The position numbers were made by a program, and so were the translations under genes. Shown in pieces: positions 1 through 64,000 of a DNA stretch of 64,000 bases; the first letter of the stretch is position 1, and each line of letters starts with the position of its first letter. The stretch is from an uncultured Chloroflexia bacterium (lineage in GTDB: Bacteria > Chloroflexota > Limnocylindria > Limnocylindrales > CSP1-4): the NCBI GenBank assembly GCA_963712745.1, contig CAVQJC010000008.1, positions 35,968 to 99,967 on the forward strand, read 5' to 3'. The notes beneath the pieces are model-generated. The model had not been told where the DNA came from. It was given only the letters and a program-made list of their open reading frames with translations, and ran no database searches.

Positions 1-1
1 G

Positions 2-760
2 GGCCACCCTGGCGCGAGTCGCCTTCACGAGGAGATCGGCGACGTCCTCATCACCCTCGGGGAGTATCCCCGCGCCACCGCGGCGCTGGAGGCGGCTGCG
101 GCCGACGCCGCGCCCGATCGGCTGGCGGGTATCGAGCACCGTCTCGGCCGGATCGCCTTGCGTCGGGGAGACCCCGCCACCGCGGAGGCGCACCTGGCCG
201 CGGCTACAGTGGCACTCGATGGAGCCGGCCCGGTCGCCGGCTCGATGCGTGCTCGCATCGCCGCCGATCGGGCCATGGCAGCCGCGCGAAGCGGCGAGCT
301 TGACCGCGCCTGGTCCCTGGCCAGCGAGGCGCGGACATTGGCGCAAGGTGACCGGGCGGCCGAAGTCGACGCAGACCGAACGGTCGGGCTGGTGGCCCGT
401 GACCGCGGCGAGCATGAGGATGCCCGCCTGTCCCTCGAGCGCAGCCGCAGCGACGCGGACGAGCTCAAAGACCCGATCGCATCGATCGCCGCCTCCAATG
501 CGCTCTCGCTCCTGGCGCGAGACGAGGGTAAGGCCGAGGAAGCCATCACGCTCGCGGAGAACGCCCTCGCTACGGCTCGACGGACTGGCGAGCGGCACCT
601 GGAGGCGGCGCTGGAGAGCAACCTCGCAGACGCGCTCGAAGCTGCCGGTCGGCGCGCTGAAGCCATGGCCCATCTCAAGCTCTCCGCTGAGCTGTACGCG
701 GAACTCGGTGGTGCAGCCGACGGCCTGGATCCCGGCGTCTGGATGCTCCAGACCTGGTAG
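2..760 (+). CDS. C-terminal TPR region of a large transcriptional regulator, probably SARP/AfsR-like ATPase (5'-truncated by window edge)
   Basis: Open frame from position 2 with Ala/Leu-rich TPR-like helices (EAALESNLADALEAAGRRAEAMAHLK), ending PGVWMLQTW. Confidence 0.6.
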   Translation, partial: GHPGASRLHEEIGDVLITLGEYPRATAALEAAAADAAPDRLAGIEHRLGRIALRRGDPATAEAHLAAATVALDGAGPVAGSMRARIAADRAMAAARSGELDRAWSLASEARTLAQGDRAAEVDADRTVGLVARDRGEHEDARLSLERSRSDADELKDPIASIAASNALSLLARDEGKAEEAITLAENALATARRTGERHLEAALESNLADALEAAGRRAEAMAHLKLSAELYAELGGAADGLDPGVWMLQTW

Positions 761-880
761 CCGTCGCCTCGACACGAGAGGGCTCTGAGAGGGCAGACCT
801 GAGTCGGGCAGACCTGGAACCAAGTCCAGCCCCAGGGACGCCCCGGTCCTACCCTTGACCACGCAGGCGGGCTGCCGACA

Positions 881-1567
881 TCAGACGCCGAAGGTGAGCA
901 TGATCGATCCCCAGTTCATCGACAGGTCCCACAGGCCGGCCGCGATGAGCAGCCCGCCGGAGATGATCTCGATCTGGCGGTGATGGCGGGCCAGGAACCG
1001 AACCACGCTGTCCTGTCTCGCGCGCGCCAGCAGCGACAACAGCACCAGCGGCAGGCCGAAGCCAAGGCCGAAAGCGAAGAAAGTCGCGAGCGCACCGACC
1101 GTCTCGGCGGCGCTCACCGAGATGGCCAGCAGCGCTACCAGGAATGGGCCGGCGCAGGGCAACGCGATGGGGCCCAGGAACATGCCGTAGACGAACGCCT
1201 GCGACAGCGGTCCACGTGCGCCCGGCACGCTGATCGTCCGCACCCGCATGAAGGGATTGATGCCGGCCAGCAGCATCACGCCGAGCCCGATCAACAGCAG
1301 ATCGATGAAGGGGATGGCGAAGCCGAGGATGCGACCCATCGGCAGCGCGATAGCGAAGACGACGAGACCGATGATCATCATCGAGGTCAACAAGCCCAGC
1401 AATACCGCTAGGCCAAGGAAGCCGGAGATGCGGGGAGCGTCGCTGCTGCCCTCCTCCACTCCCGAGGCACTCGTCAGATACGCCAGGAACGCTGGGTATA
1501 GAGGCAGCAGGCAGGGACTGGCCGCGGCGGCGAGTCCTGCGCCAAAGGCGACTACGAGTGCGTCCAT
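881..1567 (-). CDS. ccdA: Cytochrome c biogenesis CcdA/DsbD transmembrane protein
   Basis: SPCLLPLYPAFL and LPCAGP Cys motifs, about 6 hydrophobic helices. Confidence 0.85.
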   Translation of the reverse strand: MDALVVAFGAGLAAAASPCLLPLYPAFLAYLTSASGVEEGSSDAPRISGFLGLAVLLGLLTSMMIIGLVVFAIALPMGRILGFAIPFIDLLLIGLGVMLLAGINPFMRVRTISVPGARGPLSQAFVYGMFLGPIALPCAGPFLVALLAISVSAAETVGALATFFAFGLGFGLPLVLLSLLARARQDSVVRFLARHHRQIEIISGGLLIAAGLWDLSMNWGSIMLTFGV

Positions 1568-1650
1568 CCGCCGCTGGCCCTAGGAGGGGACCGAGTCCTC
1601 GCTCCGCCAGCGGTGAAGGCGATGACGACGTCCGGTCATCCCGCGCCGGA

Positions 1651-1800
1651 TCACGTCACGGGCCGGCTGCTCTCGCGCACGATGATCTTGGGCTGCAGCC
1701 GTGTCGTCCAGGGCTCCAGCTCAGTGGGGGAGCTCCGGCGAAGGGCGAGCCGACGGATGGCGTCCACGACGCCTTCGACAGCCAGTACACCAGCATCAAC
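1651..1800 (-). pseudogene. C-terminal fragment of a LacI-family regulator
   Basis: ...AGVLAVEGVVDAI...TTRLQPKIIVRESS resembles the LacI C-terminal 'L.P.LIVRES' signature; no N-terminus. Confidence 0.4.
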
Positions 1801-2300
1801 CAGCCGAGAGCGCCGACGTGGCCGGTGCCCTGGCGGCGTCAGCACCAGCCGAGCGGCCGGAGTGGTTCGACCTGCAGATGACGGACGTCCTGACCGGCGA
1901 GGCCTTCACGATCAATGACTTCGCGGGCAAGGTCGTCCTCCTTGAGACCATGGCCATCTGGTGCCCGACCTGTCGGCAACAGGGCGACGAGGTCGTCCGA
2001 CTCCACGAGCTCCTCGGGGATCCGACCGATCTGGTGTCCATCAGCCTCGACACCGACATGGGAGAGGACGCGGCGATGCTGAAGGAGTACGCCGAGACAC
2101 TGGGCTACGACTGGCACATCGCAGTTGCCCCTCTCCTCGTCGCGCGAGCACTCGGCAACCTGTACAGCGCTCAGTATCTGAACCCGCCGCTTTCGCCGAT
2201 GTTGATCATCGACCGGGACGGAGCGGTTATCGGCCTGCCCTTCGGCCTCAAGAGCGCCGAGAGCCTTCAAGGGGTGGTGGAGCCGCTTCTCGGCCCCTGA
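1701..2300 (+). CDS. TlpA/redoxin-family thiol-disulfide oxidoreductase (N-terminus uncertain or damaged)
   Basis: GKVVLLETMAIWCPTC CxxC motif; PMLIIDRDG; adjacent to ccdA. Confidence 0.75.
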   Translation: MSSRAPAQWGSSGEGRADGWRPRRLRQPVHQHQPAESADVAGALAASAPAERPEWFDLQMTDVLTGEAFTINDFAGKVVLLETMAIWCPTCRQQGDEVVRLHELLGDPTDLVSISLDTDMGEDAAMLKEYAETLGYDWHIAVAPLLVARALGNLYSAQYLNPPLSPMLIIDRDGAVIGLPFGLKSAESLQGVVEPLLGP

Positions 2301-2379
2301 CACCGGCGAACCTCTATCGGAGAGCGCCGACCCGGACGGCATCAGTGCCCGGGCCGGCGTCCTCGCGGCGGATCCCCTG

Positions 2380-2790
2380 CTACCAGAAGTCGTTCACGCC
2401 GTGACCGGTGCTCTGACCGGCCTCGGTATCGCCCTGCCAGTAATGGAGCGGCCGCCCGTCGTGGGTGACCTGGGTGGAGCCATCGGTGGCGGTGATCAGG
2501 CCAACCACGCCCACGACGCCTTCTCCGGCGGCCACGGTGTTGCCGGGCGGCACGGTCACCGGCGGCCAGGTCACGAGGCACTCGCCTTCGCGGACGCTCG
2601 CGCCTGGCGTGGAGTCGGCAGCGAAGTAGTACGTCGTCAGGCCGTCCTTGCCGACCAGGAGCGGTGGCCACGCCTCAAGGCAGCTTCCTGAGCAGACGCT
2701 CACGCCCGGTGTGACGTCCTTGGTGGCGTAGTTCAGCGTCATGCCCTCGGGTCCCACGACGTGGGTGCCCAGGTCATCGCCGGCGAAGGC
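2380..2790 (-). pseudogene. Internally deleted copy of the COG4315-type secreted repeat protein at 45608-46444
   Basis: WPPVTVPPGNTV...DGSTQVTHDGRPLHYWQGDTEAGQSTGHGVNDFW nearly matches the protein at 45608-46444; first repeat fused to second; no signal peptide. Confidence 0.75.
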
Positions 2791-2809
2791 AGGCGCCTCC
2801 GATCACCTC

Positions 2810-3022
2810 CTGAAGTGTGACGGTGTCAGCGAGCTCGCCGGTGTGATCCGATCTGTCAACGCCGGCGACGAGGATGTGGCGCCGGCCCTGGCATGGGGCA
2901 TGCTCCGTGAGCTCCAGACCCCGCGGACGTCACCATACGATGAGCTCACCGACCGGGAGCGCGAGGTCCTCGTCGTGCCACGCGAGGGGCCGCCCCAGCA
3001 GCGGGAGCCCGACGGCACATGA
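2810..3022 (+). pseudogene. Relic of a NarL/LuxR response regulator paralogous to 48532-49182
   Basis: ELAGVIRSVNAG..VAPALAWGMLRELQTPRTSPYDELTDREREVL matches the regulator at 48532-49182; receiver N-terminus and HTH deleted. Confidence 0.75.
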
Positions 3023-3340
3023 CGACCCGGTCGGCTCACCAAGGCCCGACCCGGGAACGCGCTCGGGCAAGGGCTGCGTCTCCGATCGCCGGAGGTGTGC
3101 CCACTGGCGGCAGCGCCTACACCCATGACGAGGACGACATCGCGGTCCAGGAAGCCAGGCCTGCCGACCGAGAAGGGACCGACCCGATGCCCACGCGCTG
3201 GCTGGCGACGTTCAAGCGCATGGAGGGCAGCAGTGAAGCTCGGGTCCACGTATCCGTGGTCTGCGCGACGATGAGCTAGAGGCTGGCTGCCCAGTCTCGT
3301 CTCCACCCACCCCGGTGGCAGTGTCCACTACACTCGGACG

Positions 3341-3634
3341 ATGCCGAGCCTGCGCGAACACCTCGACTCGCCCCAGTTCACCGATGCGGACGGTGAATCC
3401 ACCGGGGAGACGGTCTTGCGCGTGGGCGGCAGCTGGGTCAAGCCTGGTGTGCCCCGCTGGAAGGGCTATCTCTTCTACGCCATCGCCTTCTTCGGCGGAC
3501 TCGGTCTCATCCTCACCTCGACCGATGGCTTCGACCTGTTCGCCCTCTTCGGCCTCGTCTGCGTCGCACTCGGGGTGGCCGGGACCGTCGAGGTCGTCCG
3601 CGGCCGGCCGTTCACCAAGATCTTCGGCGGGTAG
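3341..3634 (+). CDS. Small hypothetical membrane protein
   Basis: 97-aa ORF with two hydrophobic segments and GC3-rich codons. Confidence 0.55.
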   Translation: MPSLREHLDSPQFTDADGESTGETVLRVGGSWVKPGVPRWKGYLFYAIAFFGGLGLILTSTDGFDLFALFGLVCVALGVAGTVEVVRGRPFTKIFGG

Positions 3635-3856
3635 CCCACCCCGGACGAGGGACGCGTCGGGGCCACGAGCGCGGGGCGACGGTCTCCTCAGGGGGTCATC
3701 TCGTCCCTTGAGTCGTGCCCTCCGGCACTGTCTGTCAAGCACACCTGTCACGCATCGTGACCAGTGGACAAGAGGCCGGGCGATGTGGCCCGCCGCGTGA
3801 TGCGAAGGGTCGTCGGCGCACTCGGCCCGTGCGACGGTAGCTTTGGGGGTTTCGCG

Positions 3857-4402
3857 ATGCGGACACTGAGAACGATCCTTGTGATCCCGGTCATCCTCTT
3901 GCTTGTCGCGGGACTCGCCGCGCCGATCGGAGCGCAGTCCGAGCAGCCGGTACCGGCTACAGCCACCGGCACCCTCGAGTTCGTCGAGCCCGGCGCCGAG
4001 GCGACAGTCGGCGAGACCGAGGGGGCGATGACGCACGAGGAGGAAGCCCTCCATGTCCATCAGTGGACCGCCAGTGATCCGCGGCTGACCGGCACGGCCA
4101 CCTACACGGGTAGCTGGCACATCTACGACCCGCCGTCGGAGGACTGCGGCGATCCTGATGTCGACCCTGGAGCCGTCTACGAGATCATGAATGATGGCGG
4201 CGGCTGGCGTTGTTCCGGCGTGCGAGCGCCGATCCCGGGGCCCACCGGTGCGGCCAACGTCCATTCGCTGGTTCTGACCGGTACGGGCGGGTATGAAGGC
4301 CTCTATGCCTACATCCTCATCGACTGGAGTGCGAGCCCCTTCGCGTTCAGCGCGCTGATCACCGAGGACGCGGTGCCCATCGTGCCGCTCCTGCCGGCGT
4401 AG
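3857..4402 (+). CDS. Hypothetical secreted protein
   Basis: MRTLRTILVIPVILLLVAGLAAPIGAQ signal peptide; beta-rich acidic mature region. Confidence 0.7.
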   Translation: MRTLRTILVIPVILLLVAGLAAPIGAQSEQPVPATATGTLEFVEPGAEATVGETEGAMTHEEEALHVHQWTASDPRLTGTATYTGSWHIYDPPSEDCGDPDVDPGAVYEIMNDGGGWRCSGVRAPIPGPTGAANVHSLVLTGTGGYEGLYAYILIDWSASPFAFSALITEDAVPIVPLLPA

Positions 4403-4408
4403 CGGCAC

Positions 4409-4777
4409 CTAGGCAGAGAAGTCGATCGCTTCGGTGACCTCGTCTCGGTGGTAGGGGATGGGCGTGCCCAGCCTGAAACCCCGTGACGAGGTGACCACGA
4501 GGAACAGCTTGTCCGCCTCGAGGATGGCCACGACGACCTCGCGCTGATCCTGGCTCTCGATCTGGCCTACCTCGTCGGAGCGCTCGACACCCCCTATCCG
4601 GTGCGACAGGCGGAAGATGCGGCGTGGCGATACGGGGAATCCGTTGTCGCGCGCGAAACGCACGGTAGCCTCGCGGTACCGTTCGGCCTGCTCCGGCAAA
4701 TCCGCGCCCGGGAAGAAGTAGATCGGGATCTCGTCCGCCATGGGCTGATGGTGCACCACGTCAGGGTCGTCGCTCAA
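4409..4777 (-). CDS. Hypothetical protein
   Basis: 122-aa ORF whose start overlaps the stop of the upstream phosphatase gene. Confidence 0.55.
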   Translation of the reverse strand: MSDDPDVVHHQPMADEIPIYFFPGADLPEQAERYREATVRFARDNGFPVSPRRIFRLSHRIGGVERSDEVGQIESQDQREVVVAILEADKLFLVVTSSRGFRLGTPIPYHRDEVTEAIDFSA

Positions 4778-5580
4778 GCCGGCTCGAGGAACGCGGCTCG
4801 CAGAGCCACCAGCGTGGCCTCGTCGAGGCCGAGCCCTGTACGGAAGTAGGTCTCGATCGAGCCGTATGTCTCGACCATTGCTCCGAGCGCAGCATCGAGG
4901 AAGTCTGTCCGCACGCTCATCAGCGGCTCGATGACGTCGCGCCTGCCACCACGAGCGACGAAATCGTCGATGGCGTGGCCGAACGCCCGTCGCACCTCCA
5001 GGTCACTCAGGAGGTATTCCCGGACCACCTCGTCGGGGGCCACGCCGAGCCACAGCAGCAGGGCCGCCACGGCCCAGCCGGTGCGGTCCTTGCCGGTGGT
5101 GCAGTGGACCAGTGCAGGCCGCCCCGCGGGGTCGGACAACCCGCGGTAGAACCGGGCGTAGCCGGCCCGTGCGCTGGGCAGGCGGATCGATGTCCCTGTA
5201 GGTGGCCAGGTAGAAGCGCTCGGTCCCGCCGTCGGCCAGCTCGGCCGAGGCTCGGACCGGATCCTCCATGAGGGCGAACAGCACGGAGGGGTCAGCCTCT
5301 CCCGAAATCGACCAGCAGGTCGAGTGGGACGTGTCTCGCCCCCGCCGGCAGCCGGTCCGGCCGCCGCTCCTGCTCCATGGCCGTACGCAGGTCGTAGACC
5401 GCCAGGACGCCGAGCCCGGCGAGGGCGGCGAGGTCAGCCTCGCTGGCGCGGTCGAGTGCCACCGAACGATAGAGCAGGCCTGTGCGCACTCGTTCGTCGT
5501 CACGCGTAAGGTGGCCGCCGGCGTCGCGGAGATTGGGAATGCTGGTGAGTTCGATGGCGCGTGTCGTCCGATAGGGTCGC
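4774..5580 (-). pseudogene. Tyrosine/lipid phosphatase (Y_phosphatase3/IphP family), frameshifted twice
   Basis: PNLRDAGG, TGLLYRS, YDLRT..E and HCTTGKDRTG motifs are spread over different frames, with shifts near 5300 and 5190. Confidence 0.8.
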
Positions 5581-5725
5581 GAAGCCGTGGATACTGCGCG
5601 AACAGAGGAGAGCTACACCCTACCGTACTCGACGCTTGTGCTTGGTTCCCGGGCCGCCCGGACTGCCGCACATGGGCCGGGAGGACCGAGTCGCCGACCC
5701 GGCAGCAGGCGTAGGCTGGGCCTTC

Positions 5726-6562
5726 GTGAACCACTACGCCATCGACATCGCCCCACTTGGCTCGCTCGCAGACCCGCGGTCGATCCTGCGCCTGGCGCTG
5801 GCGGCCGAGGACTCAGGCTGGGATGGGCTCAGCATCTGGGACAGTCTTGGCCTGTCGATGGGCACCTCCGCGGCCGACCCGTTCGCCACGCTGGCTGCCG
5901 TCGCGGTGCGGACGAACAGCCTGCGGCTCATCACCTCGGTCATCGCGGCTGCCCGGCGCCGGCCGCAACTGGTGGTCCAGGCCGCCGCCACGCTCGACCT
6001 CCTCAGCGAGGGCCGACTCATCCTGGGCCTCGGAGCCGGAGAAGACCGACCCGACTTCGAAGCGTTCGGAGAATCGCACGAACGAGCGACACGGATCTCG
6101 CGCATGGACGAGGCCATCGCCATCATCGATGCGGGCCTGAGAGGGACGCCGCTCGAGCACGCTGGGACGCACCTCACAGCCACCGGCGTCACGCTCGGCC
6201 CACGTCCGCTCCAGCGGCCGCGGCCACCGATCTGGTTCGGCGCACTGAAGCCAGGTGGACTACGCCGCGCCGCTCACTGGGAGGGCTGGATCGCGGTCGC
6301 CCTGGCCGAGGACGGGTCTTCCATCGACATGACGCCGATAGAGCTCCGAGCACGGGCTGAGCGCATCCGTCGCGAGCGAGCAACGCTGGGCCTGGAAGCG
6401 GCGCCCTATGACATCGCCGTGCTCGGGTCGTCCGCGGCCGATGGCCCGGCGCCGTCCGAATACCTCGCCGCCGGCGCGAGCTGGTGGCTCGAGTCGCTGT
6501 CGCCCATGCGCGGCACCGTCGATGAACTCGAGGCGCTCGTCCGCGCAGGCCCGCCGAGGTAG
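5726..6562 (+). CDS. LLM-class flavin-dependent oxidoreductase (luciferase-like)
   Basis: AEDSGWDGLSIWD, DPFATLAAVA, TLDLLSEGRLILGLGAG, PRPLQRPRPPIWFG. Confidence 0.9.
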   Translation: MNHYAIDIAPLGSLADPRSILRLALAAEDSGWDGLSIWDSLGLSMGTSAADPFATLAAVAVRTNSLRLITSVIAAARRRPQLVVQAAATLDLLSEGRLILGLGAGEDRPDFEAFGESHERATRISRMDEAIAIIDAGLRGTPLEHAGTHLTATGVTLGPRPLQRPRPPIWFGALKPGGLRRAAHWEGWIAVALAEDGSSIDMTPIELRARAERIRRERATLGLEAAPYDIAVLGSSAADGPAPSEYLAAGASWWLESLSPMRGTVDELEALVRAGPPR

Positions 6563-6570
6563 GGGAGACC

Positions 6571-7545
6571 GTGGACTTCGAAGTCGCCATCGATGCGTTC
6601 TCCCGCGTCCTGCCCGTGCTGCTGCTCGTCGGGTTGGGCGCCCTCTTCCGCCGCCGGGAGTTCTTGACGGCCGGCGCCATCGACGGCCTGCGCAAGCTGG
6701 TGCTCAATGTGACGCTGCCGGCGGCGCTGTTCCTGGCCTTCCTGAACACCGACCTTGAGGCGGAATACGCGATCATCGTCGTCAGCGTCTTCGGAGCCTG
6801 CCTGGTCATGCTCGCGGCCGGACCCTACCTGAGGCGCGGGGTCGGCGTTCGGAGCGAGGCCATGCCCAGCCTGGTGGCCGGTTTCGAGGCGGGCATGATC
6901 GGATACGCGCTCTACGCGGCGATCTTCGGGCAGGAAGAGATCTCCCGCTTCGCTATCGTCGATCTGGGCCAGGTGCTGTTCGTCTTCTTCGTCCTGGCGC
7001 CGGTGGTCATGCGCTGGGCCAGCGGCCACGCGCCGCCCCTGACCGAGACCGTGGCCGCGTTCGTTCGCACGCCGGTCATCATCGCCATCGTGGCCGGCGT
7101 AGCCGGCAGCGTCCTGGGTCTGGCGGACACACTGGAGTCGAACTCGCTCGGGTCCGCCGGACTTGAGACGCTGAGCATGCTGGCCGTGGTGACGACGCCC
7201 GCCATCGCCATCGTCATCGGCTACTCCACCTCCTTCTCTGCCGGTTCACTGCGCGATCCGGCGCGGACCCTGGCAGTGCGGCTGCCGATCTGGGTCGTCC
7301 TGGCGCTGGTCTTCAACTGGCTGGTCATCGACCAGCTGCTCGGTCTCGACCGGCTCTTCCAGGCCGCGGTCATGACCATGGCCATCCTGCCGCCCCCATT
7401 CGTGGTGCCGCTGTACATGGCTCGCGCCCGCGGCACCGACGTCAGCCACGACCCGGACCACGACTACCTGGTGAACACCCTCTCGCTGGCCACGCTCGTG
7501 ACCCTGGTGGCGATCACCATCGTGGGGGTCGTCTACGCGAGCTGA
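6571..7545 (+). CDS. AEC (auxin efflux carrier/malate permease) family transporter
   Basis: About 10 TM helices; LVLNVTLPAALF and ILPPP motifs; GGGAG RBS upstream of GTG. Confidence 0.8.
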   Translation: MDFEVAIDAFSRVLPVLLLVGLGALFRRREFLTAGAIDGLRKLVLNVTLPAALFLAFLNTDLEAEYAIIVVSVFGACLVMLAAGPYLRRGVGVRSEAMPSLVAGFEAGMIGYALYAAIFGQEEISRFAIVDLGQVLFVFFVLAPVVMRWASGHAPPLTETVAAFVRTPVIIAIVAGVAGSVLGLADTLESNSLGSAGLETLSMLAVVTTPAIAIVIGYSTSFSAGSLRDPARTLAVRLPIWVVLALVFNWLVIDQLLGLDRLFQAAVMTMAILPPPFVVPLYMARARGTDVSHDPDHDYLVNTLSLATLVTLVAITIVGVVYAS

Positions 7546-7582
7546 CGCGACAGGCCGGTAGCCTGGGCTGACCTGCCGAGCT

Positions 7583-7743
7583 CCTGGCTTGCCGAGTTCC
7601 TGGCTTCCGGTCAGATGGCGCCCTGGCTTGCCGAGTTCCTGGCTTCCGGTCAGATGGCGCCCTGGCTTCCCGAGTTCCTGGCTTCCGGTCAGATGGCGCC
7701 CTGGCTTCCCGAGTTCCTGGCTTCCGGTCAGATGGCGCCCTGG
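7583..7743. repeat. Tandem repeat, 39-bp unit, about 4 copies
   Basis: CCTGGCTT(G/C)CCGAGTTCCTGGCTTCCGGTCAGATGGCGC repeated directly with no spacers. Confidence 0.95.
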
Positions 7744-7914
7744 GTGGCCCTTAGCCAGAAACGCGAGTTCTTCAGGTCGTGCCCGGTGCATGACCATACA
7801 GCTGGATCGCATGAAACGGCCAGATATCCGCCGCTGGTGTATGGCTACGCGTCGCTCGCGGGCCAAGGTAGCGAGGCATCTGGCCAAGGGTCACGGTGCG
7901 GACATGTGGCAGGA

Positions 7915-8047
7915 AGCCAGGTGCGGCACGGAACCCGGGCGACGAGTCGGGCCACGGGCGACGAGTCGGGCCAGGTGCGGCACGGAACCCGGGCGACGAG
8001 CCGGGCCACGGGCGACGAGTCGGGCCACGGGCGACGAGCCGGGCCAC
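7915..8047. repeat. Nested tandem repeat: five 19-bp units within a 54-bp higher-order period
   Basis: GGGCGACGAG(T/C)CGGGCCA(C/G) five times; GTGCGGCACGGAACCC at 7921 and 7975. Confidence 0.9.
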
Positions 8048-8084
8048 AGCATCCGCAGTTAACCGCGAAGCCGCAGGAACGAAC

Positions 8085-8471
8085 CTAGTGGCCGACGAGT
8101 GTGGCGAAGCGCTGGTGGTAGTCCGGCGGCTCGAGCGCGCTGCTGAAGTAGTAATCGACGGCGATGACGGACCCCGCGTCGAGCTTGACCAAGGCCACGA
8201 TGTGGTCGGGCCCGTGGGCACCGGCCGCGTCCTCGATGATGCCCTGGCCGATCCAGACCTGGCCCTCGCCGTGCACGCGGCGCCACTCGATCCGCGGTGG
8301 TTCGCCGGTGCGGCTGCGGTACATGCCCATGATCCGCTCGCGGCCGTCAAAACGCTCGCCCATCTGCGGGCGGCCCTCGACGGCGCCCGGCGCCAGGAGC
8401 GATGCGTAGGTGTCAAGATCCCACTCTGCGAACGCACGCAGGAACTTGCGGGCGACGACGCCCTCTTTCAT
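8085..8471 (-). CDS. SnoaL/NTF2-like protein
   Basis: [41 protein letters not shown]; AGGAGG RBS. Confidence 0.8.
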
Positions 8472-8620
8472 GTAGCTCGTACCTCCTGTTCGGTAGCATC
8501 GTAGCCGGTCCGCGCCACCGTCGGGACCGGATGGACTCACCGCCGATGACCCGTGGACCGCTCGAGGGGGCGAACCGGCCCATCCGTCGACTTGGCCGCG
8601 GCCGATACCATCAGCGCACG

Positions 8621-11371
8621 ATGACCGATACACCTCCCACCCCAGCTCCTGTCCAAGACGACACGTCCAAGTCCGCGAAGCCGGTTCGCAGCTCACTGAA
8701 GACTTTCTTCAAGCCGCAGGCCGTGGCCCTCATCGGCGCCACGGAGAAGGCCGGCAGCGTCGGCCGAACGATCCTCTCGAACCTCATCGCCAGCCCCTTC
8801 GGCGGGACCGTCTACCCGGTCAACCCCAACCGCCCCAGCGTCCTGGGCATCCAGAGCCACCCCAACATCGCGTCCATCCCCGAGAAAGTGGACCTCGCGG
8901 TCATCGTGACGCCGCCCAAGTCGATCCCGGGGATCATCGAGGAGTGCGGCGAGGCGGGTGTGCCTTCTGTGGTGGTCATCTCGGCCGGTTTCAAGGAAGT
9001 CGGTGAGGAGGGCGCGCAACTGGAGCGCGATGTCGTGGCCAAGGCCGCCGAGTACGGCATGCGTGTCATCGGCCCCAACTGCCTCGGCGTGATGAATCCC
9101 ATCAGCGGCCTCAACGCCACCTTCGCGGCAGGCATGGCCAACAAGGGACGGGTCTCGTTCATCGGCCAGTCCGGCGCACTCATCACCGCCATCCTCGACT
9201 GGAGCTTGCGAGAGGGTGCCGGGTTCAGCTCGATCGTCTCGCTCGGCTCCATGGCCGACGTGGGCTGGGGCGACCTCATCGACTACCTCGGTGACGACCC
9301 CGACACCGATGCCATCGTCATCTACATGGAGACGGTGGGTGATGCCCGCGCGTTCCTCTCGGCCGTCCGCGAGGTGGCGCTGCAGAAGCCCATCATCGTG
9401 ATGAAGCCCGGGCGCACCGCGGAGGCGTCCCGCGCAGCCGCCTCGCATACCGGCTCCATGACCGGCTCCGACGAGGTCCTCGACACGGCCTTCCGCCGTA
9501 CCGGCGTCCTGCGCGCTGACCGCATCAGCGACCTCTTCTACTTCGCCGAGATCCTGGGCAAGCAGCCGCTGCCCAAGGGTCCCAACCTGACCGTGCTCAC
9601 CAACGCCGGCGGTCCCGGCGTGCTCGCCACGGACGCCCTCATCCGCAGCGGTGGCAAGCTGGCGCCCCTGTCGGAGGAGACCATCGCCAAGCTCGACAAG
9701 GTCCTGCCGGCCACGTGGTCGAGGGCCAATCCCATCGACATCATCGGTGACGCCCCGCCCGATCGCTACGCGGCGGCGCTGGACATCATGGCCCATGACC
9801 CCGACAGCGACGGCCTGCTGGTCATCCTGACGCCCCAGGCCATGACCGACCCCACCAAGACGGCGCGGGAGATCATCCCGTACACCACCGACTCGGACAA
9901 GCCCATCATGGCCTCCTGGATGGGTGGCAGCGACATCGAGACCGGTGAGCGCATCCTGGGTGAGGCTGGTGTGGCCACCTTTCCCTATCCCGACAGCGCC
10001 GCCCACATGTTCACCGAGCTGGTGGCCTACAGCGAGAACCTCAAGTCGCTCTACGAGACCCCCGGCCTGACACCCGAGTGGGTGCGCCGCCCCCAGCGCA
10101 CACGGGCACGCCAATTGATAGAACAGGCGCGCGCCGAAGGTCGCACGACCTTGTCCGAGCCGGAGTCCAAGGAGCTGCTCGACGCCTACGGCATCCCCGT
10201 CGCGGAAACGCGGGTGGCCGCCACGGTCGAAGAAGCGGTCGCGGCTGCCGAGGACATCGGCTACCCGGTGGTCGTCAAGCTCGTGAGCCATACCATCACC
10301 CACAAGTCGGACGTCGGTGGGGTGCGCCTCGACCTGCCCGATGCTGAGGCGGTCCGTGAGGCATACAGCGGTATCCGGTCGAACGTCAGTGAGCAGTACA
10401 GCGCGGCCGACTTCGAAGGCGTCTCGGTCCAGCCCATGATCGATCGCAGCGGCTACGAGCTCATCCTCGGCAGCAGCATCGACCCGCAGTTCGGCCCGGT
10501 CCTGCTGTTCGGGCTCGGCGGCACGCTGGTGGAGGTGTTCAAGGACAGCTCCCTGGGCCTGCCACCCCTGACCGCCACGCTCGCGCGCCGGATGATGGAG
10601 AACACCAAGATCTACACCGCGCTCAAGGGCGTGCGCGGCCAGAGCAGCGTTGACATGGCCGCGCTCGAGCAGTTGCTGGTCCGCTTCAGCGAGCTCGTCG
10701 TGGAGCAGCCGGCCATCGCCGAGCTGGACATCAACCCCCTCCTGGCCTCACCCGAGCGGCTCATGGCCCTCGATGCCCGCGTCATCCTTCAGCCGAGCGA
10801 CGTAGCCGACGAGGACCTGCCCAAGCCGGCCATCCGACCCTACCCCCGCAAGTACGCCAAGCCCTGGAAGTCAGAGACGGACATCGACTTCGTCATCCGG
10901 CCGATCCGTCCAGAGGACGAGTCGCTGGTCATCGACTTCCACGGTCGCCTGAGCAACGAAACGGTCTACCAGCGCTACTTCACCAAGCTCGGCTACGAGC
11001 AGCGCGTGGCTCATGAGCGACTCGTGCGAGTGTGCTTCACCGACTACGACCGTGAGATCGCCCTCGTTGCCGAGCGTCTCGACCCCGAGACCCAGAAGCT
11101 CTGCATCGCCGGCATCGCGCGGCTCATCCGCCTGCACAACTCGAGCACCGCCGAGTTCTCGCTCATCGTGGCCGACGACTACCAGGGCCACGGCCTTGGT
11201 ACCGAGATGGTCCGCCGGCTCATCGACGTTGGCCGCGAAGAGGGCCTCGACCGGATGGTCGCGGAGATCCTCGGTGCCAGCGGCGGCATGGTCCGCATCT
11301 GTGACGAGCTGGGCTTCACCATCAGCGCCGACGAAGACGGCGAAACGGTCCAGGCAGAGCTGAAGCTGTAG
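8621..11371 (+). CDS. Acetate-CoA ligase (ADP-forming)-like protein with C-terminal GNAT domain (Pat/PatZ-type lysine acetyltransferase)
   Basis: [29 protein letters not shown]-grasp ELDINPLL, C-terminal [12 protein letters not shown]. Confidence 0.92.
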
Positions 11372-11399
11372 CGGTCGGCGCAGCGAGGATCTCGCAGGC

Positions 11400-12452
11400 T
11401 CAGTCCATCTGGTCCAATTCGACCGGCTTGGAACGGTAGCGCGTGACCAGCTCGCGCACGGCCACCTGGTTGCGTACCGGCGGCAGGCCCTGCTCCATCA
11501 GCGCCAGGTCGTCGAGGACCATCTCACCGATGGCGTCGAAGGCCTGCTTGATACCACCCGCGCGGTGGGCCTGGAGCACCATGTTCTCGACCCGGCGGGC
11601 CGGGTGGTCGGCCGGGGCCGGCTCATCGGGCCAGACGTCGGTGGCCGCCAGGAATCGACCCTCGTCGACATACTGGACCATGGCCTCGAAGTCCACGACT
11701 GCGGCTCGGCTGGAGAGGATGACGCGCGCACCCTCCGGGATGAGCTTCATGTTCTCGGCGTTGAGGAGATGGGTCGACTCTTCGGTGACCGTGGCCAGCA
11801 CGAACAGGAACGTGCTCCTGGACAGGACCTCCTCCAGCGACGACGGCACCATGCCCGCCTCACGGATGACCGAGTCCGGCAGCCAAGGGTCGTAACAGCG
11901 GACGACCGACGGGCGGAAGGGTTCCAGCAGCGGCAGCAGCTTGCGCCCGATGTTGCCGTAGCCGAGGATGCCCATCTCCGAGCCGCGCAGTAGGATCGAG
12001 TCCTGCGTGGACTGGAAGACGTAGCCCTCTCGGCCCTCGCGGAAGGCACGGTCCTCGCGGCTGATGCTGCGGGCAAGGTCGATGGCCAGGCCCAGCGAGA
12101 ACTCGGCCACGGCCTGGGCGTAGGTGGGCATGCAAGCGACGACGTTGATGCCGCGCTCGAAGCAGGCGTCGTAGTCGACGTTCTGGAAGAAGTTGCCCTC
12201 GACATTGAGGATGCCGCGGAGCCGGGGCGCTCGCTCGAGCCGCTCCCGCGGCAGGTCGGGCTGGCCGATGATGGCGAAGACTTCCCGCAGGCATGACTCG
12301 ATGAGCTCCTCCGAGGGATCGGCCTCGCCGTCGATGACGGTGTAGCGCTCGTGCAACCGGTGCAGCGCCTCGTCGGTGAAGATGCGCTCGATGGTCTGCG
12401 GCGCGGGACGCAGCAGGACGACGGGCTTGGCAGGGACGACCTGGTCGGACAT
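11400..12452 (-). CDS. D-isomer-specific 2-hydroxyacid dehydrogenase
   Basis: GILGYGNIG NAD-binding motif, SRAAVVD, ATDVWPDEP, HRAGG. Confidence 0.9.
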   Translation of the reverse strand: MSDQVVPAKPVVLLRPAPQTIERIFTDEALHRLHERYTVIDGEADPSEELIESCLREVFAIIGQPDLPRERLERAPRLRGILNVEGNFFQNVDYDACFERGINVVACMPTYAQAVAEFSLGLAIDLARSISREDRAFREGREGYVFQSTQDSILLRGSEMGILGYGNIGRKLLPLLEPFRPSVVRCYDPWLPDSVIREAGMVPSSLEEVLSRSTFLFVLATVTEESTHLLNAENMKLIPEGARVILSSRAAVVDFEAMVQYVDEGRFLAATDVWPDEPAPADHPARRVENMVLQAHRAGGIKQAFDAIGEMVLDDLALMEQGLPPVRNQVAVRELVTRYRSKPVELDQMD

Positions 12453-12565
12453 GGGATCCTCCGGGCGTGGTCGCGGCCACGCTCAGCAGCCGCGTTCGGA
12501 CACTGCGACCGAGGGTACTCCTACGCCTCACGGACCGAGCGACCGGCTCGCTAGAATCGGCCTCC

Positions 12566-13381
12566 ATGACCGACCCCAGCCGTGAACCGGGCCGCGAGGC
12601 CGACCGCCGAGGACGACAGGCCCCGGCCATCCCCGACGGCGCCTCCATCGGCCCGCCCGATTTCATCGGTGTGGGCGTGCACAAGGCAGGTACGACGTGG
12701 TGGTGGGCGCTGCTGGTGGGCCACCCCCTGGTCGACGGGGTGCCTCGCCGCAAGGAGCTGCACCTGCTCGACCGCATGCTCGACGACCCCATCGACGAGG
12801 CGCGGAAGGACTGGTACTACCGCCAGTTCCCGCGCTTGCCCGGCCACCAGGCCGGGGAGTGGACGCCGCGCTATCAGGCCCTGCCACGGATGCCGGCCAT
12901 CATCAAGGAGGTCGCCCCCGAGGCCAGGCTGCTGACGATCGTGCGCGAACCCATCGAGCGCTACCGCTCGGGCCTCAACCAGTGGCACACCGAGAACCGG
13001 CGACGGGGTCTCAAGCGCGACAGGAGGTCGGGCCAGCGCGAAGCGAGGATGCGCGGGTTCTACGGTCGTCAGCTGGAGCGCCTGGCCGAAGCGGTGGGGC
13101 GCGAGCGGATCCTGATGCTCCAGTACGAGCAGTGTGTGCGCGACCCGGCCGGCCACTTCGCACGCACGCTCGAGTTCCTCGAGCTGCCGCCGTACGAGCC
13201 CGACCCGCGGCTGGTGCGAACGCGCGTCAACCAGACCGTGGGCGACAAGCGCACGGTCTCAGGCAAGGACGAGCAGGCCCTGGTGACCGAATACGAGCCC
13301 GAGGTGCTCAAGCTCAAGCAGCTCATGCCGGACCTGGACCTCTCGCTCTGGCCTCGCTTCGCGCACCTCGAGCGAGGCTGA
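12566..13381 (+). CDS. Sulfotransferase family protein
   Basis: PDFIGVGVHKAGTT 5'-PSB loop, KELH, GEWTPRY, IVREPIERYRS 3'-PB motif. Confidence 0.85.
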   Translation: MTDPSREPGREADRRGRQAPAIPDGASIGPPDFIGVGVHKAGTTWWWALLVGHPLVDGVPRRKELHLLDRMLDDPIDEARKDWYYRQFPRLPGHQAGEWTPRYQALPRMPAIIKEVAPEARLLTIVREPIERYRSGLNQWHTENRRRGLKRDRRSGQREARMRGFYGRQLERLAEAVGRERILMLQYEQCVRDPAGHFARTLEFLELPPYEPDPRLVRTRVNQTVGDKRTVSGKDEQALVTEYEPEVLKLKQLMPDLDLSLWPRFAHLERG

Positions 13382-13536
13382 GACCCGGTCTACTCCGTCA
13401 CTTCGGGCGGCATCGACTCGTCCGTCCGCTGCTGGCCAGCCTCGAGCATCACGACCGGCCCTCTGGTCACAGGGCCTTCACGGCTCCTGCGCTACCCTCA
13501 CGGTCGTCGCAAGCAACAGGAGTCTGAACGCGCGTC

Positions 13537-14256
13537 ATGTGGATGTTTGGTCTGTGGATCGACCCGCTCTACCTTGTCCTCTTCGTGGCCACGCTCGTCA
13601 TCTCGGGCGCGGCCCAGGTCTACATCAAGTCGACGTTCGCCAAGTGGAGTGGCGTGCGCGCAAGCTCCGGCTTAGCAGGCGTCCGCATCGGTGAGCGGCT
13701 GGTGCAAGACGTCGACTTTGGCGGCAGCCGTGGGCCGGCCACCGGCATCAGCTTCAAGATCGTGCCTGGCGACCTGTCGGACCACTTCGACCCGCGCACC
13801 AAGGAGATCGGCCTCAGCCAGGAAGTCGCCTCGCGCGACTCGGTGGCCGCGATGGCAGTGACCGCCCACGAGGTCGGGCACGCGCAGCAGGATGCGGAGG
13901 GTTCGGTGGCCATGCGCGCACGCGCATTCCTCGTACCCGCGGTCACGTTCAGCCCCACCGTCAGCTACCTGCTCATCTTCGTCGGACTCATCTTCAACCT
14001 GACCGGCCTGTTCTGGCTGGGCATCGTCGTGTTCGGCCTGATGGTGCTCTTCAGCATCCTCACGTTGCCGGTCGAGATCGGCGCCAGCCGCCGCGCCTTG
14101 GTCATGCTCCGCGACACGGGCCTGGTGGCCAACGAACAGGACGAACAGGGCGTGAAGCGCGTGCTCACGGCCGCCGCCATGACCTACGTCGCTGCCGCGG
14201 TGACATCGATCCTGACGCTGCTCTACTACCTCTCGATCGCGCGCCGGAACGGCTAG
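13537..14256 (+). CDS. Membrane zinc metallopeptidase (YugP/Zn_peptidase_2)
   Basis: LSDHFDP, AHEVGHAQQ, TLPVEIGASRRAL, LTAAAMTYVAA. Confidence 0.92.
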   Translation: MWMFGLWIDPLYLVLFVATLVISGAAQVYIKSTFAKWSGVRASSGLAGVRIGERLVQDVDFGGSRGPATGISFKIVPGDLSDHFDPRTKEIGLSQEVASRDSVAAMAVTAHEVGHAQQDAEGSVAMRARAFLVPAVTFSPTVSYLLIFVGLIFNLTGLFWLGIVVFGLMVLFSILTLPVEIGASRRALVMLRDTGLVANEQDEQGVKRVLTAAAMTYVAAAVTSILTLLYYLSIARRNG

Positions 14257-14273
14257 GCCAGCGCGCTTCCCCG

Positions 14274-15974
14274 ATGACCGACCAGCGAGGACTGCAGCAC
14301 CCCGAGCGCGACCCCTTGGTCGCCGATGACCCCGACGGAGGCGCATCTCCCGTTGGAGCACCCGGAGGGCCAAAGGGCTGGTCACGCCGCGCCGTCGCGG
14401 GCACCGCTCTGCTCATCGGCCTTTTCGTGGCGGTCGGTCTGTTCGCGGCCTGGACCGTTACCCCCGGGCCCGACGAGGAGGCGCTCGCACGCCCGGATGA
14501 CACCGACATCGTGCTCAACGGTGGTGTCCCGCTCTCGTGGGATCCAGCGGCCATCGCCGACGGCACCTCAGCCCAGATGCTGGCGCAGCTGTACGAGGGC
14601 CTGACCGCGCTCGACGCCTCATCCCAGGTGCGGCCGGCGCTGGCCGAGTCATGGCGGGTCGAGGACGATGGCAGGCGCATCGTGTTCGAGCTCCGCGAAG
14701 GCCTCACCTTCAGCGATGGGACGCCGCTGATGGCGGCGGACGTGAGGCGTTCGTGGTTGCGGGTCATCGACCCGGTCTCGCCCAGTCCGCTCTCGAGCCT
14801 GCTCGATATGGTCGCCGGTGCCGAGGCGTATGCGCGCGGCGAAGCACCCGCCGATGAGGTCGGCATCCGCGCCGATGGGCGCACGCTGACCGTCGACTTC
14901 GAGCGACCGGCCGCCTACTTCCCGGCCGTGGCAGCGACGCCGACGCTGGCCGTGGTGCCACCCGCCGTCGAGAGCCAGGCGCGTGGTCCAGAGGGAGACG
15001 CCGACTTCACCGCCAGCGGGGCATACGTGGCCGCTGACCAGGAGCGCGGACAGGTCCGCCTCCGAGCCAACCCGGCCTACTGGGCCGGGATACCGCCGAC
15101 CGAGCGCATCACCGTGGTCACCGACGACGGCGGACGCAGCCAGGTGGACGTCTTCGAGGACGAGGCCGTCGACTGGACCCGCATCGCCGCCAGCGACGCC
15201 TCCTGGATCCGCTATGACCGCTATCTCGGACCGCAGCTCCGCCACACCGAGGAGATGGCCGTGGACCTGCTGGGCTTCGACACCACGCGCCCGCCCTTCG
15301 ACGACGCCGGCGTCCGTCGGGCCGTGGCCATGGCCGTCGACTGGCGCCGTCTGGCGGGCCTCGGCGGGCGCGATGACCGGGCGCCGACGTCGATCGTGCC
15401 GCCGGGTGTGGCCGGCCGTGGCCAGGGCGACTACCTGCTGAGGTATGACCCGGACGCCGCGCGCGCAGAGCTGGCCCAGGCCGGCCACGCGGGCGGCGCC
15501 GGACTTCCGGCAGTGTCCCTGGCGACCTACGGCGTAGGCCCCGCTGCGGCCATCGCCGAGGACCTGTCCCGCGAACTCGGTCTCGAGGTCAACGTGGAAC
15601 GGCGCTCCTTCGAGGAGCACTCGTTGCTGCTCGACCAGGACACGCCTTCGATGTGGACGCTGGCCTGGAGCGCGGATTATCCGCATGCCCACGACTTCCT
15701 CGGGCTGCTGTTGCGGAGCGGCAGCAGCGCCAACGTCAGCGGCTGGAGCGACCCTGCCTACGATCAGTTCATCGATGCCGCGGCCGCCACCGCCGACCCG
15801 GCCGAGCAGGAGCGCCTGTACGGCGAGGCGCAAGCCATCATCCGTGAGTCGGTCCCGGTGATCCCGCTCGACTACGGCGGCAGCTGGTGGCTCAGCCGCG
15901 CGGGCCTGGCCGGGGGTGACATCTCTGGCGTGGGTCTGCTGCGCTACGCCGACCTGGCGTGGTCGGATCGATGA
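14274..15974 (+). CDS. Peptide ABC transporter substrate-binding protein (family 5)
   Basis: LYEGLT, PALAESW, FELREGLTFSDGTPLMAADV, WSADYP; N-terminal TM anchor. Confidence 0.9.
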   Translation: MTDQRGLQHPERDPLVADDPDGGASPVGAPGGPKGWSRRAVAGTALLIGLFVAVGLFAAWTVTPGPDEEALARPDDTDIVLNGGVPLSWDPAAIADGTSAQMLAQLYEGLTALDASSQVRPALAESWRVEDDGRRIVFELREGLTFSDGTPLMAADVRRSWLRVIDPVSPSPLSSLLDMVAGAEAYARGEAPADEVGIRADGRTLTVDFERPAAYFPAVAATPTLAVVPPAVESQARGPEGDADFTASGAYVAADQERGQVRLRANPAYWAGIPPTERITVVTDDGGRSQVDVFEDEAVDWTRIAASDASWIRYDRYLGPQLRHTEEMAVDLLGFDTTRPPFDDAGVRRAVAMAVDWRRLAGLGGRDDRAPTSIVPPGVAGRGQGDYLLRYDPDAARAELAQAGHAGGAGLPAVSLATYGVGPAAAIAEDLSRELGLEVNVERRSFEEHSLLLDQDTPSMWTLAWSADYPHAHDFLGLLLRSGSSANVSGWSDPAYDQFIDAAAATADPAEQERLYGEAQAIIRESVPVIPLDYGGSWWLSRAGLAGGDISGVGLLRYADLAWSDR

Positions 15975-17149
15975 GCCGGCGCCTCGCGTCCCTGGCCACG
16001 ACATCGGTGGCGACACTCCTCCTGCTCCTGCTGGTGGCGTCGGGGGCCGTGGCCGCGGACGGAGCGATCGAGTTCGGCCGACCGAGCGCGAGCGGCGCCT
16101 TCGGCGACGTCGTCACCTTCCGCACGAGCTTCAGCGCTGAAGTGCCGCCCGAACGGGTCGAGCTGCTCACGCGGTTGCCGGGTGACGACAGCGACCGTGT
16201 GAGCATCGCCATCGTCGAGCGCGAGGGCGACGGCTGGGTCGCGAGCGCCTTTCAGGGCGGTCACATCGTGCCCAATTCCAGCTGGAGCTACCGCTTCCGG
16301 GCGGTCACCAGGGAGGGCTCCGTGGAGGGTCCGGCTGCCACGCACCGGCTGGTCGACGACCGCTTCGACTGGCGCTCGCTCGAAGGGGACCGCGTGCGCG
16401 TGTGGTGGCACGAGGGTGACGAGGCTTTCGGCCGGCGGGCACTCGAGATCGGCGAAGAGGCGATGGCTGGCGCAGCAAAGCTGCTGGGGGTCGGCGCCAT
16501 CGAGCCAGTCGACTTCTTCATCTACGCCGACACTCGCGAGTTCCGGCAGGCCATGGGCCCGGCCACGCGCGAGAACGTAGGCGGCCAGGCGCACCCGGGC
16601 ATCCGGACGCTGTTCGGTCTCATCGGACCACGACAGATCGACTCCGACTGGGTCGAGGAGCTGGTGACCCACGAGCTGGCGCATCTGGTCTTCCACGAGG
16701 CCGTCGACAACCCCTACCAGTACCCGCCGCGCTGGCTCAACGAAGGCCTGGCGGTGTATCTCTCCAAGGGCTACGACGGCGCCGACCGGGCGCAGGTCGA
16801 GGGCGCGGCCGGCGGCGGCACCATCATCCCGCTCGAGGGTCTTGGCGGTCAGTTCCCCACGCGCCCCAGCCGCCAGGGCCTGGCCTATGCCGAGTCCATC
16901 GCGGCCGTGGACTACTTCGTGGAGACGTACGGCGAGGAGGGGCTCGTCGAGCTCGTCACTTCGTTCGGCGATGGGAGCGGCCTCGACGGCGCCTTCCTCG
17001 ACGCGACCGGCGCCGACTTCGCGGCCTTCGATTCGGCCTGGCTGGCCTCGCTCGGTGGGGAGCCGCCGGAGCCTTTCGGGCCTCAGCCAGGTGAGCCCGG
17101 ACCGGTTCCCGACGCGTGGGCGGGAGAGGCTGACGCCCTGCTACCCTGA
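15971..17149 (+). CDS. Secreted MA-clan (gluzincin) metallopeptidase
   Basis: Signal peptide; THELAHL...PRWLNEGLA; ATGA overlap with upstream gene. Confidence 0.85.
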   Translation: MSRRLASLATTSVATLLLLLLVASGAVAADGAIEFGRPSASGAFGDVVTFRTSFSAEVPPERVELLTRLPGDDSDRVSIAIVEREGDGWVASAFQGGHIVPNSSWSYRFRAVTREGSVEGPAATHRLVDDRFDWRSLEGDRVRVWWHEGDEAFGRRALEIGEEAMAGAAKLLGVGAIEPVDFFIYADTREFRQAMGPATRENVGGQAHPGIRTLFGLIGPRQIDSDWVEELVTHELAHLVFHEAVDNPYQYPPRWLNEGLAVYLSKGYDGADRAQVEGAAGGGTIIPLEGLGGQFPTRPSRQGLAYAESIAAVDYFVETYGEEGLVELVTSFGDGSGLDGAFLDATGADFAAFDSAWLASLGGEPPEPFGPQPGEPGPVPDAWAGEADALLP

Positions 17150-17157
17150 CGCAGCCC

Positions 17158-18603
17158 ATGTCCGACCTAGCCCGACGCGCCCTTGACACGGCCTCGCAGC
17201 TCGGCGCCGACTACGCCGACGTGCGCATCGTGCGCCGCCTCGACCAGAGCGCTCATGTCAAGTCTGGACGCGTCGAAGGCTTGAGCCTGGGCGAGACCGA
17301 GGGGTTCGGCGTGCGCGTCCTCCTCGATGGAGCGTGGGGCTTCGCCAGCTCGAGCCGGATGGACGGTCCCGAAGCCGACCGGATCGCCGCCCTGGCCGTG
17401 CGCATCGCCCGCGCCTCGGCCCGCCATTCGCGCCGGCCGGTGGTACTCGCCGACCGACCGCCCGCGGTCGGTGCCTACCGGACGCCGCTCGACGAGGATC
17501 CGTTCGAGGTCCCCGTGGACCACACGGTGGACCTGCTGCTGGAGGCGGAGCGGGCGATGGCCGCAGTCAAGGGTGTCACCACGACGCGCGCCGACTATCA
17601 CGCCCACCGGGAGTGGAAGGACTTCCACGCCAGCGACGGATCGCACACCGAGCAGGTGGTCACCCACGTGGGTGCGGGACTGGAGGTCAACGCCGCCGAT
17701 GCCGACGACGTGCAGCGGCGCAGCTACCCCGAGGCGGGTGGCTACCGCGCGGCGGGCTACGAGCACGTCCGCGCGCTCCATCTGGTCGAACGCGCCCCGG
17801 AGCTGGCGGCGGAAGCGGTAGAGCTGCTGTCGGCACCGGTGCTGCCCCCGGGCCGGCGCACGGTCATCCTGCATCCCTCGCAGCTGTACCTGCAGATCCA
17901 TGAGTCGTGTGGCCACCCCACGGAGCTCGACCGGGTCTTCGGCACCGAGGCCGCCTACGCCGGCACCAGCTTCCTCACCACCGACAAGCTCGAATCGCGG
18001 TTCGCCTATGGATCGGAGCTGGTCACGATCGTGGCCGACGCCACCACGCCCGGCGGCCTGGGCACGTTCGGCTGGGACGACGAGGGTGTCGAGGCCCAGC
18101 GGGTGCCGCTCATCGATGAGGGCATCCTGAGCGGCTATCTCTCGAGTCGTGAGACGGCTTCTCGCATCGGGCGTCCCAGCAACGGCACGGTCCGTGCCGA
18201 CGGCTGGAACCGGCTGCCGCTCATCCGCATGACCAACATCAACCTCGAGCCGAGGCCGGGCCTGAGCTTCGATGACATCATCGCCGACACCGACGACGGC
18301 CTCCTGTTCATGAACAATCGCAGCTGGTCCATCGACGACCGGCGGCTCAATTTCCAGTTCGGGGTAGAGGTCGCTCGCGAGATCAGGCACGGCCGGCTGG
18401 GCCGGCTCTACCGCAACGCAACCTATACGGGAATCACGCCGGTGTTCTGGGGCTCATGCGACGCGGTCGCCGACCAGAGCAGCTGGCAGCTGGTCGGCGT
18501 CACCAACTGCGGCAAGGGCCAGCCGGGCCAGGGCATGCACGTGGGCCACGGCAGCAGCGGTGCGCGGTTCCGCGATGTCGAGGTCGGGGTGGGCAACGCA
18601 TGA
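17158..18603 (+). CDS. tldD: TldD metalloprotease
   Basis: IHESCGHPTELDR, FGWDDEG, RMTNINL, CGKGQP. Confidence 0.93.
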   Translation: MSDLARRALDTASQLGADYADVRIVRRLDQSAHVKSGRVEGLSLGETEGFGVRVLLDGAWGFASSSRMDGPEADRIAALAVRIARASARHSRRPVVLADRPPAVGAYRTPLDEDPFEVPVDHTVDLLLEAERAMAAVKGVTTTRADYHAHREWKDFHASDGSHTEQVVTHVGAGLEVNAADADDVQRRSYPEAGGYRAAGYEHVRALHLVERAPELAAEAVELLSAPVLPPGRRTVILHPSQLYLQIHESCGHPTELDRVFGTEAAYAGTSFLTTDKLESRFAYGSELVTIVADATTPGGLGTFGWDDEGVEAQRVPLIDEGILSGYLSSRETASRIGRPSNGTVRADGWNRLPLIRMTNINLEPRPGLSFDDIIADTDDGLLFMNNRSWSIDDRRLNFQFGVEVAREIRHGRLGRLYRNATYTGITPVFWGSCDAVADQSSWQLVGVTNCGKGQPGQGMHVGHGSSGARFRDVEVGVGNA

Positions 18604-19959
18604 GCGATCCCGTTCGAGCGCCCGGCTCGGAGATCGCCGCACGGGTCGTGGCCATGGCGCTCGAGGAGGGCGCGAGCCAGGCTGAAGCCGTGGTGGTCGA
18701 TGGGCACAGTGCCCTCACACGCTTCGCCAACAATGAGCTGCACCAGAACGTGGCCGAGGACGACACGGCCATCAACCTTCGCTTCGTCGATGGCCAGCGT
18801 ATCGGCGTGGCTGCCGGGAACCGACACGACGATGGATCGACTGCGCCGTCTCGCTCGCGCGGCCGCTGAGACCGCTCGCCTGCAGCCTGAGCAGTCCTGG
18901 TTCCGCTCGCTGCCCGAGCCCGGCCCGGTGTCATTGCGCCAAGGCGCCTGGGCGGCATCTACGGCGGAGGCCGACCCGGACGTGCGCGCCGACATGGCCG
19001 CCGCCGTCATCGCGGCGGCGGAGGGCGTGGGGGCCCAGGCCTTTGGTCTCGTCGAGACCGGTTCGGAGACCGTCAGCGTCGTCAACTCGCTCGGCATCGA
19101 CGTCAGCGAACTGCGCTCGCGGAGCGAGGTGCTGACGGTGATGATGGGCCCCGGCGGGGGGACCGGCTACGCCGAGCGGGTGGCGGTCGACGTGGAGAGG
19201 CTCGATGCCTCTGCCCTGGGACGGGAGGCTGCCGAGCGGACGGCGGCCATGAGCGACCCGGTGGAGCTGCCGGCCGGGGACTACCCGGTCGTGCTCGAGG
19301 GCTACGCCACCATGGACCTGGCCATGTGGCTGGGCCTCGTCGGCTTCAACGCCCAGGACGTGCAGGAGCAGCAGTCGTTCTACGAGGACGGCAAGGTCGT
19401 GGCCTCGCCGCTCATCAGCCTCGCCGACGACGGTGCCGACCCGGAAGGCACCCCGGCGTCGTTCGACTACGAGGGCGTAGCCAAGCAGCGTGTGCCGCTC
19501 ATCGAGGCGGGGGTCTGTCGTGAGGTCGTGCACGACACCAGGACCGCCACCCACGACGGTGTGCGCTCCACGGGCCACGCGCTGCCGGCACCGAACCCCT
19601 GGGGGCCTCATCCCTTCAACCTCAGCATGGCGGCGGGTGAGACCTCGCGCGAGGAACTCATCGGCGGGCTCGAGCGCGGGCTGCTGGTCACGCGCTTCCA
19701 CTACACCAACATCGTCCAGCCCAAGCAGGTCAAGGTCACCGGCATGACCAAGGACGGGCTCTTCCTGGTCGAGGAGGGCAAGATCACAGCGGGCGTGCGC
19801 AATCTGCGCTTCACCCAGAGCTACCTCGACGCACTGGCCTCGGTCGAAGCCGTGAGCCGCGAGCGACGGGCCATCGACGGAGATGGATATCTCGGTACCA
19901 TCGTGGTCCCGGCACTTCGTCTCGGGTCGTTCGGCTTCACCGGCACGACCGAGCACTAG
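18600..19959 (+). CDS. pmbA: TldE/PmbA protein with a frameshift near 18835 (sequencing error or pseudogene)
   Basis: N-terminal ALTRFANNELHQN is in one frame; FDYEG, STGHA, GLLVTRFHY, TGMTKDG, VRNLRFTQS are in another. Confidence 0.85.
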
Positions 19960-19974
19960 GACGGGAGGGAGTGG

Positions 19975-21492
19975 ATGAGCGAGATCAGGGAGCAGGTCGA
20001 CGACGCCATCACCGTCGAGGGCGGGGCTGATGTCGATCAGGCCAAAGCGGTCTTGCGCAACCCCAGGTTCCTCGCGCTCTTCGGCTCCCAGATCTTCACC
20101 CAGGTCGGCGGCAACATGGTGCTGTTCGGCCTCACCATCACGGTCTTCGGGCTGACCAACTCGAACACCTCGGTCAGCATCCTCCTGCTCACATTCCTGG
20201 TGCCCGCCGTGATCTTCGGCGCCATCGCCGGTGTCTTCGTCGACATGTTCGACCGACGCAAGATCCTGGTCTGGACCAACTTCGCGCGCGGCGCGCTGTT
20301 CCTGCTGCTCGTCTTCTTCACCGACCAGCTGGCGGTCATCTACATCGTCACCGCGCTGGTGGCGACGTTGACCACGTTCTTCGCACCCGCTGAGGCGGCG
20401 ATGATCCCGCTGGTCGTGAAACGCGAGCAGCTGATGACCGCCAACAGCCTCTTCATCCTCGCGCTGCAGGGTGCCTTCGTGCTCGGCTTCGCAGTCCTGG
20501 GTCCACTGACCGAGACGCTGGTAGGGACGGAGACCCTCATCCTGATCGTAGCCGCTGCGTACGGCGTTGCCGGTGTGCTCTGCTGGATCCTCCCCCCGGC
20601 GCCCGCCGGCCAGGTGGGTGGGGCCTCGTTGCAGTCGGCACGGAGCGCGGTAGGCGCGACCATCGACCAGCTGAAGGAAGGCATCCGCTACATCCGCGAT
20701 CACCACAACATCTTCTGGTCGCTGACCTACCTGGCCATGGTCGCCTCGCTGATCGGCGTCCTGGGTGTGATCGCACCGGCCTTCACGCGGGACGTGCTGG
20801 GACTCGAGGAAGGCGACCTCATCGTCATCCTGCTGCCGCTCGGCGCCGGCCTCATCGGCGGCATCGTGACTCTCAACATCATCGGCAAGTACCTGCCTCG
20901 ACGGCGACTCATCGAGGGCGGCATGATCGCCCTGGGGCTTTCACTGGTGATGCTGGGCCTGGCGCAGGAGTTCGTGGGTGTCTCGGACGACGGTGACACC
21001 ACCGCCCTGCTGTCGGTCGTCGTGGCGGTGGCCTTCGCGGCTGGGATCTGCTATGCCTTCGTCGCCGTGCCGGCGCAGACGTCGCTGCAGGAGGAGCTGC
21101 CCAGCGACGTGCGCGGACGCGTCTTCGGGGTCCTCAACATGCTCGTGAGCATGGCCTCGTTCATCCCCATCATCATCGTGGGCCCGGTGGCCGACGTGGT
21201 CGGCGCCGCCACGGTCATCGTGATCTCGGCCCTCATCGTGGGCACCGTCGGCGTCCTCTCGATCATCTTCGCCCATCCCGCGGTCACCGGCTCGGCCCGG
21301 CCAGTCAACGTCGAGCCCATAGACCCCATGACCGTGACGACCGCCTCGTCCACGCTCAATCGGCCGATCCGGCTGCGCTATATCGCCGAAGACGCAGAGG
21401 GCACGCGGCCCATCCAGCTCATCGCCAGCCCAGTCGTGCCCGGCAAGGCTGGCCCTGCCCCGGAGTCGTCGCCCGGCCAGCGAGATGGCTAG
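19975..21492 (+). CDS. MFS transporter (DHA3/macrolide-efflux-like)
   Basis: About 12 TM helices; AGVFVDMFDRRKIL motif A; LQEELPSDVRGRVFG. Confidence 0.9.
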   Translation: MSEIREQVDDAITVEGGADVDQAKAVLRNPRFLALFGSQIFTQVGGNMVLFGLTITVFGLTNSNTSVSILLLTFLVPAVIFGAIAGVFVDMFDRRKILVWTNFARGALFLLLVFFTDQLAVIYIVTALVATLTTFFAPAEAAMIPLVVKREQLMTANSLFILALQGAFVLGFAVLGPLTETLVGTETLILIVAAAYGVAGVLCWILPPAPAGQVGGASLQSARSAVGATIDQLKEGIRYIRDHHNIFWSLTYLAMVASLIGVLGVIAPAFTRDVLGLEEGDLIVILLPLGAGLIGGIVTLNIIGKYLPRRRLIEGGMIALGLSLVMLGLAQEFVGVSDDGDTTALLSVVVAVAFAAGICYAFVAVPAQTSLQEELPSDVRGRVFGVLNMLVSMASFIPIIIVGPVADVVGAATVIVISALIVGTVGVLSIIFAHPAVTGSARPVNVEPIDPMTVTTASSTLNRPIRLRYIAEDAEGTRPIQLIASPVVPGKAGPAPESSPGQRDG

Positions 21493-22501
21493 CCTCCCGC
21501 GCATCGCGGTCATCTTCACCGGCGGCACCATCGCCATGCTGCCCGACCCGGTGACCGGGGCCGCCGTTCCGGCCCTTGACGGGGCCGCCATCCTCGCCCG
21601 CGTAGCTGGCCTCGAAGAGATCGCTGATCTCGAGCCCATCGACTGGGGGCTGGTGCCGGCGTCGCACCTGCGCTTCAGCCAGATCCTCGATGTCGGCACC
21701 GTCATCGCCGCGGCCGCGGCCAGGGATGGCGTCGACGGCGTGGTGGTGGTGCAGGGCACCGACGTGATGGAGGAGACAGCCTACGCCTGGGACCTGCTGC
21801 ATACCGGTGAGGCCCCGGTGGTCGTGGTCGGCGCCATGCGCAACGCCGGCGATGACGACTACGAGGGGCCCATGAACATGCGCGCGGCGGTGCGGGTCGC
21901 CGCCGACGCCCGCCTGCGCGGGGCAGGTGTGCTGGTGGTCATGGCCGGGCTCATCCTGCCGGCGGACGACGTGACCAAGACCGACAGTCAGGCTCTCGAT
22001 ACCTTCCAGGCCCTCAACTCCGGGCCGCTGGGCCGCCTGGTCGACGACAAGGTGGTCCTCGTCCGCACGCGTCGCGGCCGGCGGACCTTGCCGGCATGGC
22101 CTGGCTCCGCGGCTGAGCCGGTGGCGCTGCTGACCGCGGTCGTTTCCACCGATGGCGACCTCCTGCGTGCAGCCCTGGGCCAGGGGGCCGCCGGCATCGT
22201 CATCGAGGCCACCGGCTCCGGCAACACCGATCCGGACCTGCTGGCCGCGGCCGTCGAGGCCATGGCAGCGGGCGTGCCGGTCGTGCTCACCACCCGCTGC
22301 GCCTCGGGAGCAGTCGGCCCGCTGTACGGCTTTGCCGGCGGCGGTCGCTCATGGCAGGAGGCCGGAGCCATCCTGGCCGGGAGCCTGAGCGGTCCCAAGG
22401 CTCGCGTGGCCCTGGCACTGGGCCTCGGCGCGGGACTGGATCGCGCCGGCCTGGCCGAACTGCTCGGAGCAGGCCCGACCGACCCGGCTGATGATGGCTG
22501 A
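21485..22501 (+). CDS. L-asparaginase/glutaminase family protein
   Basis: TGGTI and QGTDVMEETAY catalytic motifs; GSGN; KARVAL. Confidence 0.9.
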   Translation: MASLPRIAVIFTGGTIAMLPDPVTGAAVPALDGAAILARVAGLEEIADLEPIDWGLVPASHLRFSQILDVGTVIAAAAARDGVDGVVVVQGTDVMEETAYAWDLLHTGEAPVVVVGAMRNAGDDDYEGPMNMRAAVRVAADARLRGAGVLVVMAGLILPADDVTKTDSQALDTFQALNSGPLGRLVDDKVVLVRTRRGRRTLPAWPGSAAEPVALLTAVVSTDGDLLRAALGQGAAGIVIEATGSGNTDPDLLAAAVEAMAAGVPVVLTTRCASGAVGPLYGFAGGGRSWQEAGAILAGSLSGPKARVALALGLGAGLDRAGLAELLGAGPTDPADDG

Positions 22502-24161
22502 GCGAGCGGCCGAGCGCCTCATCCACGGCCGCATCGCGACGCTGCGCGGCCACACGGGATACGGCTGGGTGGAGGCCCTGGCCATCCGCGATGGCCGAGT
22601 CGTGGTCGCCGGAACACGCGCCGAGGTACAGCCACTGGCCGGGCGCGAGACCGTTCGCTGGGAGCTACCCGACGCGCTGGCCGTGATCCCCTCGTTCACT
22701 GACGCGCACCTCCACCTCGCGGCGGCCGCGCTGGCGGCAGGCCAGCCCGATCTCACCGGTCTCGACCGTGCGAGCGTCGTGGCCGCCATCGCCGAGGCGC
22801 ACGAGACGCTGGCCCAGCGCGGCGACCACGAGAGCTGGCTGCTCGGCCACGGCTGGACCTTCGCTGCGCTGGGTGAGCATCCCGTCGCCGCCTGGCTGGA
22901 CGAAGCGGCACCGGGGCGCCCGGTGGCGCTGTGGGCGCACGACCACCACTCCCGCTGGCTCAGCGCGCGGGCCATCCAGGTGGCCGGCCTGGCCGCGACC
23001 GGCGATCCGCCCTCTGGACGCATCGAACGTGATGCCGAAGGCCGACCCACCGGCCTGATGTACGAAGCGGCCGCGGGGCTCGTGGACGCGGTCATCCCGC
23101 CCCCCAGCGTGGGCGATATCGACTGGGCCGTCGGTGCCTACGCACGCAAATTGGCGGAGATGGGCGTGACCTCGGTGCACGACCCCGGGCCGGTCGCACC
23201 CGATCCCGAGCTGCACGGTGGTCCGGTGGTCTATCGCGAGATGGCCCTTGGTGGCCGTCTGCCGCTGCGGGTCATGGCCAGCGTCCGCGAGGACCAGCTC
23301 GACCGAGCCATCGGCATCGGCTTCCGCAGCGGCCGGACGTTCGAGGGCGACGAACGAGGCCGCTACCGTGACGGCTGGCTGAAGCTGTTCTCCGATGGCG
23401 CCCTCGGCAGCCGCACCGCCGCGCTGCTGGCCCCCTACGAGCCCCACGACCCCGCCGGACCGCCGCCCGGCGGACCCAGGGGCATGCCGCTGCGAACCCA
23501 CGAGCAGCTGGCCGAGGCGGCCGGCCGTGCCGCTGAAGCCGGCATCGCCAGCGAGATCCACGCCATCGGCGACGGGGCCGTGCGCACGGTGCTCGACGTC
23601 ATCGAGGCGCTGCCGGCCGTGCCCGGGGCCATGCACCGGGTCGAGCACGCTCAGCTCATCGACCGGGCCGACATCGGCCGCTTCGGAGCGCTGGACATCC
23701 CGGCCTCGGTGCAGCCGAGCCACCTGCTCAGCGACGCGGCCGCGATGCGCAGGTCGTGGGGCGCGAGGGCAGCGACCGCGTTCCCGCTGGCCTCGCTCGT
23801 CGCGGCTGGAGCCCTGACACCATTCGGCACCGACGCCCCGGTCGAGCCGGCCGATCCGTGGCCCGGCCTGGCCGCAGCCGTGACCCGCCGCGGCGCGGGC
23901 TGGGCGGAGGCCGACGCCTTCCACCTCGAAGAGGCCGTCGACCTGGATCGTGCCCTGCGCGCTGCCTGTCTCGATGGCCCCCGGTCGGCCCGCGTCCACG
24001 ACCAGGGACACCTCGACGTCGGCGCACGGGCGGACCTGCTGGTGGTGCGGGCCGCGATCTTGGCTGACCCCGTGGACCCGGATGTGCTCGCCACGGCCCG
24101 TCCGCAGGCGACACTGCTCGACGGGGAGGTCATCCACCTGGCGCCTGGCTTCCGGCTCTAG
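22491..24161 (+). CDS. Amidohydrolase family 3 (YtcJ-like)
   Basis: PSFTDAHLH, KLFSDGALGSRTA, HAIGD, HRVEHAQ, FGTDAPV. Confidence 0.92.
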   Translation: MMAERAAERLIHGRIATLRGHTGYGWVEALAIRDGRVVVAGTRAEVQPLAGRETVRWELPDALAVIPSFTDAHLHLAAAALAAGQPDLTGLDRASVVAAIAEAHETLAQRGDHESWLLGHGWTFAALGEHPVAAWLDEAAPGRPVALWAHDHHSRWLSARAIQVAGLAATGDPPSGRIERDAEGRPTGLMYEAAAGLVDAVIPPPSVGDIDWAVGAYARKLAEMGVTSVHDPGPVAPDPELHGGPVVYREMALGGRLPLRVMASVREDQLDRAIGIGFRSGRTFEGDERGRYRDGWLKLFSDGALGSRTAALLAPYEPHDPAGPPPGGPRGMPLRTHEQLAEAAGRAAEAGIASEIHAIGDGAVRTVLDVIEALPAVPGAMHRVEHAQLIDRADIGRFGALDIPASVQPSHLLSDAAAMRRSWGARAATAFPLASLVAAGALTPFGTDAPVEPADPWPGLAAAVTRRGAGWAEADAFHLEEAVDLDRALRAACLDGPRSARVHDQGHLDVGARADLLVVRAAILADPVDPDVLATARPQATLLDGEVIHLAPGFRL

Positions 24162-24219
24162 CCGTACCCGGCCCGAGGGGGCCGCACGTGCCCCGCCCTG
24201 CCTCGACCACCGCCTCTGG

Positions 24220-25722
24220 CTACCCTGCAGCCCAGCCCCGAGCGCGCTCCACGCCGCGCCGCCAGCGCTCCACCAGCCGGTCGCGCTCGTGCACACCCAT
24301 GCGCGGCTCGAAGCGGCGGTCGAGCTGCCAGGTCGCGGCGACCTCGTCGAGCGACGACCAGAAGCCGGTGGCCAGGCCGGCAAGGAAGGCGGCACCGAGC
24401 GCGCTGGTCTCGGTGACCCGGGGACGCTCGACGGGAACCTGCAGGATGTCCGCCTGGAACTGGAGCAGGGCATCGTTCACGGCCGCACCGCCGTCGACGC
24501 GCAGTGCGCCCACCCGGGACCCCGCGTCGAGCGCCATGGCCTCGAGCACCTCGGCTACCTGGTAGGCCATGGCATCGACCGTGGCCTGGGCGATCTCGGC
24601 GATGCCGCTGCCCAGCGTGAGTCCGCTGATCGTACCGCGCGCGGTCGGATCCCAGTAGGGCGCGCCCAGGCCCACGAAAGCCGGCACCACCACCACGCCA
24701 GCCTCACGGTCGCCCTCCGCAGCCAGGCGCTCCACATCGCCACTCGATTCGATGGCCCGCAATCCGTCGCGCAGCCACTGCACCGCGGCGCCGGCCACGA
24801 AGACCGAGCCCTCCAGCGCGTACGAAGTCTCGCCCTCGTCGCCCAGCTGCCACAGGATCGTCGAGAGCAGCCCGTGCTCCGAGGGGACCGGCGTGGTGCC
24901 GGTATTGAGCAGCGCGAACGCGCCGGTACCGAAGGTGTTCTTGGCCATGCCGGGTCGCAGACAGGCCTGTCCGAAGGTGGCCGCCATCTGGTCTCCACCG
25001 ATGCCGCCGATGGGCAGCGACGCACCGAGCACCCCGGGGTCGGTCTCAGCCAGCTGCGCAGAGGAGGGACCCACTTCGGGCAGCATGGCCATGGGCACCC
25101 TCATGAGCTCACACAACCATGGATCCCAGCGCTGCGAGCCGATGTCGAAGAGCAGTGTGCGGCTGGCGTTGGAGACATCGGTGAGATGCACACGGCCGCC
25201 GGTGAGCCGCCAGACAAGGAAGCTGTCGACCGTCCCGAAGGCCAGCTCGCCAGCCTCGGCCCGGGCCCGCAGGCCCGGCTCGGAATCGAGGATGTGCGCG
25301 ATCTTGGGGCCACTGAAGTACGCGTCCAGCGGCAACCCCGTGAGGGCACGCACCCGGGCCTCGTGTCCGGCCTCGCGGAGAGCGTCGCAGCGCTCGGCGG
25401 TGATGCGGCTCTGCCACACGATGGCCGGTGCCACCGGCCGGCCCGTGGCCCGCTCCCAGACCACGGTCGTCTCACGCTGGTTGGTGATGCCCACCGCGGC
25501 GATGGCGGCGGGCCCGCCCGGCACGGCATCGAGCACCTCGTGGGCCGTGGCCAGCTGGCTCTGCCAGATGTCTTCGGGATCGTGCGTGACGTGGCCGGGG
25601 AAGGGATAGCTCTGCGGGTACTCCCGCTGCGCGACCGCGACCGTGCCACCGTGACGGTCGAAGATGATGGCCCGGGACGAGGTGGTGCCCTGGTCAAGGG
25701 CGAGGACGTGGTCGGCGCTCAT
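24220..25722 (-). CDS. glpK: Glycerol kinase
   Basis: ALDQGTTSSRA, GITNQRETT, DAYFSGPKI, TDVSNASRT, PAFVGLGAPYWD. Confidence 0.97.
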   Translation of the reverse strand: MSADHVLALDQGTTSSRAIIFDRHGGTVAVAQREYPQSYPFPGHVTHDPEDIWQSQLATAHEVLDAVPGGPAAIAAVGITNQRETTVVWERATGRPVAPAIVWQSRITAERCDALREAGHEARVRALTGLPLDAYFSGPKIAHILDSEPGLRARAEAGELAFGTVDSFLVWRLTGGRVHLTDVSNASRTLLFDIGSQRWDPWLCELMRVPMAMLPEVGPSSAQLAETDPGVLGASLPIGGIGGDQMAATFGQACLRPGMAKNTFGTGAFALLNTGTTPVPSEHGLLSTILWQLGDEGETSYALEGSVFVAGAAVQWLRDGLRAIESSGDVERLAAEGDREAGVVVVPAFVGLGAPYWDPTARGTISGLTLGSGIAEIAQATVDAMAYQVAEVLEAMALDAGSRVGALRVDGGAAVNDALLQFQADILQVPVERPRVTETSALGAAFLAGLATGFWSSLDEVAATWQLDRRFEPRMGVHERDRLVERWRRGVERARGWAAG

Positions 25723-27374
25723 GCTCCATCTCCGCTGGTGGGGGCCGCACCGATCGTGGGCACGTCGTACTCCCGCCGGACGCCCGCCAGATACTGCTCC
25801 ACCTCCGCGGCCTGGCGCCCCGCGTCCCAGCCCAGCCGTGGGCCGATGATGGCGGCGACGCGGGGCGCCAGCGAGGCACCGCGGTCACGGCGGGACATCG
25901 ACAGGCGCATGCGTCGCGAGAGCACGTCGTCGAGGTCCAGCGCCAGCTCTTGGTCGACAGCCCAGGCCACTTCGGCTTCCAGCTCGGTCCGGTCCTCGGC
26001 CAGCGGACGCAAGAGGTCGGCTTCGCGCCCCAGGTCGACGACCTCGCGCGCCCGCGTGCCATGCCGGTCGACCAGGGCCAGCGCTCGAGGGCCGTCCAGA
26101 CCGGCTTCCTGCGCCAGCTCCAGGGCCAGCGAATCGAGCTGCTCGCGGGGAGCCGCGCCGACGATGGGCAGGTCAGCGGTCCGGCTGCGTGGCGCGGCCG
26201 CCACCTCGTCGAGGGCCTGGTCGACCGCGTCGCGGGCCATCAGTCGATAGGTCGTGTACTTGCCACCGGACACTCGGACCAGCCCCGAGTCCTCGCGGTG
26301 GATGACGTGCTCCCGGCTGATCCGCGCGGTGTCGTCGCCGGGCGCGCCGACCAGCGGCCGCAGGCCGGTGAAGGCCCCGATCGCGTCGTCGCGCGTGAGG
26401 TCCGCGTCGAGGACGGCGTTGACGTTCTCGAGGATCTCGTCGACCTCGTCCAGCGTGGGGGCCGGTCGGTCCGGCGCTCCGTCATCGGCAACGTCGGTGG
26501 TACCCACCAGCCACACCCCCGGATGCGGGATGACGAAGACCACGCGGCCGGGGACCCGCAGGGTCAGACCGGTCTTGAGCGGCAGACGGTCGCGCGCGAA
26601 GAGCAGGTGCGTGCCGCGGCTGGGCACGAGCCTCACAGCGGACCCTCCCAGCCGGGTGCCCGGATGCCCGAGCCACACGCCGGTGGCGTCGATGACCGCG
26701 TCCGCGCGCGCCTCGAGCTCGTTCCCGCCCAGCCGGTCCTCCAGCCTGATTCCCACCACCCGGCCGGCGTCGTCGGTGAGCAAGTCGGTGACACGCGCAC
26801 GGGTGACCGCCGTGGCCCCGTGCTCCAGCGCCGTCAAGGCCACGGCGATGGCATATCGAGCGTCATCCTCGACGCCGTCGCTGTAGGTCACTCCGCCACG
26901 CAGGCCCTCACGCCTGATGGGTGGGACCAGCTCGGCCACCGCCCCGGCACCGAGGTGGTGCGCGCGTCCTCCGTCGTGAGCCGCGCCAAGCAGGTCGTAG
27001 AGCGTCAGCCCTGCGCCTACGAACGCACGCCCGACGAGCGGCCAGCCGTAGACGGGGAAGAGGAAGCGCTCGAGTCGCACCAGGTGCGGCGCCAGGCGCA
27101 ACAGGCGGGAGCGCTCGGCGAGGGCTTCGCGCACCAGGCCCAGGCGCAGGTCTTCGAGGTAGCGCAGCCCGCCGTGGATGAGTCGCGACGAACGCGACGA
27201 GGTGCCCACGGCCAGGTCGTCCTGCTCGACCAGCGCGGCCTTGAGACCACGCGAGGTGGCGTCGAGCAGTGCCCCCGCACCCACGATGCCGCCGCCGATG
27301 ATGATCACGTCCCAATGCTCATCGGCGAGATGGGCCAGGGCGGTGTCCCTGGCGGCGAGCGTGCTGGTGGTCAC
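25719..27374 (-). CDS. glpD: FAD-dependent glycerol-3-phosphate dehydrogenase
   Basis: IIGGGIVGAG, GTSSRSSRLIHGGLRYL, GLRPL, GGKYTTYRLMA; GTGA overlap with galT. Confidence 0.93.
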   Translation of the reverse strand: MTTSTLAARDTALAHLADEHWDVIIIGGGIVGAGALLDATSRGLKAALVEQDDLAVGTSSRSSRLIHGGLRYLEDLRLGLVREALAERSRLLRLAPHLVRLERFLFPVYGWPLVGRAFVGAGLTLYDLLGAAHDGGRAHHLGAGAVAELVPPIRREGLRGGVTYSDGVEDDARYAIAVALTALEHGATAVTRARVTDLLTDDAGRVVGIRLEDRLGGNELEARADAVIDATGVWLGHPGTRLGGSAVRLVPSRGTHLLFARDRLPLKTGLTLRVPGRVVFVIPHPGVWLVGTTDVADDGAPDRPAPTLDEVDEILENVNAVLDADLTRDDAIGAFTGLRPLVGAPGDDTARISREHVIHREDSGLVRVSGGKYTTYRLMARDAVDQALDEVAAAPRSRTADLPIVGAAPREQLDSLALELAQEAGLDGPRALALVDRHGTRAREVVDLGREADLLRPLAEDRTELEAEVAWAVDQELALDLDDVLSRRMRLSMSRRDRGASLAPRVAAIIGPRLGWDAGRQAAEVEQYLAGVRREYDVPTIGAAPTSGDGA

Positions 27375-28438
27375 AGGTCCTCCTCGGTGGTAGCCCGGTG
27401 CCACGCCGCCCTCGGCCCCTCGTCCCCGGTGGCGGGCACGGCCGCGCGCAAGCGCTCGGCCGCCTCCTCGGCACTGATGTCGCGCTGCGGCTCGGACAGC
27501 AGTTCGTAGCCCACCATGAACTTGCGCTTGGTGGCCTCCAGCAGCGGCGGCATGAAGTGAGCATGCACCTGCCAGGGCTCGGTCGGGCTGCCGTCGAAGG
27601 GAGCCTGGTGCCAGCCCATCGAGAAGGGCATGGGCTGCGCGAAGAGGGCGTCGTAGCGCTGCAGCAGGCGCTGCATGGTGCGCGTCAGGCCGTCACGCTG
27701 GGCGTCATCGAGGTCGGCCAGACGTGCGGCCGGCCGCTTGGGCACGAGCATGGTCTCGAACGGCCACACGGCCCAGAAGGGCACGAGTGCCAGCCACTCC
27801 TCGTCCTCCTCCACGACGCGCGCGCTGCCGGTCTCCTGGGCCACCACATCCAGCAGCAGTCGTCGGCCGGTGGACTCGTGATGGCGCCGCTGCGAGGCGT
27901 CCTCACGGGCGCCTCGTTCGGGCAGCGCCGCGCCGGACCAGATCTGTCCATGGGGATGCGGATTGGAGGCGCCCATGGCCGCGCCACGGTTCTCGAAGAT
28001 CTGCACCCAGCGCCAGTCGGCACCCAGGTCGGTGGTCTGTCGGGCCCAGATGTCGATGACCTCGCGCACGCCGGCCGGTTCCATGCCCGTGAGGGTCAGG
28101 TCATGGCGGGGAGAGAAGCAGATGACCCGGCAGGTACCGGGCTGCGCCTCGGCCTTGAGCAGGCCCTCCTCGAAGTGCTCGTCCCCGGCATCGGGGCGCA
28201 GCGCCGCGAAGTCGTTGGTGAATACGAACGTGGACGAGTAGCGAGGGTTCTGGGCCCCGCTCACGCGAGTGTTACCAGGGCACAGGTAACAGCCCGGATC
28301 GAACGACGGGCGATCCTGCACGTCGGGCGGTCGCTCCTTGCGTCCCAGCCATGGTCGCCTGGTGCGTCCGGCCGAGACCAGCACCCACTGGTCCGTGAGC
28401 GGATCGTAGCGACGGTGCGGCCCGGTCGGCAGAGCCAT
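27371..28438 (-). CDS. galT: Galactose-1-phosphate uridylyltransferase
   Basis: HRRYDPL, CYLCPGN, FENRGAAMGASNPHPHGQ, KFMVGYE. Confidence 0.97.
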   Translation of the reverse strand: MALPTGPHRRYDPLTDQWVLVSAGRTRRPWLGRKERPPDVQDRPSFDPGCYLCPGNTRVSGAQNPRYSSTFVFTNDFAALRPDAGDEHFEEGLLKAEAQPGTCRVICFSPRHDLTLTGMEPAGVREVIDIWARQTTDLGADWRWVQIFENRGAAMGASNPHPHGQIWSGAALPERGAREDASQRRHHESTGRRLLLDVVAQETGSARVVEEDEEWLALVPFWAVWPFETMLVPKRPAARLADLDDAQRDGLTRTMQRLLQRYDALFAQPMPFSMGWHQAPFDGSPTEPWQVHAHFMPPLLEATKRKFMVGYELLSEPQRDISAEEAAERLRAAVPATGDEGPRAAWHRATTEEDL

Positions 28439-28441
28439 CGG

Positions 28442-29269
28442 TCAGGCGCCCTGCCCCTGCACCGACGAGCGGCCGAAGATGGGCGCCGAGGCTTCGCCAA
28501 GACCGGCGAGGATGAGTCTGCCCGTATGCTCCTCGAGGATGGAGATGGCTTCGCTGTCGAGGCCTTCGTCGCTGATGACGACGTCCGCCCTCTCGAGGCG
28601 GGCGATGGTGCTCACGCCGGTGACGCCCCATTTGGTCCGGTCGGCGGTGACGACGAGCCGGCCGCCGGTCTCGATCAGCGCCTGGTTGGTCTCCGCCTCG
28701 AGCATGTTGGGGGTGGTGAAGCCGGCCCGCTGGTGCATGCCGTGGACGCCCAGGAAGACGATGTCGACGTTGACCGCGCGCAGGGCGCTGACCGCGAATG
28801 GGCCGACCAAGGCATCCGACGGCGTGCGCACGCCACCGCTGAGGATGATGGTCTGGTCGTTGCGGCCGCCGTGGTAGAGCACTTCCGCGGCGGGAACGGA
28901 GTTCGTGACGACCGTCAAGCGTGGGATGTGGGCCAGGCGCCGGCTGACCTCGTAGGTGGTGCTCCCGGCCGACACGGCCACCGCCATGCCCGGCTCGACC
29001 ATGGCAGCAGCCGCTCGTGCGATCGCCAGCTTGGCGTCGTGTTCGAGCGTGCGCTTGGTATCGAACCCCGGCTCGTGAACGGCCGAATCGCTCAGTAGCG
29101 TGGCGCCACCATGGACCTTGACCAGGTGGCCCTGGGTCTCGAGCGCCTCCAGGTCCCGACGGACGGTCATGTCCGAGACCTCGAGCTCGCGCATCAGGTC
29201 GGAGACACGCACGGCTCCCTCCGCCCGAAGGCGCTCGAGGATATGGGCGTGGCGCTGAGGAGCGAGCAC
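28442..29269 (-). CDS. DeoR/GlpR-family transcriptional regulator
   Basis: VSDMTVRRDL HTH, KVHGGA, AGSTT, VVTNS, ADRTKWG. Confidence 0.93.
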   Translation of the reverse strand: MLAPQRHAHILERLRAEGAVRVSDLMRELEVSDMTVRRDLEALETQGHLVKVHGGATLLSDSAVHEPGFDTKRTLEHDAKLAIARAAAAMVEPGMAVAVSAGSTTYEVSRRLAHIPRLTVVTNSVPAAEVLYHGGRNDQTIILSGGVRTPSDALVGPFAVSALRAVNVDIVFLGVHGMHQRAGFTTPNMLEAETNQALIETGGRLVVTADRTKWGVTGVSTIARLERADVVISDEGLDSEAISILEEHTGRLILAGLGEASAPIFGRSSVQGQGA

Positions 29270-29485
29270 GGCAGCGGTTCCCTTCTGCGATGGCTGGGCG
29301 AACGGACCGGTGGCTGGCCAGTCTACCGATTGTGACCCGAGTTGCCACAGAAGTCCACGCATCTCCACAACTGGTGGACCGAGTCGTGGGTAGTGACGCT
29401 CAGATCCTGTGCGGGGACGTGCGGCGAACCCGGACTTGTGTCGGTTTCTGTTGACGCCTGGACGCTTCGCGGCCAAGCAGCGGGC

Positions 29486-30673
<1,188 letters not shown>

Positions 30674-30816
30674 GCGCCCGATGGTAGGTGGCCCCAAGCA
30701 GTTCCGCAGGCCCTTGCCGGCCGGCAGGCGCTACGATGGCGAGGAGCGATCTCGCTCACGAGCCCTGGGGCCTCATGACCGCCGCTCGTTCGACAATCGT
30801 GGAGGAAACGACAACC

Positions 30817-31053
30817 ATGATCCAGCGTGGCATCGGCGTTACCATCGGCGCCATCGTCAGCCTCATCCTGCTGCTCCTCATGACCGATCTGACACTCGAT
30901 CAGAACGTCGTCATCCCGCTGGTCATCGGCGCCATCGCCGCCTGGGCCTGGCCGGTCGTGATCGCCTTCTGGCTGGGTCGCCGGGCCAAGGCACGACGTG
31001 AAGACCAGATCCAGAGCGAGGTCCAGCGTCAGCTCGACCAGCAGCAGAAGTAG
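30817..31053 (+). CDS. Small two-TM membrane protein
   Basis: 78 aa, GGAGG RBS, two hydrophobic helices and a charged tail. Confidence 0.7.
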   Translation: MIQRGIGVTIGAIVSLILLLLMTDLTLDQNVVIPLVIGAIAAWAWPVVIAFWLGRRAKARREDQIQSEVQRQLDQQQK

Positions 31054-31130
31054 AGCTGGCTGTCGTTCCGGGAGCGCGGGACTGCTCGGTGTTGCGTGGC
31101 CGCCGAAGGAGCGGTCCGCCCATCAGGGGC

Positions 31131-31319
31131 CTACGGCTTCGAGGTGGGCGGCTGTGATCGCCGCGCGAGCGGCATGAGCAGCGGCTGCCAGTCGATACCG
31201 TTGCGGTCGCGGTGCCAGAAGACGATGGCGTTGTAGCGGCGGGCAAGGGACATCACGAAGCGGTAGTCGCGTGGGTTGATGTTGGCGATCGGTACCGACC
31301 CGAGGTCGATGTCGTCCAA
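31131..31319 (-). CDS. Small hypothetical protein
   Basis: 62-aa ORF with GGAGG RBS and protein-like composition. Confidence 0.45.
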   Translation of the reverse strand: MDDIDLGSVPIANINPRDYRFVMSLARRYNAIVFWHRDRNGIDWQPLLMPLARRSQPPTSKP

Positions 31320-31425
31320 GAGTCCTCCACTGCGGCCGGCCTACGGGCAACTACGGCCATGACCGCGTCAGGGCCATCGTATCCGGCCTTGGCCTGCTCC
31401 GCGTCGGGATATCGACACGGCCCGC

Positions 31426-31815
31426 TCAGTCGGCGTGCGCGTGCTGCGTGCCCTGCTCGTCCCCGGCCTGCGCGTCATCGGACAGGTTGCTCTGGAGCAC
31501 CCGCAGGTAGTCGTCCTCGTCGCCCACCTGCGTCTTGATGAGGGCGCAGAACTGGAGGATGAGAGGCCGCAGCCCGAGCGCGTCGGCGGGATCGACCGAG
31601 CCCAACTCCACCCGTTCCAGGTAGGCGCCCATCGACTCGACGAGCCGCGGGAGTCGCTCGTGCTCAAGCCGCAGGTGACCCATCGAGTGGCGGTTGTGCT
31701 GCAGGCGTTCGAGCTCGGAATCGACGTTGGCCAGGACGACCTCGAAGTGCGGCAATGTGCAGGACCTTATCGGCTGATACTGGTCTGTTGGCTCGGTACC
31801 ATCGCCTGGTGCCAA
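31426..31815 (-). CDS. Helical, possibly hemerythrin-like protein (may be a relic)
   Basis: HLRLEHERL and ..DEDDYLRVL resemble HHE helices; start uncertain. Confidence 0.35.
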   Translation of the reverse strand: MAPGDGTEPTDQYQPIRSCTLPHFEVVLANVDSELERLQHNRHSMGHLRLEHERLPRLVESMGAYLERVELGSVDPADALGLRPLILQFCALIKTQVGDEDDYLRVLQSNLSDDAQAGDEQGTQHAHAD

Positions 31816-32451
31816 CGCCCGGAGCCGCTGGAGCAGGCATGGGAACCCTTGCGGTGGCCGCCAGTGCTTGGCGCCCGATGACGAAGCACCTACTCAGGTC
31901 CGAACTCGAGGACCCGTATCACGCGCGGAGATGGCTGCCCGCTCGAGTCCCAGCGAAGGTCGATGATGATGTTTGGCGACCTCCGACGTCAGCTTGATGG
32001 TGTCGCTCTTCTCACAGCTTGGGAAGCGCCGTGCCAGTGTTCATCTCTTGTACCTTCATCCAGCTGCCGTCGGCCCGGGCGTGAAGATGCCGTCCTCGTT
32101 CGGGACGTCGGAGCGGACGCCGTTCCCGGCGGCGACGACCCTCGTGCGGCCGTACGCCGCCTGGGACCACGGGACGTCGACGACCTCGGTCACTCGATCG
32201 TCCTCGATGATCGCGATCTGGACCGGAGGACCGTGAGGGCATCGTCGGAAGAGAAGGACACGACGGCGATGGTCATGCCCTTCGGGGTCACTGCCGGCGG
32301 AGATAGCCTGGCGTTCCAGCCATGGTGCCCCGGAGGGCATCAAGCGCGACGCCATGGCGGCCAGGCGAGTCGCCGCCGACCTCGCCCGGTCACGAGCCAG
32401 CGCCTGATGCTGCGGCGTCGCCAGGATCGAGCGTGGGTGAACGCATGCTGC

Positions 32452-33540
32452 TCAGCGCTGGCGATGCGGCCCGCAAGTCCGGGCCGGAATACCGCGATAT
32501 CGTGCAGCTCGGCGGCGAGGGGTCGCCAATGTGATTGCCACCTCGAGTCGGAGGATCAGGTTGTACGTCTCGAGCCTGGGGTCCTCGCAGGCAGTGCGGA
32601 GGATGTACCAGTGGAGCAAGATACCCGGTGCGATCTGACCGTAGGACTCGTCGAAGCCAACCTTCAGGCCGTACTGAGTACGGTCCATCACGAGGTCAAA
32701 TCCCGCTGCGATCGGCCGGCCCTCGTGCCTAACGGCAGTGATGCGGCATTGACCTCGGTCGGCAAAGCGCTGCATCAACGTCTCGTAGAACCGACGGAGT
32801 CCGGAATCGAGTGCGATGGCGGTTCTCGTTCCATTCTCACCTTTCCATCCAGAGGCCTCCACATGCAGGAACTCCGGGAACAGAAGCTCGCATTCCTCGC
32901 GGCTCCTCGCCGTGTGATAGGTAACGTTGCCCAGAGTCTCGGCTTGCCTTTGGGCACGCCTCAGATTCTTCCGGGACTTGCGCGAGAGAGCGTCGAGGAG
33001 CGCGCAGTACGAGCGGACGGGATGGTGGTGGAAGATTCCTGACTCACACACCCAGCCCGTGAAACCCGCAATGTCGCGGAGGCAACGCGCCGCGCAGGAG
33101 TCGGGGAGTGTGCGACGAAGCAAGACATAGTCCCATGAGACCCCCGGTTCTGAGGCGAGGCTTCTCAACACGCTTGGCATGACTGCGCGCAAGCGCGCGG
33201 GATCGCCGACCACGATATCGGTGAACGGCACGTGAGGGTTCGTCGGCACCTCGAGGCCGCGTCGGCCGAAGATGGCCAGTCGTTTTCGAACCGGCCGCAG
33301 AGGCAGGATGGCCTGAAGCGAACCGTCGGTGAAGACAGCCACGAACATCGTCGCCTCGGGCTCGGGCTCCTGTGTCTCGATGAAGCTGCGGTGCCATTCG
33401 TAGGCGTGGATGGGGCTGCGGTCTAGCATCTCATCAGCCAATCCGCGCCAGAGCTCATCGAGCTCGACCAGGCCACGACGTCCGCGATAGACCCGGACCC
33501 CCACCTCGATGGGCATGCTTCGAGCGGCTGGCCCCGACAT
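32452..33540 (-). CDS. GNAT Acetyltransf_6 (CelD/BcsL-like) protein; C-terminus probably frameshifted
   Basis: SRKSRKNLRRAQR, VEASGWKG, LKVGFDESYGQIAPGILL. Confidence 0.8.
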   Translation of the reverse strand: MSGPAARSMPIEVGVRVYRGRRGLVELDELWRGLADEMLDRSPIHAYEWHRSFIETQEPEPEATMFVAVFTDGSLQAILPLRPVRKRLAIFGRRGLEVPTNPHVPFTDIVVGDPARLRAVMPSVLRSLASEPGVSWDYVLLRRTLPDSCAARCLRDIAGFTGWVCESGIFHHHPVRSYCALLDALSRKSRKNLRRAQRQAETLGNVTYHTARSREECELLFPEFLHVEASGWKGENGTRTAIALDSGLRRFYETLMQRFADRGQCRITAVRHEGRPIAAGFDLVMDRTQYGLKVGFDESYGQIAPGILLHWYILRTACEDPRLETYNLILRLEVAITLATPRRRAARYRGIPARTCGPHRQR

Positions 33541-33918
33541 TGCACGCGCATGCTACTCGAAACGGAACGACGGGCGACGGTCTATCTCGGCGTCCGTCTG
33601 GCTCACCAGCCCAGCCTGAACCCTACGAATGTCCGCGAGGGAGAGCTCCCGGAGTTGGCGGCTCGACGGCGGCGTCCCGACCGGTGCGACGACGGTCATC
33701 GCCAGGAATCACGACGCGTTGCTCGTCTCCCAGCACTCGGGGGTCACGGCACACGGCCTCCACTTCTCCTCGACCCTTCAGCCCGATCACGATTCCGCTT
33801 CGAGGGGGTATCTTCACAGAGTGAAGTGTCTTCGCCGGGCTCGCGGCAGTCGCGCTTCCAGCGCGCTGCTCGCGTCTACAGGCCCTCAATGATGCCGCGT
33901 GGACTTGGAAGCGGATAG

Positions 33919-35130
33919 GTGGACGACACAACCTTGAAGTCGCCTGGTGGAACCAGACGCGTGCTCTTGCTCGACGAGGTCGATGACGGGCTCGCCGTTG
34001 GAGTCTTGAGATGCCTCCAGCTCGCCGGCGGCTACGAGGTGCATTGCCTATCAGGCACGGCGGACACCGTCCTGCGTCGATCGAGGCACTGTCGCGTGCA
34101 ACACGTCTCATGGGGCACACCTGCCGGGATGCTCTCGGCGGTGGCCGCCTACGTCGAGAGAGTGCCCATCGACCTGGTCCTTCCCATCCAGGAAGTGATG
34201 ACCGTGATGGCCGGAAATGTGGCCGAGCAGATCGAACGACTCGCGCCACTTGCCCCCGGGCCAAATCCGGTCCTGTGTGGCAGGGTCGACAACAAATGGA
34301 GCTTCCACCAGATGATGTCGGATGCTGGTCTACCGGTGCCGCGGGCGACCCTCGCCATCGGCGACGGCCCCTCCTTGCTGGGCGAACTTGGCGCCTGGGG
34401 CTCTCCGCTGCTGCTGAAGCCCACGATGGGGGCAGGCGGCCGCGGGATTCGCTCGTTCGAGCGGGCAGGTGATCTGATCAAGTCTCTGGATGACTGCGTA
34501 CCAGGCACGCCTGACGAGTTCCTCATCCAGGAGTTCATCCCGGGAGAGAATGTGAGCTGCAATCTCCTCTGTGTCGACGGCGAGATGATCGCCAACACAG
34601 TGAGTCGCTCCGCACTGCCACAGGCCGCCGAATTCACCTCAGCAGGACTCGGGTTGGAGTTCATTCGCCACGAATCGGTCGAAGCTGTCGCGGCTAGATT
34701 CGCGGAGGTCAGTCGTTGGACGGGAGTCGTGAATCTCAACATACGCATCGATTCGCGCACCGGCGAGCCGGTCCTCATCGAAGCGAACCCGCGTTACTGG
34801 CAGACGGTGGCCGGTTCGTTGGCGATGGGCATCAACTTCCCTGACCTTCATTGCCGCCTTGCTCTCGGAGGACCGCCTGCCGTACCGAAGAGCCGGACCG
34901 GCTTCTATCTGGACACCCACTCATTGTTGGTTTCGCCGCGGAACGTCGCGGCGCTCATCACGCGCGACCCGGGGTTCTTGCGGTACATCGAATGGAGTCT
35001 CACGGTCGCTGACCCTCGCCTGGACATCAACATCGTGTATCGCATGCTGCAGCGCGCGGTCGTCAGGGTCGTCTCTCGTGCCAAGCAGGTGATATCGAGC
35101 GTGGCAGGCAGTCCCGGCGCATCAAACTGA
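33919..35130 (+). CDS. ATP-grasp domain protein
   Basis: DNKWSF, LLLKPTMGAGGRGI, LIQEFIPG, LIEANPRYW. Confidence 0.85.
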   Translation: MDDTTLKSPGGTRRVLLLDEVDDGLAVGVLRCLQLAGGYEVHCLSGTADTVLRRSRHCRVQHVSWGTPAGMLSAVAAYVERVPIDLVLPIQEVMTVMAGNVAEQIERLAPLAPGPNPVLCGRVDNKWSFHQMMSDAGLPVPRATLAIGDGPSLLGELGAWGSPLLLKPTMGAGGRGIRSFERAGDLIKSLDDCVPGTPDEFLIQEFIPGENVSCNLLCVDGEMIANTVSRSALPQAAEFTSAGLGLEFIRHESVEAVAARFAEVSRWTGVVNLNIRIDSRTGEPVLIEANPRYWQTVAGSLAMGINFPDLHCRLALGGPPAVPKSRTGFYLDTHSLLVSPRNVAALITRDPGFLRYIEWSLTVADPRLDINIVYRMLQRAVVRVVSRAKQVISSVAGSPGASN

Positions 35131-35153
35131 TCCGGCTGGCCGACGCTGACCGG

Positions 35154-35178
35154 GTGCCCGTAGCTCAGTGGACCGAGC
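35154..35178 (+). other. Degenerate tRNA 5' fragment (acceptor strand and D-arm, Arg-like)
   Basis: GTGCCCG-TA-GCTC-AGTGGACC-GAGC; no anticodon or T arm follows. Confidence 0.4.
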
Positions 35179-35390
35179 TTGCGACCCTCACTGACGCCCC
35201 AACGCCAAAGGCTCGTAGCGTTCAGGCATCTTGGCGGTCCGATGGCGACTAGGGCGGGCGTCAAGCACGCGACCGTATAGATGTTCGGGAGTTAATCCGG
35301 ATGCGATACGGTGCGACCAGTGGCTCGGCCGGGGGCGGTGACGCGGCCAAGGCCCGGCGCGCTGGGCGCGCCTAGCGTACGGCCTCCGAC

Positions 35391-35535
35391 CTAGCGTGGT
35401 GATTCACTGATCGCTGGCGGCTTGCGGACCGCCTTGGCGAGGATCTGGTCGGCGGTCTTGACCCATACGAACGGACTCGACCCCTCGTTCCACTGGCGGG
35501 TGAAGGCGTCGATCATGGCGATGAGTTCCTTGCCA
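35391..35535 (-). mobile_element. IS630-family transposase C-terminal fragment
   Basis: ELIAMIDAFTRQWNEGSSPFVWVKTADQILAK is typical of an IS630 C-terminus. Confidence 0.7.
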
Positions 35536-35557
35536 AGACCGCTTCCCCTTCGGCCCG

Positions 35558-35821
35558 TCAGAGGGGCCCTCCCGCTCCGCCACCTTGGAGGCAAAGGGAC
35601 GGCGCCGGCGTCACGCCGCGGTCGCCATCGGCGCTCCCCAGCCAGTACGCAGCCTGTGCCGCGTTCAGGCAGCCGTTCCGTCGGTACAGCCCCGATAGGT
35701 GCTGGCGGACCGTCGTCTCGCTGATGCCGAGCTCGTACGCCGCCGCCGCGACCGACCCCGCCCGGATGTAGATGCGAAGGACTTCCACCTGGCGGCGGGT
35801 CGGAGGCTGACGCGCGTTCAT
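35558..35821 (-). CDS. Stand-alone LuxR-type HTH protein
   Basis: PTRRQVEVL...AAAYELGISETTVRQHLSGLYRR. Confidence 0.7.
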   Translation of the reverse strand: MNARQPPTRRQVEVLRIYIRAGSVAAAAYELGISETTVRQHLSGLYRRNGCLNAAQAAYWLGSADGDRGVTPAPSLCLQGGGAGGPL

Positions 35822-35960
35822 CCGGCCCTCCGGTGCTGAGCCGGCCACACCTTCGGCGCAGCAGGTGTCCGCCTCTCGAGCACGAATCGAGGCCGGAACC
35901 GAAGGTGGGCCAAGCTGGCGCGACCCCTCTCGCCCCGACCATTTCCGTTGCCACCCCGTT

Positions 35961-36224
35961 CTACTCGTAGTGCGACCACATCCGCAGGACCTTGACGACA
36001 TGTTCCTCCGGCAGCACCTGGTACACGAGTCGGTGCTGGATGTTGATCCGCCGCGAGTAAGCGCCGGCGAGGTCACCCACGAGCTTCTCGAATGGAGGAG
36101 GGTTCCGGAAGGGATCATCCGCGAGCAGCTCGAGCGGGACTTGCGCCCGGTCCCTGAGTCCTGTCGCGGCAAGGCGCCGGGCATCCTTCTGCGCCGCCTT
36201 CGTGTAGACGAGGCGCCAGCTCAC
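35961..36224 (-). CDS. yoeB: Txe/YoeB-family toxin
   Basis: LVYTKAAQKD, PPFEKLVGDLAGAYSRRINIQHRLVY, RMWSHYE. Confidence 0.93.
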   Translation of the reverse strand: MSWRLVYTKAAQKDARRLAATGLRDRAQVPLELLADDPFRNPPPFEKLVGDLAGAYSRRINIQHRLVYQVLPEEHVVKVLRMWSHYE

Positions 36225-36463
36225 CAGCCCGGCTCATCCTCCAGCTCGCCCGGCGGCGTGGCCATGCCCTCGAGGATGGAGTCGCGCATCCCCGGGATCG
36301 AGACCAGGAACAGCGTCTCCTGTACGGCCAGCCAGTCATCCTCGCCGACGAGGACGGCGTTCCCGCGCTTGCCCGAGATCTGGATCGGCTCGTGCGTGTT
36401 CTGGACCTGATCGACGAGGCGGTAGAGGTCCTTCCTCGCTTGGGTGGCGGTGATCGTGGCCAT
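36221..36463 (-). CDS. yefM: Phd/YefM-family antitoxin
   Basis: ITATQARKDLYRLVDQV..THEPIQISGKRGNAVLV, ETLFLVSIPGM; overlaps toxin start. Confidence 0.93.
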   Translation of the reverse strand: MATITATQARKDLYRLVDQVQNTHEPIQISGKRGNAVLVGEDDWLAVQETLFLVSIPGMRDSILEGMATPPGELEDEPGW

Positions 36464-36487
36464 CGGTTCCCTTCGCACTGCATATTG

Positions 36488-36505
36488 CGTACGGTATAGC
36501 GTACG
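36488..36505. promoter_or_regulatory. Probable YefM-YoeB autoregulatory operator
   Basis: Two CGTACG palindromes 12 bp apart just upstream of the antitoxin; yefM operators use paired GTAC-core palindromes. Confidence 0.6.
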
Positions 36506-36529
36506 TCATTCGACCACGCCCGGTCAACG

Positions 36530-37110
36530 CGGGAGCAGCCGGCCACGCCGACGATGACCGGCGGCCGAGCCACCGCACCGAAGCCGATGGGGATGTCGAC
36601 CGCGGGGAACCAGAGGTCCCACTGGGCCAGTTCACCGGGTCGGTACGTGGTGCGGCCGGCCGGGTCGGGTGGCAGGAACAGCGGCCGCAGCTCGCGCACC
36701 CGCTCGCGCAGGATGGTCAGGCCCCGCTCCCAACCGAGGCGCTCGGCGACGACCGTGGCGGGCATGTCCGGGGCGTCGCGCAACAACCGCCGGATGTCGG
36801 GCTCGACCGCATCGAGGGCCGAGGGCATCGCCCGGCGGACGTAGCGAGGCGGCCCATCGGAGCGCAGCGCCGAGCGGATCGTGTTGCGGCTGAGGCCGAA
36901 GCGGCGGGCCAGGGCCTTGATGGACACGCCCTCGGCGCGGTGCAGTCGGCGGATCTCCACCCAGTCCTCCACGTGCAGCAGCCCCTTCCTCCCAGTGCTG
37001 GATCCGCTGGCTTCAGCCTGGGGCTCGACCGGTCTTCCCGTCTGTTCCTCGTCCAGAGGGGTTCAGGTTTCGACCGTCGTCAGGGGATCAGTATTGGGCC
37101 GTCGTCGACA
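36530..37110 (-). mobile_element. istA: IS21-family fragment: left end and truncated istA
   Basis: End TGTCGACGACGGCCCAATACTGATCCCC followed by an internal repeat TGACGACGGTCGAAACCTGAACCCC; EDWVEIRRLHRAEGVSIKALARRFGLSRNT...PGELAQWD. Confidence 0.85.
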
Positions 37111-37165
37111 TGAGGGTCACTGTGGGGAGGCCTCCGCGCCTGTGTCTGCCATCTTGTCTCGACTC

Positions 37166-37298
37166 GGGCGGCTAGCTCAGCTGGTTAGAGCACTTGCTTG
37201 ACATGCGTCCTGCCGGATGCGGCGTAGGTGTCGCACGATGACGAGCCCTCACCGATGCGGTGAGGGCCTTGTTGTGGGCTGAACGTCATCGGCTGAAC
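37166..37298 (+). repeat. att-like junction copy 1: tRNA-Val(GAC) 5' half (37166-37206) plus conserved 92-bp arm
   Basis: GGGCGGC-TA-GCTC-AGCTGGTTA-GAGC-A-CTTGC-TTGACAT-GC, then non-tRNA sequence shared with three other copies. Confidence 0.92.
37245..37275 (+). terminator. Intrinsic terminator-like hairpin within the junction (also at 45433, 50834, 58149)
   Basis: GCCCTCACCG-ATG-CGGTGAGGGC perfect 10-bp stem followed by CTTGTT; the copy 4 change keeps a G-U pair. Confidence 0.7.
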
Positions 37299-37385
37299 TT
37301 GCGCGTAGGCGCGCGACGACCACGGCGATGAGCCGGACCGCCGAGACCTGCCGGAGCCCGGCGTCACGCGGCGGGTGGTCGTCCA

Positions 37386-37760
37386 TCATCGCTCATGCCG
37401 GCGGACCGGGAGCAAGCCCCGGTCCAAGAGCCAGGGGATAGCGACGGCACCGGAGATGAGGCGGAGAGTGACAGCAGGCGGCCCCGAAGAGGAGGAGGAG
37501 GTCGGCCGGTGTCGCGCGAGCGGGCGCGTCGACCGGGCCGATGGCACCGACCACTCGTCGTCCTGGTACGTCGCCAGCGGTGCGCTGAGGGGATCGACTC
37601 CGAGGACGCCGCACGCTGCCGCAGCCCACAGAGGCGCATCGGTCGGCGCGGGCTCGTCGAGAACGCAGTGTACCCACCGCGCAGATGTTGCTAGAGTGTC
37701 GCAGCCCGGCAACAAGGGCTGCGTTGCTTCGAGTGCGCTGCCCGCCCAGATCGACTGTCC
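37386..37760 (-). pseudogene. Decayed gene, possibly XRE-like HTH with C-terminal TM helix; homologous relics follow junctions 3 and 4
   Basis: APLWAAAACGVLGVDPL...LLLFGAAC..LISGAVAIPWLLDRGLLPVRRH; homologous DNA at 50975-51299 and about 58285-58395. Confidence 0.45.
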
Positions 37761-37876
37761 AGTCGTAGCCCCCAGAGGAAGGAGGTCGACCAAGCGACAA
37801 CAGCGCACACCCCTAGGGTCGTCGATGCCAGCCAACCAGTACATACTTTCGGCTTCTGTCAGGAGGAGAGTCGGCT

Positions 37877-38866
37877 ATGAAGAGAGTCCGCACCTTGACC
37901 AGCATCCTGGTCGCCTCGGGGCTACTCGCGATCATTCCGGCGGCACCAGCCGCCGCACAAGACACGGACTTGGTCACCGTGGTCAAGATCGCGGGCATCA
38001 ACTGGTTCAACCGCATGGAAGAGGGCGTGGTCGCCTGGGGCGAAGAAAACGGCGTGAACGCCGCCCTTGTGGGTCCCGCTGAGGCTGACGCAGCGCAGCA
38101 GATCCCGATTATCGAGGACCTGATCGCCAAGGGCGTGGACGCGCTGTGTGTCGTGCCCATGGACCCGACGCAGCTCGACCCGGTCCTGCAGAAGGCCATG
38201 GATGCGGGCATCACCGTCGTCACCCATGAGGCATCCAGCCAGGTCAACATGGACTATGACATCGAGGCCTTCGACAACATGGCCTACGGTGCCGGCCTCA
38301 TGGACCTCTTGGCTGCAGAGATGGGCGAAGAGGGTGAGTATGCCGTCTTCGTGGGTAGCTTGGGCTCCAAGACCCACAACGAGTGGGTCGACGGCGGCAT
38401 CAACCGCCAGATGGAGGCCTACCCCAACATGACGATGGTGGGCGACAAGAACGAGAGCTTCGACGACTCCGAGATCGCGTACCAGAAGGCCAAGGAGATC
38501 CTGGCCGCCTATCCCGACATCAAGGGCTTCCAGGGCAGCGCCTCCACCGACGTGGCCGGCATCGGTCGCGCGGTCGAGGAGGCTGGCCTGCAGGACGAAG
38601 TAGCGGTGGTTGGCACCAGCCTGCCGTCGATCGCAGGCGATCTGCTGTCCAGCGGCGCCATCGACGCCATCGGTTTCTGGGATCCGGCCGTGGCCGGCGC
38701 TGCCTGCAACCAGATCGCGATGATGACTCTGGCCGGCGAGACGGTCGGTGAGGGCACCGACCTAGGCATCGACGGCTACAACAGCCTCACGGCTGTGGAT
38801 AACGTGCTGTACGGTGACGCGGCGGTCTACGTGGACGCCTCGAACGCCGACCAGTATCCGTTCTAG
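37877..38866 (+). CDS. Sugar ABC transporter substrate-binding protein (LsrB/RhaS-like)
   Basis: Signal peptide; [34 protein letters not shown]; AGGAGG RBS. Confidence 0.9.
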
Positions 38867-38974
38867 CTTCTGATGTAGGTCCATCCCGCGAAGGTGGGGA
38901 TCCAGCACCGAACCGACTGGATTCCCGCCTTCTAGGGAATTGCGGAAGCTCACCGTCGCCGAGTCTGTTTCGCC

Positions 38975-40468
38975 ATGGCTGACGAACTGCTGCGTGCAGC
39001 TGAGATCTTCAAGTCCTTCGCCGGCGTTCGCGCGTTGCTGGACGTCGATCTGGTCGTCGAGAAGGGGCGAATCCACTGCCTGGTCGGCGAGAACGGCTGC
39101 GGCAAGTCGACGCTGATCAAGATCATCGCCGGCGTCTATCAGCGCGACGCGGGAACGGTCGTCATCAACGGCAAGGAGTACGACCGCCTGCACCCCATCG
39201 ATGCCATCCGCGAAGGCATCCAGGTCATCTATCAGGACTTCTCGCTCTTTCCCAACCTGACGGTGGCCGAGAACATCGCGCTCAACGAGCAACTGGCCGA
39301 GGGCCGGCGCCTGGTCAACTGGCGCAAGGTGCGGCGCGTCGCCGAGGACGCGCTGGCGCAGATCGAAGTCGACATCCCCCTCGATGCGCTGGTCGAGGAC
39401 GTGTCGGTCGCCAACAAGCAGCTGATCGCCATCTCCAAGGCGCTGCGCCAGGAAGCTCAGCTGATCATCATGGATGAGCCCACCAGCGCGTTGACGAAGC
39501 ACGAGATCCAGGCCCTCTTCGCCGTCATCCGTCGTCTACAGGAGCGCGGCATCGCCTTCCTGTTCGTCAGCCACAAGCTGGATGAGGTGCTGGAGATCTC
39601 CGAGACGATCATCGTCATGCGGAACGGCAGCGTCGTCAGCACAGGAGATCCTCAGGAGTACGACACCAAGCGCCTGATCCTCGAGATGACCGGGCATGCC
39701 ATCACAGAGAAGCCTTATCGGTTCGTGGCGGACACCAGCAAACCGGCGCTACTCAGGGTCGAGGGCCTCGAGGTCAACCACGCATTGCAGGACATCCAGT
39801 TCGAGCTCTACCCAGGCGAGATCGTCGGCGTCACGGGTCTGCTGGGCTCAGGTCGCACCGAGCTGGCCCTGGCGCTGTTCGGCCTGCTGCCCATCGATGC
39901 CGGCCGCATGTCCATGGATGGCCAGCCGGTCGTGATCAGGTCGATCGAAGACGCCATCGAGCACGGCATCGGCTATGTGCCTGAGGATCGACTGACCGAA
40001 GGGCTGTTTCTGGAGCAGGCCATTGGCCGCAATATGGTGGTGCGTATCATCGAGCGACTGCGCGGCACCCTGGGCCTGACCGACTCTCGCAAGGTCACCC
40101 GGCAGGTGAACGAATGGGTTGACCTGATGCGCGTCAAGACCTCCGATCCTGATCTGCCGGTCAAGACGCTGTCGGGCGGCAATCAGCAGCGGGTGGTACT
40201 GGCCAAGTGGCTGGCCAGCAAGCCCCGCTTGATGATCCTCAACGGGCCCACGGTCGGCGTCGATATCGGCTCCAAGGACGAGCTGCACGACATGATCAAG
40301 GAGCTGGCCGGCGAAGGCATGGGGCTGCTGCTCATCTCCGACGACATCCCTGAACTGCTGCAGACCTGCAACCGAATCCTGCTGATGCGCAATGGCCGCA
40401 TCACCGAAGAGATCCAGCCTCAAGAGACCGACGAGAACAGGCTCACCGCCAGGTTGATCGAGGAATGA
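38975..40468 (+). CDS. Sugar ABC transporter ATP-binding protein (tandem domains)
   Basis: [30 protein letters not shown]. Confidence 0.95.
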
Positions 40469-41472
40469 GCACCGTGAGTCGACTGGCTGGCCGCAACGAG
40501 ACGCTGGTCGCTGTCACCATCGTCATCCTCGTCTTGGTGATCGGACTGAACAACCCGGTCTTCCTCACCGTCGGGAACGCCTTCGACCTGTTGCGCAGCA
40601 TGATCGTCATCGGCATCTTCGCCATGGCCGTGCTGATCGTGATCGTGTCTGGCGGCATCGACGTGTCCTTCGCGGCCATCGGCATCTTCGCGCTCTACGC
40701 CACCGTCGTGCTATTGAGAGGGAATGCCCCCGACGCGCCTATCTGGGTGGCGTTCATCGTGGCGGCCCTGATCGGACTTGGCCTCGGTCTCATCAACGCC
40801 TTCTTCATCGCACAGTTCAAGCTGCCGACGCTGATCGTGACCCTCGGCACGTTGAGCATGTTCCACGGCTTCCTGCTCTTCGCGATCGGCAACAACATCA
40901 TTCGCGACGTGCCCCCGGAGATGACCGCCTTCGCGCGCTCCGTGCTGGTGTCAGTTCCCTTGACACGGGGCACGGCCAACCTCCATCCAGCCATCCTGAT
41001 CACCATCGCCGTAACCATATTCGTGTGGTGGCTGCTCAAGTACACCATGCTTGGCCGCAGCATCTACGCGCTCGGCGGCGCGCGCGATGCCGCTGAGCGC
41101 GCGGGGTTCAACGTGCCCCGCATCCAGTACTTCATCTACGCCTTCGTGGGACTGCTGTCGGGCATCGCCGGTATGACCTTCGGCTCGCTGGCCCGCCAGG
41201 CCAACCCGCAGGACCTGGTCGGATCGGAGCTGATGGTGATCGCCGCAGTGGTGTTGGGCGGCGCGCAGCTGACCGGCGGCCGAGGCACGGTGATCGGCAC
41301 CGTGCTCGGCGTGGTCCTGGTGGTGATCGCCAACAACAGCCTGGTCCTGATCGGGGTACCCACCGTCTGGCAGCAGGTCGTAATCGGCGCAATCATCCTT
41401 GTCGGCACCGGCCTGCCGGCTATCCGCGCGCGGCGAGCCAAACGGCACGCCACTGGCATGGTCACGCCATGA
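40465..41472 (+). CDS. Sugar ABC transporter permease
   Basis: [34 protein letters not shown]. Confidence 0.93.
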
Positions 41473-41527
41473 CGCACCGTTCATCCCGGTTCGGGCACAC
41501 TGAGCTGACCCTCCCAGAAGACGCACG

Positions 41528-42574
41528 ATGAACGACGAAGCTGCCCGCAAGTCGCTGATCGGCCGCCTGCCGGTGGACAGCCAGACGCTGCGCCTGCTGG
41601 TCATCGCCATCCTGCTCTTCGCAGCCTTCAGCATCCTGTTGCCGGGCGAGTTCCCGACACTCCGCAACATGCAGTCCATGGCCGTGCAGTTCCCAGAGTT
41701 CGGCATCCTGGCCTTCGCCATCATGATCACCATGCTCACCGGTGGCATCGACCTGTCCATCGTCGGCGCGGCCAACCTCTCGGCGATCGCGGCGGCCACG
41801 GTGTTGACCAGACTGGGAGCAACTGACGAGGCGGCGCTTCCGCTGGCACTCCTGATTCCTCTGGCCATCCTGGCCGCGGTGCTGGTTGGCTCGCTGTGCG
41901 GCCTGTTCAATGGTCTTCTCGTCTCCCGCATCGGTATCACCCCGATCCTGGCGACCCTGGCCACCGGCTCGCTCTACACCGGGCTCTCACTCGTGATCAC
42001 CGGCGGCCCAGCCATCACGACCACGCAGCTGGCCTTCATCGGCAACGGCACCATCCTGGGCCTGCCGATCCCGGTCATCGTGTTCATCGTGTTGGCGGTG
42101 GTGTACTCGATCGTGCTCAATCGGTCGGCGTTCGGCTTCAACGTGTACATGCTGGGGACCAACCCGACTGCGGCACTGTTCTCCGGCATCAGCTCCCACC
42201 GTGTGCTGATGCGCACCTACTGGCTGGCCGGGCTGTCGGCCGGGATCGCAGGCGTCATCTTCCTTACGCGCACCAACTCGGCCAAACCGGAGTATGGCGC
42301 ATCGTTCATCCTGTTGACCGTCCTGATCGCCATCCTGGGCGGCGTGCGCTACACCGGCGGCTTCGGCACGGTCTCCGGGCTGGTGCTGGCCGTGCTCAGC
42401 ATCCAGCTCCTCTCGACCGGCCTGAACATGCTGATGCTCGAGTGGTTCCCCTCCAGCGCTGCCATCTTCTTCCGCCAGTTCGCCTGGGGCGGGCTGCTGC
42501 TGCTGGTGATGGTGCTCAACTACTATGCCGACCAGCGGCGCGACAGGCGACCGAGCGCCAGCAGACAGGCATGA
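41528..42574 (+). CDS. Sugar ABC transporter permease
   Basis: [22 protein letters not shown]. Confidence 0.93.
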
Positions 42575-42602
42575 TCATTCACCGTAGGGGAGGAGCGTTT
42601 CG

Positions 42603-43490
42603 ATGAAGAAGATCGCATATCTCGGCATGGGCACCATGGGTGGCGGCATGGCGGCCAATCTGCTCAAGGCCGGCTATCCGGTGACCGCGTGGAATCGAAC
42701 GGCCGAGCGCTGTGCGCCGCTGGCGGCCCAGGGCGCGCGACAGGCTGATTCCCCGGCCGAGGCTGCAGCCGGTGCTGACCTGGTCATGTACTGCCTGAGC
42801 GACGACGCAGCCGTGGAGGATCTGGTCTGGGGCGCGGGTGGGTTGCTGGCGGCTGTGCAGCCTGGGCAGATCGTGGTGGACATGACCACCCTCCACCCGG
42901 ACACCAGCCGCAAGGAGGCGGCGGCCTATGTAGCGAAGGGCGCGCGCTTCCTGGACGCACCCGTCTTCGGCAGCAAGAACGAAGCGGCTGAGGGCGGCCT
43001 GTGGATCGTCGTCGGCGGCGACCAAGCCCTCTATGAGGAGGTGCTGCCGGTACTGGAGGCGCTGAGCGAAACCACCCACTACATGGGCGTGAACGGCCAG
43101 GGCGCCTCGATGAAGCTGGTAGGCAACCTGTTGGTGGCCGCCCAGCTCGAGGCTCTGGGTGAGGCCATGGTGCTGGCCACCAAGGCCGGCCTCGATCCGG
43201 AGGACGTGCTGGGTGTGCTGCACGTCACCGACTTCAAGTCGCCCATCTTCGACGGCGTGGGCGGCATGTTGATCCGTCGCGACTTCGAGACCAACTTCGC
43301 GCTCAAGCTGATGCTCAAGGATGCCAACCTCATCGCCCGCTTCGCCCAGGACCTGAACGTGCCGGTGCCGGCCGCAGCCGCGACCCGCGAGGTGATCAAG
43401 GGCGCCATCAATAAGGGCTGGGGCGAGGAGAACGCCTCGGCCTTCATCCGCAACCTGGAGGAACAGGCCGGCGTGGTGGTGCAGAAGTAG
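42603..43490 (+). CDS. Beta-hydroxyacid dehydrogenase (3-hydroxyisobutyrate/tartronate semialdehyde reductase family)
   Basis: [35 protein letters not shown]. Confidence 0.9.
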
Positions 43491-43598
43491 CGGTTGCCAG
43501 GCTGCGTGCGAGCCACCGTCGCAGCGCGGTGAACCCGTGTCGTGGGCCGGTTCGGCTTCAGGCGGCGTGACGAAGATCGCTGAAAGGGCGGAGATACG

Positions 43599-44600
43599 AT
43601 GAAGAAGATCCTCAACGCACCAGTGTCATACGTCGACGAGATGCTCTCGGGGCTGGTGGCGGCTCATCCCGAGTACTACCGGCTACACGGCGACAGCGGC
43701 AAGGTTATCGCGCGAGCCATGCCGGGCACGTCAGTGAAGGTCGGCATCGTCACCGGTGGCGGATCCGGTCACCTTCCCGTCTTCACTGGCTATGTCGGCG
43801 TCGGACTGCTCGACGCCTGCGCGATCGGCGACGTCTTCGCCTCGCCTTCGGCCGAGCAGATGGCTGACGCGATCCGGGCTGCCGACAGCGGTGCCGGCGT
43901 CCTGCGGCTCTACGGGAACTACGGCGGCGACGTCATGAACTTCGACATGGCCGGCGATCTCGTCGAGTTCGAGGACATCTCCTGCACCACCGTGCTCCTC
44001 ACCGACGACGTCTCCTCGGCCCCGCCCGAGGAGGCCGAGAAGCGCCGCGGCGTGGCAGGCATGGTCTATGCCTTCAAGATGGCTGGAGCGGCCGCCGAAG
44101 AGGGACGCGACCTGGAGGCTGTCACCGCCGTGGCCCAGAAGGCCGCCGATGCCTGCCGGTCGATCGGGGTGGCGCTCAGTCCCTGCACCGTACCCCAGGC
44201 CGGGAAGCCGACCTTCGAGATCGCCGATGACGAGATCGAGATGGGTATGGGCATCCACGGCGAGCCGGGCGTCTGGCGTGGCAAGCTCAAGACCGCTGAC
44301 GAGATCGCAGGCGAGATGATGGACCGCCTGCTCGCGGACATGCCGATCGCGCAGGGTGACCGCGTATCGATCCTCGTCAACTCCCTCGGCGCGACCCCAC
44401 CCGAGGAGCTCTACATCCTCTACAACGTGGTGAAGTCGCGGCTCGAAGGCGAGGGCGCCACCATCATCATGCCGCTTGTCGGCCGCTACGCCACCTCCAT
44501 GGAGATGGCTGGTGTCTCCTTCACCCTATGCCGACTGGACGACGAACTGGAGGCGCTTCTCAAGGCGCCCTGCGACTGCGCCTTCTGGAGGGTCGGATGA
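43599..44600 (+). CDS. dhaK: Dihydroxyacetone kinase-family K subunit
   Basis: [34 protein letters not shown]. Confidence 0.92.
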
Positions 44601-45211
44601 CCCTGGACATCCGCGCGCTTCGAGCCGGGATCGACCGCGTGGGAGCGGCCATGGAGCGCGATTTCGAGATGCTCAATGCCGCGGATGGGGCACTCGGTGA
44701 CGGCGATCTCGGGGTGACGATGACCCGCGGGATGCGGGCGATCAGCGAGCAGGCCGACGACCTGCCGGACGACCTGGGCATGGCCCTACTTCGGTGCGCG
44801 CAGGCGTTCACCAAGTCATCGGGCTCGTCCTACGGCACGCTGCTGGCGACGGGGATCATGGCCGTGGCCAAGGATGTGAAGGGCGAGACCGAGATCGACC
44901 CGAGCCGGATCTCGTCGTTGGTAGGCCTGGCGCGCGACCAGATGCAGGCACGCGGCAAGGCCGAGCTCGGCGGCAAGACGGTGCTCGACAGCCTCGACGC
45001 GGTGGCCACCGCTACGTCGGGCAAGAGCGAGACGACCGAGCTGGCCGATGCCGCCGCCAGAGCGGTCGAAGACGCGCTCACTGAGTTCCGCGACAAGCCC
45101 GCGACCGTCGGACGCGCACGCATCTTCGGCCAGAAGAGCGTGGGTCTGGACGATCCAGGCATGCTGGCGATGACTCGGATCGTCCAGGCACTCGCCGACC
45201 GGGAGGACTGA
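44597..45211 (+). CDS. dhaL: Dihydroxyacetone kinase-family L subunit
   Basis: DGALGDGDLG, GSSYGTL, GKAELGGKTVLD, DPG. Confidence 0.9.
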   Translation: MTLDIRALRAGIDRVGAAMERDFEMLNAADGALGDGDLGVTMTRGMRAISEQADDLPDDLGMALLRCAQAFTKSSGSSYGTLLATGIMAVAKDVKGETEIDPSRISSLVGLARDQMQARGKAELGGKTVLDSLDAVATATSGKSETTELADAAARAVEDALTEFRDKPATVGRARIFGQKSVGLDDPGMLAMTRIVQALADRED

Positions 45212-45353
45212 GGCGCCCCTTCCTGACACGAGCGTCGGCAGCGATGCCAGCGTCTGCGTGGTCCCATGTCACAGCCATCCAGGCCGTAAGTACGCAGCAC
45301 CATCGTCTCAGCGAGTGACGGCCCGCGAAGCCTCTGCTACCGTTCTGTGTCTC

Positions 45354-45486
45354 GGGCGGCTAGCTCGGCTGGTTAGAGCACTTGCTTGACATGCGTCCCG
45401 ACGAATGCGGCGTAGGTGTTGCACGAGGAAGAGCCCTCACCGATGCGGTGAGGGCCTTGTTATGGGCTGAACGTCATCGGCTGAAG
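45354..45486 (+). repeat. att-like junction copy 2 (tRNA-Val 5' half plus arm)
   Basis: Same 133-bp unit; one A>G change at the first D-loop base. Confidence 0.92.
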
Positions 45487-45607
45487 CAGCCATCCGCAGA
45501 GAGCGAGGGATGCGCCGGGTCGTGGTCGGGACGTGATCGCGGCGGACAGTCAGCGTGAGCCTCTACCAAAGGCGACGAGCTGGCGACCTCGAGTCGCGTG
45601 GGTCTCC

Positions 45608-46444
45608 TTACTCGGCGGGAAGGTTGCCGCTCACATCGGCGACCCACCAGATGTCGTTCACGCCGTGCCCGGTGGTCTGACCGGCCTCGCTGTCGCCCTG
45701 CCAGTAGTAGAGCGGCCGGCCGTCGTAGGTGACCTGGGTGGAGCCGTCGGTGCCGGTCGTCAGTCCTAGGACGCCCGTCACGCCATCACCCGCAGAGACG
45801 CTGTTGCCGGGGGGCACGGTGACCGGAGGCCAGGCGGTCAGGCAGTCGCCCTCGCAGACGCTGACGCCCGGTGTGGCGTCGGCGGCGAAGACGTAGACCG
45901 TCAGGCCGTCTCGCCCCGTGAGGAAGGTGCCCAGGTCCGTGGTCGCCGTCTGCAGGGTCAGAGCCGGCGGGTTCTCCGGCATCGAGCCGTCCTCGAGGGC
46001 GACGAACCAGACGCCGTTCACGCCGTGGCCGGTCGTCTGGCCGGGCTCAGTGTCGGTGGCCCAGTAGTAGAGCGGCCGGCCACGATAGGTGGCCTGCGTC
46101 GTGCCGTCCTCTCGGGGGAACGACGCGAGCGTCCCGGTCACGCCATCACCAGCCGTGAGTCCCTGGCCTGCACCCACGAGTAGTGGTGGCCAGGCATCGA
46201 GGCAGCCGCCGACACAGACGCTCTGTCCGGGCGTCACGTCACGCGTGAAGTAGTACAGCGTCTTGCCCTCGGGGCCGACCAGGTACGTACCGAGGTCGTC
46301 GCTGGCCGTGCTGACGGTGATGGCCTCGTCCTGCGCGAGCACGCTCAGCGGGACGGCCGCGGCGGCGAGCGCCATCGCGCCGGCGAGTACGAGCGCGCTG
46401 AGGCGGTGTCGACCCCTGGGGATCGCGGTATCGGTCGAATGCAT
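45608..46444 (-). CDS. Secreted repeat protein (COG4315/Lipoprotein_15 type), two domains
   Basis: Signal peptide; twice C.G.CL.AWPP...Q.TY.GRPLYYW..D...G.TTGHGVN..W. Confidence 0.85.
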   Translation of the reverse strand: MHSTDTAIPRGRHRLSALVLAGAMALAAAAVPLSVLAQDEAITVSTASDDLGTYLVGPEGKTLYYFTRDVTPGQSVCVGGCLDAWPPLLVGAGQGLTAGDGVTGTLASFPREDGTTQATYRGRPLYYWATDTEPGQTTGHGVNGVWFVALEDGSMPENPPALTLQTATTDLGTFLTGRDGLTVYVFAADATPGVSVCEGDCLTAWPPVTVPPGNSVSAGDGVTGVLGLTTGTDGSTQVTYDGRPLYYWQGDSEAGQTTGHGVNDIWWVADVSGNLPAE

Positions 46445-46473
46445 GTCGGTCCTCCTATCCGTGTAGTGGGCTG

Positions 46474-46881
46474 CTAGACGCTGAACCTGGCCACGCCTCG
46501 GCAGACCTCCCCGCTGCGTGGGTTCTTGGCGCGGGCCACGATCGTCTCGACGCCCGGACCGTTGGCGGTCAGACGTCGGACCTCGAATGAGCCACTGGGT
46601 GGCTGGGTCGTGCGCGAGCCCCGAAAGAAGACGTTGCCGTTGCGCTTGAGCTTCACGTTCCAGCGCTGGCCATTGCGGTTCTGGTCGACCTCGAACTCGA
46701 CCTCGATGCGTCCGTTCTCCGGACTAAGCTTCAGTTTCCAGTCCGTGCTCGCCGTGCAACTGCCGCGACGGATGACGTCGCCGTCCTTGGCGCTCGCGGT
46801 GATGGGTGCGGCGACGAGCGTCGTCGCCACCAGCACGCCGCTGATGAAGGCCGCCACGCGGCCGATCGAGACCCTTTTCAT
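46474..46881 (-). CDS. Hypothetical secreted protein
   Basis: MKRVSIGRVAAFISGVLVATTLVAAPITASAK signal; GSCT...EVEFEVD...GEVC; GGAGG RBS. Confidence 0.75.
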   Translation of the reverse strand: MKRVSIGRVAAFISGVLVATTLVAAPITASAKDGDVIRRGSCTASTDWKLKLSPENGRIEVEFEVDQNRNGQRWNVKLKRNGNVFFRGSRTTQPPSGSFEVRRLTANGPGVETIVARAKNPRSGEVCRGVARFSV

Positions 46882-47044
46882 GTATTCCTCCGTGTCGCTC
46901 CCTGCGGTGGACCAGTCGCCTGCTGCGACCGGGTACCCGGCGATGGTGAGCCGCCACGATCGCTCCGGGAACGGGCCTGGGTCGCGAAACGCATCAGACC
47001 TTGGTCCGATGTGCCAGCGGCGACGGGCGCCTACCATGCCGCTG

Positions 47045-48539
47045 ATGTCCGACAGCACCGAAGCCCGACTGCACGCAGACATCGCGCCTGCCCAACGGCA
47101 GGCGCGACCGACTCGTGGGTGGCTGCGACCACTCCATGCGCTTCGCTCGACCTCACTGGCGCAGCGGTTCCTGCTGGCCAATCTCGCCATCCTCCTGGTG
47201 GCAGGGCTCGTCGTCGGCGTCTGGGTCGGCGACCAGCTGGAGCGCAGCATCGTCGATCGCACCGCATCGGTCACGGCGCTCTACGTGGAGTCGATCATCG
47301 AGCCGAGCGTCGCGTCCATGGCCGACGGGGATGAACTCACGCCCGAGGAGATCGCCACGCTCGATGCCCACCTCACGTCGAGTGCGCTCGTCGATCGCGT
47401 TCGTTCCATGCGCATCTGGGCAGCCGATGGACGGATCGTCTACAGCCCCGATGCTGCCCTCATCGGAGAGCGGTTCCCCATCGACGACCACCTGGCGCAG
47501 GCGTGGGCCGGCGAGGTCGTCAGCGGCATGGACGACCTCAGTGGTGAGGAGAACGCGTGGGAGCGCGCGCGCTGGGATCGACTCCTGGAGATGTACCTGC
47601 CCGTCCGCGAGCGTGGCACCGAGCGCATCATCGCGGTGGCCGAGTTCTACCTGCCGCCGAGGGAGATCGACGATCAGGTCGCGGAGGCCAGGCTCACGAC
47701 GTGGGCGCTGGTGACGCTCGCCATCGTCGTCGCGGGGCTCCTGCTCTGGCGGGTGGTGAAGCGCGGTAGCGACACCATTCAGCGCCAGGAGATCGCGCTC
47801 TCGCAGCAGGTCGATGAGCTCACCGGCCTGCTCGACCAGAACGCCGAGCTCAGCCAACGGGTCCATCAGGCGGCGGAGCGCACGACCACGCTCAACGAGC
47901 GATCGCTGCGGCGGGTCAGCAGCGACCTCCACGACGGGCCCGGACAGATGCTGTCACTCGCGATGCTGCGCCTCGATGGCCTGCAGACGCGCGCCGCAGC
48001 CGGCGATCCGCCGACCGCGGAAGAGATCGCCGAGGTGGAGGCCGTGCTCGAGGAGGCGATGAGCGACATGCGCAGCGTGGCGGCCGGTCTGCGCCTGCCC
48101 GAACTCGCACCGACGGATGCTGAGGCGGTCGCGTCCCGCGCGGTGCAGGACCACCAGCGCCGAAGCGGCACGCCCGTCCGGCTCACGGCCGACGCCGTGC
48201 CACCCGACGTGCCTCTGCCGGTCAAGATCGCGCTCTTTCGGGCGCTGCAGGAGTCGCTCTCGAACGCGACACGACATGGCCACAGCGAGAGCATCGAGGT
48301 CGAGCTCCACGGCACGCGACGACGATGGCCGGACCCCCGGCCTGTCGCTGGTCGTGCGCGACGATGGCATCGGCTTCGAGCCGGACATCTTGATCGAGAC
48401 CGAGGGCCTCGGCCTCGCGGGCATCCGTGAACAGGCGGAGGTGCTCGGCGGCTCGTTCGAGGTCCACGCCTCACGCGGCGGCGGCACCGAGCTGCGGGTG
48501 TGGTGGCCACTGCGGTACGGGGCGTCAGCTCGTGGGTGA
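47045..48539 (+). CDS. NarX/HisKA_3-type sensor histidine kinase, frameshifted near 48320
   Basis: Two TM helices, SDLHDGPGQ, QESLSNATRHG; DDGIGF and GLGLAGIRE lie in another frame. Confidence 0.85.
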
Positions 48540-49182
48540 GTCCATCCGGGTCGCGGTCGCCGACGACCATCCGATGTTCCGTGCCGGCGTCGTGATGTCG
48601 CTGCAGGGCGAGGAGGGTATCGACATCGTGGGCGACGCTGGTGACGCGGCCGCGGCGCTGGAGCTCGCACGCCGGGAGCTTCCCGATGTGATGCTGCTCG
48701 ACATCGCGATGCCGGGTGGTGGGCACGACGCCGCACGCTGGATCGCGGCAGCCTGCCCGGCGACGCGCATCGTCATGCTGACGGTGTCAGAGGACGAGGA
48801 CGACCTGCTCGAGGCGATGAAGGCCGGCGCCTCCGGGTACGTGCTCAAGGGTGCTGGAGCCTCCGAGCTGGCCGCGGTCATCCGCTCGGTCCACGCCGGA
48901 GAGGTCTACGTCGCCCCGGCCCTCGCCTGGGGCATGCTGCGCGAGCTCCGCACGCCGCGCAGCTCACCGTACGACGCGCTGACCGACCGCGAGCGAGAGG
49001 TCCTCGAGCTCGTGGCCGAAGGGCTCAGCAACCAGGAGGTCGGTGAGCGACTGGGCCTGGCCGAGAAGACCATCAAGCACTACATGACCAACATCCTGGG
49101 CAAGCTGCAGGTCCGCAGTCGCGTCGAGGCCGCCCTGCTCGTTGCCCGAGAAGGCTCACCGCAGACCAAGAGCGAACTCTGA
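48532..49182 (+). CDS. NarL/LuxR-family response regulator
   Basis: VADDHP, LLDIAMPG, GASGYVLK, LTDREREVL, KTIKHYMTNILGKL. Confidence 0.93.
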   Translation: MGESIRVAVADDHPMFRAGVVMSLQGEEGIDIVGDAGDAAAALELARRELPDVMLLDIAMPGGGHDAARWIAAACPATRIVMLTVSEDEDDLLEAMKAGASGYVLKGAGASELAAVIRSVHAGEVYVAPALAWGMLRELRTPRSSPYDALTDREREVLELVAEGLSNQEVGERLGLAEKTIKHYMTNILGKLQVRSRVEAALLVAREGSPQTKSEL

Positions 49183-49279
49183 TGCCATCCGAGTCCCTCC
49201 GGGTGCGAGCCCGAGCCGACGGAGCGTTCATCCCGCGGCCAAGCGGTCACGCGCAGATGCAGGCCGGGGTTGTGGTCTG

Positions 49280-50580
49280 ATGCGCCGATGCACACGCTCC
49301 TATCGACGCTTTCTCGGCGCCGCGGTCCTGGCCGTGCTCGCCAGCCTCGCGGCCGCGACCATCGCACTCGGTCAGGACGGCGAGGAGGTCGTCATCTCCG
49401 ACACGCTCGAGCCGCAGCGGCTGGAGGTGTCGGCCGGCACGGTCGTCACCTGGCGGAACGAGGACCGCGAGCGGCACCGTATGCGCTCCCGCCAGGGACC
49501 CGTGGGGTTCGATTCGGGCAACCTCGAGCCCGGCGAGCGTTTCAGCGTGACCTTCGTGGTCGCCGGCGAGTATCCCTACCTCGACGAGCGCAACGACGAG
49601 GACCCCGCCTACTTCGGCACCGTGGTCGTCATCGACGAGCAGCCGACCGGCGGCCCGCCACCGAGGCGGCCACCGTCACGCTCATCGACGAGTCCTATCA
49701 GCCTCCGGCCCTCGAGGTCGCCGTCGGCGCCACCGTGACCTGGGAGAACATCGACGGTGACGACGACCACACCGTGACCTCGAGCTGATGGCACCTTCAA
49801 CAGCGGGGTCCTGCCCGCCGGTTCGGCTTTCGAGTACTCCTTCGACGCGCCCGGCACCTATCCCTACTTCTGTGCCATCCATCCGGAGATGGAAGGCACG
49901 ATCACCGTCGTGGGTGACGCCCCAGCTCCCCGAGGGAGCGGGTGCGTCGTCGGCCGATCGAGTCGCCGGCACCGGAGCACAGGGAACGTGACTCCCGCCG
50001 ACGAGGCGCCCGCCTCGGTGGACCTGCGGCGGTCTCGATCGTCGATCTCACCTTCGATCCCGCCACCGTCGAGGTCGATGCCGGCGCCACCGTGACCTGG
50101 TCCAACGACGACGGCATCCCGCATACCGTGACCGCCCGTGCGGACGACTTCAACTCCGGCGTGCTGATGAGCGGGGACTCGTTCAGCCAGACCTTCGAGA
50201 CTCCGGGCAGCTACGACTACTTCTGCGCCATCCATCCCTCGATGGCAGGGACGGTGCTGGTCCGGGACCCGGTGGCATCGGACGACGTCGGCGATGCGGC
50301 CGGCGACCAGCTCACGGATGACACGGCCGCGGTCACCGAGGTGTCCGTGGTTGATGTGGCCTTTGCGCCGGCGGACATCGAGGTCCCGGTCGGTACGACG
50401 GTGGATTGGACGAACCAGGACGCGTTCGCGCATACCGTGACCGCACGCGATGGCGCCTTCGACTCCGGGACGTTGGACGGCGGCGGGAACTTCTCGCGGA
50501 CGTTCCAGGAGCCCGGAACCTTCGACTACTTCTGCGCCATCCATCCCTCGATGACGGGGACCGTAACGGTCACGCCCTGA
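49280..50580 (+). pseudogene. Secreted multi-cupredoxin (plastocyanin-like) protein, four domains, several frameshifts
   Basis: Signal peptide; HTVT...F(N/D)SG...Y(F)CAIHP.M.G motif three times plus a degenerate first domain, spread over three frames. Confidence 0.8.
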
Positions 50581-50754
50581 GAATCTGGATTCTCGCAGAA
50601 AGGCACCGAGCCAGTACCTGGCCTGCGCCGGGTTCAGAATGTGAGCCGGTGGGAAGGGGGGCAGGGGCCGGATGGCCGCTGCGACGGGCACGACCAGACG
50701 ATACCGGAGGGAGTGACCGCCGCGCCTGTGCCTCTGCCATCTTGCTCTCGACTC

Positions 50755-50887
50755 GGGCGGCTAGCTCAGCTGGTTAGAGCACTTGCTTGACATGCGTCCT
50801 GCCGAATGCGGCGTAGGTGTCGCACGATGACGAGCCCTCACCGATGCGGTGAGGGCCTTGTTATGGGCTGAACGTCATCGGCTGAAC
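50755..50887 (+). repeat. att-like junction copy 3 (tRNA-Val 5' half plus arm)
   Basis: Same 133-bp unit, two substitutions versus copy 1; homology to copy 1 continues to about 51299. Confidence 0.92.
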
Positions 50888-51354
50888 TTGCGCGTAGGCG
50901 CGCGACGACCACGGCGATGAGCCGGACCGCCGAGACCTGCCGGAGCCCGGCGTCACGCGGCGGGTGGTCGTCCATCATCGCTCATGCCGGCGGACCGGGA
51001 GCAAGCCCCGGTCCAAGAGCCAGGGGATAGCGACGGCACCGGAGATGAGGCGGAGAGTGACAGCAGGCGGCCCCGAAGAGGAGGAGGAGGTCGGCCGGTG
51101 TCGCGCGAGCGGTGCGCTGAGGGGATCGACTCCGAGGACGCCGCACGCTGCCGGAGCCCACAGAGGCGCATCGGTCGGCGCGGGCTCGTCGAGAACACGC
51201 GATAGCACCGTATACCCACCACGCAGGTGTTGCTGGAGTTTCGCAGCCCGGCAAGAACGGCTGGGACGCTTCGAGTGAGCGCCCGCCCAGACCGACTGTG
51301 AGAGGCAAATGACCAGCAGGGCGCGACCAAGACTTCCGAGATCGTACGCGACCC

Positions 51355-52752
51355 TCAGTCCTGCCTGGCCTCGTCCTCCAGACCCATGGCCTCGTCGGTG
51401 ATGACCGCCGGGTCCAGATCGGGATCGAGATCGTTGGCCTTCGCGGCCGCCAGCGCACCCTCGCCGCCCAGCTCGGCGATGCGGGCCTCCACCTTCCGGA
51501 TGACGAACGAGAGGTGCGTACGCAGCTGGTAGAGCGTGCCCATCTTGCCCGCCGGCATACGCCGCTGCCGGGCCAGCTGACCGTCGAGGCCGACGAGGAA
51601 GTCCTGCTGTTCCATCAGCTCCTCGAGGCTGGACTCCCCCAGGTTGCGCTCGATGGCATTGATGCGCGGATACCACGAGTTGACGCGGCTGTTGTTGAAC
51701 CACTCCCAGCCGGCCTTGGCCAGGGTGTAGACCGGGAACGCGAGCACGAGCAACGGCAGCAGGATGAGGTAGACCCGCGACAGGGGCGAGGCGATCTCGA
51801 AGGGCAGGAACGACTCCAGCGGTGTCGGCCCCTCCTCGAGGTACTTCCTGGCGTCCTCGTCGACCGGGAACTGCGTCTGGCTCAGCGAGGGGAAGGCGTC
51901 GAGGTCGCCGACGTAGGGGACCGGCAGGACCCCCGGCAGCTCACGCACGATGAGCCGGGCCAGGTCGGGGTTCAGGCCCTCGCGACCCATGAGCGTGGCT
52001 CGGGCGGCCAGCATGGCCATGTCCTGGGGTGGCACCGGGGACGCGCCCGGATCGTAGACGCCGCGGAAGAGCGTCACCGGCGAGAGGAACGGCAGCCGGC
52101 GCGAAAGCCCTTCCGTGTTCGGGACGGGCAGGAGCTCGAGATCGGGGATGGCCGCAAGCTCCGCTACGAGCGGCGCATTGGCGGCCACCACGAAGAAGGC
52201 GGCGTCGATGGTCCCCTCCGCCAGGCCCGCGATGGCCTCGTCGGTGGTCCACTCCAGGGCGATGGCCGTCGAGTCGGTCTGGTCGATGAGGGCCCGGGCG
52301 GTCGCGTTCGTGCCGCTGCCGGCGGGACCGATGGCCAGGCGTTTGCCGGCCAGGATGGGGATGCCATCCACGACCTCGATGGCATCCTCCCGCGCGAAGA
52401 TCCAGAAGGGTTCGTAGAACACCTCTGACAGCGCGGTCGAGCCGCCGATGTCGGTCAGGAACTCGGTGCCGCTCTGGATGAGTCCGACGTCCGCGTCGCC
52501 CGTGCGCAGCAGCTCGGCGTTCTCGATGGAGCCGGCGGTCTCGAGGACCTCGACCGTGATGCCCTCGGTCGCCAGGACCTCCTGCAGCGAGGCGGCGAAG
52601 GCTGCGTACATGCCGCCCGGCTGACCCGCCGCGAGCGTGAACGTCTTGGGCGGGCGCCCGAGCAGCACGACCGCCACCATGGCCGCGAGCAGCGCCACGA
52701 TGACGCCGAGCACGAGGGATACCACCACTTTGCGGCCGAGACCGTTGCTCAT
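51355..52752 (-). CDS. TAXI-family TRAP solute receptor with C-terminal membrane extension
   Basis: AAGQPGGMY, ETAGSIEN, FYEPFW, IGPAGSGT; C-terminal TM and LYQLRTHL. Confidence 0.85.
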   Translation of the reverse strand: MSNGLGRKVVVSLVLGVIVALLAAMVAVVLLGRPPKTFTLAAGQPGGMYAAFAASLQEVLATEGITVEVLETAGSIENAELLRTGDADVGLIQSGTEFLTDIGGSTALSEVFYEPFWIFAREDAIEVVDGIPILAGKRLAIGPAGSGTNATARALIDQTDSTAIALEWTTDEAIAGLAEGTIDAAFFVVAANAPLVAELAAIPDLELLPVPNTEGLSRRLPFLSPVTLFRGVYDPGASPVPPQDMAMLAARATLMGREGLNPDLARLIVRELPGVLPVPYVGDLDAFPSLSQTQFPVDEDARKYLEEGPTPLESFLPFEIASPLSRVYLILLPLLVLAFPVYTLAKAGWEWFNNSRVNSWYPRINAIERNLGESSLEELMEQQDFLVGLDGQLARQRRMPAGKMGTLYQLRTHLSFVIRKVEARIAELGGEGALAAAKANDLDPDLDPAVITDEAMGLEDEARQD

Positions 52753-53166
52753 GTCCCTCCCTCCGCGACGAGCCGGTCCTGGCTGGAGGTACGCGCCCCG
52801 GACAACGCGGCCGCATCGTGGTGCGCGGCTACGAATGTGAGCATACCTAGCCGGCGATGACGAGGATTCCCAGAGCGGGGTCCTGGGTCGGGGAGCACGA
52901 CGTCATGGACTGCTGATCCATAGCCTCCCCGCCCCCCAAGATAGCCTCGGGTCCTCCGGGCGAGCCGTAGGAACTTTGGTGTGCTGGTCAGGCCGCGGCC
53001 CGGTGCTGTTCGGCCGAAGTCCTCGCGACGCAGCGGTGTCGCCGATGCTCTTGGAGGCGTAGCGTCGGATCTCGACGATCACGATGCTCCGGGTAGGGCG
53101 ACGCCGCGGACGTCGCGCCACGGTCGGCGGCGGGTGGTGCGCTTGTACGGGCGCCGCGGCTAGGAC

Positions 53167-54642
53167 TCACTGGTCTGCTGGGTCCGGCCCGGCGCCGTCC
53201 AGACGACGCAAGGCAGCGGTCACCGGCGGTCGCGGCGTCCCGAGCGGGATGCCGGACAGGTCAGACGGGCGCCCTTCGGGACGCGCGTCGCCGTGGCACC
53301 GCTTCACCTTGCGTCCACTGCCACAAGGGCAGCGATCGTTCCGATTCGCTGCGGCCACGGCCGTCGCCAACTCGACGTCGCGCTGTGCCACGAGGGGCAT
53401 CACCTCCTCTGCCTTGCGGCCGGTCTTGAGCAGCTGGACGATCACCCGGGCGGGCCGGTCGATGTGGCGGAAGAAGGCCATGTACCCGGCGCAAAGGTAG
53501 TTGAGCCCCGGCTCGCCGTCGGGCGTCAACAGGAAGCGGTTCTTGGGACACTCGCCGTGGCAGGCGAAACGAACGTCGCACTCGCGGCACATGCGGGGCA
53601 GGGCGTCGCGCTTGGCTGCTCCGAACGAGCGCTGCTGATCGGAACCGACCAGGTCAAGCATCGGCAGCTCCCGGATGTTCCCGACCCGGTGCTCCGGCTC
53701 CACGAAGTGATCGCACGAGTACAGGTCGCCGGTGTGCTCAAGGGCCAGGCCCGCGCCACACGTCTCGTCGAACACGCAGAGGCCTGACCCAGCTGTCCCG
53801 TAGAAGTTGCGCACCGCGGCCTCGAACGTCTGGACGAAGACGCGCCCGACGTCACGGCGGACCCACTCGTCCCAGATCGCGGTCAGGAACCTGCCGAACT
53901 GTTCGGGCTCGACCGACCGAGGCGAGACGGTCGTGCCGTGCATCGGGTCCGGCCGGCCGGACAGGTCGAGCCGCTCCACGACGGGGATGAACTGCATCCA
54001 GTCCGTCCCGACTTCGTCACGCAGGAACCGGTACACCTCGAGTGGGTAGTCACCGTTGAGGCGATTGACGGTCGTCAGGACGTTGTACTCGACCTCGTGC
54101 GCCTGGAGCAGTCGCAACCCTCGCATGACCTGGTCGAAGGTCGGCTTACCGCCTTTGTCCACCCGGTTGCCGTCGTGGAGCTCGCGCGGCCCGTCGAGCG
54201 AGATCCCGATGAGGAAACCCTGCTCGGCGAGGAAGTTGGCCCACTCCTCGTCGAGGCGAGTGCCATTCGTCTGGAGCGTGTTCTCGATCGTCATCCCCGG
54301 GCGCTTGTGGAGCTCCTGGAGCTCGACCGCCCGCCGGAAGAAGTCGAGGCCCATGAGGGTCGGCTCGCCTCCCTGCCACGCGAACGTCACCGTGTCCGAC
54401 CGGTGGGCGGCGATGAGCTGCTTCACGTACCGCTCGAGCACCTCATCCGACATGCGGAAGGAGGAGCCCGGGAAGAGCGCCTCCTTGTCGAGGAAGAAAC
54501 AGTACGAACAGCCGAGGTTGCAGACCGCCCCCGTCGGCTTGGCCATGACGTGGAAACGCGGCGGGATGCCCGCCTCCTGCGAGACGGGCGCCCACTGCGC
54601 CCGCTCGATGGCGATCAGGTCTTCATTCTCTATGGCAGGCAT
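53167..54642 (-). CDS. Anaerobic sulfatase-maturating radical SAM enzyme (anSME) with SPASM and SEC-C domains
   Basis: CNLGCSYC, WQGGEPTL, YSCDHFV, CRECDVRFACHGECPKNR, RNDRCPCGSGRKVKRC. Confidence 0.95.
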   Translation of the reverse strand: MPAIENEDLIAIERAQWAPVSQEAGIPPRFHVMAKPTGAVCNLGCSYCFFLDKEALFPGSSFRMSDEVLERYVKQLIAAHRSDTVTFAWQGGEPTLMGLDFFRRAVELQELHKRPGMTIENTLQTNGTRLDEEWANFLAEQGFLIGISLDGPRELHDGNRVDKGGKPTFDQVMRGLRLLQAHEVEYNVLTTVNRLNGDYPLEVYRFLRDEVGTDWMQFIPVVERLDLSGRPDPMHGTTVSPRSVEPEQFGRFLTAIWDEWVRRDVGRVFVQTFEAAVRNFYGTAGSGLCVFDETCGAGLALEHTGDLYSCDHFVEPEHRVGNIRELPMLDLVGSDQQRSFGAAKRDALPRMCRECDVRFACHGECPKNRFLLTPDGEPGLNYLCAGYMAFFRHIDRPARVIVQLLKTGRKAEEVMPLVAQRDVELATAVAAANRNDRCPCGSGRKVKRCHGDARPEGRPSDLSGIPLGTPRPPVTAALRRLDGAGPDPADQ

Positions 54643-54651
54643 TCCGGCCGG

Positions 54652-56157
54652 TCAGTGCCCAGACGTGAGCGCTGCCTCGAGCCTCTCCTGCGCCTGGTCG
54701 ATCGTGAAGCTGGCCGCCTTCATCCGCGGTGGGTAGTCGACGAAGGTGTCCAGGAACTCAGCGACGAGGCCCTGCGCGGGTACCAGCAGGAAGGCCCGGT
54801 CGAGGTACCAGTCCCAGTACGTATTGGACGTGGTGTCCGCTCGTTCGTATGGATCGGTCCGAAGGTTGTAGAGGTAGGGGAGCCGGGTGGCGACGAACGG
54901 CTCGGCCCAGATCGCAAGCGTACCCGGCATACGCTGCTGCATGAAGACGAGCTTCCAGTTGTCGTATCGGAATGCGACGAGGTCGCCGTCGTCGGAGAAG
55001 TAGAAGAAGTGATTCCGCGGGCTCTCGTCCGTCTCTGCCTTGAGGTACGGCAGCAGGTTGTAGCCGTCGAGGTGCACCTTGAACGTCGTCTCGCCGACTG
55101 CATGCCCCTTGAGCAACTCCTCCTTGATGTCCGGCTCGCCGGCGGCGGCGAGGAACGTCGGCAGCCAGTCGAGATGGCTCACGATCGCGTTCGAGACCAC
55201 CCCCGCGGGGATGCTCCCAGGCCAACGGATGATGGACGGGACGCGGTAGGCGCCCTCCCAGTTCGTGTTCTTCTCGGAACGGAACGGGGTCATGCCCGCG
55301 TCGGGCCACGAGTTCATGTGCACGCCGTTGTCGGTGGAGTAGACGACGATCGTGTCGTCGGCGATGCCGAGCTTGTCGATCGCGTCGAGTACCTTGCCCA
55401 CGTGCTGGTCGTGGTCGATCATCGTGTCGTGGTACGCAGACTGCCACTTGCCGGCCTGACCGACACTCTCCGGCTTCGGGTGGGTCCGGAAGTGCATGTG
55501 GGTCGTGTTCACCCAGGTGAAGAACGGGACGCCCTCGGCGTGCTTGCGGTCGATGAAGTCAAGGGCTGCGTCGACGATCTCGTCGTCGACCGTCTCCATC
55601 CGCTTCTTCGTGAGCGGCCCGGTGTCCTCGATCTCTTGGGTCCCGTCCGGGTTCGCGCGGCAACGGAGCACACCACGCGGCCCGAACCGCTCCTGGAACT
55701 TCGGGTAGTTCTCGGGATCCGGGTAGTCCGGATGCTCGGGCTCCTCCTCGGCGTTCAGGTGGTAGAGGTTACCGAAGAACTCGTCGAAGCCGTGGCTCGT
55801 GGGCAGATGCTCGTCGCGGTCGCCGAGGTGGTTCTTGCCAAACTGTCCGGTCGCGTAGCCGAGCGGCTTGAGGAGCTCGGCGATCGTCGGGTCCTCGGCC
55901 TGCATCCCCTGGTCCGCTCCCGGCAGCCCGACCTTGCTCAGACCGGTGCGATAGACGCTCTGGCCGGTGATGAACGCCGATCGCCCGGCCGTACAACTCT
56001 GTTCGCCGTAGGAATTGGTGAACCGCATCCCTTCACTGGCGAGCCGGTCGATGTTCGGGGTCCGATACCCCATGACACCGTCGCCGTAGCAGCTCAGGTT
56101 GGTGATCCCGATGTCGTCACCCCAGAAGACGACGATGTTGGGCTTGCCGTCCGGCAT
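54652..56157 (-). CDS. Arylsulfatase (Cys-type formylglycine)
   Basis: PNIVVFWGDDIG, SCTAGRSAFITG, GKNHLG, STDNG, WEGAYRVP. Confidence 0.95.
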   Translation of the reverse strand: MPDGKPNIVVFWGDDIGITNLSCYGDGVMGYRTPNIDRLASEGMRFTNSYGEQSCTAGRSAFITGQSVYRTGLSKVGLPGADQGMQAEDPTIAELLKPLGYATGQFGKNHLGDRDEHLPTSHGFDEFFGNLYHLNAEEEPEHPDYPDPENYPKFQERFGPRGVLRCRANPDGTQEIEDTGPLTKKRMETVDDEIVDAALDFIDRKHAEGVPFFTWVNTTHMHFRTHPKPESVGQAGKWQSAYHDTMIDHDQHVGKVLDAIDKLGIADDTIVVYSTDNGVHMNSWPDAGMTPFRSEKNTNWEGAYRVPSIIRWPGSIPAGVVSNAIVSHLDWLPTFLAAAGEPDIKEELLKGHAVGETTFKVHLDGYNLLPYLKAETDESPRNHFFYFSDDGDLVAFRYDNWKLVFMQQRMPGTLAIWAEPFVATRLPYLYNLRTDPYERADTTSNTYWDWYLDRAFLLVPAQGLVAEFLDTFVDYPPRMKAASFTIDQAQERLEAALTSGH

Positions 56158-56411
56158 GGGGAGTCCTCCTCGCAACGATGGCACACGGCGCAAACGCGCT
56201 GGCCGAAAGATGGTACGCCGGTGGTCGGCTGGGAATATACCGCGGCAGGAAGTCGCCAGCCGCGGAACGTGCATCACGGTAGCCGCTGCAGCGGGAGGCG
56301 AACGTCGGCCACCGGCGACTCACACGTCGCGTGCCTCCCCCTCCGCCAGAAGCACCCGCGCAACCGCCGGAGTCCGCTCGCAATGGCGCTACGCCGCTTG
56401 AGCCACTGACC

Positions 56412-56453
56412 TCCCTACATTCGGAGTTGAGCCGAGGATCTGCGGTTTACGAA
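56412..56453 (-). other. Degenerate tRNA-Thr(CGT) 3' half (possible att scar)
   Basis: Minus strand TTCGTAA-ACCGC-AGATC-CTCGG-CTCAACT-CCGAA-TGTAGGG has anticodon loop, variable loop and T-arm spacing; no 5' half. Confidence 0.5.
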
Positions 56454-56567
56454 TCCCGCGGACTGGGTGCGATCGAGATCGATCGCAAGGCAACGGGAAG
56501 CGAAAGAGGCGGGACATGTTAGCCCGCCTCTTCGTGCGTTCCGGGGGGCCGACGGCCCCGCTGGACC

Positions 56568-56927
56568 TCAGATGCCCAGGAGCTGCTTCTTCTTGGCGTC
56601 GAACTCCTCCTGAGTGAGGATGCCCTGGTCGACGAGCCCCTTGAGTTGGGTCAACTGCGCAGTCACGTCGTCCTGAGCGGGCGCAGTCGGTGCCGCAGGG
56701 GTAGCTGGAGCCGGCTGGGCAGCCATCGCATCGAGTTGCGCCTGCTGCTGGGCCAACTGCTGCTCCATCGCCTGCTGGTCGGCGTAGGACTGTTGCTGCT
56801 GCGCTTGTGCGGTCGCCTTCTTCTGCTGGCGCCCGGCCACGGCCCCTGCTGTTCCCACGACAACTGCCGTCGTGGCGGCGGCCCCGATCAGGCTGGGGCC
56901 TCGACGCATGGGTCCACGTCGCCTCAT
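56568..56927 (-). CDS. SHOCT domain protein
   Basis: C-terminal QLTQLKGLVDQGILTQEEFDAKKKQLLG; Gln-rich linker. Confidence 0.85.
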   Translation of the reverse strand: MRRRGPMRRGPSLIGAAATTAVVVGTAGAVAGRQQKKATAQAQQQQSYADQQAMEQQLAQQQAQLDAMAAQPAPATPAAPTAPAQDDVTAQLTQLKGLVDQGILTQEEFDAKKKQLLGI

Positions 56928-56989
56928 GGTTGGATCCTCCTGTTTGTGGTGCTAGGTCTTGTCCGTTGGCTTGCCTCGCGGGCGAACGG

Positions 56990-57421
56990 CTAGGCCTCCT
57001 CGCTGGCGAGGTACTCGAGCGCGGCCTCGACCGCGGCAGCGGGAATCTTCTCGTTGGCCACCAGGATGCCACCTGAGTCCCGAACCGCTTCGGCGAATCT
57101 CGCCGACCAGACGTTCTCCCAGACGATCAGGCCCGCTGAACTGTTGGGATCGAGGCCTTCAGCCACATACTGGATGTCCTCCTCGTTGAGTAGGCCCTGT
57201 ACCTCGTGGTCCAGGTCCTCGAAGGCCCCGGCGATGTCCCGTGGAAGCTCGGTCAGCTCGACCGCGGTCGTGGAGCCGTCCTCTCCCTTCATCACGAAAG
57301 CCAGGTCGATGATGTTCACGACGCCATTGTCGACAAGTTCCTTGAGCGCAGGCACGACCTCACCATTGAACTGGTTGCCTGGGAACGCGATGACCGCGTA
57401 TTCGACGGATCCGACTCTCAT
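56990..57421 (-). CDS. DUF6325/DUF1269-like protein
   Basis: GSVEYAVIAFPGNQFNGEVVPAL..LV..G.V.IIDL..V.K, LIVWENVWS; AGGAGG RBS. Confidence 0.8.
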   Translation of the reverse strand: MRVGSVEYAVIAFPGNQFNGEVVPALKELVDNGVVNIIDLAFVMKGEDGSTTAVELTELPRDIAGAFEDLDHEVQGLLNEEDIQYVAEGLDPNSSAGLIVWENVWSARFAEAVRDSGGILVANEKIPAAAVEAALEYLASEEA

Positions 57422-57669
57422 GGTTCCTCCTGCGTGACGTGCCGACCGGATTAGGACGAGTCGGACGGCCGCCCAGGTGCATCGTCTGCCGTGTCCTGGG
57501 CCGCGCTGGGCGATGATAGCGCTCAACGGGTTCCATAGCTTGGCGATGGGTGGCTTGAATGGTGGCCGGACGGACGCAGACCTACTATGCCTGGTTCTCG
57601 CCACCGGCAGCGCCTCAAACCACGGTCTGGTATCACGGCATCTACGCGATCAACGGCTGTTGCGGGTGG

Positions 57670-57801
57670 CGGGTCGCGGGACCCGGCCGCCACGAGGGTC
57701 TCGGCGATGGACGCGTGCCCGAAGTAGACCGCGCCGTCCACAGCCATGCCATCCGTCGTCAGCGTGTTGGGGTCGGTGCCGCAGTCGAGCAGCAGGCTGA
57801 C
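57670..57801 (-). pseudogene. Ankyrin-repeat gene fragment
   Basis: VSLLLDCGTDPNTLTTDGMAVDGAVYFGHASIAETLVAAG, preceded in frame by a stop. Confidence 0.5.
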
Positions 57802-58069
57802 CTATGGGTACCCTATACCTCGGGAGTGGTGTGCGGTCCTCTTGGAGCTCTGGCTCTGCCATTCCTCAGGCTGCGTCGGACCTGAGTTCTCCCGACCGAG
57901 GGACTGTTGCGGCCGATCCTCGAAGTAGCGGCGGTCGCTGGCATGGACCCGCCCGACGCTCGGACCCCCACGAACAGGAATCCGACGGCACGGATGTGCA
58001 GAGCCGACCCGTCGGCAAGTTGCCCGGGGATGACCGGCCCTCGAAGCCTCTGGTATCGTTTCCTGTCTC

Positions 58070-58202
58070 GGGCGGCTAGCTCAGCTGGTTAGAGCACTTG
58101 CTTGACATGCGTCTGACCGGATGCGGCGTAGGTCGCGCTCACGGGAACGCCCTCATCGATGCGGTGAGGGCCTTGTTATGGGCTGAACGTTATCGGCTGA
58201 AC
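58070..58202 (+). repeat. att-like junction copy 4 (tRNA-Val 5' half plus arm)
   Basis: Same 133-bp length; tRNA half identical to copies 1 and 3, arm more diverged. Confidence 0.92.
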
Positions 58203-58625
58203 CACGCTTGGACATACCTGATCACGTCCCCGCCGCCCTCAAGACCGGCCGGGGTCAACGACACTGACCCGGTGGAGGCGTTCATCGATCATGCCGGCGG
58301 ACCGGGAAGAGGCCTCGGTCCACTAGCCAGGGGATGAGGACAGCGCCGGAGACCAGGCCGAAGAGGTAGCAGGCGGCGCCGAAGAGGACGAGCTCGAGCG
58401 GGCTCACATGAGCGGCCGCGTCGGCCGGGCGGTGCTCGCCGACCTGGCCCAATGCGAGTGGAGGAGGGGATCTGCTCCACGATCCCGGTCTGCGGGTCGG
58501 TCAGACGGGCGTCAGGGAATGGACCGTACGGATCATCCCATGACCTCCTCGTCAAGACTTCCATCCTTCAGCGCACCCAGCGGTCCACGGATCGGCTGGT
58601 CGTCCTGCCGCTCCCTGCTCCACAT

Positions 58626-60166
58626 AGGAAGAGATACGGGTTCTGCCCCTCAGCCCGCGTGCGAGCTGGATGGGGACGGCGGGATCGCCCCGGATCCGTG
58701 GCGGGTTCTGCCCGATGTTCAGGGGGGCTCGCCCGCCGACCCGGTCCGGCCGGGCACGGCCGTGTCAGGCAGCGATGGGCAGTGGTCGCACCTCCCCCCG
58801 CGCGATGGCGGGCTCGTAGCCCGGCCGCTCACCGCCATCGACCAGAGCGTGCGCAGGAGCTTGTTGGCGAGGGCCACGTAGGCCTGCTTGGGGGTGAGGC
58901 GGTGGGACCGGTCGCGGTGGGTCAGCTCGAGGAAGCGGGCCCCGAACTCGCGCTCGTGCCGCACGAGGCTCACGGCCGCCTGGTAGGCCACGTAGCGCAG
59001 CACCGGCCGGCCTCGCCGGTGGATGCCTCCCGCGGCCTCGCGCTCGCCGGAGCTGCGCTCGGTGGGGTTGGTGCCCGCGAGCTTGACCAGGCAACGGGCA
59101 TCGTCGAAGCGGGCCGGGTCGCCGGTGAGCCCGAGGAGGGCCGCGAGGGTGGCGTCCCCGAGGCCCTTGAGCTGGCCCCGCAGCCAGCCGTAGCCGGTCT
59201 GCTCGAGCAGCTCGACCAGGCGCGCGTCGAGCTCGGCGATGGCGCCGTCGGCGAGGGCCACCCGCTCCGCCGCCAGACGCCAGCGCAGGGCGGCGGCGGG
59301 GGTCTCGGGCAGCTCGGGCACGTCCCGGGCCGCGGCCCGCAGGCGGCCGGCCATCCAGCGCAGGAAGCGGCGCGGATGATGTCGACGCAGGATGGCCTCG
59401 AAGCGACGGGCCGGCAGGGCCGCGATGACCTGCGGTGTCAGGCCCGTGTGCAGCATCGCCTGGAGGTGCGTGCCGGCCAGGTCCGGGCAGGCCGCCAGCA
59501 GCCCGGGCCAGGCGAGCTCGAGCAGCGCGCTAAATCTCCTGCAGCGCCGCGGCTCGCTCGATGCGCCGGGCATCGCGGGCCGCGACCAGCATCTCGAGCT
59601 CGGCCCAGGGCCTCTCGGCCAGCCTCGTCTCGGTGAAGCGCAGCTCGGCGGCGAGGTCCGCGATGAGCCCGGCGTCGCGGGCATCGGTCTTGTCACGGGT
59701 GAGATCGTCGAGCTCACGGGCGTGGGCCACCACGAAGCCCTGCACCAGGACGTACTCGACGCCGGCGGCCTCGGCGGCCCGGGCCAGCGGTTTCCAGAAG
59801 TGGCTCGTCGGCTCCATGGCCATGACGAGCGGGCCCGTGCCCTGCGCGGCGGCCAGTTCGTGCCCGCGGGCGATGAGCCGTGCCCGGCCCGCCGGGTCGC
59901 TGCTGACGACGAGCTTGCCCACGCGGGCCCGGTCCGACGCTCGGACGTACACCACGACGGCCTCCTTCTTGGCCAGGTCCACCCCGGCGATGAGCGCGTC
60001 CGCAGGCAGGCGCTCCCGGCGCCGGGCCTGCTTCTCCGATCGACGTCGCATGCCTCGCGTAACCTGCATGGTGGGCTGCCCTCCGGTGCTTGGTGTAGAC
60101 ACCTCCAAGCTACCCGGTCCGGCAGCCCCTCCCATGCCCTGAGGAGCTGATCCTATGTTCAGGAAG
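58626..60166 (-). mobile_element. IS110-family element; transposase about 60069 to 58765 with two frameshifts
   Basis: AGVDLAKK, MEPTSHFW, KTDARDA (DEDD RuvC); GTNPTERSSG, HRRGRPVLR, ALANKLLR (Tnp20); AGGAAG direct repeat at both putative ends. Confidence 0.88.
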
Positions 60167-60186
60167 GCGTACGGATGTCGGATGTG

Positions 60187-60216
60187 GCATGTGCGCTACC
60201 GCTGCGCTACACCCCG
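60187..60216 (-). other. tRNA-Pro 5' fragment (through the 5' anticodon stem)
   Basis: CGGGGTG-TA-GCGC-AGCGGTA-GCGC-A-CATGC, then non-tRNA sequence. Confidence 0.75.
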
Positions 60217-60262
60217 ATGAGTGCGTGCGTGACTGGGGTACACAGCACGCCTCGATGGCGCA

Positions 60263-60290
60263 GGGAACCGATAGCGCGGGGGCGACGTCT
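60263..60290 (+). promoter_or_regulatory. Probable ECF-sigma promoter; 26 bp repeated exactly at 63975-64000
   Basis: GGAAC-N17-CGTC spacing upstream of the YbaY-like gene. Confidence 0.5.
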
Positions 60291-60346
60291 TGTCAGTGGC
60301 GGCGCTCATCCAGACCGTCGCGATAGCACCTGTCGCGGAGACCCCC

Positions 60347-60787
60347 ATGCACAAGCTCAGGCTCATCATCGCCATCGCTGCCCTCGCACTCCCCCTGAGT
60401 GCACTCCCCGTGGGTGCCCAGGACGAGCCGGCCTCGTCGCTCGTCGCGGGCAGCATCGTCCTGCCCGAGGGTTCGATCCTGCCCGACGATGCATCCGTCA
60501 TCGTCTCGGTGGACGACACGATCCTTGCCGACGCTCCGGCAGTGATGCTCTCTCGCCTCGTGATGGAGGCGCCGGGAGCGGGATCGCCGATCCCCTTCGC
60601 GCTGACGGTGCTTCCGGGCACCTACGAGGCGGACCCTGTCCTCGGACCGCTGGAGATCACCATCCTCGTCCGGATCGAAGCATCGGACGGCACCCTGCTG
60701 TTCATCAACGATACGAACTTCATGGCCATCGATGCCGAGGGGCCGAAGCAGGACATGGTGGTCCCCGTGGTGGCCGTGGAGGGCTGA
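60347..60787 (+). CDS. Secreted YbaY/YscW-like protein
   Basis: Signal peptide; LPDDASVIVSVDDTILADAPA, PIPFAL, GTLLFIND. Confidence 0.75.
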   Translation: MHKLRLIIAIAALALPLSALPVGAQDEPASSLVAGSIVLPEGSILPDDASVIVSVDDTILADAPAVMLSRLVMEAPGAGSPIPFALTVLPGTYEADPVLGPLEITILVRIEASDGTLLFINDTNFMAIDAEGPKQDMVVPVVAVEG

Positions 60788-60859
60788 TGCGCAGCCCCTG
60801 CGCCGGTCCCTACACAGCGCGCGACACCGATCGGGCCTAGGGCGCTCGTCGCTGACGGG

Positions 60860-62032
60860 CTAGAAACCGAATAGCCCGCCCAGGTCCGGAAGGACGGTGA
60901 AGGCCACGGCTTCGGCGGCTGTGAGGTTGCCCGTGTCGTTGACGATGGCGGTGAAGGCAGCTCCGGTGTCCTGGTTGTAGAGCACGATCGACTCCCAGCC
61001 GATGAGCTGCCCCGAGTGGCCGATCCAGCCGTTCCCGTAGTCGAACAGGCCCAGCCCGTAGGAACCTTCGGGGATCGGCTGGAAGTCCAGGCGCTCGGCC
61101 GCGATGTCGGCCGGCAGCAGACCGGTGCCGAGACCCGTCTCGGCCCACCTCCCGAGGTCGGCCACCGTCGAGTACATACCGCCGCCGGCCTGGCCCCAGC
61201 TGGGGGTCCAGTCGGTGACGTCGGTGTCGGCTGCCACCTCCAGCCCGAGCCCCGCGAGCTCCGCGGCGCCCGCGGCACCGATGTATCCGTGCGACGCCGG
61301 GTCGGGCATGGCGGTCTGGTCCGGGGCCTGGAGTGCGCTGTCGGACAGGCCGGCCTGGCGGGCGACCTCGGTGACCACTTCCTCGACCGGCTTCCCGGTC
61401 AGCTCCTCGAGCATCTCACCGAGGATGATGATGTTGGTGGTGGAGTAGCCGCCGACCTCGGGGTCCATGAGCGGCAGGCTCATGCCCGCCGCGATGAGCT
61501 CGTCAGGCGTGAACACGTGCTGCGGGTCCTCGACCACCTGCGCGATGGTCACGCCGGTATTGGCGTAGTCCTGGATGGGGCTCTTCATGCCGGCCAGCTG
61601 CTCGACCGTGACGTCCGCGATGTCCGGGTACTCCGCGGCGAGCTCCGGCAGGACGTCGCCGATGGTGGCGTCGAGCGAGAGGTTGCCCTCCGCCACCTGC
61701 TGCAGGATCGCCGTCACGGTGAAGGTCTTGGTCACGCTGCCGATGCGACCGTGCTGGTCGATGGTCGCCGGCTCACTGTCCTTGACGGCGTCGCCGTACG
61801 CCTGGAGGTGGTAGCCCTTGTCGGGATCCCACACGCCGATCCACAGCCCCGCCAGATCGGGGAGCTCGGCGATCGCGTCCTGGACCGTCTGGTCGATCGC
61901 CGCAGCGTCGGCGTCGGACATCGGCGTGGTCGTCAACGCAGGGCCGTTCCACAGTTCGGCCTCCTCGGCCGCAGTCGGCACGGACAACGTCAGCACCAGG
62001 GCTGCAGCTGCCACGGGGATCAGACGTCGCAT
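60860..62032 (-). CDS. Secreted serine hydrolase (beta-lactamase/D-Ala-D-Ala carboxypeptidase family)
   Basis: RIGSVTKTF (SxxK), YSTTN, AGGGMYSTVADL, GHSG. Confidence 0.9.
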   Translation of the reverse strand: MRRLIPVAAAALVLTLSVPTAAEEAELWNGPALTTTPMSDADAAAIDQTVQDAIAELPDLAGLWIGVWDPDKGYHLQAYGDAVKDSEPATIDQHGRIGSVTKTFTVTAILQQVAEGNLSLDATIGDVLPELAAEYPDIADVTVEQLAGMKSPIQDYANTGVTIAQVVEDPQHVFTPDELIAAGMSLPLMDPEVGGYSTTNIIILGEMLEELTGKPVEEVVTEVARQAGLSDSALQAPDQTAMPDPASHGYIGAAGAAELAGLGLEVAADTDVTDWTPSWGQAGGGMYSTVADLGRWAETGLGTGLLPADIAAERLDFQPIPEGSYGLGLFDYGNGWIGHSGQLIGWESIVLYNQDTGAAFTAIVNDTGNLTAAEAVAFTVLPDLGGLFGF

Positions 62033-62226
62033 CGAAGGGCTCCTTCGGGGAATGGGGTCGGGACAAGGCGTGTTCGCTAGCGACATCCTAGGGCGGCAAC
62101 GCCATGAGCGCGGATCGGGTCGAGGCTGGGCGTGGCCACGCACGCGAACCGCACGATGATCGACGCCTTCACCGCTCGGGGTATCGCGCTGAGACAACCG
62201 GGGGCTTCGCCGCTCGAGCCTGAAAG

Positions 62227-62265
62227 GCTCCCGAAGCGTGTGCGCTACCGCTGCGCGACACCCCG
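62227..62265 (-). other. tRNA-Pro(CGG) 5' half ending 2 nt after the anticodon loop
   Basis: CGGGGTG-TC-GCGC-AGCGGTA-GCGC-A-CACGC-TTCGGGA-GC then CTTTCA instead of the GTG needed to close the stem; no T arm. Confidence 0.8.
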
Positions 62266-62404
62266 ACGGTGTCGTGCGTGACTAGGAGCCGCGAAGCCCT
62301 ACTGCCCTCACGCGCGAACACGTCCGCAGTGTGTCGACGTCTGTCGTCCGGAGTGACTGCTACCCTCGCCGGACACACCGACCGAACCGCTAGAGGCCCG
62401 AACC

Positions 62405-63721
62405 ATGTCCCGCCGTGCCGTCGCCGTGACCGCCTGTCTTCTCGTAGCCCTCGGGAGCACGGGCGCCGTCGCCCAGGATGAAGCCGCCCCGCTCACCATC
62501 GACACCCTCTGCGGCGAGGCCGCTCTCGAGCCGATGACGGCCGAGGTCACCCTCGACGCCGATCAGGCAACCACCCTCGACGCGGTGCTGCGTGCCTTCG
62601 TGACGGAGGTCGAGGACCCCGACCTGTTGGCGAACTTCGAGGGGGTGCAGCCGGCACCGGGGGCCGTCCTGTCGGTCGAGACCCCGGACGGTCGCTACTT
62701 CCGCTCGATCGGCGTGGCCGACGTGGAGAGCTGCGCGCCACTCGAGCCGACCTCACCCTTCGCCATCGGCAGCCACACCAAGATGTTCATCGCCGCGGTG
62801 ATCTACCAGCTGCAGGAGGAGGGCGTGCTCTCGACCTCCGACCTGGTCCGCGACTATCTCCCCGATGAGATCGCGCTGTTCCCGCGCCAGGCGGATGCGA
62901 CCATCGATCAGCTGCTGACCCACACGTCCGGTCTGCCGGACTGGGAGAAGTCCGAGAACCCGGAGGCGCTGGGCCCGCGCATCTACAGCGGCGACCCCGA
63001 GGCGCTCGCGATGGCGGTGACGCCCGCGGAGTCCATCGCCATGACCGCGGAGCTGAAGGACGATCCGGACCAGCCCACGTTCGGCCCCGGCGACCAGGGT
63101 CCCTTCGACTGGAGCTACGCGAACATCGGCTTCGAGATGCTCGGCCTCATCATCGAGCAGGTCACCGGACAGCCCTGGCAGGAGGCCGTCCGCGAGCGCA
63201 TCTTCGAACCCCTGGGCATGGACGACACGGTCCTCGTCGAGGGCGTCCCGGGCCCCGAGCTGGGACTGCCGTCCGGCTACCTCGGCGCGCCCTTCGCCGA
63301 GGACACGAACGGCTGGAACTACTCCCAGGGCGGCGCCGCCGGCAATGGCGTCTCGACCGTCGATGACATGGCCACGTTCGTGAAGGCCTACTACTCCGGC
63401 GAGCTGTTCGATGACGCGCAGACGCTCGACGCGGTGCTGCAGCCGGCTGCGCCGTGGTACGTGCAGTGGGTCGACGGCTTCCAGTATCTCCACGCCGGCT
63501 TCGACAAGCACGGCTTCAAGGGACACGGCGGCGGGACGCCAGGCTTCGTCAGCGATGCCGCCTACAACCCCGATCTGGACACCACGACGGTGGCCTGGGT
63601 CAACTCCAAGGAGGGCATGGGCGAAGGCGTGATCGCCGCCGGGAATGCACTGGGCCTGATCCCGAGCATGGCCGACACCATCGGGCTGATCGCGCAGAAG
63701 ATGGCCGAGGCGGCCGAGTAG
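62405..63721 (+). CDS. Secreted serine hydrolase (beta-lactamase family)
   Basis: FAIGSHTKMF (SxxK), LLTHTSGL, WSYANIGF, GHGGGTPGF. Confidence 0.9.
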   Translation: MSRRAVAVTACLLVALGSTGAVAQDEAAPLTIDTLCGEAALEPMTAEVTLDADQATTLDAVLRAFVTEVEDPDLLANFEGVQPAPGAVLSVETPDGRYFRSIGVADVESCAPLEPTSPFAIGSHTKMFIAAVIYQLQEEGVLSTSDLVRDYLPDEIALFPRQADATIDQLLTHTSGLPDWEKSENPEALGPRIYSGDPEALAMAVTPAESIAMTAELKDDPDQPTFGPGDQGPFDWSYANIGFEMLGLIIEQVTGQPWQEAVRERIFEPLGMDDTVLVEGVPGPELGLPSGYLGAPFAEDTNGWNYSQGGAAGNGVSTVDDMATFVKAYYSGELFDDAQTLDAVLQPAAPWYVQWVDGFQYLHAGFDKHGFKGHGGGTPGFVSDAAYNPDLDTTTVAWVNSKEGMGEGVIAAGNALGLIPSMADTIGLIAQKMAEAAE

Positions 63722-64000
63722 CCAGAGGCGGGATCGGCGCCAGCGTCGATCCCGGCTACCGCTGCCCAGCGGCAAGCGGAGGCCGCTGCTGTCCGGCGTG
63801 CTTCGCCGCGTACGAGACTGGCGTGACGATCGGCGGCAAACGATGAGCCAGGCACGTGAGTGCTGGCGGTGCTACCACTGCCAGCACTCCGGTTGGACCC
63901 GTTCGAACGCAACAGCTGACCAGCCCGGTCACCGATGCCCATCAGCTCCTTGGGCGTGTCCGACAGGTCCGCGTGGGAACCGATAGCGCGGGGGCGACGT

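Follow-up and report, generated by a model that had tools for sequence, protein, structure and literature searches.

Two partial copies of a tRNA-Pro gene in a 64,000-nt stretch of an uncultured Chloroflexia genome (the window, on contig C8) are probably attachment-site junctions, the traces of mobile elements that integrated at tRNA-Pro(TGG), on its 5' side, through site-specific recombination at the anticodon loop.

Two tRNA-Pro junctions and their parent gene

Both pieces lie on the minus strand with 2049 bp between their first bases. By direct reading, copy A (60216 to 60187) corresponds to tRNA-Pro nt 1-30 and copy B (62265 to 62227) to nt 1-39. Since neither ARAGORN nor Rfam calls a tRNA in the window, these are fragments and not genes. 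When all 47 host tRNAs were compared with the genome by BLAST, copy A matched tRNA-Pro(TGG) at 29 of 30 positions (E 5.6e-8) and copy B at 35 of 39, ungapped (E 3.4e-6). An nhmmer profile built from 16 Pro junctions also recovered both within the window (E 1.9e-18 for copy A and 1.4e-37 for copy B). A sequence-only reading of this DNA had described the two pieces, the plus-strand flank GTGCGTGACT(G/A)GG common to both and the end of copy B 2 nt past its TTCGGGA loop, as in the Val halves (which end at nt 41), and alignment confirmed each of these points. The 2-kb unit that the same-strand copies flank holds, as that reading proposed, a YbaY-like gene and a serine hydrolase gene. The features of the region are as follows.

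58034-58204, plus strand: Val(GAC)-type junction, on the strand opposite to the Pro copies (nhmmer Val profile, E 1.5e-53)
58532-60155, minus strand: IS110-family insertion, 1624 bp (PF01548 at 59530-60135, PF02371 at 58719-59717)
60187-60260, minus strand: copy A, hybrid site (nhmmer profile positions 16-90)
60187-60216, minus strand: copy A, tRNA-Pro nt 1-30, with unrelated sequence from the stem/loop boundary onward
60217-60260, minus strand: copy A, P arm (profile match)
60290-60787, plus strand: YscW/YbaY-type lipoprotein, cargo (Pfam PF09619, E 7.6e-10)
60860-62197, minus strand: secreted serine hydrolase of the beta-lactamase/PBP4* family, cargo (Pfam PF00144, E 1.2e-36)
62156-62303, minus strand: copy B, complete attP-like Pro junction (nhmmer profile positions 22-170)
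62156-62226, minus strand: copy B, P' arm with two GAGCGGYGAAGG-type repeats (alignment)
62227-62265, minus strand: copy B, tRNA nt 1-39 including the anticodon loop TTCGGGA (alignment)
about 62266-62303, minus strand: copy B, promoter-like P arm
62405-63721, plus strand: second PF00144 serine hydrolase, in the next cassette upstream of copy B (Pfam)

The longest open reading frame of the first serine hydrolase extends into the P' arm of copy B; judging by the GAAGGAG ahead of it, an ATG near 62032 is probably the true start. Homologs of this hydrolase at 73-77% identity occur in three related species (G053, G017 and G012). Lipoprotein homologs of 75-78% nucleotide identity are found within the main Pro arrays of G021 and G059 or next to them, and they face the same way with respect to the junctions.

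The ungapped match, together with both flanking arms, identifies tRNA-Pro(TGG) at C5:73679-73753 (minus strand) as the parent. The earlier suggestion that the mechanism seen at tRNA-Val also operates at tRNA-Pro(CGG) was right about the breakpoint geometry at the loop of a second tRNA and wrong about the target. The CGG in one window copy is a point substitution, and BLAST of the host tRNAs against the genome gave zero partial copies of tRNA-Pro(CGG) or tRNA-Pro(GGG). The same genome-wide search, which that reading had proposed, located the matching tRNA-Pro(TGG) and 21 partial copies of it, covering nt 1-30 to 1-39.

The junction profile produced 28 matches in this genome (G000). Of these, the sixteen at C5:76985-110211 are full junctions, and every one lies upstream of tRNA-Pro(TGG) and on its strand. 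In this main array nearly every unit of one to three genes is bounded by a full junction, the cassettes are only 1-5 kb long, and their genes occur on both strands. The cargo of cassettes in the lineage includes hydrolases, methyltransferases, sulfatases, toxin-antitoxin pairs and regulators. Further arrays in the same genome contain 5' halves at Val, Lys and Arg and 3' halves at Thr, Gly and Asn, and these halves begin or end at the anticodon loop. Altogether the genome carries roughly 60 copies of tRNA halves.

Across 94 unique full junctions, the Pro junction is a conserved unit of ~170 nt consisting of a P arm, tRNA nt 1-39 and a P' arm. The sequence GAGCGGYGAAGG occurs 24 times in the genome, and 21 of these occurrences are inside Pro junctions. 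In G000, G021 and G059 the genuine tRNA-Pro gene is preceded by the P arm (profile positions 2/5-101); a simple sigma-70 scan of this arm, a putative promoter, returned no promoter. RNAalifold analysis of the 94 junctions recovered only tRNA-like pairings in the tRNA half and no conserved fold in the arms, and the junction was rejected as a structured RNA. It was also rejected as coding sequence: an antisense open reading frame was read by eye, and its frame is broken by indels between copies.

Candidate recombinases and the origin of the cassettes

We found no recombinase by Pfam among the 27 ORFs of the window, and recombinase domains were absent from all 39 ORFs of the main array. A six-frame search of the genome gave only 4 PF00589 matches, with 1 PF00239 match besides, and none of these was on C5 or C8. 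One PF00589 match, at C17:376381 near tRNA-Lys, proved to be a decayed remnant, a C-terminal fragment downstream of the tRNA. Similar remnants at tRNA-Lys occur in G060 (a partial domain) and in G043/G056 (a 210-aa frame and, besides it, a stop-containing fragment). In G022 the same place downstream of tRNA-Lys holds a catalytic-domain frame of 209 aa. A 586-aa integrase on C12 adjoins a DUF3987 gene; its neighborhood contains neither a tRNA nor a junction, and it has no connection with the arrays. Beyond this genome, there was no recombinase among 122 ORFs beside junctions on metagenome contigs (62 loci), nor within about 100 kb of the Pro arrays in the 12 relatives listed in full. A junction 20-mer had 0 matches in viral contigs, and contigs of four public runs (X1, X2, X3 and X5) contained no excision or circle joint at junction cores; the joint labelled 'goes back 1993' in the public-run contigs was only cross-matching between junction copies.

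Relatives in the genus do encode tyrosine recombinases beside tRNA genes. They form a family of ~310-aa Xer-like proteins, and 18 of the 19 homolog loci have a tRNA within ~200 nt: Pro(TGG), Val(GAC) (two), Arg(TCG) (seven), Ala(GGC), Arg(TCT) and Gly. The presence of these enzymes beside six tRNA types bears out the earlier idea of a family of elements with different tRNA specificities. A comparison of integrase phylogeny with tRNA target, also proposed earlier, places 6 Arg(TCG) enzymes in a single clade (support 99/99). The best NCBIfam matches of the family are XerC, XerD and XerA, all below the equivalog cut-offs, so the family is not XerC or XerD itself. The Val-linked members include one encoded at L146:2405-3352. 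The Pro-linked member is encoded in G008, where the gene for a 312-aa recombinase, at L133:1501-2436, begins 122 nt upstream of tRNA-Pro(TGG) and is divergent from the tRNA, with a partial Pro junction 5.9 kb from the locus. The protein combines a SAM-like N-terminal domain (PF02899/PF13495 at 20-103) with a catalytic domain (PF00589 at 125-295) and has no arm-binding domain, as in Xer-like simple tyrosine recombinases. This is the sole Pro-linked integrase element, and since its P and P' arms differ from the junctions of the present genome, its enzyme may not be the cognate one. An integrase inside the element and next to an att site was seen only in elements of G008, G062 and G011 among the relatives. 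Among the fully listed genomes that have large Pro arrays, none has a family member beside tRNA-Pro; only N-terminal family fragments are present, by tRNA-Gly in G061 and G021.

The sequence-only reading had proposed to locate integrases neighboring the intact tRNA; the assembly of this genome (a MAG, 84.55% complete, with 5.03% contamination) has no member of the Xer-like family at all. It follows that nothing here can currently move the cassettes, unless the enzyme is in the unassembled ~15%, and the cassettes would be either frozen or moved only by an enzyme acting in trans.

We propose the following course of events. A mobile element would bring its own tRNA promoter region and first half (P arm plus nt 1-39), and insertion, with a crossover presumably within the 7-nt anticodon loop, would join this element-borne 5' half to the resident 3' half. 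The tRNA would stay intact because the 5' copy of the element joins the resident 3' half, while the old 5' half would be displaced and pushed upstream. With each further insertion a stack of cassettes would grow in one direction only, an attP-like junction (P arm, 5' half, P' arm) standing between one cassette and the next. Copy B would be one complete junction of this kind. Copy A would be a hybrid, formed when a Pro junction recombined at the loop's 5' edge with a secondary, foreign site in a module attached to the Val-type junctions, and between the two copies would lie one integrase-less cassette with the serine hydrolase and the lipoprotein. The most likely enzymes are the ~310-aa Xer-like recombinases, whose genes in related species lie directly upstream of the target tRNA and divergent from it.

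We also entertain, as a tentative extension that we hold to be somewhat less probable than its absence, the idea that tRNA genes of this Limnocylindrales-type genus serve as integron-like platforms. Small Xer-like enzymes, whose genes only some strains have beside the tRNA, would shuffle integrase-less cassettes, drawn from a genus-wide pool at eight or more tRNA loci, between anticodon stem-loop cores, these being the tRNA gene, the array junctions and the hybrid secondary sites. Each cassette would bear a spare tRNA promoter and 5' half, and the orphan promoter would possibly drive the cassette behind it.

Another explanation is that the arrays are a graveyard, in which each cassette was once a full element with an integrase that has since been deleted, and was never mobilised in trans. 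Integrase-bearing elements do occur at the same tRNAs in relatives, some of them pseudogenised (L141 with 2 TAG codons, L142/L151 frameshifted, L148 and L149 reduced to N-terminal fragments), and the decayed integrases downstream of tRNA-Lys in G000, G060 and G043/G056 point the same way. We nevertheless regard this history as unlikely. All 16 consecutive junctions retain both arms, with zero integrase remnants in the 39 array ORFs or by six-frame PF00589 search, and the 122 metagenome-contig ORFs contain no remnant either; the cassettes are also only 1-5 kb long. Because the P arm and the integrase gene are immediate neighbors in the family (the gene is 122 nt from the tRNA in G008), a 16-fold deletion of integrases that each time spared the ~60-nt P arm is improbable.

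Breakpoints, local layout and cassette sharing

The ~170-nt unit could instead be a dispersed repeat, either MITE-like or a small-RNA gene made of a promoter and a tRNA half, whose copies spread through transposition or through homologous recombination. Such a repeat would fit the short inverted repeats (ATCGAGG ... CCTCGAT) at the outer ends of the unit, the homology boundaries found repeatedly at the P arm's outer edge (window 60263) and the cargo that is in some cases far more conserved than its junction. A dispersed repeat does not account for the 16 units on C5, which all share one strand and are placed immediately upstream of the cognate tRNA, for the analogous arrays delimited by the anticodon loop at seven other tRNAs, or for the integrases at the same tRNAs in relatives, and P' has no conserved RNA structure. 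The breakpoints argue against it as well. Among four hybrid sites the break is at nt 30 in three and at nt 32 in one, and a site of the reciprocal type (C5:101759) begins with TTGGGAGC, inside the loop, and continues into P', so that hybrid and reciprocal sites alike break at nt 30-32. We consider the repeat explanation improbable and favor recombination at the loop.

The sequence-only reading had noted that copy A is the shorter piece and lies about 20 bp from an IS110 end; it is indeed shorter, and the distance is 31 bp (IS end at 60155). It had further implied that the IS cut copy A and that an inverted block from the main array lies here. IS110-mediated inversion or transposition of a block of the main Pro array is suggested by the position of the element, between Val and Pro junctions of opposite orientation, and is in our judgment very improbable. 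From its promoter-like arm the Val junction runs through tRNA-Val nt 1-41 to a second arm, which has a terminator-like hairpin (58149-58171), and the extended arm of the junction bears a conserved module that terminates in copy A. The IS, single-copy in the assembly, sits inside this module and is not what shortened copy A; the sequences on either side of the IS adjoin without a gap in IS-free paralogs (C17:5044-5408 and C10:6999-7297). These carry the same truncated Pro piece: three IS-free paralogs of copy A (C17:5374-5456, C10:7254-7306 and C16:14974-15058) end at profile positions 90-93 and break at the position of copy A or at most 2 nt from it. An IS-free hybrid site was found in a public metagenome contig too, and the layout of a plus-strand Val junction and a minus-strand Pro junction recurs without this IS in a second species, G055. 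The window cassettes, moreover, are not copies of main-array cassettes, their best paralog in G000 being 64% identical.

That the end of contig C8 is a chimera of Val- and Pro-array reads joined through repeats is scarcely credible: the block does lie within the last 4 kb of a contig that terminates in a 26-nt repeat of itself, in a MAG of 84.55% completeness and 5.03% contamination, but the independent genome G055 has the same arrangement, including a 96% identical cassette, and public-run contigs span the joins between junctions and cargo. Together with a contig of run X3 in which 63974 is joined to 60263, the 26-nt terminal repeat points to a repeated leader of the lipoprotein gene.

Related species have Pro arrays with homologous cassettes at differing ranks, that is, shuffled, and identity reaches 90-96% in some shared cassettes, compared with 70-82% in the core flank. 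By BLAST and nhmmer, window 62094-63814 is 96% identical to a block of G055 that has Pro junctions on either side. This shared block extends 62 nt beyond the P' arm, and in a PIN/PRiA4 cassette the cargo is 95% identical with an adjacent junction of only ~78%. Since blocks of high identity do not always end in the tRNA core, some of the exchange may have occurred by homologous recombination.

Relation to known tRNA-site systems

According to PMC6563490, recombination on the 5' side of tRNA genes is considerably rarer than on the 3' side; for integration in this reverse orientation it cites Zhao & Williams 2002 (J Bacteriol 184:859). In such integration the 5' part of the tRNA is the partner with which the element recombines, and the 5' fragment that is displaced comes to mark the element's far end. 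Because recombination is with the 5' part, the element must supply that part and a promoter. Here, too, it is the 5' part of the tRNA that is repeated, and in G000, G021 and G059 the functional gene has the P arm joined to it. Instead of one element with an integrase, the present system has as many as 16 integrase-less cassettes in a stack, all of them with complete junctions, as well as hybrid secondary sites and several tRNAs in parallel. With tRNA elements that use the anticodon loop in general it shares direct repeats of a tRNA segment beside an intact tRNA and a block of identity limited by the loop; an integrase within the element is absent from the window block, the main array and the 62 metagenome loci.

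The Tycheposons of Prochlorococcus (bioRxiv 10.1101/2020.12.28.424599) form islands beside specific tRNAs, Pro(TGG) among them, with partial tRNAs as attachment sites. The integrases cluster by target tRNA, most islands are without an intact element, and newcomers push older material outward; integration and replication modules are the hallmarks, and the partial tRNAs are described as scattered remnants. The Pro arrays resemble these islands in tRNA-anchored growth, partial-tRNA att sites, target-wise clustering of integrases and outward displacement. They differ in that the linked enzymes are small Xer-like recombinases, divergent beside the tRNA, and in that the junctions are full units of ~170 nt. 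We found no replication or packaging modules in the 27 window, 39 array or 122 metagenome ORFs or in the 8 ORFs of the G008 element, whose integrase is its sole hallmark of the Tycheposon type.

Tandem accretion at tRNA 3' ends, as in CIMEs of the ICESt1/ICESt3 type, likewise yields integrase-less modules bounded by att sites, which a related element's integrase can in principle mobilise in cis or in trans. The Pro arrays have the opposite polarity (5' half plus promoter), modules that are far smaller and more numerous, and no conjugation genes.

In the literature, searched for cassette arrays bounded by tRNA fragments and for integrases and tRNAs in Limnocylindr*, this system was not described. 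We class it as tRNA-site integration in a variant form, whose polarity is reversed (5'-side) and whose cassettes lack an integrase. A mode of integration that is rarely reported is here the dominant form of accessory-gene storage in an uncultured soil and sediment lineage of Chloroflexota, and integrase-less cassettes with complete attachment sites can evidently pile up by the dozen and come to be shared by different species.

Integrons are one-way arrays of small gene cassettes that lack a recombinase and are separated by recombination sites. The likeness extends to the enzyme, a simple tyrosine recombinase without an arm-binding domain whose gene, in some genomes, lies divergently beside the insertion point. 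In contrast to integrons, the Pro arrays have no folded attC-type site, insertion takes place at a functional tRNA gene, the cassettes have genes on either strand, and the recombinase is absent from array-rich genomes; no recombinase of the intI type or any other lies near tRNA-Pro in G000. The Xer-like family scores weakly against integron-integrase models (58 bits, with a cut-off of 265). This tRNA-linked family offers a concrete enzyme that can be tested, and if the cassettes are mobilised in trans, the arrays would be a second, tRNA-based answer to the problem that integrons solve.

Proline junctions and their parent tRNA

The window belongs to an assembly (G000) of 20 contigs and 4.2 Mb, rated 84.55% complete with 5.03% contamination, in which it occupies positions 35968-99967 of contig C8. 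Neither a complete tRNA gene (ARAGORN) nor an Rfam family was found in the window. Direct reading of the window bore out much of the sequence-only reading: the two minus-strand tRNA-Pro pieces share an upstream flank, lie 2049 bp apart, and the longer one (copy B) ends 2 nt past the loop. Pfam confirmed the two genes that they bracket.

Of the assembly's 47 tRNA genes, three encode proline tRNAs (GGG, CGG and TGG). tRNA-Pro(CGG) had been proposed as the target, but copy A was identical to tRNA-Pro(TGG) at 29/30 positions and copy B at 35/39, ungapped, versus 24/30 and 33/39, with gaps required, for tRNA-Pro(CGG). A genome-wide BLAST search with all host tRNAs recovered further Pro halves and the intact tRNA-Pro(TGG) on contig C5, and no partial copies of tRNA-Pro(CGG) or tRNA-Pro(GGG). 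The parent is thus tRNA-Pro(TGG), and from these identities we read the CGG in the loop of copy B as a substitution within a TGG-derived copy; the alignment of copies showed it in two main-array junctions as well.

Conservation extended to both sides of the tRNA half when all Pro copies were aligned. A profile built from 16 copies defined a three-part unit of ~170 nt and had 28 matches in the assembly, one of them the tRNA-Pro(TGG) gene itself.

Proline features, by gene call, direct reading, junction profile or Pfam
C5:73679-73753, minus strand: intact tRNA-Pro(TGG) gene
C5:76985-110211, strand of the tRNA: 16 full junctions, all upstream of tRNA-Pro(TGG), spaced 1-5 kb
C5, out to 122599: three partial junction traces
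C17: one full junction
C20: two junctions
Window 62265 to 62227, minus strand: tRNA-Pro nt 1-39, within copy B (62156-62303)
Window 60216 to 60187, minus strand: tRNA-Pro nt 1-30, within copy A (60187-60260), one of four hybrid sites (window, C17, C10, C16)
Window 58532-60155, minus strand: IS110-family element, single-copy in the assembly
Junction, P arm: ~60 nt ending at the tRNA start, containing GCTGTGTACCCTA
Junction, O: tRNA nt 1-39, the middle part
Junction, P' arm: ~70 nt ending in CCTCGAT, with two GAGCGGYGAAGG-type direct repeats

All three blocks were kept when 94 unique full junctions from this assembly, relatives and metagenome contigs were reduced to a consensus, and RNAalifold detected no conserved pairing in their arms. 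A 12-nt arm motif occurred 24 times in the assembly, 21 of them within Pro junctions, and the same P arm preceded the genuine tRNA-Pro gene here and in two relatives (G021 and G059). By this anatomy, copy B reads as one complete Pro junction.

Hybrid sites and the IS110 element

The IS110 element did not truncate copy A: the IS flanks are contiguous in paralogs at C17:5044-5408 and C10:6999-7297, and in both paralogs, as in copy A, the same P arm and tRNA nt 1-30 run directly into the same foreign sequence. Profile matches at the four hybrid sites ended at positions 90-93, with the break at tRNA nt 30 in three of four and two nucleotides later in the C16 copy. The foreign module has two more paralogs (C20 and C9), which carry no Pro piece and look like an unoccupied secondary site. 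We also found a site of the reciprocal type at C5:101759, where foreign DNA is followed by TTGGGAGC and then a full P' arm; at the corresponding place, two relatives (G064 and G059) have a homologous cassette with a complete junction. Since the hybrid sites end at nt 30-32 and the reciprocal site starts with TTGGGAGC, the breakpoints of both kinds fall at the anticodon loop's 5' edge, the position at which one would expect cleavage by a tyrosine recombinase that works on the stem-loop.

Both the window hybrid and the C16 hybrid sit, inverted, at the end of a Val-type junction's extended arm, which is why the Pro pieces run opposite to the Val halves. This arm contains a short hydrophobic ORF (~41 aa, high GC3; window ~58289-58411, minus strand), with the Val half on one side and the inverted Pro hybrid on the other, and a nearly identical paralog lies at C20:35251-35520. 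Directly after the orphan tRNA-Val 5' half, a terminator-like hairpin with a T-rich tail (58149-58171, plus strand) is kept in 7/7 Val junctions and has no equivalent in the Pro junction. Insertion of the IS110 element separated GTACGG from TGTTC in the conserved module. The element's transposase (58719-60135, minus strand) lies in two overlapping frames (PF01548, 59530-60135; PF02371, 58719-59717), which indicates a frameshifted pseudogene or else a sequencing error.

The final 26 nt of the contig (window 63975-64000) repeat 60263-60288, which abuts the P arm of copy A, and a contig from a public sequencing run (X3) connects 63974 with 60263 and continues for 72 nt. Past the contig end, the DNA therefore probably begins with a further lipoprotein-gene leader. 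Homology to G059 also starts at 60263.

Arrays and cassette sharing among relatives

GC3-based gene calling over C5:68001-122000 gave 46 ORFs. None of the 39 scanned with Pfam had a recombinase domain; the other seven were three core genes (68001-70386), a 78-aa ORF overlapping a junction, a two-locus ORF, and small ORFs at 119966 and 121235. The cargo comprised methyltransferases, alpha/beta and PF00144 hydrolases, sulfatases, dehydrogenases and toxin-antitoxin genes. A six-frame search of the whole assembly gave four PF00589 matches (a Xer-like pair on C4, one on C12, and a fragment on C17) and one PF00239 match, none of them on C5 or C8.

The BLAST search, with inspection of flanks, also identified 5'-half copies of tRNA-Val(GAC) (7), tRNA-Lys(TTT) (2) and tRNA-Arg(TCG) (1), and 3'-half copies of tRNA-Thr(CGT) (14), tRNA-Gly(TCC) (8) and tRNA-Asn(GTT) (3). 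Every family had its own conserved flanks, and its identity block started or stopped at the anticodon loop. The 3'-half arrays lie behind tRNA-Thr(CGT) (C5:295866-377299; 11 copies across 81 kb), tRNA-Gly(TCC) (C20:652560-660458) and tRNA-Asn(GTT) (C1:128064-218422). By a rough estimate from coordinates, tRNA-anchored arrays make up ~5% of the assembly. Contigs C1 and C2 have an identical tRNA gene series and order (Ala-Ile, Ser-Ser, Arg-Ser, Ser), which points to two related strains in the MAG, or else to a large internal duplication.

A junction 20-mer was present in 29 stretches titled as uncultured Chloroflexia, Candidatus Limnocylindrales and Chloroflexota MAGs, and one Mycobacterium; it had no match in viral contigs. 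Pro arrays lie upstream of tRNA-Pro(TGG) in many of the genus's 49 genomes. The core flank downstream of this gene is syntenic at 70-82% identity across relatives; array cassettes were found at differing ranks, and some are far more similar than the core flank (C5:103608-104614, 95.7% identity to G059 and 94.9% to G009; C5:98228-101759, ~90% to G059 and G064). Homologs of the window cassette's lipoprotein gene (75-78% identity) lie within or next to the main Pro arrays of G021 and G059, with the orientation to the junctions kept.

Another relative, G055, shares the Val/Pro layout of the window, with Val junctions on one strand and then a pair of Pro junctions on the opposite one. The block between its Pro junctions is 96% identical to window 62094-63814, against 70-80% for other matches between the two genomes. 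This speaks against both an assembly chimera and a recent rearrangement by the IS as the origin of the layout. The 96% block overruns the P' arm by 62 nt, and in a PIN/PRiA4 cassette the cargo is much more similar between species than the adjoining junction; some between-species exchange may therefore proceed by homologous recombination rather than at the core. In contigs from four public runs, which cover the region in part and include an IS-free hybrid site, no excision joint was present.

tRNA-linked recombinases and a proposed mechanism

An integrase gene beside the intact tRNA-Pro was present in G008, a relative in which a genus-wide search gave, among the matches listed, a PF00589 match at C3:302288-302800. 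The 312-aa protein combines a SAM-like N-terminal domain with a catalytic one, and its best NCBIfam matches (XerC, XerD and XerA) were all under cut-offs. The gene is divergent from tRNA-Pro(TGG) and begins 122 nt upstream of it, with a partial Pro junction 5.9 kb further upstream. Our assembly has no member of the family, and only its Xer pair matched, at 27-31% identity. Nor was PF00589 found within ~100 kb of Pro arrays in 12 relatives listed in full, or a recombinase among 122 ORFs (at least 150 aa) beside junctions at 62 metagenome loci. The G008 arms differ from those of our junctions, so its enzyme may not be their cognate.

Homologs in other genus members were 42-55% identical, and 18 of 19 loci examined had a tRNA gene within ~200 nt.

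Positions of the Xer-like recombinase genes
Divergent, 5' side: Pro(TGG), one; Val(GAC), two (one frameshifted, element ~1.5 kb); Arg(TCG), seven (one pseudogene); Ala(GGC), Arg(TCT) and Gly(TCC), one each
Same direction, 3' side: Gly(CCC), one; Gly(TCC) fragments, two
19th locus: 4.2-kb contig, no tRNA

At L151 (G011:C13, 6918-8461) a minimal element of ~1.5 kb in total has a frameshifted integrase gene alone between tRNA-Val(GAC) and a Val junction remnant. In a midpoint-rooted tree of 12 full-length proteins, without an outgroup, six Arg(TCG) enzymes formed one clade (99/99 support), and the Pro, Ala and Val enzymes lay on separate branches. The proposal of a family of elements with different tRNA specificities agrees with this clade and with recombinase genes adjoining Pro, Val, Arg, Ala and Gly tRNAs. 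Pro(TGG), Val(GAC) and Arg(TCG) have 5'-half copies in our assembly and are among the family's targets.

Serial integration by a tyrosine recombinase would account for the junction anatomy, with each element replacing the tRNA 5' half and supplying a promoter. Integration on the 5' side of a tRNA is rarely reported, according to PMC6563490, citing Zhao & Williams 2002. The cassettes have no integrase, yet retain a complete junction, and the window block is a cassette of this kind, with a complete junction (copy B) on one side and a hybrid secondary site (copy A) on the other. Such cassettes may still be moved by enzymes in trans or may be frozen. The shuffling of cassettes, and their sharing at high identity between species, speak for turnover; that array-rich genomes lack the enzyme speaks for any trans activity being rare or of outside origin. 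Literature searches found no description of a tRNA-half cassette system in Limnocylindrales-type bacteria. The closest described system is the tycheposon-shaped islands of Prochlorococcus; integrons offer a functional analogy only.

An integrase of a type distinct from the Xer-like family lies 1-4 kb downstream of tRNA-Lys(TTT), convergently, in four genus genomes (loci L007 12381-12530, L121 7166-7795, L128 6362-7285 and L130 880-1506). Our assembly has a C-terminal fragment of it, G060 and G043/G056 have partial or split copies, and G022 retains a 209-aa catalytic-domain frame.
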